Source: a virus
Lineage: Duplodnaviria > Heunggongvirae > Uroviricota > Caudoviricetes
Strand: one strand, 5' to 3'
Length of the DNA stretch: 15,868 nt
Virus record (IMG/VR): IMGVR_UViG_2609460059_000001
Shown here: in pieces, positions 1 through 15,868 of the stretch
Numbering within the stretch: the stretch's first letter is position 1
Layout of the letters: each line of letters begins with the position of its first letter
Notes under the pieces: generated by a model
Seen by the model: the letters and a program-made list of their open reading frames with translations, nothing else
What the model was told of the DNA's origin: nothing
Database searches by the model: none
Made by a program: the position numbers and the translations under genes

Positions 1-5
1 ATAAC

Positions 6-194
6 GTGGATCCGAACGGTACGATTGCGGTTCAGCGTGGGATCGGGGTTATTTCGAAAGCTGCAAATTACGGAGTTATTTATATCCAGAATAACCTTCC
101 TTATGCAGAGGCTCTTGAAAACGGTCATTCACAACAAGCGCCAACTGGCGTGTATGCCAACGCTTTTCATGGTGTTTTACAGGCTTACAAATGA
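6..194 (+). CDS. 3' end of a tail-completion / head-tail joining gene, truncated by the window start
   Basis: Frame is open from the window edge to the stop at 192-194. The stop overlaps the next gene's ATG (ATGA at 191-194), a typical translational coupling. Its position directly upstream of the tail terminator gene is the basis for the call; there is no recognisable motif. Confidence 0.4.
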   Translation: MDPNGTIAVQRGIGVISKAANYGVIYIQNNLPYAEALENGHSQQAPTGVYANAFHGVLQAYK

Positions 195-583
195 CGTTTA
201 CTGAAATCAGAAATACGGTTATTTCCAGAATGACGGCACAGACGATTATTGATGGAAAAGACGTATTGTATCCGAACGGGCCAACGTTCGATCCTTCCGG
301 TAAATTAATCTGGGCGCGGTTAAGTAATATTCCCGGGCAGGCTGGAGTTAATGAAATTGGCGCGGGGCCGGTTGTTTATCGCACGGGGATAATCATTATT
401 CAGTTATTTGTCCCCGCAGGTTCTGGTTCAAAACTCATTACTGAGACAGCCGATAAATTGCGGGAACTGTTTGAGTTTCAGGATGACGATCGTCTCAGTT
501 ACCAGGCTGTTTCCTCAATAGCCGTTGGCGAAAAGAATGGCTGGTTCCAGCTTAATCTTCAAATTCCATATCGCGCGCTCTAG
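191..583 (+). CDS. tail terminator protein (gpU-like minor tail protein)
   Basis: 130 aa, the same size as lambda gpU (131 aa), and located immediately upstream of the major tail protein gene. ATG start overlaps the upstream stop. Assignment is by synteny and size; sequence similarity to lambda U is weak. Confidence 0.55.
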   Translation: MTFTEIRNTVISRMTAQTIIDGKDVLYPNGPTFDPSGKLIWARLSNIPGQAGVNEIGAGPVVYRTGIIIIQLFVPAGSGSKLITETADKLRELFEFQDDDRLSYQAVSSIAVGEKNGWFQLNLQIPYRAL

Positions 584-609
584 CGCAATTAATGACATAG
601 GAGGCTCCT

Positions 610-1572
610 GTGAGTTCAGGTGCAAAGGTTATCTCGGCATTTATCCGGGAGACAGTTGCAGGCACTACGCCAGCAAGTGGTGACTGGAGTTTATTAAAAC
701 GAACAAGCTGGGGAGTAAAACCCACCCAGAATAAAGGCGAAAATAATGAGATTGGTGGCTCCCGGATGGCTCAGGGGGCGACGCCTGGCACTGTGGATGT
801 CGGCGGTGATGTTGGTACCAAATTTCGCTGGGGTCAACATGATGATTTTCTTGCATCCTGTTTCGGCGCGGAATGGTCAGGCGATTCTCTGACAATGGGG
901 AATGAGCGAATAACATTTTCTCTGGCGACCTATGCGTCCGATGTCGGAATTGCCTCTGTCGTCAGAGGAGCGCAGGTTGGCTCATGGAAAATGCAGATCC
1001 CTAACGACGGCGATATTACAGCGACCGTAACCTTTGCCGGGCTGGACTGGGAATCAAAGGCCGATGATACGAATTTTATCAAAGGCGAACCTGTGGATAG
1101 TGCAGGAAAGCTACGTTATTCGTTTAAGGAGGTTTCAGCAGTAAGCCTGAATGGTGTTGCCGGAGGTAACGGTTTTTGTATCGACAGTTTTGATATTCAG
1201 TTCGATAACAAACTCCAGACACAGCGTTGTATCGGGACTGGCTCGCCTTATGCAGGAGCAAATATTCCGACTACTTTTACACCGTCCGGTACGGTGACGC
1301 TTTCATGGTCTAAAGCTGCGTGGGAAATCTGGAGTAAAACACTGACTGGAGAAACAGTTCCGTTCAGCTTCACGCTTTCGAATGGAGAGGGGGCATACAC
1401 TTTCAGTTTCCCGAAGGTTCAGGTGTCAGGTGAATGGCCTGATGGGGGTAATACCGACATTATCCAGGTTCAATTGAGCATTACCGCAGCAGATGAAGCA
1501 CCTACGATAACCAGAAAAAAAGCCTCCCCGGCTGCCGTGATCGCAAAAGCCAGTGCTGAGGCGATTAGTTGA
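610..1572 (+). CDS. major tail (tube) protein
   Basis: 320-aa ORF with GTG start at 610 preceded by AGGAGG (599-604). It sits between the terminator-like gene and the G/GT chaperone pair, the conserved position of the siphovirus major tail protein. Gly/Thr/Ser-rich, beta-type composition. It does not resemble my recollection of lambda V; no search was run. Confidence 0.6.
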   Translation: MSSGAKVISAFIRETVAGTTPASGDWSLLKRTSWGVKPTQNKGENNEIGGSRMAQGATPGTVDVGGDVGTKFRWGQHDDFLASCFGAEWSGDSLTMGNERITFSLATYASDVGIASVVRGAQVGSWKMQIPNDGDITATVTFAGLDWESKADDTNFIKGEPVDSAGKLRYSFKEVSAVSLNGVAGGNGFCIDSFDIQFDNKLQTQRCIGTGSPYAGANIPTTFTPSGTVTLSWSKAAWEIWSKTLTGETVPFSFTLSNGEGAYTFSFPKVQVSGEWPDGGNTDIIQVQLSITAADEAPTITRKKASPAAVIAKASAEAIS

Positions 1573-1620
1573 TTTTCCGTTATTCCCCCTGTGGTACTGC
1601 ACTACAGGGGGGCGCATTGA

Positions 1621-2082
1621 ATGAGGTTATGGATGTTTATTCTTAATCAGAAAATTATCATCGGTGGTGAACGCTGGTTTACCCCAATGAAGGACTTAAA
1701 ACCTGTAGACGGGTTAAAACTGTTGGTGGCAAGCAGCGATAACGATCAGTATCGCTCCCGTAATGCATTAATCCGTCGCCACATTGAGAAAATGGATGCC
1801 AGTTTGCACGTCGGAACGAAGGAGTTTGATATTGCAAAGGTTTCCGAGGTGGATTCTGTTGATGATTTACTCATTGATAATGCTGCTCGTTATCTGCTGA
1901 AAGACTGGAAAGGGGTTGGTGAACTGGTTGATGGTGTTGAGGTTGCACTGGAATATACGCCAGAACGAGGGATCGCGCTGCTTAAGCAGAATCCGGAGTT
2001 GTACTGGCAGATCCTTGCAGAAGCAGCCAGCATCGCCCAGGGTAAAGAGCAGCAGAAGCAGGATACGATAAAAAAGCCATAG
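1621..2082 (+). CDS. tail assembly chaperone (gpG-like)
   Basis: 153-aa acidic ORF directly upstream of the tape measure gene. It ends ...QDTIKKP* with the slippery heptamer A_AAA_AAG at 2070-2076, just before the stop (TAG 2080-2082). Confidence 0.75.
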   Translation: MRLWMFILNQKIIIGGERWFTPMKDLKPVDGLKLLVASSDNDQYRSRNALIRRHIEKMDASLHVGTKEFDIAKVSEVDSVDDLLIDNAARYLLKDWKGVGELVDGVEVALEYTPERGIALLKQNPELYWQILAEAASIAQGKEQQKQDTIKKP

Positions 2083-2390
2083 CCGCCCAGCGGTGGTTAT
2101 CGGAGTTCGGGGGAGAAAAGGGTGAAAAGGCAAGATGGAAGCGAGAAAAACTCAGGTTGCCACCGATACCGGAACCAGAAATAGACCCGGTGCTTAAGGA
2201 ATTGTTGTACGCCTATTCGGTAATATCCCGTGCCCGACGTTATGCTGGAATGACTGGGGTGCCTTTGCCTTTATCTCTGACAGAGATAAATGAATATTTA
2301 GCCACTCATCCGGTATTGATTGAGCGCGATGAATTTGAAGCAGTGATCTTTGCACTGGATGACCAGTATTTTCAGGAGCAGTGTGTGTAG
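1621..2390 (+). CDS. tail assembly chaperone G-T fusion made by programmed -1 ribosomal frameshift (joined at 2070-2076)
   Basis: The -1 frame is open from 2070 through the 77-aa ORF ending at 2390, with no stop between 2070 and 2157 (checked codon by codon). The slippery site A AAA AAG lies in the last codons of G. The predicted fusion is about 256 aa. This G/GT arrangement is conserved upstream of tape measure genes in long-tailed phages. Confidence 0.7.
2070..2076 (+). other. -1 programmed ribosomal frameshift slippery heptamer A_AAA_AAG
   Basis: Read directly from the sequence: the zero-frame codons are AAA AAG and the -1 frame reads AAA AAA. This is the same heptamer class used in E. 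coli dnaX. Confidence 0.7.
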
Positions 2391-2510
2391 TTGTTAATTA
2401 CGTACACTCTGTTACAGAGATGTGATGGTGTCTTTAATTAAATCGATGATGCTCCTGGAGAAAAGCATTGCGTGGCCTCGTAATCGCTATATCTACTATT
2501 ATGTCGCCTG

Positions 2511-2536
2511 AAACCCACTTCGGTGGGTTTTTTGTT
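2511..2536 (+). terminator. intrinsic terminator-like hairpin in the T-H intergenic gap
   Basis: AAACCCAC (2511-2518), TTCG loop, GTGGGTTT (2523-2530), followed by TTTGTTG. 8-bp stem with a UUCG tetraloop and a U-rich tail. It lies inside the tail operon, so it probably acts as a partial terminator or attenuator. Confidence 0.5.
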
Positions 2537-2553
2537 GTCAGGAGTTTTAATAA

Positions 2554-5500
2554 ATGGCAGAGCAAACCTCGCGTCTCGCAATAATTATTGATAGCACTGG
2601 AGCGAAAAATAATGCTGACAATCTGACCTCCTCATTAGTCAAAATGACGCAGGCTGGGAAAACTGCTGCAAATAGCGCAGGGAAAGTGACTAAGGCAACA
2701 GAAGATGAGAAGAACGCGCTCGCAAAATTAAAAGCAGCTATTGATCCAGTTGGTGCCGCAATTGATACTGTCGGTCGACGCTATTCTGAATTAAAGAAAT
2801 TTTTCGATAAAGGGCTTATTGATAAAGAAGAATATGAATTTCTTGTCCGTAAACTTAATGAAACCACAGAGGAATTGAGCGGGGTTGCGCAAGCGCAGAG
2901 AGAAGCCGAGAAGGCCGGAAAACTTGCTGCCGCCCAGCAGGAAGCGCAGGCTCAGGCCTTTCAAAGAATGCTGGACAAGATCGACCCTCTGGCTGCGGCG
3001 CTAAGAAATCTTGAACAACAGCAGGATGAACTTAATGCTGCGTTTGCATCCGGGAAAATAAATGGTTCTCAGTTTGAGAATTATAGCCGAAAAATACAGG
3101 AAACACGGCGAGAGCTTACCGGAGAGGCTCAGGCAGAGCGAGAAGCAGCAAAAGCGCATGATGAACAGGTTGTTGCTTTGCAACGTCTGATTGCTCAACT
3201 TGACCCTGTCGGAACTGCTTTTAACCGCCTGACAGAGCAGCAAAAGCAACTCAGCGAAGCAAAAGCCAAGGGGATGCTTTCTCCTGAAATGTATGAGGAG
3301 CTTTCAGGAAAACTTCGTGCTATGCGGAGTGAGCTTGAGGCTACTCAATCGCAACTAAGCAAAACCGGAATGTCGGCAAAACAAACGGCTTTTGCTATGC
3401 GCATGTTGCCTGCACAAATGACGGATATTGTTGTTGGGTTGTCCACTGGTCAGTCGCCATTTATGGTGTTAATGCAGCAGGGCGGCCAGCTAAAAGATAT
3501 GTTCGGTGGGATTGGCCCGGCAATCAAAGGTGTAGGTTCTTATGTGCTGGGATTAATTAATCCTTTTACCCTGGCCGCAGCAGCCGTTGGCGTCTTAGGG
3601 CTGGCTTACTATAAAGGCTCTCAGGAGCAGAACGAATTTAATAAATCTCTTATTCTTACCGGAAATCAGTTGGGGACAACCAGCGGGCAATTGGCCGATA
3701 TAGCTCAACGTGCCGGGAATGCGGCTGATTCGACAACTGGCGCTGCGGCGGCAGTATTAAACCAGCTTGTGCGTTCGGGAAAGGTAGCGAGCAGTTCGCT
3801 GGAGCAAGTGACGACAGCGATAGTAAAAACGAGCGAAGTAACAGGAATATCAACCGAACAACTGGTTAATGACTTCAATGAAATTGCAAAGGATCCTGTC
3901 AGTGCTATATCAAAACTTAATGATCAGTACCATTTTCTGACACTTGCGACTTATAACCAAATTAAGGCGCTACAGGATGAAGGGAACCAGCAGGAGGCCG
4001 CCCGCATTGCGACAGAAGCATACTCATCCTCAATGATCCAGCGCACCAACCAGATTAAAGAAAATCTTGGTTATCTTGAGACTGCATGGAAAGCTGTCGC
4101 AGACTCCGCAAAATGGGCATGGGATTCCATGCTGGATATTGGCCGTGAGGCCTCCCTTGATCAAAAAATCTCAGATGTTCTCCGTCAAATTGATGAAATA
4201 GAAAAAAATACCCGACCCGGAGTTTTCGGGTTAGGTGGCATTGGAGATGGCGGAGCTCAAAATAAAAAGCTGGCACGATTAAAGCAGCAATTGGGCGTAC
4301 TTCAAGCAGAAAAAATTGCTCAGGACGTACTAAATTCATCAATAAACGATTACAACAAGCGACAACAGGAAGGAATTGAACTCAGACAGAGAGCAGATGC
4401 TTTTTCAAAACAATATCAGACCCGGGAGCAGCAGAGAGCTAGTGAACTTGCAAAACTGGAAAAGCTAAAGAATCAGTATTCAAAGGAAGAATATAATAAT
4501 CTTATCGCTCAAATAAATGAGCGTTACGAAGATCCAAAGCAACCAAAGGCGAAAGGTTATTCGGATGATGCTGCCCAACGAATGATTGATCATCTGAATC
4601 AACAGAATGCGTTACTAAGTTCACAAGCTGAATTGACCGTTAAATTAAGTTCCTCTGAACAGGAACTGGTTAAGTGGCGTCAGCAGATTGCCGACCTGGA
4701 GTCACGACCGTCATCGAAATTAACCCAAGAGCAGAAATCACTTCTCTTACACCGGGAAGAAATAACCGCGTTGATGGAGAAAAATGTTGCGATTGAAAAA
4801 AATAACAGGCTAATCAAAGAATCCGCCGAAATAGCCGCATGGCGTGATTCATTGCAGGCTTCGATTGATAATCGTCAGCAGGGGTATGATATTCAGATTG
4901 CTGGTTATGGGGTTGGCGATAAAAATCAGCAACGCCAGCAGGAATTACTGCGGATTGAACGTGAATATAACAATCAGCGTCTGCAACTTGAACGTGACTA
5001 TGCAGATAAATCCCGTGGAATGTCAAATCATGTTTTTCAGGAGAAAATGCAGGCTCTGAATGATGCTCTGGAACGAGAAAAAGAAATTGTCAGCCAGAAA
5101 AACGAGCAGCTCGATATTCTGGCAGGAGACTGGATTAGTGGTGCCTCCCAAGGATTCAATAACTGGCTGGATGACACTAAGGATATCGGTGCGCAGATAA
5201 AATCAACCACGACTCAGATGTTTGATGGGATGACCGATGCGCTAGGTGATTTTGTCACGACAGGCAAGGCAAATTTTCGTTCTTTCGCTACTTCCGTGAT
5301 TTCGGATCTTAGTCGAATTGCATTAAAGGCTTCAATTACTGGGATTTTCGACAGCATTAGTAACAGTTCTTCTGGGGGTATTTTAGGAACTATCGGGAGT
5401 GCTATTAGTAAATTTATTCCGAATGCAAAGGGCGGTGTTTATGAGTCTCCGTCATTGAGTACATATTCGAACGGTATTTATGACTCCCCGCAATTTTTTG

Positions 5501-5787
5501 CTTTTGCAAAAGGAGCTGGTGTTTTTGGTGAGGCTGGACCGGAAGCTATTATGCCATTAACGCGAACTTCCGATGGTTCTCTTGGTGTCAGAGCTATTAA
5601 TAGTAAAAGTGGTAATGGAGGCAGAGATATTACTTATGCCCCTGTATACCAAATCACTATTCAAAATGACGGCCAGAATGGAGAGATTGGTCCTCAGGCA
5701 ATAAAAGCACTTATGGGGATGGTTGATCAGCGGGTGCAGGGCGCTCTGTTAAATATGCGACGTGATGGAGGAATGTTAAGTGGCTAA
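2554..5787 (+). CDS. tail tape measure protein (gpH-like)
   Basis: 1077 aa. The N-terminal third is coiled-coil with three ~60-aa repeats carrying IDPVGAA / IDPLAAA / LDPVGTA motifs. A hydrophobic segment follows ([13 protein letters not shown]...GVLGLAYY). The C-terminus ([32 protein letters not shown]) is of lambda H type. RBS CAGGAG is 8 nt upstream of the ATG. Confidence 0.92.
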
Positions 5788-6118
5788 TACGGAAGAATTT
5801 TACTGGTTACCAGAGGATGGAATGAAAACAGAAAATAAGCCATCGATAAAAACTGTAAGATTTGGCGATGGTTATGAACAACGAAGCCCAAACGGACTTA
5901 ATCATTCTCTGCGTGTTTTTACCTGTGATTTCAGGGTTGAGGCGAATGAACGTAATTCATTTGAACTGTTTCTGGCTCGGCATGGAGGCTATAAATCTTT
6001 TTTTTGGCGCCCGCCGGGTATTAACAGAAAAATCAGAGTGGTGTGTCGAACGTGGTCAGCGACAGAACATATCACCTATACCGATTTTTCATGTCAGTTT
6101 GACGAAGTGGTGATCTGA
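5780..6118 (+). CDS. M: minor tail protein M (lambda gpM homologue)
   Basis: Contains [17 protein letters not shown] and [12 protein letters not shown], closely matching lambda M as recalled. The GTG at 5780 has GGAGG 8 nt upstream and overlaps the H stop by 8 nt. An in-frame ATG at 5822 is an alternative start. The stop overlaps the L start (TGATG). Confidence 0.85.
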
Positions 6119-6816
6119 TGCAGGACATACGACAGGAAACACTGAATGAATGTATCCGTGCGGAGCAGTCGGCCAGCGTGGTGCTCTGGGAAATTGATCT
6201 GACAGAGGTCGGTGGGGAGCGTTACTTTTTCTGCAATGAGCAGAACGAAAAAGGTGAACCGGTTACCTGGCAGGGGCGAAAGTATCAGGCGTACCCCATT
6301 CAGGGAAGCGGCTTTGAGATGAACGGTAAGGGCAGCAGCGCACGTCCCACACTTAAGGTATCAAACCTGCACGGCATGGTCACCGGGATGGCGGAAGATC
6401 TGCAGAGTCTGGTCGGCGGAACGGTGGTCCGGCGTAAGGTTTACGCCCGTTTTCTGGATGCGGTGAACTTCGTCAACGGAAACAGCGAAGCCGATCCGGA
6501 GCAGGAGGTGATCAGCCGCTGGCGCATCGAGCAGTGCAGCGAACTGAACGCGGTTAGCGCGGCCTTTGTGCTGTCCACGCCGACGGAAACGGATGGTGCT
6601 GTTTTTCCGGGGCGCATCATGCTGGCCAACACCTGCACCTGGACCTATCGCGGTGATGAGTGCGGTTATAGCGGTCCGGCGGTCGCGGATGAATATGACC
6701 AGCCGACGTCCGATATCACGAAGGATAAATGCAGCAAATGCCTGAGTGGCTGTAAGTTCCGCAATAACGTCGGCAACTTTGGCGGCTTCCTTTCCATTAA
6801 CAAACTTTCGCAGTAA
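6118..6816 (+). CDS. L: minor tail protein L (lambda gpL homologue)
   Basis: 232 aa. The sequence [12 protein letters not shown]...CSKCLSGCKFRNNVGNFGGFLSINKLSQ is nearly identical to lambda L as recalled, including the C-terminal Cys cluster. Same length as lambda L. Confidence 0.92.
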   Translation: MQDIRQETLNECIRAEQSASVVLWEIDLTEVGGERYFFCNEQNEKGEPVTWQGRKYQAYPIQGSGFEMNGKGSSARPTLKVSNLHGMVTGMAEDLQSLVGGTVVRRKVYARFLDAVNFVNGNSEADPEQEVISRWRIEQCSELNAVSAAFVLSTPTETDGAVFPGRIMLANTCTWTYRGDECGYSGPAVADEYDQPTSDITKDKCSKCLSGCKFRNNVGNFGGFLSINKLSQ

Positions 6817-6821
6817 ATCCC

Positions 6822-7565
6822 ATGACAGAGACAGAATCAGCGATTCTGGCGCACGCCCGGCGATGTGCGCCAGCGGAGTCGTGCGGCTTCGTGGTGAGAA
6901 CGCCGGAGGGGGAAAGATATTTTCCCTGCGTGAATATTTCCGGTGAGCCGGAGGAGTATTTCCGGATGGCTCCGGAGGACTGGCTGCAGGCAGAGATGCA
7001 GGGTGAGATTGTGGCGCTGGTCCACAGCCACCCCGGTGGTCTGCCCTGGCTGAGTGAGGCCGACCGGCGGCTGCAGGTGCAGAGTGATTTGCCGTGGTGG
7101 CTGGTCTGCCGCGGGGCGATTCATAAGTTCCGCTGTGTGCCGCATCTCACCGGGCGGCGCTTTGAGCACGGGGTGACGGACTGTTACACGCTGTTCCGGG
7201 ACGCTTACCATCTGGCGGGAATTGAGATGCCGGATTTTCATCGCGGGGATGACTGGTGGCGTAACGGCCAGAATCTCTATCTTGACAATATGGAGGCGAC
7301 TCCTTTTTACCGTGCCGCACTGACAGAGGCGCAGCCGGGCGATGTGCTGCTGTGCTGCTTTGGTTCATCGGTGCCGAATCATGCCGCCATTTACTGCGGC
7401 GACGGCGAGCTGCTGCACCATATTCCTGAACAACTGAGCAAACGAGAGAGGTATACCGACAAATGGCAGCGACGCACACACTCCCTCTGGCGTCACCGGG
7501 CATGGCACGCATCTGCCTTTACGGGGATTTGCAACGATTTGGCCCCCGCATCGACCTTCGTGTGA
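6822..7565 (+). CDS. K: tail tip assembly protein K (JAMM/MPN plus NlpC/P60 domains)
   Basis: JAMM motif HSHPGGLPWLSEAD (HxHx7Sx2D) at 7023-7064 with candidate upstream Glu residues. Downstream Cys/His (DCYTLF..., HAAIYCGDGELLHH) fit an NlpC/P60 fold. The ATG at 6822 is 5 nt after the L stop. Lambda's annotated 199-aa K corresponds to the internal Met at 6966, but that start would cut into the JAMM domain, so 6822 is preferred. Confidence 0.85.
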   Translation: MTETESAILAHARRCAPAESCGFVVRTPEGERYFPCVNISGEPEEYFRMAPEDWLQAEMQGEIVALVHSHPGGLPWLSEADRRLQVQSDLPWWLVCRGAIHKFRCVPHLTGRRFEHGVTDCYTLFRDAYHLAGIEMPDFHRGDDWWRNGQNLYLDNMEATPFYRAALTEAQPGDVLLCCFGSSVPNHAAIYCGDGELLHHIPEQLSKRERYTDKWQRRTHSLWRHRAWHASAFTGICNDLAPASTFV

Positions 7566-8110
7566 AAACGGGAGCCGAAGCTATCCGGGCGCTGGCCACG
7601 CAGCTCCCGGCGTTTCGTCAGAAACTGAATGAGGGCTGGTATCAGGTGCGCATTGCCGGGCGTGATGCAGGCGAAAACGAATTATCTGCCCGTCTTAATG
7701 AGCCGCTGGCAAATGGTGCCGTGATCCACATCGTACCGCGTCTGGCGGGTGCCAAAAGTGGCGGTGTTTTTCAGGCAGTGCTGGGGGCTGCGCTGATTGC
7801 GGTGGCATGGTGGAACCCTGTGGGCTGGCTGGGTGCCGCGGCTGTATCGGGTATGTATGCGGCAGGGGCCAGTATGATCCTGGGCGGTGTGGCGCAGATG
7901 CTGGCACCGAAAGCCAGAACTCCCCGCACACAGACAACGGATAACGGCAAACAGAACACGTATTTCTCCTCACTGGATAACATGGTTGCCCAGGGGAATG
8001 TTCTGCCCGTTCTGTACGGTGAAATGCGCGTGGGGTCACGCGTGGTATCTCAGGAGATCAGCACGGCAGACGAAGGGGATGGTGGTCAGGTTGTGGTGAT
8101 TGGTCGATGA
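7463..8110 (+). CDS. I: tail tip assembly protein I (lambda gpI homologue)
   Basis: 215 aa beginning MAATHTLPLASPGMARICLYGDLQRFG and ending NVLPVLYGEMRVGSRVVSQEISTADEGDGGQVVVIGR, lambda I-like. It overlaps the 3' end of K by 103 nt in a different frame, the same arrangement I recall for lambda. Confidence 0.85.
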   Translation: MAATHTLPLASPGMARICLYGDLQRFGPRIDLRVKTGAEAIRALATQLPAFRQKLNEGWYQVRIAGRDAGENELSARLNEPLANGAVIHIVPRLAGAKSGGVFQAVLGAALIAVAWWNPVGWLGAAAVSGMYAAGASMILGGVAQMLAPKARTPRTQTTDNGKQNTYFSSLDNMVAQGNVLPVLYGEMRVGSRVVSQEISTADEGDGGQVVVIGR

Positions 8111-8128
8111 TGCAAAATATTTTATGTG

Positions 8129-8152
8129 AAACCGCCTCCGGGCGGTTTTGTC
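8129..8152 (+). terminator. terminator-like hairpin in the I-J intergenic gap
   Basis: GAAACCGCC, TCCG loop, GGCGGTTT, then TGTCGTTT. GC-rich stem with a U-rich tail, 20 nt upstream of the J start. Possible attenuator. Confidence 0.4.
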
Positions 8153-8170
8153 GTTTATGGAGCATGACGA

Positions 8171-11100
8171 ATGGGTAAAGGCAGCAGTAAGGGGCATACC
8201 CCGCGCGAAGCGAAGGACAACCTGAAGTCCACGCAGTTGCTGAGTGTGATCGATGCCATCAGCGAAGGGCCGATTGAAGGTCCGGGGGATGGATTAAAAA
8301 GCGTGCTGCTGAACAGTACGCCGGTGCTGGACAGTGAGGGGAATACCAATATCTCCGGCGTCACGGTGGTGTTCCGGGCAGGTGAGCAGGAGCAGACACC
8401 GCCGGAGGGATTTGAATCCTCCGGCTCCGAGACGGTGCTGGGTACGGAAGTGAAATATGACACGCCGATCACCCGGACCATCACGTCGGCAAACATTGAC
8501 CGTCTGCGTTTTACCTTCGGTGTGCAGGCACTGGTGGAAACCACCTCAAAGGGTGACCGGAATCCGTCGGAAGTCCGCCTGCTGGTTCAGATACAACGTA
8601 ACGGTGGCTGGGTGACGGAAAAAGACATTACCATTAAGGGCAAAACCACGTCGCAGTATCTGGCCTCGGTGGTGGTGGATAACCTGCCGCCGCGCCCGTT
8701 TAATATCCGGATGCGCAGGATGACGCCGGACAGCACCACAGACCAGCTGCAGAACAAAACGCTCTGGTCGTCATACACCGAAATCATCGATGTGAAACAG
8801 TGCTACCCGAACACGGCACTGGTCGGCGTACAGGTGGATTCGGAGCAGTTCGGCAGCCAGCAGGTGAGCCGTAATTATCATCTTCGCGGGCGCATTCTGC
8901 AGGTGCCGTCGAACTATAACCCGCAGACGCGGCAATACAGCGGTATCTGGGACGGAACGTTTAAGCCAGCATACAGCAACAACATGGCCTGGTGTCTGTG
9001 GGATATGCTGACCCACCCGCGCTACGGCATGGGTAAACGTCTTGGTGCGGCAGATGTGGATAAATGGGCGCTGTACGTCATCGGCCAGAATTGCGACCAG
9101 TCGGTGCCGGACGGCTTTGGTGGCACGGAGCCGCGCATCACCTGTAACGCTTACCTGACTACGCAGCGTAAAGCGTGGGATGTTCTCAGCGATTTCTGCT
9201 CGGCGATGCGCTGTATGCCGGTATGGAACGGGCAGACGCTGACGTTCGTGCAGGACCGACCGTCGGATAAGGTGTGGACCTATAACCGCAGTAATGTGGT
9301 GATGCCGGATGATGGCGCGCCATTCCGCTACAGCTTCAGCGCCCTGAAGGACCGCCATAATGCCGTTGAGGTGAACTGGATTGACCCGAATAACGGCTGG
9401 GAGACGGCGACAGAGCTTGTTGAAGATACGCAGGCCATTGCCCGTTACGGTCGTAATGTCACGAAGATGGATGCCTTTGGCTGTACCAGCCGGGGGCAGG
9501 CACACCGCGCCGGGCTGTGGCTGATTAAAACGGAACTGCTGGAGACGCAGACCGTGGATTTCAGCGTGGGTGCTGAAGGGCTTCGCCATGTACCGGGCGA
9601 TGTCATTGAAATCTGCGATGATGACTATGCCGGTATCAGCATCGGCGGGCGCGTGCTGGCGGTAAACAGCCAGACCCGGACGCTGACGCTCGACCGTGAA
9701 ATCACTCTGCCATCCTCCGGTACCACGCTGATAAGCCTGGTTGACGGAAGTGGCAATCCGGTCAGCGTGGAGGTTCAGTCCGTCACCGACGGCGTGAAGG
9801 TGAAAGTGAGCCGTGTTCCTGACGGCGTTGCTGAATACAGCGTGTGGGGGCTGAAGCTGCCGACGCTGCGCCAGCGCCTGTTCCGCTGCGTGAGTATCCG
9901 TGAGAACGACGACGGCACGTATGCCATCACCGCCGTGCAGCATGTACCGGAAAAAGAAGCCATCGTGGATAACGGGGCGCACTTTGACGGCGACCAGAGC
10001 GGCACGGTGAATGGTGTCACGCCGCCAGCGGTGCAGCACCTGACCGCCGAAGTCACCGCAGACAGCGGGGAATATCAGGTGCTGGCGCGCTGGGACACGC
10101 CGAAGGTGGTGAAGGGCGTGAGCTTCCTGCTCCGTCTGACCGTAACAGCGGATGACGGCAGTGAGCGGCTGGTCAGCACGGCCCGGACGACGGAAACCAC
10201 ATACCGCTTCAGGCAGCTGGCGCTGGGAAATTACAGGCTGACAGTCCGGGCGGTAAATGCATGGGGACAGCAGGGCGATCCTGCATCGGTATGGTTCCGG
10301 ATCGCCGCACCGGCAGCGCCGTCGCGGATTGAGCTGACGCCGGGCTATTTTCAGATAACCGCCACGCCGCATCTTGCCGTTTATGACCCGACGGTACAGT
10401 TTGAGTTCTGGTTCTCGGAAAAGCGGATTACCGATATCAGGCAGGTTGAAACCACAGCCCGCTATCTTGGTACGGCGCTGTACTGGATAGCCGCCAGTAT
10501 CAATATCAAACCGGGCCATGATTATTACTTTTATATCCGCAGTGTGAACACCGTTGGCAAATCGGCATTCGTGGAGGCCGTCGGTCGGGCGAGCGATGAT
10601 GCGGAAGGTTACCTGGATTTTTTCAAAGGCAAGATAACCGAATCCCATCTCGGCAAGGAGCTGCTGGAAAAAGTCGAGCTGACGGAGGATAACGCCAGCA
10701 GACTGGAGGAGTTTTCGAAAGAGTGGAAGGACGCCAACGATAAGTGGAATGCCATGTGGGCTGTCAAAATTGAGCAGACCAAAGACGGCAAACATTATGT
10801 CGCGGGTATTGGCCTCAGCATGGAGGACACGGAGGAAGGCAAACTGAGTCAGTTTCTGGTTGCCGCTAACCGTATCGCATTTATTGACCCGGCAAACGGG
10901 AATGAAACGCCGATGTTTGTGGCGCAGGGCAATCAGATATTCATGAACGACGTGTTCCTGAAGCGCCTGACGGCCCCCACCATTACCAGTGGTGGCAGTC
11001 CTCCGGTATTTTCCCTGACATCAGACGGAAAGCTGACCGCTAAAAATGCGGATATCAGTGGCAGTGTGAATGCGAACTCAGGAACGCTCAACAATGTCAC

Positions 11101-11584
11101 GATTAACCAGAACTGTACGATTAAGGGCATGCTGGAGGCGACCCAGGTCAGAGGGGATTTCGTTAAAGCTGTATCAAAAGCCTTCCCGAAAAAAGTCGGT
11201 ACGTGGGGTAACACGGAAACACCAGACGGTACGGTTACAGTCACCATCAGCGATGATCATAACTTTGACCGCCAGATTATTATTCCGCCCATTATTTTTA
11301 ACGGTATAGCGTATGACGATCCGGGGAGCGGAAATAACCCGGGAGGCACGCGATACACGGGTTATGGTTTTGAAGTTCGCAAAAACGGCATATTAATCGC
11401 ATCCAGAGAAACTAAAGGGGCCATTCCCGGTAGTTACAGTGCAGTTATTGATATGCCTAGTGGTGGTGGTAGCGTCACTCTGGAGTTTAAGATTTTCCAG
11501 AAAGGCAATCAGGGGGCAGGCAATATCACCGACTGTACGGTGATTGTGACCAAAAAAGCGGCTTCCGGCATCAGTATTCGTTGA
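8171..11584 (+). CDS. J: central tail fibre / host specificity protein J
   Basis: 1137 aa. The N-terminus [38 protein letters not shown] is lambda J-like, as are internal regions (fibronectin-III-like segments, [17 protein letters not shown]). GGAG lies 8 nt upstream of the ATG. The last ~150 codons are visibly lower in GC. Confidence 0.95.
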
Positions 11585-11606
11585 AATATTTATAACCCCA
11601 ATAAAG

Positions 11607-11630
11607 GGCGTCAGGAATGACGCCTTTTTT
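11607..11630 (+). terminator. rho-independent terminator after J
   Basis: GGCGTCA, GGAA loop, TGACGCC, followed by TTTTTT (11625-11630). Confidence 0.8.
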
Positions 11631-11654
11631 ATTGCAGAAAAGCGAGAGGTAATT

Positions 11655-12254
11655 ATGCGTAAAGTTTGTGCAGCAATTTTGTCCGCAGCCATTTGTCTGG
11701 CCGTATCCGGTGCGCCTGCATGGGCGTCTGAACATCAGTCCACGCTGAGCGCGGGGTATCTTCATGCCTCGACGAACGTCCCCGGCAGTGATGATCTGAA
11801 CGGGATTAACGTGAAATACCGTTATGAGTTTACGGATACGTTGGGGCTGGTGACGTCATTCAGCTATGCAGGAGACAAGAATCGCCAGCTGACCCGTTAC
11901 AGCGATACCCGCTGGCATGAAGATTCCGTTCGTAACCGCTGGTTCAGCGTAATGGCGGGGCCGTCTGTGCGCGTGAATGAATGGTTCAGCGCGTATGCGA
12001 TGGCGGGTGTGGCTTACAGCCGTGTGTCGACTTTCTCCGGGGATTATCTCCGCGTAACTGACAACAAGGGGAAAACGCACGATGTGCTGACCGGAAGTGA
12101 TGACGGTCGCCACAGCAACACGTCTCTGGCGTGGGGAGCTGGCGTGCAGTTTAACCCGACCGAATCCGTGGCCATTGATATTGCTTATGAAGGCTCCGGC
12201 AGTGGCGACTGGCGCACTGACGGTTTCATCGTGGGTGTCGGTTATAAGTTCTGA
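11655..12254 (+). CDS. lom: Lom outer membrane protein (Ail/Lom/OmpX family beta-barrel)
   Basis: 199 aa with an N-terminal signal peptide (MRKVCAAILSAAICLAVSGAPAWA). The C-terminus IAYEGSGSGDWRTDGFIVGVGYKF matches lambda Lom as recalled, as does the internal GINVKYRYE motif. The gene sits between J and stf as in lambda. Confidence 0.9.
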   Translation: MRKVCAAILSAAICLAVSGAPAWASEHQSTLSAGYLHASTNVPGSDDLNGINVKYRYEFTDTLGLVTSFSYAGDKNRQLTRYSDTRWHEDSVRNRWFSVMAGPSVRVNEWFSAYAMAGVAYSRVSTFSGDYLRVTDNKGKTHDVLTGSDDGRHSNTSLAWGAGVQFNPTESVAIDIAYEGSGSGDWRTDGFIVGVGYKF

Positions 12255-12281
12255 TTAGCCAGGTAACACAGTGTTATGACA

Positions 12282-12307
12282 GCCCGCCGGTTCAGGCGGG
12301 CTTTTTT
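12282..12307 (+). terminator. rho-independent terminator after lom
   Basis: GCCCGCC, GGTTCA loop, GGCGGGC, followed by TTTTTT (12302-12307). Confidence 0.8.
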
Positions 12308-12318
12308 GTGGAGTGGAT

Positions 12319-14697
12319 ATGGCAGCAGTAAAAATCTCAGGTGTGCTGAAAGATGGTGCGGGAAAACCAATACAGAACTGCACTATTCAACTGAAGGCAA
12401 AGCGTAACAGCACCACGGTACTGGTGAACACGGTGGCCTCTGAAAATCCGGATGAAGCCGGACGTTACAGCATGGATGTTGAGTATGGCCAGTACAGCGT
12501 CACCCTGCTGGTTGAAGGTTTTCCGCCTTCACATGCCGGGACCATTACCGTCTATGAAGGTTCCAGACCAGGTACGCTGAATGATTTTCTCGGCGCCATG
12601 ACGGAAGATGATGTCATGCCGGAGGCATTGCGTCGTTTTGAGGAAATGGTGGAAGAAGCGGCACGCAACGCTGAAGCCGCCTCTCAGAGCGCAGCGGCGG
12701 CAAAGAAATCCGAAACTGCAGCGGCATCATCGAAGAACGCGGCGAAAACCTCAGAAACGAATGCAGCTAACAGCGCACAGGCGGCAGCGACCTCACAGAC
12801 TGCATCGGCAAACTCCGCGACAGCAGCCAAAAAATCAGAAACCAACGCGAAAAACAGCGAGACAGCCGCAAAGACGAGCGAAACCAACGCAAAGTCCAGC
12901 CAGACGGCAGCGAAGACCAGCGAAACGAATGCCAAAGCCAGTGAAACTGCGGCAAAAAACAGCCAGGTTGCAGCAGCCCAAAGCGAGAGCGCGGCAGCCG
13001 GTTCTGCGACTTCAGCAGCTGGATCAGCAACTGCTGCGGCTAACAGCCAGAAAGCTGCGAAGACGAGTGAAACTAACGCAAAGTCCAGCCAGACGGCAGC
13101 GAAGACCAGCGAAACGAATGCCAAAGCCAGTGAAACTGCGGCGAAAAACAGTCAGGATGCTGCAGCCCAAAGCGAGAGTGCCGCAGCTGGTTCTGCAAGT
13201 GCGGCGGCTTCTTCTGCCACTGCATCAGCCAACAGTCAAAAAGCTGCAAAAACCAGTGAAACCAACGCAAAGGCGAGCGAGACTGCGGCGGCTAACTCGG
13301 CGAAAGCATCCGCTGCAAGCCAGACGGCTGCAAAAGCAAGTGAAGACGCAGCCAGAGAGTATGCAAGCCAGGCTGCGGAGCCGTATAAACAAGTTTTGCA
13401 GCCGCTTCCAGATGTGTGGATACCGTTTAACGATTCACTGGATATGATTACGGGCTTTTCGCCATCATATAAAAAGATTGTTATTGGTGATGATGAAATA
13501 ACGATGCCTGGTGACAAGGTTGTTAAGTTTAAACGCGCATCGAAAGCAACCTATATTAATAAATCTGGTGTACTGACAGAGGCTGCCATTGACGAGCCGC
13601 GATTTGAACGTGATGGCCTGCTTATTGAGGGGCAAAGAACTAATCTTCTGCTTAATTCAACAAATCCATCTAAATGGAATAAGTCAGGCAATCTGGAACT
13701 CACAGAAATATCCACGGATTATTTTAATTTTACTTATGGGAGATTTACTGTAAAAGATACTCTTATTGATCAGACAAGTGCGATTAATATCGTAACGGTT
13801 TCTGGCAGTAAAGGATTTGATGTCACAGGTGATGAAAAATATGTGACCATTTCATGCCGTGTCAGAAGTGATGTTGAAAATATAAGGTGTCGTTTAAGAT
13901 TTGAACATCATGATGGTTCTACTTACACTTTTTTGGGAGATGCTTACCTCAATTTATCAACACTTGTAATTGATAAGACTGGTGGTGCAGCAAATCGTAT
14001 TATTGCAAAGGCTGTAAAAGATGAGGCTACTGGTTGGATTTTCTATCAGGCTACAATTAATGCACTAGATACAGAGAGCATGATTGGTGCGATGGTTCAA
14101 TATGCTCCAGTAAAAGGTTCAGGCACAGCATCTGGAGACTATCTGGATATCGCAACTCCACAAGTGGAAGGTGGATCAAGTGCTTCGTCATTTATTGTAA
14201 CTGATATAACTGCAAGCACTCGCGCAAGCGATATGGTGACAGTCCCAATCAAGAATAACCTTTATAATCTTCCTTTTACGGTTCTTTGTGAGGTACATAA
14301 GAACTGGTATAAAACGCCAAATGCAGCGCCACGTGTTTTTGATACCGGTGGTCATCAAACCGGAGCGGCTATTATTCTTGGCTTCGGTCGTTCAACAGAT
14401 TATGACGGATTTCCTTATTGCGATATTGGAGGAGCTAACAGACGGGTAAACGAAAACGCATTGCTTGAAAAAATGGTTATGGGGATGCGTGTAAAGTCAG
14501 ATCAGTCTACGTGCTCAGTAAGTAACGGGCGTATATCCAGCGAAACAAAAGCCACATGGTCCTATATTCAGAACACCGCAATTATCCGTATTGGAGGCCA
14601 GACTACAGCCGGGTTACGTCATTTATTTGGTCATGTCAGGAATTTCAGAATATGGCACAAGGCATTGACTGATGCTCAGGTGGGGGAGTTAATCTAA
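12319..14697 (+). CDS. stf: side tail fibre protein (Stf-like) with a non-lambda distal domain
   Basis: The N-terminus MAAVKISGVLKDGAGKPIQNCTIQLKAKRNSTTV...GQYSVTLLVEGFPPSHAGTITVYEG is lambda Stf-like. The shaft is built of Ala/Ser/Thr-rich heptad repeats (xSETNAx). The distal ~430 aa is AT-rich and ends GHVRNFRIWHKALTDAQVGELI, reminiscent of the C-terminal signature of Laminin_G_3 / ConA-like lectin domains. The ATG at 12319 has GGAG 5 nt upstream; the longest ORF starts at GTG 12313. Confidence 0.85.
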   Translation: MAAVKISGVLKDGAGKPIQNCTIQLKAKRNSTTVLVNTVASENPDEAGRYSMDVEYGQYSVTLLVEGFPPSHAGTITVYEGSRPGTLNDFLGAMTEDDVMPEALRRFEEMVEEAARNAEAASQSAAAAKKSETAAASSKNAAKTSETNAANSAQAAATSQTASANSATAAKKSETNAKNSETAAKTSETNAKSSQTAAKTSETNAKASETAAKNSQVAAAQSESAAAGSATSAAGSATAAANSQKAAKTSETNAKSSQTAAKTSETNAKASETAAKNSQDAAAQSESAAAGSASAAASSATASANSQKAAKTSETNAKASETAAANSAKASAASQTAAKASEDAAREYASQAAEPYKQVLQPLPDVWIPFNDSLDMITGFSPSYKKIVIGDDEITMPGDKVVKFKRASKATYINKSGVLTEAAIDEPRFERDGLLIEGQRTNLLLNSTNPSKWNKSGNLELTEISTDYFNFTYGRFTVKDTLIDQTSAINIVTVSGSKGFDVTGDEKYVTISCRVRSDVENIRCRLRFEHHDGSTYTFLGDAYLNLSTLVIDKTGGAANRIIAKAVKDEATGWIFYQATINALDTESMIGAMVQYAPVKGSGTASGDYLDIATPQVEGGSSASSFIVTDITASTRASDMVTVPIKNNLYNLPFTVLCEVHKNWYKTPNAAPRVFDTGGHQTGAAIILGFGRSTDYDGFPYCDIGGANRRVNENALLEKMVMGMRVKSDQSTCSVSNGRISSETKATWSYIQNTAIIRIGGQTTAGLRHLFGHVRNFRIWHKALTDAQVGELI
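12871..13248 (+). repeat. in-frame tandem duplication of a 189-bp (63-aa) unit inside the stf shaft, itself built of degenerate 21/42-bp sub-repeats
   Basis: Two copies at 189-bp offset. The first ~75 bp are near-identical (aagacgag(c/t)gaaac(c/t)aacgcaaagtccagccagacggcagcgaagaccagcgaaacgaatgccaaagccagtgaaactgcggc) and the rest has scattered substitutions. The protein copies read KTSETNAKSSQTAAKTSETNAKASETAAKNSQ(V/D)AAAQSESAAAGSA... Confidence 0.85.
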
Positions 14698-14978
14698 TGA
14701 AAGATTTAACACTCAAATTTGTCGACAGGGCCGACTTTTCGGCCTTTATGGAGAGTATCGGCTATTATGATGATGAGTCGATGCAGGATGATATTCTTAT
14801 TGACGTGATAGGTAACGTGTACAAAGAAACCGGAGAACTTACCGAAGATGGCGAGCCGGTATGTGTTAAGGAAGACGGATATTTTGTAAACGTGCGCATC
14901 ATTAATGATGCAAAAAAATCGTCAATATTCGATGAATACGTGGTTGCTGTTGAGCATCAACTTCGTGGCTGGATGTGA
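14697..14978 (+). CDS. hypothetical acidic 93-aa protein, translationally coupled to stf (possible fibre chaperone or accessory protein)
   Basis: The ATG overlaps the stf stop (TAATG) and GGGGGAG lies 8-9 nt upstream. Low GC like the stf distal domain. Very acidic (D/E-rich). No recognisable family; it occupies the position of tfa but does not resemble lambda Tfa. Confidence 0.5.
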   Translation: MKDLTLKFVDRADFSAFMESIGYYDDESMQDDILIDVIGNVYKETGELTEDGEPVCVKEDGYFVNVRIINDAKKSSIFDEYVVAVEHQLRGWM

Positions 14979-14987
14979 GGAAGAAAA

Positions 14988-15671
14988 ATGGCTACATCGA
15001 CAGTAATTCCTGAAGACATCAAAACGCTAAAATCCGACGTTAGCAAATTAAAAAACGATCAAGGAAGCTACGCAACAAAATCATATGTAGACAGCAAAGA
15101 TGAAACCGTTGGTGACTGGTCTGCTTCATGGTATCAGCAGGTATTGCCAACTAGCGGAGCTATATTTGGGAGAAAACTCCGCTCAACTCACAGGACGGCA
15201 GGTGTTGAGGATGCGTATTGCGAACTATACCTCAAAAAATGGATAGACAGTCCAGGTAACGCAATGGCGCGCCTTAACCTGAACGATAACGGGACAAACA
15301 TTTGCTGGGACTTTACCAACCTTTATGGCGGTACGATGATTTTTCCCGGTGACAGCGGATACCTCAAAATGGGTAACTGCCTTATGTCATACAGTAAGCG
15401 TGGAAGTAACGCGCTTATTAAATTTGATTACACCGACACATTACAGATCAAATATGCCAATCATGGGTCAACCATGACATTAAACACACAGGGAACCGCT
15501 TATGCTGGTGTTACTGCTCAATTGTGGGGCAACTCCAGCCGTCCTGTTGTTTATGAAGTCGGTGTTGATGGTGGCGCTTATATGTTCTATGCGCAGAAAA
15601 CTACCAGCAATACCTACGAATTAACGGTTAACGGCGCGTGCAATGCAAGTGCATCAAACCCGGTTGTATGA
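14988..15671 (+). CDS. hypothetical 227-aa protein, possible tail-fibre-associated adhesin or moron
   Basis: RBS GAGGAAG 4 nt upstream of the ATG. The N-terminus has a short coiled-coil-like stretch (PEDIKTLKSDVSKLKND) followed by a Gly/Asn/Thr/Tyr-rich region typical of beta-rich receptor-binding domains. Low GC. The last 7 codons and the stop lie inside the left arm of the palindrome. Confidence 0.5.
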   Translation: MATSTVIPEDIKTLKSDVSKLKNDQGSYATKSYVDSKDETVGDWSASWYQQVLPTSGAIFGRKLRSTHRTAGVEDAYCELYLKKWIDSPGNAMARLNLNDNGTNICWDFTNLYGGTMIFPGDSGYLKMGNCLMSYSKRGSNALIKFDYTDTLQIKYANHGSTMTLNTQGTAYAGVTAQLWGNSSRPVVYEVGVDGGAYMFYAQKTTSNTYELTVNGACNASASNPVV

Positions 15672-15868
15672 AGATCACTGGCGTCCAATGGAAGTCGCTT
15701 TTGGTCAGCAAGGTTACAGCGAATATTTTGACGCATAAAACTGTCAAAATATTCGCTGTAACCTTGCTGACCAAAAGCGACTTCCATTGGACGCCAGTGA
15801 TCTTCATACAACCGGGTTTGATGCTCTGGTTCGAGGCCCATCAGAATAAAATTGCGCACCAGATCGGC
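15614..15868 (-). CDS. possible 3' end of a convergent minus-strand gene, open to the window edge; real extent uncertain because it reads through the palindrome
   Basis: The minus-strand frame is open from the window edge to the stop at 15614. Across the right arm it encodes protein-like sequence (...ADLVRNFILMGLEPEHQTRLYEDHWRPMEVAFGQQGYSEYFD...). The part read across the left arm is just the inverted copy and may not be genuine coding sequence. Confidence 0.25.
   Translation of the reverse strand, partial: ADLVRNFILMGLEPEHQTRLYEDHWRPMEVAFGQQGYSEYFDSFMRQNIRCNLADQKRLPLDASDLHTTGFDALALHAPLTVNS
15651..15824. repeat. perfect inverted repeat / palindrome: 82-bp arms (15651-15732 and 15743-15824) around a 10-bp non-symmetric spacer (15733-15742, gcataaaact)
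   Basis: Checked base by base: every position i in the left arm is complementary to position 31475-i in the right arm, with no mismatches. The symmetry breaks at 15650/15825. Confidence 0.95.

Follow-up and report, generated by a model that had tools for sequence, protein, structure and literature searches.

Organization of the Locus

The DNA analysed here is a stretch of 15,868 nucleotides from a virus (IMGVR_UViG_2609460059_000001), hereafter the window. Three consecutive genes are read on its plus strand: stf, a gene for an acidic protein of 93 residues, and an open reading frame (ORF) of 227 codons at 14988-15671. The two downstream ORFs, together with the overlap and ribosome-binding site (RBS) that couple the first of them to stf, were found exactly where the earlier note had reported them. 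The features are collected in Table 1.

Table 1. Features at the fibre locus and the contig end (positions counted from the first base of the window).
Feature	Position	Strand	Basis
stf, proximal side tail fibre subunit, 794 aa	12313..14697	+	PF08400 and phrog_1419
Low-GC C-terminal block of Stf, approximately residues 357-794	13381..14697	+	GC, BLASTP, tblastn, sliding-window conservation
Translational coupling signal: RBS GGGGGAG (14682-14688), TAATG stop/start overlap (14695-14699)	14682..14699	+	Sequence reading
93-aa acidic fibre accessory protein, phrog_1361 family	14697..14978	+	PHROG profile, predicted fold
RBS GAGGAAG (14977-14983), sharing bases with the TGA that ends the 93-aa gene; distal fibre ATG at 14988	14977..14990	+	Sequence reading
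Distal tail fibre gene, authentic portion (codons 1-222 of 346)	14988..15654	+	Identity to NZ_CP145513, phrog_4563
Artificial ORF end (..SNPVV*), almost certainly read from foreign DNA	15655..15671	+	Mismatches to complete genomes begin at base 15655
Probable fold-back chimera at the contig end	15651..15868	-	Inverted repeat, chromosomal mapping

The stop codon of stf (TAA, 14695-14697) shares one base with the start codon of the 93-aa gene (ATG, 14697-14699), and an overlap of 1 or 4 nt is also present in tonn, EC100, JenP1, nimi, IrisVonRoten, and phage 21. Related loci preserve the 9-nt gap that separates the distal fibre gene from the 93-aa gene. The distal part of stf and the two downstream genes share a low GC content, as previously noted, with values of 0.409 for the C-terminal part of stf, 0.415 for the 93-aa gene and 0.447 for the 227-aa gene, compared with 0.552 for the N-terminus and shaft of stf. 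Both downstream ORFs are real genes, since they match PHROG profiles (E 1.7e-46 for the 93-aa ORF and 2e-144 for the 227-aa ORF) and are matched in over 2000 E. coli genomes. Two of the matched profiles, phrog_1361 and phrog_18574, are annotated ‘unknown function’. Neither ORF resembles Tfa, in agreement with the earlier reading: no match to a Tfa or tail-fibre-chaperone family was obtained in Pfam at E<=1, where neither had any family match, and NCBIfam gave no meaningful match.

The same three-gene order with gene overlap recurs in the lambda-like phage 2G7b, in the T5-like phages EC100, IrisVonRoten, AKFV33, and FGS017, and in tonn (Drexlerviridae), JenP1 (Nonagvirus), and VogelGryff (Seuratvirus). 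The region is therefore read, with high confidence, as the downstream portion of a lambda-like prophage's modular operon for a two-segment side (lateral) tail fibre, with the distal gene cut at the contig end; within the window, the last element of the module is truncated. The module itself is already known, its prior description being gp22–gp24 of the BASEL phage IrisVonRoten. It is very common in coliphages, with hundreds of E. coli prophages and some 200 sequenced phages carrying it. The suggestion that a pair of genes replaces tfa was sound as to the missing Tfa and incomplete as to the pair, as full loci hold an additional gene for a 96-aa membrane protein. In related phages, cdtABC and sitABCD sit just past the module.

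The Proximal Fibre

Stf consists of a lambda-type N-terminal attachment domain (PF08400 on residues 5-134, E 7e-67 in Pfam), a shaft rich in Ala, Ser, and Thr built from 7-aa repeats, and a C-terminal block of approximately 440 aa. The profile phrog_1419 matches the protein over its full length, and the Pfam search found no PF13884 intramolecular chaperone in it. Sliding-window analysis shows the C-terminal block to be conserved at a junction (residues 363-455), variable over the receptor-binding stretches 456-608 and 683-754, and more conserved again in the last 40 residues. The NCBIfam model GTA_spike_fiber was found on residues 437-638 (E 1.4e-15), and residues 406-653 match the head spike fibre of RcGTA, Rcc01080 (PDB 6TB9, E 1.7e-4). 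This homology concerns the upstream fibre only, and the domain sits on the capsid in the gene transfer agent, whereas it belongs to a tail fibre here. The C-terminal part of Stf may accordingly be described as a block related to the GTA head spike and devoid of a built-in chaperone.

The block is common to every phage that carries the 93-aa gene. It was detected by BLASTP in JenP1, rolling, tonn, EC100, and nimi, and by tblastn in 218 phage records, the taxon split of which is the same as that of the small protein. Residues 355-794 of Stf are approximately 70% identical to the C-terminal half of IrisVonRoten Gp22.

The history of this block differs from that of the genes behind it. Its receptor-binding portion (13459-14538) displays 97-100% DNA identity to FGS017, a virulent T5-like phage of Salmonella, while the 93-aa gene of FGS017 is only about 55% identical to the copy in the window. 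FGS017 is a natural recombinant in which the last ~50 codons of stf, the small gene, and the N-terminus of the distal fibre remain lineage-specific. The Stf block has therefore been exchanged independently of the downstream genes, and the proposal that all three genes were acquired together as one cassette is not supported. That a prophage of E. coli and a virulent, T5-like phage of Salmonella have near-identical Stf receptor-binding blocks is a clear case of recent exchange between temperate and virulent phages.

The Distal Fibre Gene and the Contig End

The 227-aa ORF had been described as an uncharacterised protein, possibly an auxiliary adhesin. Its residues 1-224 match positions 1-224 of the 346 positions of phrog_4563, annotated ‘tail fiber protein’ (E 6e-129), and are 99.6% identical to a 346-aa protein of NZ_CP145513. 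The intact gene, present in 321 complete E. coli genomes, encodes a tail-fibre protein of 346 aa with a C-terminal Peptidase_S74 intramolecular chaperone. In the intact orthologue, which matches phrog_4563 from position 1 to 346 of 346, PF13884 covers residues 227-278 (E 6.5e-14) with 52.4 bits against a cutoff of 22, the Pfam gathering score for PF13884 having served as the threshold for membership in Peptidase_S74. The domain is present in all full-length relatives of the distal fibre. The intact C-terminus also aligns with the distal subunit of the S16 long tail fibre (PDB 6F45), including the SDR..K motif. Residues S227, D228, R229, and K232 of this motif (SDRDLK), in which the cleavage-site Ser precedes the catalytic Lys, are conserved in at least 90% of the orthologous sequences, and a motif of the same type occurs in other alleles of the distal fibre. 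The copy in the window diverges (..NASA|SNPVV*) five residues ahead of SDRDLK, and both the Peptidase_S74 domain (Pfam search) and the SDR..K motif (alignment) are absent from it. The absence of any Pfam match for this ORF is thus explained by the gene being cut at codon 222.

The window, which is a whole draft contig, agrees with complete genomes, NZ_CP145513 among them, at 100% identity as far as base 15654 and no further. Beyond that point, bases 15651-15732 are the reverse complement of bases 15743-15824, forming arms of 85 nt that are 99% complementary and separated by a spacer of 10 nt. Bases 15729-15868 come from a DUF262/GmrSD-type gene with its coding sense on the minus strand, and 15651-15732 are an inverted copy of this fragment. 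Across 1308 E. coli genomes, this fragment occupies a single chromosomal site, between symE and yjiS in the hsd-symE-yjiS region. The junction between the phage gene and the foreign DNA, at 15654/15655, displays a 4-nt GCAT microhomology, and not one of 5426 complete genomes spans it. The 227-aa product in its exact form is recorded from a single contig, JFFL01000161.1. On this sequence evidence, the contig end is almost certainly an assembly chimera.

A real rearrangement, namely a decaying prophage in which a yjiT-like gene fragment was duplicated in inverted orientation and the distal gene became a true pseudogene, is unlikely. The microhomology is of the kind seen in genuine illegitimate recombination, decay is frequent in the tail-fibre genes of prophages (IMG/VR loci hold further truncated versions, 157-323 aa long), and the contig is on record for two samples. 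Against this stand two independent abnormal junctions in the final 220 bases of a draft contig, one between phage and DUF262 sequence and one at the fold-back with its 10-nt loop, as well as the absence of the junction from the complete genomes and the remoteness of the fragment's normal single locus from any prophage. Moreover, near-perfect palindromes with arms of 85 nt would be unstable in E. coli. The assembly chimera is accordingly preferred. As the distal gene is cut at codon 222 by the chimeric fold-back end, the 227-aa protein is almost certainly an artefact rather than a natural product: a seemingly novel adhesin is a truncated copy of a well-populated tail-fibre gene, which continues to 346 aa in complete genomes. 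The earlier note had itself named a match to a tail fibre as grounds for regarding its reading of this ORF as refuted.

The authentic part begins with a putative docking peptide, MATSTVIPEDIKTLK, and continues through a short stretch of heptads into a beta-rich receptor-binding region. The enrichment of Gly, Asn, Thr, and Tyr previously observed toward the C-terminus was recovered in residues 101-227 of the 227-aa ORF. For the receptor-binding part (residues ~40-225), no solved structural relative was found by sequence, and the monomer model of the distal fibre reached a pLDDT of 40. The distal fibres of related loci have unrelated bodies and share the N-terminal peptide and the C-terminal chaperone motif. 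Since the distal fibre carries its own chaperone, no tfa is needed for it.

Comparison with Known Fibre Systems

The closest counterpart is IrisVonRoten (Tequintavirus, BASEL Bas32), in which Gp22 has been described as ending in a galectin-like domain and Gp24 has been modelled as attached to the proximal fibre (PMC11990801). Gene order and overlaps are as in the prophage, Gp23 belongs to the family of the 93-aa protein, and Gp24 has the same docking peptide at its start and an intramolecular chaperone at its end. The intact version of the prophage module has this same order of C-block fibre, small gene, and distal fibre with docking peptide and chaperone. The differences lie in the N-terminal attachment domain, which is of T5 type rather than lambda Stf type, and in the distal body, which has 574 aa, is T-shaped, and holds a Gp12-like domain, as against the 346-aa allele here. 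The GenBank label of gp23 is ‘tail fiber protein’; the role of the small protein is not discussed in PMC11990801.

The branched LtfA/LtfB lateral fibres of the T5-like phages DT57C and DT571/2 (PMC4728585, PMC10713586) are likewise encoded by two consecutive genes, the second fibre being attached through the first and not to the tail, and each fibre can bear its own glycan-binding domain. In DT57C, LtfA and LtfB both end in a Peptidase_S74 chaperone, whereas the proximal fibre here has none, and a small gene between the fibres is unmentioned in the descriptions given there, whereas the 93-aa gene always lies between them here. With fibres and spikes carrying PF13884 (K1F endosialidase, T5 pb1, GA-1 gp12, S16 gp37), the full-length orthologues share the domain, the SDR..K cleavage-site motif, and the terminal coiled coil; the window copy differs in lacking the whole domain owing to the chimeric contig end. 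With lambda Stf/Tfa, the locus shares the genomic slot after J-lom-stf, the PF08400 N-terminal domain, and a small gene directly after the fibre gene. It departs from the Tfa-type chaperones (lambda Tfa, Mu U, P2 G, T4 gp38) in that neither ORF matches the Tfa family, the small protein does not covary with the fibre tip, and a second fibre gene is present.

The Small Acidic Protein Encoded between the Fibres

The 93-aa protein is strongly acidic, as the earlier note had stated, with 21 Asp and Glu against 9 Lys and Arg and a net charge of about -12. Its residues 1-93 are matched by positions 1-92 of the 92 positions of phrog_1361, the profile to which the homologues in nimi and AKFV33 also belong (the family is also known as VOG7707). 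The predicted fold comprises a small compact alpha/beta domain, modelled confidently, and a conserved flexible C-terminal tail ending in ..LR.W, the Trp being invariant. Profile searches returned no confident match to a Tfa or chaperone family, and no homologue with a known function was found. The small gene directly follows and overlaps the C-block fibre gene in 12 inspected phages and in the parsed IMG/VR loci, across lambda-like, T1-like, T5-like, Dhillonvirus, Nonagvirus, and rV5-like phages. The small protein was detected in 186-206 phage records, compared with 218 for the Stf block, with nearly identical taxon counts. It is intact and conserved in loci without a distal fibre (47 of the 172 loci parsed, these being of phage-21 type), and in the rV5-like phage nimi it is present although 49 kb of tail genes contain no docking-motif fibre. 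As it is kept where the distal fibre is absent, the small protein cannot be a connector alone.

Phages of at least six groups, temperate as well as virulent, keep its gene in this translationally coupled position between the fibre genes, which argues for a role in virion assembly. We favour, at close to an even chance, a small joint or cap protein of the fibre. The distal fibre would dock via its conserved N-terminal ~15-20 residues (M-x-T-x-T-x-IP-x-DI-x-x-LK) on the end of the proximal fibre, and the 93-aa protein would bind the conserved extreme C-terminus of the latter. It may be needed to finish or stabilize the proximal end, and may form part of the socket of the distal fibre where one is present. 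The explanation as a whole, joining the module, the truncation, and this joint or cap role, is as probable as not.

Covariation among 68 unique loci is consistent with such an arrangement. The identity of the small protein tracks that of the first 20 aa of the distal fibre with a Spearman coefficient of 0.85, although this value may reflect linkage (the genes are 9 nt apart) and lineage structure, most loci being near-identical E. coli prophages. The coefficient is 0.54 for the last 40 aa of Stf and 0.1-0.4 for the variable Stf blocks.

The nearest competitor, doubtful yet not far behind, is a transient, non-structural assembly chaperone of the proximal fibre, absent from both virion and joint, which would be a functional analogue of lambda Tfa or of T4 gp38 or gp57A with an unrelated fold. 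The earlier note had proposed a fibre chaperone with an auxiliary adhesin; the association with fibres and the adhesin-type nature of the second gene are borne out, and the chaperone remains a live candidate for the 93-aa protein. Several fibre chaperones are small and acidic, as is this protein, and in every lineage its gene lies directly downstream of, and translationally coupled to, a fibre gene without a chaperone. It is also kept and conserved where the distal fibre is absent, and the distal fibre, with a chaperone of its own, needs no other. The protein nevertheless resembles no Tfa or chaperone family in sequence or in fold, it does not covary with the variable receptor-binding parts, in contrast to classical Tfa or gp38-type chaperones, and its strongest covariation is with the docking peptide of the distal fibre.

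A more specific form of the joint reading can be offered tentatively. The 93-aa protein may be a plug-and-socket connector that sits on the conserved proximal C-terminus and accepts the peptide of ~15-20 residues of interchangeable distal fibres. If so, lambda-like, T1-, T5-, Nonagvirus-, and Dhillonvirus-type phages could trade receptor-binding fibres as cassettes, and the protein would represent a new class of fibre joint protein without a solved structural relative. The distinction between connector and chaperone matters for the engineering of chimeric fibres, such as the retargeting of lambda- or T5-based particles, where swaps of the distal fibre would need the matching partner protein to be carried along.

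It is very improbable that the pair, or the 93-aa protein alone, is cargo, whether a moron, a superinfection-exclusion factor, or a DNA-mimic anti-restriction protein, as had been considered earlier. The small size and strong acidity of the protein would suit such a function, no function is annotated for it anywhere, and morons are known to occupy the region downstream of stf, as cdtABC and sitABCD do in related phages just past the module. However, prophages and virulent T5-like, T1-like, and rV5-like phages alike hold the gene in a fixed slot between fibre genes, with overlapping stop and start codons. Its occurrence is strictly tied to that of one fibre domain, and the second ORF is demonstrably a fibre. 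The predicted fold is compact alpha/beta as opposed to an elongated, DNA-like helix bundle. A DNA mimic of the Ocr or ArdA type was also considered by itself; the lack of family matches in Pfam and NCBIfam, the late tail-fibre operon with its translational coupling, and the compact alpha/beta model speak against it.

Gene Organization of the Fibre Module

The window carries a lambda-like tail module in the order tail terminator, tube protein, tape measure, M, L, K, I, J, lom, and stf, behind which two further ORFs follow. The earlier note had described these as a low-GC pair, the first strongly acidic and translationally coupled to stf, and neither resembling Tfa, and all of this is borne out. 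Both ORFs, the TAATG overlap and the GGGGGAG ribosome-binding site were found where it had placed them. GC content is 0.415 in the 93-aa gene, 0.447 in the 227-aa ORF and 0.409 in the final 1.3 kb of stf, while the stf N-terminus and shaft reach 0.552; the 93-aa protein holds 21 acidic and 9 basic residues; and a Pfam search with both ORFs matched no family. As a whole the analysis confirms the observation in part, both ORFs being real and the second very probably truncated artificially, and supports the interpretation in part: the genes are fibre-related, but they are neither new as a module nor a cassette acquired in one piece, and they are very unlikely to be a moron. The module is a two-segment side fibre, with a distal subunit that carries its own chaperone and a proximal subunit, Stf, without such a domain. 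The remaining interest lies in the role of the small, widely conserved, fibre-linked 93-aa protein.

Coordinates of features in the window and, for the membrane protein, in two related loci (L001, cdt-carrying prophage of strain L1PEag1; L013, phage 21)
Feature	Position	Remark
J	8171-11584	
lom	11655-12254	
stf, 794 aa	12313-14697	
Small protein gene, 93 aa	14697-14978	ATG overlaps stf stop (TAATG); GGGGGAG 8 nt upstream
Distal fibre ORF, 227 aa in the window	14988-15671	9 nt after the 93-aa gene; RBS GAGGAAG
Fold-back palindrome at contig end	15648-15868	85-nt arms, 10-nt spacer; built from DUF262/GmrSD-type fragment
Inverted copy	15651-15732	exact reverse complement of 15743-15824
DUF262/GmrSD-type gene fragment	15729-15868	base-by-base comparison
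Predicted two-TM membrane protein, 96-97 aa, phrog_1443 (unknown function)	L001 7772-8062; L013 4792-5085	ends intact modules

Sharp steps in GC content at ~6100 (tape-measure/M-L boundary, ~0.44 to 0.58) and ~13400 (inside stf, 0.55 to 0.39) mark mosaic joints, the latter coinciding with the start of a Stf block common to several phage families. The Stf shaft (12734-13344) is built from 21-nt repeats (7 aa, SETNAK/TAAK-type) with a 189-nt higher-order duplication and an AT skew of up to 0.6. Several long spurious ORFs on both strands, such as 12608-13447 (+) and 12684-13124 (-), arise from this repeat shaft and its very strong skew. Furthermore, an antisense ORF of 674 aa at 8771-10795 (-) inside the GC-rich J gene is almost certainly spurious.

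Probable Chimeric End of the Contig

The region was found by megablast in 2148 of 5426 complete E. coli genomes, with no match running past base 15654, the point at which base-by-base identity to NZ_CP145513 also stops. In the 100%-identical genomes the gene runs on to 346 aa ("tail fiber domain-containing protein") and is followed by a 96-aa hypothetical protein. The 227-aa ORF is present as originally described, but its length and C-terminus are very probably artificial. In an alignment of distal fibre orthologues, the window copy leaves all others five residues upstream of a near-invariant SDRDLK motif (at least 90% of sequences). A 4-nt GCAT overlap (microhomology) connects the palindrome to the phage gene, and the DUF262 fragment has one home site in 1308 genomes, between symE and yjiS in the hsd or "immigration control" region, unrelated to any prophage. 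The exact 227-aa product is recorded only on contig JFFL01000161.1 of draft assembly GCA_000599765.2, which is the whole window. Since the final 220 bases of this draft contig contain two abnormal junctions, neither of them present in any complete genome, an assembly or library chimera is the most economical reading and very probably the correct one. A real rearrangement, which is improbable, would make the distal gene a pseudogene, because the folding domain is what is lost. The fold-back end also produces spurious minus-strand ORFs at 15614-15859 and 15628-15807.

The Distal Fibre Subunit

Residues 227-278 of the intact 346-aa protein form a Peptidase_S74 domain ("chaperone of endosialidase"), which scores 52.4 bits where the cutoff is 22, and a coiled coil lies at the C-terminal end of the protein. 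PF13884 was present in every full-length relative within a collection of 5.8 billion proteins. Moreover, the C-terminus aligns to the distal subunit of the phage S16 long tail fibre (PDB 6F45), including the S-D-R-x-x-K site, and phrog_4563 ("tail fiber protein") is matched at 346 of 346 positions. The AlphaFold (AF2) monomer model, with a pLDDT of 40, was unusable. Judged from its sequence, the second gene is a distal fibre subunit that would trimerise with its own intramolecular chaperone; because this chaperone is built in, the module has no tfa gene. The earlier note had presented this ORF as uncharacterised unless it should match a characterised tail fibre domain; such a match is what was found, in Peptidase_S74 and phrog_4563, and the protein is an ordinary, described fibre component. 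The proposal that both genes are fibre-related is upheld.

Among E. coli prophages, at least two distal-fibre alleles, of 346 and 234 aa, stand behind near-identical small proteins (5292-5996 of the IMG/VR locus L018, and other IMG/VR loci). The 234-aa allele comprises little beyond the coiled coil and the intramolecular chaperone. It matches the C-terminus of the 1385-aa phrog_3299, implying that some phages carry this segment as part of a single long fused fibre.

Of the systems already described, the lateral tail fibre of IrisVonRoten (BASEL) comes closest: its proximal Gp22, ending in a galectin-like domain, bears a T-shaped distal Gp24 with an intramolecular chaperone (PMC11990801). Over its C-terminal half Gp22 is ~70% identical to the Stf block, the low-GC C-terminal ~440 aa of Stf. 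The pair is therefore not new as a module; no role is assigned to the small protein in that work (PMC11990801). The branched LtfA/LtfB fibres of DT57C follow an analogous logic; there, unlike in the window, both proteins have S74 chaperones, and no small gene between them is mentioned (PMC4728585, PMC10713586). According to the first BASEL paper, small siphoviruses and T5-like phages build their lateral fibres from one, two, or more proteins, of which the N-terminal ends alone are conserved (PMC8594841). As a source of virion proteomics the rV5 paper is uninformative on the small protein, since it deals with another allele, in which the large fibre gp41 ends in an intramolecular chaperone instead (PMC3606486). 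The Eligo preprint on lambda-Stf engineering contains nothing on a module of stf, small protein and distal fibre.

Distribution and Locus Order

With the window protein as query, tblastn detected the small protein in 186 phage records; a T5-type query raised this to 206. Carriers are lambda-like phages, including the classical phage 21 and mEp460, Drexlerviridae (tonn), Dhillonvirus (rolling), Queuovirinae (Nonagvirus JenP1, Seuratvirus VogelGryff), Tequintavirus and Epseptimavirus (EC100, IrisVonRoten, AKFV33, FGS017), and rV5-like myoviruses (nimi). In every inspected case the start of the small gene overlaps by 1-4 nt the end of a large fibre gene whose product shares homology with Stf 351-794 over its last ~440 aa. 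Within this block lies a domain with homology to the RcGTA head spike fibre. The block is present in 218 phage records, and even its most diverged form (31% identity, AKFV33) precedes an 88-aa member of the small-protein family. Genetically, the small protein goes with the end of the proximal subunit.

The gene that follows is usually a second fibre, the body of which is wholly different between phages (346, 234, 224, 351, 388, 557, 574, or 576 aa). It always starts with M-x-T-x-T-x-IP-x-DI-x-x-LK, within the conserved, putative N-terminal docking peptide, and an S74-type cleavage motif and a coiled coil invariably stand at its C-terminal end. As to whether the pair always accompanies the Stf tip, the taxon counts of the small protein and the Stf block practically agree, but the distal fibre is missing in 47 of 172 parsed loci. 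In these loci, which are of phage 21 type, a 97-aa two-TM membrane protein comes straight after the small gene; where the window module is intact, the same protein (93% identical) sits after the distal fibre. Across 49 kb of tail genes in the rV5-like nimi, no fibre bearing the docking motif was found. Both the phage-21-type and the nimi loci keep an intact and conserved small protein, C-terminal tail included.

Covariation and the FGS017 Recombinant

Pairwise identities were compared across 68 non-redundant loci, all with a distal fibre. Small-protein identity correlated with that of the first 20 aa of the distal fibre (Spearman 0.85), more weakly with distal residues 21-60 (0.51) and the last 40 aa of Stf (0.54), and at about 0.1-0.4 with the variable Stf stretches (456-608, 683-754). 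The covariation with the distal N-terminus is suggestive and not proof, because there is physical linkage between the segments and related prophages make up most of the sample.

A natural recombinant, the virulent T5-like Salmonella phage FGS017 (vB_Si_CECAV_FGS017, PP429239), points in the same direction. It shares 97-100% DNA identity with the window over 13459-14538 (~1.1 kb), the receptor-binding block of Stf. Identity drops to ~70-78% over the ~50 codons at the end of stf and to ~55% over the small gene, placing the right-hand breakpoint ~50 codons before the stf stop; the distal fibre is a T5-type allele. The near-identity indicates that a temperate prophage of E. coli and a virulent phage from a different host genus have exchanged DNA recently. 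The pattern implies that the Stf receptor-binding block moves on its own, and that the lineage-bound stretch consists of the last ~50 aa of Stf, the small protein and the distal N-terminal peptide. The suggestion that the stf distal domain and both ORFs were acquired together as one cassette does not survive, the block being at 97-100% and the small gene at ~55%.

Putative Role of the Small Protein

Over its entire length the small protein matches phrog_1361, a family of unknown function (E 1.7e-46). Its AlphaFold model (50-sequence alignment) is a confident small alpha/beta domain (pLDDT 80.9, pTM 0.67) with the predicted order beta-alpha-alpha-beta-beta-beta-beta-alpha, followed by a flexible tail with an invariant Trp. 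Pfam, NCBIfam and PDB sequence searches returned nothing meaningful, and a BFVD search returned uncharacterised phage proteins only, none of known function. A profile search run exhaustively over 1.84 billion representatives yielded only 80 clusters. On these searches the family is small and phage-restricted, with no function assigned. Multi-stretch profile matches to giant PKD-repeat proteins (P0185, P0195, P0204) were rejected as homology, the predicted fold being alpha/beta rather than Ig-like; they probably reflect a common short beta-hairpin motif, G-x-Y-x-V-x-V-x-(V/I)-x-D.

The reading we favour, and which seems nearly an even bet, is that the small protein acts in the virion as a joint or cap and also forms part of the socket for the distal N-terminal peptide. 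It would bind the conserved extreme C-terminus of the proximal fibre, and in loci without a distal fibre it would serve as a cap and hence be retained. This reading accounts for the lineage-constant block, the docking-peptide covariation and the conserved flexible tail, and the GenBank label of IrisVonRoten gp23, "tail fiber protein", fits it. A function as connector only was rejected, as phage-21-type and rV5-type loci retain the protein without a distal fibre. A close rival, quite possible though less probable, is a transient chaperone, Tfa-like but unrelated, for the chaperone-less proximal fibre; it explains gene position and retention without a distal fibre equally well, and explains less well why the small protein does not covary with the fibre tip. 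The moron, anti-defence or DNA-mimic role raised in the earlier note is very unlikely for a gene that, whether the phage is virulent or temperate, keeps its fixed place between fibre genes and is translationally coupled.

Region Downstream of the Fibre Module

The phrog_1443 protein is 93% identical between the cdt-carrying prophage and phage 21. Just beyond the fibre module, the former carries cdtABC (cytolethal distending toxin type IV; L001 8575-10675) and the latter the sitABCD iron/manganese transporter (L013 5177-8626). The site downstream of the module is a moron hot spot.

Follow-up and report, generated by a model that had tools for sequence, protein, structure and literature searches.

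A lambda-type side tail fibre of an Escherichia coli prophage joined to a foreign AT-rich distal module

The stf locus and its lambda-type part

The window analysed here, a viral DNA stretch of 15,868 nucleotides (IMG/VR record IMGVR_UViG_2609460059_000001), contains J, lom and stf in this order, and the stf-like gene belongs to a lambda-like prophage of E. coli (Table 1). Its reading frame opens with a GTG at 12313, while RefSeq places the start at the ATG at 12319. E. coli L1PEag1 has an annotated copy of this gene, in which the queried segment 13400-14697 is 99.9% identical. The protein matches the profile of PHROG 1419 'tail protein' over its full length (1481.6 bits, residues 4-794 against positions 1-793 of 793); this family is already catalogued, and the present Stf adds another member to a known type. 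The prophage of the closest complete genome also carries cytolethal distending toxin genes.

Table 1. Features of the stf locus, in coordinates of the window
Feature	Position	Strand	Basis or remark
stf-like side tail fibre gene	12313..14697	+	794 aa; ORF list, translation
Virion-anchor domain, lambda Stf type (residues ~5-134)	12313..12714	+	Pfam PF08400 phage_tail_N
Ala/Ser/Thr/Glu/Lys-rich repetitive shaft (residues 135-363)	12715..13401	+	lambda orf-401 alignment, tandem repeats, GC 0.562
Recombination junction, peptide ...VLQ/PLPDVWIPF (residue 363/364)	13397..13402	+	DNA similarity starts, junction peptide, GC step
Conserved neck (residues 364-436)	13402..13620	+	column entropy, distant relatives, allele-swap breaks
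Jelly-roll domain, RcGTA head-spike-fibre type, ConA-like fold, variable loops (residues 437-638)	13621..14226	+	
C-terminal LamG (Laminin_G_3-type) domain (residues 639-794)	14227..14694	+	
Small ORF, ~92-93 aa, PHROG 1361	14697..14978	+	overlaps the stop codon of stf at its start; candidate chaperone for the module, or candidate accessory subunit
Second tail fibre gene, N-terminal part only	14988..15654	+	residues 1-224 of 346 match PHROG 4563 'tail fiber protein'
Putative docking peptide MATSTVIPEDIKTLKS, conserved at the N-terminus of the second fibre	14988..15035	+	motif kept across groups
85-nt near-perfect inverted repeat, arms 15648-15732 and 15743-15827, 99% complementary	15648..15827	no strand	repeat search

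The N-terminal part of the protein is of the lambda type, as the sequence-only reading had proposed. PF08400 matches residues 5-134 (223.9 bits, E 7.3e-67), the anchor is about 85% identical to that of lambda Stf over its first 120 residues, and the gene occupies the same place after J and lom; at the DNA level, 12127-12671 is 83.7% identical to the lom-stf region of lambda. The same type of Ala/Ser/Thr-rich shaft continues up to residue ~345, with residues 5-345 being 59% identical to residues 2-342 of lambda orf-401. Tandem repeats with periods of 21, 42 and 189 nt, equivalent to 7, 14 and 63 amino acids, give the shaft its heptad-like periodicity.

The C-terminal half, however, is unrelated to that of lambda Stf. 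No BLASTP similarity was detected between lambda orf-314, which encodes this half, and the Stf of the window, and no HxH motif occurs anywhere in the 794-residue protein. Lambda Tfa gave no tblastn match in the window or in L001, a locus in which the second fibre gene is intact, and no Pfam family, Caudo_TAP-type Tfa included, matched the ORFs downstream of stf. The His-rich, gp37-type tip and the Tfa gene of lambda are thus missing, in agreement with the initial proposal, and a distal module and a small ORF stand in their place. Relics of Tfa were also sought as a scar of replacement: none was found in the window or L001, and C-terminal Tfa fragments lie downstream of the PhiR49_1 cassette.

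The junction between shaft and distal module

A sharp change in base composition accompanies the end of the shaft. In 200-nt windows the G+C content is 0.54-0.58 over 12500-13400 and 0.34-0.45 over 13400-14700, and the largest step, with 400 nt compared per side, falls at 13382. Between residues 1-363 and 364-794 the GC decreases from 0.549 to 0.410 and the GC3 from 0.504 to 0.309 (chi-square on GC counts, p = 1.6e-11), and the distal module is AT-richer than every upstream 1293-nt window (lowest upstream GC 0.424). The sliding-window and GC3 data therefore confirm a GC-rich 5′ part followed by AT-rich DNA, with the step at ~13382-13400, and the profile across the gene is clearly not uniform. 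Beyond 14697 the AT-rich block still covers the two following genes (GC 0.42-0.45). GC varies in mosaic fashion in other parts of the window as well, with 0.45 in the tape measure gene and 0.56-0.60 from L to lom.

Comparison with other phages places the junction at the same position. The T5-like Salmonella phage FGS017, which is virulent, shares 91.6% nucleotide identity over 13397-14720; its anchor and shaft are unrelated, and the identity begins exactly at the junction. Phages of the Drexlerviridae and Queuovirinae share 70-79% nucleotide identity from the same start point. For FGS017, JenP1, EC100, 1H12 and L052 the DNA similarity starts at 13397-13399, and for KurtStettler at 13408, so that the breakpoint first estimated at about 13400 was right within a few bases. 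Furthermore, the junction peptide is identical behind unrelated shafts in seven aligned fibre proteins from four phage groups, and it was found in further loci, Dhillonvirus included. Other lambdoid Stf genes have the 5′ part in common and carry different distal alleles. There is practically no likelihood left that the gene has been contiguous since ancient times and that the GC shift only marks the point where its Ala-rich shaft gives way to a globular domain: the fall at codon positions 1+2 (0.572 to 0.461) is what amino-acid composition itself predicts, but GC3 drops as well, from 0.50 before the junction to 0.31 in the module as a whole and 0.22 in its central domain, so the step is not merely an effect of the shaft, and this drop, the junction-exact identity to a T5-like phage with unrelated anchor and shaft, and the other distal alleles of lambdoid Stf genes refute that reading.

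These data show that stf is a recombinant gene, in which a lambda-type anchor and shaft are joined at LQ/PLPDVWIPF to a foreign AT-rich module of 431 residues. Mosaicism of this sort is expected biology, an ordinary though clear case, and comes as no surprise. The horizontal replacement of the tip was correctly anticipated as far as the module is concerned; the unit that was swapped is, however, larger than a tip, being a cassette of two or three genes made up of the module, the ~92-aa ORF and, optionally, a second fibre.

The distal module and the genes that follow it

The module consists of a neck, a jelly roll and a LamG domain. The neck is its most conserved part, with a mean column entropy of 0.56 bits versus ~1.5 elsewhere in the module. 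Many distant relatives match only the first ~90 module residues, and allele swaps among lambdoid loci break directly after the neck, at ~13608-13668. Modelled as a monomer, the neck has low confidence and is effectively unmodelled. Between alleles the two jelly rolls vary strongly (33-99% identity), while their framework motifs and the neck are conserved.

The central domain matches NCBIfam NF048003 'phage head spike fiber domain' (GTA_spike_fiber) above its curated cutoff of 36 bits (58.3 bits, E 1.4e-15, residues 437-638 against positions 1-181 of 182). Independently, phmmer retrieved the chain sequence of RcGTA Rcc01080 (E 1.5e-4). The homology extends over residues ~406-653, and the framework motifs RASxATY, PRF[ED], LL[IL]E, xQxExG and TRAxD are common to both proteins. 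Rcc01080 has two lobes, is lectin-like and rich in beta structure, and binds capsular polysaccharide (PMC10218006). It differs from the present fibre in being a single, monomeric subunit that its own N-terminal peptide hangs on the capsid pentamer (PMC7296036), whereas in the fibre studied here the domain is attached to the end of a tail-fibre shaft, presumably a trimer, and has the LamG domain behind it. A sequence search of the PDB found only Rcc01080, of which residues 2-10 alone are resolved (PMC7296036), so there is no experimental structure for the shared domain.

The proposal of a LamG/ConA-like distal domain held in part. The C-terminal peptide GHVRNFRIWHKALTDAQVGELI, which had suggested it, is present in the translation, and the last domain has a LamG/ConA-like beta-sandwich fold; the module is, however, not one LamG domain, since a neck and the larger NF048003 jelly roll precede it. 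Likewise, the profile check gave a divided answer. Laminin_G_3 (PF13385) reached 17.2 bits on the protein itself (E 0.006, last 49 residues, profile 102-150), below the Pfam gathering threshold of 27.6 bits, but the threshold was passed in the homologues of AKFV33 (36.2 bits, profile 5-149), P0121 (31.1) and P0155 (30.1), and 21 of 38 family members matched at E <= 0.01. The structure models are monomers of moderate confidence (pLDDT 72-73). Their top match is the baseplate wedge protein gp46 of Pseudomonas phage Pa193 (PDB 9b45; E217 homologue 8env), a myovirus baseplate protein with only 13-17% sequence identity.

Directly behind the module lies the small ORF, whose entire length is covered by PHROG 1361 (E 1.7e-46). 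Homologues follow the module in all 20 named phage or prophage loci with the junction peptide, and almost every IMG/VR locus with downstream sequence has one too. The ORF matched no family in Pfam or NCBIfam and showed no similarity to Tfa of lambda, and its relatives from the homologue search are all at least 84% identical and all labelled 'hypothetical'. Since a dedicated small ORF follows the module, independence from Tfa does not equal independence from every helper. The small protein may be the module's own folding or assembly partner, in the role that Tfa plays for lambda Stf.

The third gene of the cassette encodes a second fibre, which in intact loci has 346 residues. In L001 the intact copy carries Peptidase_S74 (PF13884) at residues 227-278 (E 6.5e-14), and this domain is present in all eight second fibres scanned (L001 and seven other phages), seven of them above the Pfam cutoff and swan01 just below. 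In the window the sequence departs from the intact copies at ~15655, and the gene is cut at residue 227, probably by a contig-end artefact. The inverted repeat found there consists of unrelated chromosomal DNA with a fragment of a DUF262 gene, and none of the complete E. coli genomes joins this DNA to the fibre gene; the repeat is therefore a probable artefact that lies outside the fibre locus.

The cassette, usually with the second fibre, was found in lambdoid, Drexlerviridae, Queuovirinae, Dhillonvirus and T5-like phages. About 28 IMG/VR prophage loci and the phages 1H12 and ev017 have the module and the small ORF without a second fibre, and in the lambdoid loci of this kind the same 96-aa downstream gene follows directly. 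The rV5-like phage nomo also has module and small ORF, and its next gene is devoid of the N-terminal motif described below. Because the cassette is swapped as a unit, the module may be neither the sole nor the outermost receptor-binding element of the fibre.

The N-terminus of the second fibre is its conserved part. Five phage groups preserve the motif M-x-T-x-T-x-I-P-x-D-I-x-x-L-K there (in one Dhillonvirus protein Q replaces the last K) but differ in the remaining sequence of the protein, and the only virion parts that these groups have in common are the module and the small ORF. Allele swaps in the second fibre of lambdoid loci break at 15031. Homologous fibre bodies of DT57C, phiKT and Kuraviruses, phages without the module, are missing those ~26 N-terminal residues, and in DT57C the equivalent body is covalently continuous with LtfA. 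From the co-occurrence and the conservation of this peptide we infer that the second fibre docks on the module: its conserved N-terminal ~16-26 residues would bind non-covalently to the conserved part of the module or to the small protein. A segment of the neck (..DDEITMPGDK.. versus ..DNVVQVASDK..) was also considered as a predictor of the second fibre. It is perfect in 74 loci, yet these represent few lineages, and 1H12 keeps the 'plus' motif without a second fibre; this co-variation was therefore not relied upon.

The arrangement resembles the LtfA/LtfB system of the T5-like phages DT57C and DT571/2, in which the two fibre genes adjoin and the distal one carries Peptidase_S74 and no virion anchor of its own. 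The same properties were observed here, the second fibre gene adjoining the module and small ORF, ending in Peptidase_S74 in intact homologues and having no anchor. In the T5-like phages AKFV33, FGS017, EC100 and mar004NP2 the cassette of module, small ORF and second fibre occupies the ltf locus itself, and AKFV33 has been listed as a phage with two ltf genes (PMC4728585). DT57C differs in that its LtfA is without the module and has an S74 domain of its own at the end, the N-terminus of its LtfB is like that of phiEco32 gp15 and not MxTxTxIPxDIxxLK, and no small ORF separates its two fibre genes. A docking pair of the DT57C/phiEco32 type was rejected, neither phiEco32 gp14 nor DT57C LtfA resembling the module at E < 1 and the N-terminus of the second fibre, MATSTVIPEDIKTLK, being unlike those of DT57C LtfB and gp15 (MSRPLMPKSG / MARELMPKSG). 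A cassette that includes an S74-bearing second fibre suggests a branched, LtfA/LtfB-like fibre wherever that gene is present, and docking would provide it with two specificities, as in T5-like phages. Drexlerviridae, Dhillonvirus and Queuovirinae (BASEL phages KurtStettler and PeterMerian) have all three parts of the cassette, with 62-78% amino-acid identity in the module, but the anchors and shafts of their lateral fibres are not of the lambda type. Their fibre loci are conserved at the 5′ end only and hypervariable distally, with the O-antigen as presumed target (PMC8594841). The BASEL records annotate the second fibre as 'putative lateral tail fiber chaperone', a name that the S74 domain accounts for.

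Receptor and role of the module

LamG and ConA-like folds serve protein-protein contacts too, so the fold alone is no proof of glycan binding. Combined with the RcGTA homologue, it makes a carbohydrate receptor a reasonable inference; polysaccharide binding like that of Rcc01080 is putative for the NF048003 domain of this module, whose fold resembles carbohydrate-binding modules. The binding of capsular polysaccharide by the RcGTA head-spike fibre was shown experimentally (PMC7296036, PMC10218006), the O-antigen is held to be the target of the lateral fibres in the siphophage groups that share the module (PMC8594841, PMC4728585), and the module-bearing fibre of mar004NP2 is a structural protein according to mass spectrometry (PMC6563131). 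In the coliphage literature we found no binding, structural or genetic experiment on the module, and its receptor is not named in the tail-fibre atlas, lambda Stf engineering or Hf4s preprints or in the paper on Cronobacter Drexlerviridae fibres. The last of these deals with a different, ICA-type fibre. The two lectin-like domains would bind a surface glycan (O-antigen, LPS core or capsule), with the variable loops of both setting the specificity, and would make the fibre's reversible first contact with the host. We regard as rather probable the joint reading of a recombinant Stf with glycan-binding lectin-like domains, a small-protein partner and a docked second fibre.

The conservation of the neck and the restriction of the second fibre's N-terminal peptide to module-bearing phages would also suit a module that is mainly a structural joint, with no receptor specificity of its own, carrying the second fibre as the true receptor binder. 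The best structural match, Pa193 gp46, is a baseplate protein with a tail-fibre attachment loop (PMC11456595), and LtfA of DT57C simply runs on into the corresponding distal body. However, in the many loci that have module and small ORF without a second fibre the module is the end of the fibre, the 33-99% identity between jelly rolls fits a receptor-binding surface and not a passive joint, and the characterised homologue binds capsule (PMC10218006); we consider this reading unlikely. Recognition of a protein receptor instead of a glycan is harder still to sustain: LamG, pentraxin and BoNT-Hc-type domains among the matches bind proteins as well, and the Stf of Ur-lambda targets the outer-membrane protein OmpC (10.1101/2022.09.30.509847), but the closest characterised relative binds polysaccharide (PMC10218006) and the lateral fibres of module-sharing groups are tied to O-antigen recognition (PMC8594841, PMC4728585). 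Very improbable is an enzymatic jelly roll that degrades surface polysaccharide like a tailspike, since the GH16- or PL7/PL18-like glycanase and lyase matches rank under non-catalytic lectin, CBM and LamG ones, Pfam and NCBIfam give no enzyme family, and the invariant motifs, found where the jelly roll begins and where it ends, recur in the RcGTA fibre, which is no enzyme, and so seem to belong to the framework.

The glycan-binding module with its partner and docked second fibre can be taken one step further, to a portable 'branching joint', a glycan-binding head that captures an exchangeable, self-chaperoned second fibre by a peptide of ~16-26 residues; we advance this idea tentatively and with some doubt. 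If true, lambdoid prophages and virulent T5-like, T1-like and Queuovirinae phages would draw on one pool of plug-in receptor-binding parts, and the joint would be evolutionary kin of the head-spike fibre of the gene transfer agent, which is likewise held by an N-terminal peptide.

Side tail fibres decide which strains a phage, or a delivery particle derived from it, can reach. The near-identity of the module to that of a virulent T5-like Salmonella phage documents that temperate and virulent phages have recently exchanged receptor-binding parts, and, with the toxin genes on the prophage of the closest complete genome, prophage host range bears on the spread of the toxin. At the junction LQ/PLPDVWIPF a foreign head has been spliced onto a lambda shaft in nature, which validates this exact point for such fusions, and the head brings with it a mandatory small partner gene and, optionally, a second fibre that can be plugged in. 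The splice point and the parts of the cassette are directly usable in the engineering of lambda-based vectors and in the prediction of prophage host range.

The stf-like fibre and its junction

ORFs, their translation and profile matches place the window at the tail-tip end of a lambda-like E. coli prophage. A prophage of E. coli L1PEag1 is 99.9% identical to 13400-14697, and its annotation shows these genes in the same order, with cdtABC type IV after them; an IMG/VR contig gave a 100% protein-level match to the distal 431 residues of the stf-like fibre (364-794), hereafter the module. The J DNA is 95.8% identical to lambda J over 8171-11140, and this similarity is gone in the final ~445 nt (C-terminal part), so that the central fibre tip appears to be a swapped allele as well.

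Features of the tail-tip locus (window coordinates)
Feature	Coordinates	Remark
Tape measure, M, L, K, I		upstream of J
J	8171-11584	
lom	11655-12254	
stf-like gene	12313-14697	794 aa
Small ORF	14697-14978	93 aa
Second fibre gene	14988 onward	start only
Inverted repeat, 85 nt	15648-15732 and 15743-15827	99% complementary arms, 10-nt loop; within 15648-15868

The sequence-only reading had proposed a lambda Stf-like N-terminus and a heptad shaft, followed from about 13400 by an AT-rich tip devoid of the His-rich motifs of the Tfa-dependent lambda/T4 gp37-type tip. The first part was borne out by a PF08400 match at residues 5-134 (E 7e-67) and by the BLASTP alignment of residues 5-345 with residues 2-342 of lambda orf-401 (59% identity). 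DNA similarity to lambda ends at ~12671-12767, so that the shaft is of the lambda kind without being a close copy; its periodicities of 21, 42 and 189 nt fit the heptad description. The tip likewise agreed with the proposal: lambda orf-314, the His-rich distal half, gave no BLASTP alignment with stf, the stf protein has no HxH motif, and neither the window nor the complete L1PEag1 locus yielded a Tfa homologue.

Within the shaft, a 189-nt (63-aa) tandem duplication (12853-13290; 2.3 copies, 84% identity) overlies the 21- and 42-nt repeats, and shaft length varies by allele, fibres of 583-812 aa bearing the same module. Long ORFs in alternative frames or on the opposite strand overlap the shaft (among them ones of 279 and 146 aa; 12608-13447 on the plus and 12684-13517 on the minus strand), and J has an antisense ORF of 674 aa (8771-10795, minus strand); like lambda orf206b, these are most likely by-products of biased composition.

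The base composition changes as had been described. In 200-nt windows, G+C was 0.54-0.58 over 12500-13400 and 0.34-0.45 over 13400-14700, the biggest step falling at 13382 (p = 1.6e-11, chi-square on GC counts). Residues 1-363 are encoded at GC 0.549 and GC3 0.504, residues 364-794 at 0.410 and 0.309 (GC3 0.22 in the central domain), and the module is more AT-rich than every 1293-nt window upstream. Because third codon positions move by 0.20, the change is more than the passage from an Ala-rich shaft to a globular domain; a reading by composition only is refuted by this fall in GC3 together with the DNA similarity to non-lambdoid phages that starts at the junction. The AT-rich block extends past stf through the next two genes (GC 0.42-0.45). 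A GC mosaic was also seen outside stf (2554-12254), with the tape measure (GC 0.45, GC3 0.39) and M (0.42, 0.35) low, and L, K, I, J and lom GC-rich (0.56-0.60, GC3 0.60-0.69).

Similarity to the DNA of T5-like FGS017 runs from 13397 through 14720 (91.6%), and starts at 13399 for JenP1, EC100 and a further locus (L052) and at 13408 for KurtStettler. The Drexlerviridae similarity starts earlier, at 13357, because the last shaft turn is also common to them. At the protein level the boundary falls between LQ and P[LF]PDVWIPFNDSLDM, and this junction peptide sits behind unrelated shafts in lambdoid, T5-like, Drexlerviridae, Queuovirinae and Dhillonvirus fibres. Lambdoid alleles have also been exchanged just past the neck (residues 364-436), at ~13608-13668. 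The proposed replacement of the tip was thus right: the head borne by the lambda anchor and shaft is foreign, has two jelly rolls and came together with its partner gene or genes.

Anatomy and distribution of the module

The module consists of a conserved neck followed by two ConA-like jelly rolls, which upholds the earlier structural reading of the tip; the C-terminal peptide quoted in its favour is present in the translation. The neck is by far the best conserved part (column entropy 0.56 bits versus ~1.5 elsewhere) and the only one common to many more distant relatives; structure prediction modelled it poorly as a monomer. The central jelly roll (437-638) is the confident part of the model (pLDDT mostly >80). 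It scores 58.3 bits against NCBIfam NF048003, 'phage head spike fiber domain' (curated cutoff 36), and matches the sequence of Rcc01080, the head-spike fibre of the Rhodobacter capsulatus gene transfer agent, at E 1.5e-4.

The family is large, with 2154 clusters (50% identity) at E <= 1e-3 and 421 at E <= 1e-10, and is already covered by PHROG 1419, which stf matches at full length. Of 5426 complete E. coli genomes, 1732 contain parts of the module DNA and 177 contain 80% or more of it. Some RefSeq E. coli genomes have the gene annotated as two neighbouring CDSs, a 'phage head spike fiber domain-containing protein' and a 'phage tail protein', and the protein database has many stand-alone module proteins of ~416 aa; frameshifts, truncations or internal-start calls may account for these. 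The 1479-aa tail fibre of the rV5-like Vequintavirus nomo (L004 788-5559) ends in the same two jelly rolls, at 48% identity from module residue ~19 and without the PLPDVWIPF junction.

The partner genes

An ORF of ~92 aa (PHROG 1361) comes after the module, its start overlapping or abutting the module stop codon. Each of the 20 named phage or prophage loci with the junction peptide has it, as do nearly all of the ~75 IMG/VR loci that extend downstream of the module; in the few without it the fibre ORF is cut short. Searches of Pfam and NCBIfam gave no match to the small ORF, and it is not similar to Tfa. Nomo has a homologue of 110 aa (36% identity), followed by a gene without the docking peptide described below, so that the pair of module and small ORF serves myovirus fibres too.

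In most loci the next gene encodes a second fibre of 224-589 aa. All eight second fibres examined match a Peptidase_S74 intramolecular chaperone domain, seven above the Pfam cutoff and that of swan01 just under it. Their start is a conserved peptide (M-[AVT]-T-x-T-x-I-P-x-D-I-x-x-L-K), after which the sequences diverge completely; the peptide ends at 15031, where allele swaps among lambdoids break. From residue ~27 or ~49 on, the T5-type second-fibre body is homologous to proteins of DT57C, phiKT, Kuraviruses and others; in DT57C this body forms one covalent chain with LtfA. Among the matches listed, residues 1-26 occur only in module-bearing phages (for EC104 the module is presumed from its relative EC100). 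Since the module and the small ORF are all that these phage groups have in common, the conserved peptide would most simply dock on the module or on the small ORF product. Such docking would give a branched fibre analogous to LtfA/LtfB of DT57C (PMC4728585, PMC10713586), albeit with different docking elements.

The second fibre is optional, being absent from ~28 IMG/VR prophage loci and from phages 1H12 and ev017; in these phages the module is therefore the fibre end. There the small ORF is followed directly by the conserved 96-aa membrane-protein gene that other loci have after the second fibre; one further prophage stops right after the small ORF. The exchanged unit is thus a cassette, not the module alone: the swap itself had been recognized from the sequence, its cassette context had been missed.

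Whether or not a second fibre is present, the lambdoid prophage cassette is closed by a hydrophobic, membrane-like ORF of 95-97 aa (MDITxxLHALCAVA...) without Pfam match, its copies being 87-95% identical (L1PEag1 locus L001, 18672-18962; PhiR49_1 locus L009, 5802-6095; further loci L075, 6108-6395, and L093, 4527-4820). In L1PEag1, the closest complete prophage, cdtA, cdtB and cdtC (cytolethal distending toxin type IV; L001 19475-21575) lie ~0.5 kb past the fibre cassette, which thus adjoins virulence cargo; alpha/beta hydrolase and omptin protease genes come after them. PhiR49_1 carries, downstream of module, small ORF and second fibre, fragments of the C-terminal ~40 residues of lambda Tfa (L009 6115-6231 and 7151-7237; 83-87% identity), possibly left over from a stf-tfa pair that was displaced. 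The window and L001 have no such remnant.

From ~15655 on, the window departs from the second fibre gene just ahead of the S74 domain (cut at residue 227). The inverted repeat found here is a DUF262 gene fragment located elsewhere in E. coli chromosomes, and its join to the fibre gene occurs in no complete genome. It is probably a contig-end assembly artefact, and the '227-aa' second fibre is accordingly probably not real.

Possible function and standing of the cassette

The sole characterised homologue of the module, Rcc01080, of which only residues 2-10 were resolved, is a flexible single subunit anchored to a pentameric base by its N-terminal peptide (PMC7296036); a fluorescent fusion bound cells better when the capsule was present (PMC10218006). 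In T5-like mar004NP2 the module-bearing fibre is a virion protein by mass spectrometry (PMC6563131). By analogy with Rcc01080, the carbohydrate receptor suggested earlier is plausible. The variable jelly rolls would bind a surface glycan and make a reversible first contact with the host, the small protein would be the module's own assembly partner, and the second fibre, where present, would plug in via its N-terminal peptide and add a second specificity. Alternatively, the module might be a passive joint, bind a protein receptor or act as an enzyme.

Lateral fibres built as mosaics, in which the 5′ end is conserved and the distal parts can be exchanged, are well documented (PMC8594841, PMC4728585). 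The Stf mosaic is real, but this kind of mosaicism and the protein family were already known, so that the locus adds a member to a known class. The hypothesis worth taking further is that of a portable system made of the module, the small ORF and the docking peptide.

Follow-up and report, generated by a model that had tools for sequence, protein, structure and literature searches.

The window, which here means the whole stretch of 15,868 bp that was analysed, is the entire contig JFFL01000161.1 (GCA_000599765.2) of the Illumina draft of Escherichia coli JA23, an isolate from a sepsis patient (PMC4271156). It carries the tail module of a lambdoid prophage, comprising genes for a tail terminator, a tube protein, chaperones, a tape measure, gpM-, gpL-, gpK-, gpI- and gpJ-like proteins, Lom and an N-terminal Stf protein; these are followed, in the right-hand part, by a gene for a 93-aa protein and by the 5′ two-thirds of a tail-fibre gene. 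At the point where this last gene breaks off, the sequence enters a long and perfect palindrome (Table 1).

The palindrome consists of two 82-nt arms that match each other with zero mismatches and enclose an asymmetric centre, giving 174 bp in all; coordinates, mismatch count and loop are all as given in the original prediction. If one mismatch is allowed (15650/15825), the arms grow to 85 nt (15648–15732 and 15743–15827). No other exact inverted repeat of at least 20 nt is present in the window. For the palindrome as single-stranded DNA, a folding energy of −110 kcal/mol is predicted, compared with −22 ± 3.7 in shuffled sequences (z = −24), which excludes a chance origin. Two further observations of the original prediction are likewise borne out: a 227-aa ORF ends within the left arm, with its stop at 15671, and an open frame on the minus strand extends from the right arm to the window edge, 44 nt past the arm. 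Because the window is the entire contig, the palindrome stops 44 nt short of a physical contig end; for the same reason, the original prediction erred in stating that the repeat 'does not simply run off a contig end'.

Table 1. Features of the window, with emphasis on its right-hand end. L002 denotes the locus of E. coli CFT073 that served as the native DUF262 reference.
Feature	Position	Strand	Length	Basis or remark
Genuine lambdoid prophage tail module	1–15654	+		PacBio match, Pfam content
Chimeric 227-aa ORF	14988–15671	+		Stop inside left arm
Junction 1, GCAT microhomology	15651–15654		4 nt	Common to tail-fibre gene and inverted DUF262 copy
Left arm of palindrome	15651–15732		82 nt	CFT073 DUF262 bases, minus strand, by BLAST
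Fold point, inverted repeat TGAC-N10-GTCA	15729–15746			Strand flip; native identity with window begins at 15729
Fragment of DUF262/GmrSD-type restriction gene	15729–15868	−	140 nt	100% identical to CFT073 L002 3997–4136
Loop gcataaaact, asymmetric	15733–15742		10 nt	Native DUF262, identical in CFT073 L002 4001–4010
Right arm of palindrome	15743–15824		82 nt	Native DUF262/GmrSD sequence

The tail module in JA23 and in related prophages

JA23 has been sequenced on two platforms, using DNA from two separate extractions (PMC4271156). The Illumina data come from a TruSeq library that was run on a MiSeq (2 × 250) and assembled with the A5 pipeline; at 28×, coverage was the lowest among the six strains of the study (PMC4271156). 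The PacBio RS data were assembled with HGAP2 into three contigs (JMJB00000000; PMC4271156). An exact look-up of the 792-aa Stf protein returned two contigs only, namely JFFL01000161.1 and JMJB01000001.1, the 4.89-Mb PacBio contig of JA23. The locus on the latter, referred to as L004 below, allows the Illumina contig to be compared with an independent assembly of the same strain.

Over 2319–15654, the two assemblies of JA23 differ at four of 13,336 bases. The Illumina contig has CC at 7302–7303, C at 7545 and G at 10293, where the PacBio assembly has GG, A and C, respectively. At all four positions, the PacBio base is common to seven or eight related prophages and the Illumina contig is the outlier, from which it follows that the Illumina contig has other likely base errors besides its foreign tail. 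These differences are located inside the gpK/gpI-like and gpJ-like genes and are probably errors of the Illumina assembly. At the opposite end of the contig, bases 1–600 match six related prophages at 100% identity; these were retrieved by a look-up of the tape-measure protein and belong to other strains, the JA23 PacBio assembly not being among them. The left end is therefore native from base 1, and a foreign tail is found at the right end only.

Two minor observations concern the interior of the module. In 6822–8110, the ORFs for a gpK-like protein (247 aa) and a gpI-like protein (215 aa) overlap by approximately 100 nt; several related prophages have shorter calls for them, at 199 and 182 aa. 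Either strain variation or differing gene calls may underlie this. Within the gpJ-like gene (8171–11584), a 674-aa open frame is present in antisense orientation (8771–10795, minus strand). No gene is called at this position in any locus examined, and the frame is most likely a shadow ORF.

The tail-fibre gene is complete in the related prophages. In its intact form it spans 1041 bp and encodes a 346-aa protein that has a Peptidase_S74 domain at its C-terminus and is annotated in related prophages as 'tail fiber domain-containing protein'. This intact gene is present in JA23 PacBio (L004), in a related prophage locus (L001; the CP145513 prophage, at about 2.45 Mb) and in seven other loci. In the Illumina contig, it is cut at codon 223: residues 1–222 of the 227-aa ORF are those of the native tail-fibre protein, while residues 223–227 (SNPVV) and the stop codon come from an inverted copy of a DUF262 gene. 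By exact-sequence look-up, the 227-aa product is on record for JFFL01000161.1 only. The 'convergent junction behind the tail fibre genes' described in the original prediction is thus nonexistent, the supposed gene before it being a truncated form of a longer one.

Past 15654, the PacBio assembly continues through the 346-aa Peptidase_S74 tail fibre into a 96-aa ORF, cdtA, cdtB, cdtC, a hydrolase gene and an omptin gene. Related prophages have the same order 3′ of the tail-fibre gene, with a small ORF and then the cdtABC toxin genes; L001 and the seven other loci with the same tail fibre all continue natively past 15654. The true end of the tail-fibre gene is marked by a small terminator-like hairpin, GGGGCCGAGCGCCCC, followed by GTTTTATT (L004 13717–13731). 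As an aside, cdtA, cdtB and cdtC (L004 14556–16656) are the genes for cytolethal distending toxin and are found in the prophage about 0.8 kb past the tail-fibre gene. Next come genes for an alpha/beta hydrolase and an omptin; the Illumina contig breaks before the cdt genes.

Source of the arms and anatomy of the junctions

The sequence 15733–15868 has 100% identity to a chromosomal gene that is annotated as DUF262 / GmrSD restriction endonuclease; of 5426 complete E. coli genomes, 1308 have this gene, each in one copy. In CFT073, this donor gene is found at about 5.16 Mb, in the setting hsdS-symE-GmrSD/DUF262-rpn-yjiN. When the tail of the contig is aligned to CFT073 by BLAST, 15729–15868 matches on the plus strand, and 15651–15732 matches on the minus strand (L002 4011–4092). 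The left arm thus consists of the bases of the right arm on the opposite strand, which identifies it as the foreign arm. Between the two junctions, 15655–15728 reads as the DUF262 piece in reverse complement, an orientation in which it is foreign to both loci. The original prediction had advised searching each arm separately for its native context; the right arm is native in the DUF262 gene, and the left arm is non-native. The same prediction described the minus-strand frame as protein-like. The frame does come from a real gene (DUF262/GmrSD), but from one at an unrelated chromosomal locus, of which it represents a 140-nt fragment.

At the first junction, four nucleotides, GCAT, occur both in the tail-fibre gene and in the inverted copy of DUF262. 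Past gcaagtgcat, the native tail fibre reads ttaatcaagg, whereas the window reads caaacccgg; the reverse complement of DUF262 at this point is ...agagcatcaaaccc. The second junction is the fold point, across which the native DUF262 gene reads ttttaccgtcagataatgac gcataaaact gtcaaaatattcgc (...gataatgac gcataaaact gtcaaaata...). The inverted repeat at the fold is perfect over 4 bp, and an imperfect extension has six of eight matches (ATaaTGAC / GTCAaaAT). Two traits by which fold-back products can be recognised are seen here: within the span of one read, the sequence passes from one strand of a locus to the opposite strand of that locus, and the switch takes place at a natural short inverted repeat or microhomology (TGAC/GTCA at the fold, GCAT at the other junction).

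Since the junctions share just 4 nt with native sequence, no k-mer or read overlap can bridge them without reads that contain the junctions, and we infer from this that a chimeric molecule existed. A purely computational misjoin made from normal reads, with no such molecule, is in comparison highly improbable. De Bruijn assemblers can make hairpin-like contig ends, and a misjoin would fit this behaviour. It would also fit the report by the authors of A5 that contigs are extended with SSPACE and that the IDBA stage 'occasionally' misassembles (PMC3441570). However, a shared stretch of 4 nt is too short for assembler k-mers, which are tens of bases long, or for an SSPACE overlap. Furthermore, k-mers over 15728/15729 depart from native DUF262 at several positions, more than a single read error can account for.

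Two side observations relate to the donor piece. The contig ends in ...AGATCGGC (15857–15868, ...CACCAGATCGGC), and the TruSeq adapter likewise begins with the 7 nt AGATCGG. An adapter remnant was considered and rejected, because the bases at the contig end are native DUF262 sequence and identical in CFT073, which continues with cctgactt; the motif may be a coincidence, or it may have influenced the trimming of reads there. In CFT073 (L002 2685–4778) and in strain 214-4 (L022 2185–4278), the donor gene is split in two, a CDS named 'GmrSD domain' and a pseudogene (DUF262, 'missing C-terminus'). Most of the 140-nt piece falls into the unannotated gap between these parts; its overlap with the pseudogene is limited to a few bases at the start of the latter.

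Occurrence of the junctions in other assemblies and genomes

On the tail-fibre side, the PacBio assembly of JA23 is native past 15654, and neither DUF262 sequence nor a junction k-mer is found in the 9 kb that follow. The last 669 bases of the contig were also compared with 5,426 complete E. coli genomes. All tail-fibre matches end at 15654, and no genome among the 5,426 covers the query in full. The fold point is spanned in none of these genomes (0/5,426), and the same is true of the tail-fibre/DUF262 junction (0/5,426); in those that bear DUF262, the two halves of the fold query match separately and on opposite strands. Exact searches with a 38-mer for the fold junction (GCGAATATTTTGACGCATAAAACTGTCAAAATATTCGC) and a 31-mer for the other junction returned no match for either in GTDB species-representative genomes and JGI metagenome contigs.

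Recurrence as a conserved prophage element was thus not observed in the E. coli genomes, GTDB, JGI or the eight related loci. The original prediction held that the same palindrome in independent assemblies of related prophages would mark a conserved structural element; it was found in none of those searched. Nor is a chromosomal copy with unique sequence on both sides seen, as the PacBio assembly is without the palindrome and the right flank in the contig amounts to 44 nt. It is very unlikely that the palindrome is part of the E. coli JA23 genome. The original prediction was right to expect that E. coli would not maintain a perfect palindrome as large as this one. As a refuting test, it had named long molecules that run from one arm into different sequence. 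At the level of the long-read assembly, the outcome lies on the side of an artefact.

With the left arm not in the genome, the readings of the palindrome as a terminator, an RNase III stem, an invertase site or a recombination site all fail. A functional genomic element is accordingly scarcely conceivable, whether as an RNase III stem, as a barrier to transcription from both sides or as a site at which a nuclease or recombinase would act in tail-fibre exchange. The predicted hairpin is extremely stable, and the region behind tail-fibre genes is known for module exchange, both of which would suit such an element. Yet the left arm is missing not only from JA23 PacBio but from every related prophage, an unrelated restriction gene is the source of the arms, which come from its coding sequence, and there is no conservation in any collection searched. 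A simple scan, in which loops of 3–8 nt were allowed (the loop of the palindrome has 10 nt), reported no terminator-like site at the palindrome. By eye, no T-run is present on either side, in keeping with the earlier remark that a U-tract is lacking, and the true gene end already has a small terminator-like hairpin of its own. An invertase gene was found neither in the window nor in the 9 kb downstream in L004.

Two specific candidates were rejected on these grounds. An intrinsic or bidirectional terminator is incompatible with a gene end that is itself chimeric and has no T-run, the true end in L004 having its own hairpin; an invertase switch of the Pin/Gin/Cin type is incompatible with arms that are 10 nt apart and derived from a DUF262 gene, with no invertase nearby. 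Three of the explanations put forward in the original prediction, namely a fused pair of convergent genes, an RNA stem or transcription barrier, and a recombination target for tail-fibre exchange, need a palindrome in the genome, and each founders on the intact tail-fibre gene that the PacBio assembly has at this place.

This picture is complicated by the possibility of a real rearrangement in the culture from which the Illumina DNA was prepared, be it clonal or sub-clonal. Such an event would involve a template switch during replication, at the TGAC/GTCA quasi-palindrome in the DUF262 gene, leading to an inverted duplication, and then a microhomology-mediated join to the tail fibre. Microhomology junctions together with a fold-back at a short inverted repeat also mark template switching in vivo, the Illumina and PacBio DNAs were extracted separately, and the assembler chose the chimeric path over the native one. 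Nevertheless, a rearrangement in vivo is distinctly improbable. The PacBio assembly of JA23 shows the native arrangement, neither junction is present in any other genome searched, and a perfect palindrome of 174 bp survives poorly in sbcCD+ E. coli. In addition, the contig stops 140 nt into DUF262, whereas a clonal event should run on through the single-copy neighbourhood; a stop at this position suggests a conflict with the genuine DUF262 path or the exhaustion of reads. To join loci at about 2.45 Mb (CP145513) and 5.16 Mb (CFT073) in vivo would, moreover, need a large inversion or deletion, of which no other trace was seen. The more specific proposal of a real, probably sub-clonal fold-back in vivo, with an 82-bp inverted duplication in the GmrSD-type gene joined to the tail fibre, is very improbable. 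If true, it would represent a bacterial complex microhomology-mediated rearrangement caught before its removal by SbcCD.

Proposed formation of the palindrome and comparison with known systems

In the explanation that we favour, with a probability of roughly 0.9, the palindrome is a chimeric library molecule that was kept by the assembler and now forms a stub, 214 bases long, at the end of an Illumina draft contig. That it is an artefact of one kind or another is more probable still. The palindrome is without biological function and is an artefact of a known kind; a fold-back artefact of library preparation or assembly, which was also among the candidates of the original prediction, is supported by the comparison with PacBio and by the anatomy of the junctions.

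The chimeric molecule would have arisen from a single-stranded DUF262/GmrSD end that paired at TGAC-N10-GTCA, intramolecularly or with the end of a sister fragment, during the construction of the shearing-based TruSeq library or during its PCR. Extension of the paired end by a polymerase would then yield a strand that runs through the gene, round the 10-nt loop and back over the same 82 nt. By a further join, at the 4-nt GCAT microhomology, this fold-back would become linked to a piece of tail-fibre gene from the prophage. At 28× coverage, A5 would finally have kept the chimeric read or reads at the tip of the prophage contig, where the chimeric tail of 214 bases is shorter than one 250-nt read. 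The low coverage, the place at a contig tip and the short tail are indirect hints of an origin from one or a few molecules. The stop 140 nt into DUF262 may reflect exhaustion of the chimeric read or k-mer path, the point at which the genuine DUF262 locus is rejoined, or a cut by the misassembly check of A5. We infer both the library step that produced the chimera and the assembler's reason for keeping it.

Chimeras of this type have precedents. In shearing-based libraries, chimeric reads have been described that consist of the original strand and its adjacent inverted complement and are seeded at natural inverted repeats (PMC10908179). According to the PDSM model, partly single-stranded ends pair and are then filled in during end repair; the model also predicts joins in trans that resemble true fusions (PMC10908179). 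The quality control of A5 breaks scaffolds near misassemblies, at a breakpoint that is not well defined, and the A5 paper gives no k values (PMC3441570). Extension by SSPACE, a misassembly in the IDBA stage or a break of this sort could each account for the stub. A numerical observation may be added: 15868 − 15728 is 140 nt, as for a de Bruijn tip with k = 141 in which the chimeric path rejoins the DUF262 path, and the contig end could be such a tip.

Several points weigh against a library chimera. A molecule with two chimeric junctions, 74–78 nt apart, is rarer than one with a single fold-back; the inverted repeat at the fold is perfect over only 4 bp (6/8 in its imperfect form); the assembler followed the chimeric path in place of the true continuation of the tail fibre; and the separate extractions for Illumina and PacBio formally leave room for a real event specific to one culture.

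Perfect palindromes and inverted repeats are known from several other settings. Genuine long palindromes in E. coli are substrates of SbcCD and have the same form, with perfect arms and a short spacer. They sit in the chromosome, however, whereas the JA23 palindrome is missing from the long-read assembly of the same strain. Inverted repeats are also linked to tail-fibre genes in the Gin/Cin/Pin/Hin systems, where they flank a kilobase-scale segment with alternative fibre C-termini and an invertase gene lies adjacent. In contrast, the JA23 arms are separated by 10 nt, derive from a restriction gene and have no invertase nearby.

Other parallels are themselves artefacts of sequencing or library preparation. 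Fold-back reads on the PacBio platform arise from missed adapters and contain artificial inverted repeats, usually with kilobase arms. Inverted chimeras from multiple displacement amplification (MDA) were reportedly described by Lasken and Stockwell in 2007, and palindromic artefacts of ancient-DNA library preparation are said to have been reported by Star et al. in 2014. Both resemble the JA23 palindrome in folding back at a microhomology of a few bases and in producing perfect palindromes with short loops, but the likeness is mechanistic only; neither MDA nor degraded DNA is reported for JA23 (PMC4271156). Ligation-based nanopore libraries yield inverted-repeat chimeras that are made during library preparation and mimic structural variants, as the palindrome does (PMC13141652). 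These come from another platform and usually have kilobase arms, while the JA23 contig is Illumina-only.

The closest parallel is provided by the IVS-type chimeric reads, in which, as in the palindrome, the native strand is followed by the adjacent inverted complement of the same locus and the switch occurs at a natural short inverted repeat (PMC10908179). These artefacts belong to ligation-type libraries from sheared DNA that undergoes end repair, and chimeras in trans are predicted for them (PMC10908179). They differ in that they were described from human capture data, as a minority of soft-clipped reads (PMC10908179), whereas the palindrome is part of a deposited bacterial contig; furthermore, the JA23 palindrome has a second junction, in trans, and a seed that is perfect over only 4 bp. 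It can serve as a clean worked example of a chimeric molecule, seeded by an inverted repeat, that survived into an assembled bacterial contig.

The palindrome has no biological significance, and its value concerns data quality. The GenBank record JFFL01000161.1 holds 214 chimeric bases, through which a bogus, truncated 'tail fibre' of 227 aa has entered protein collections. In genome scans, perfect palindromes less than one read length from the end of a draft contig should first be checked against the native contexts of their flanks and against a long-read assembly. A last observation relates to the record itself: the announcement gives 62 contigs for the Illumina assembly of JA23 (PMC4271156), yet the contig with the palindrome is number 161 of JFFL01. 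It seems that the record in version GCA_000599765.2 differs from the table in the announcement, or that it holds more and smaller contigs.
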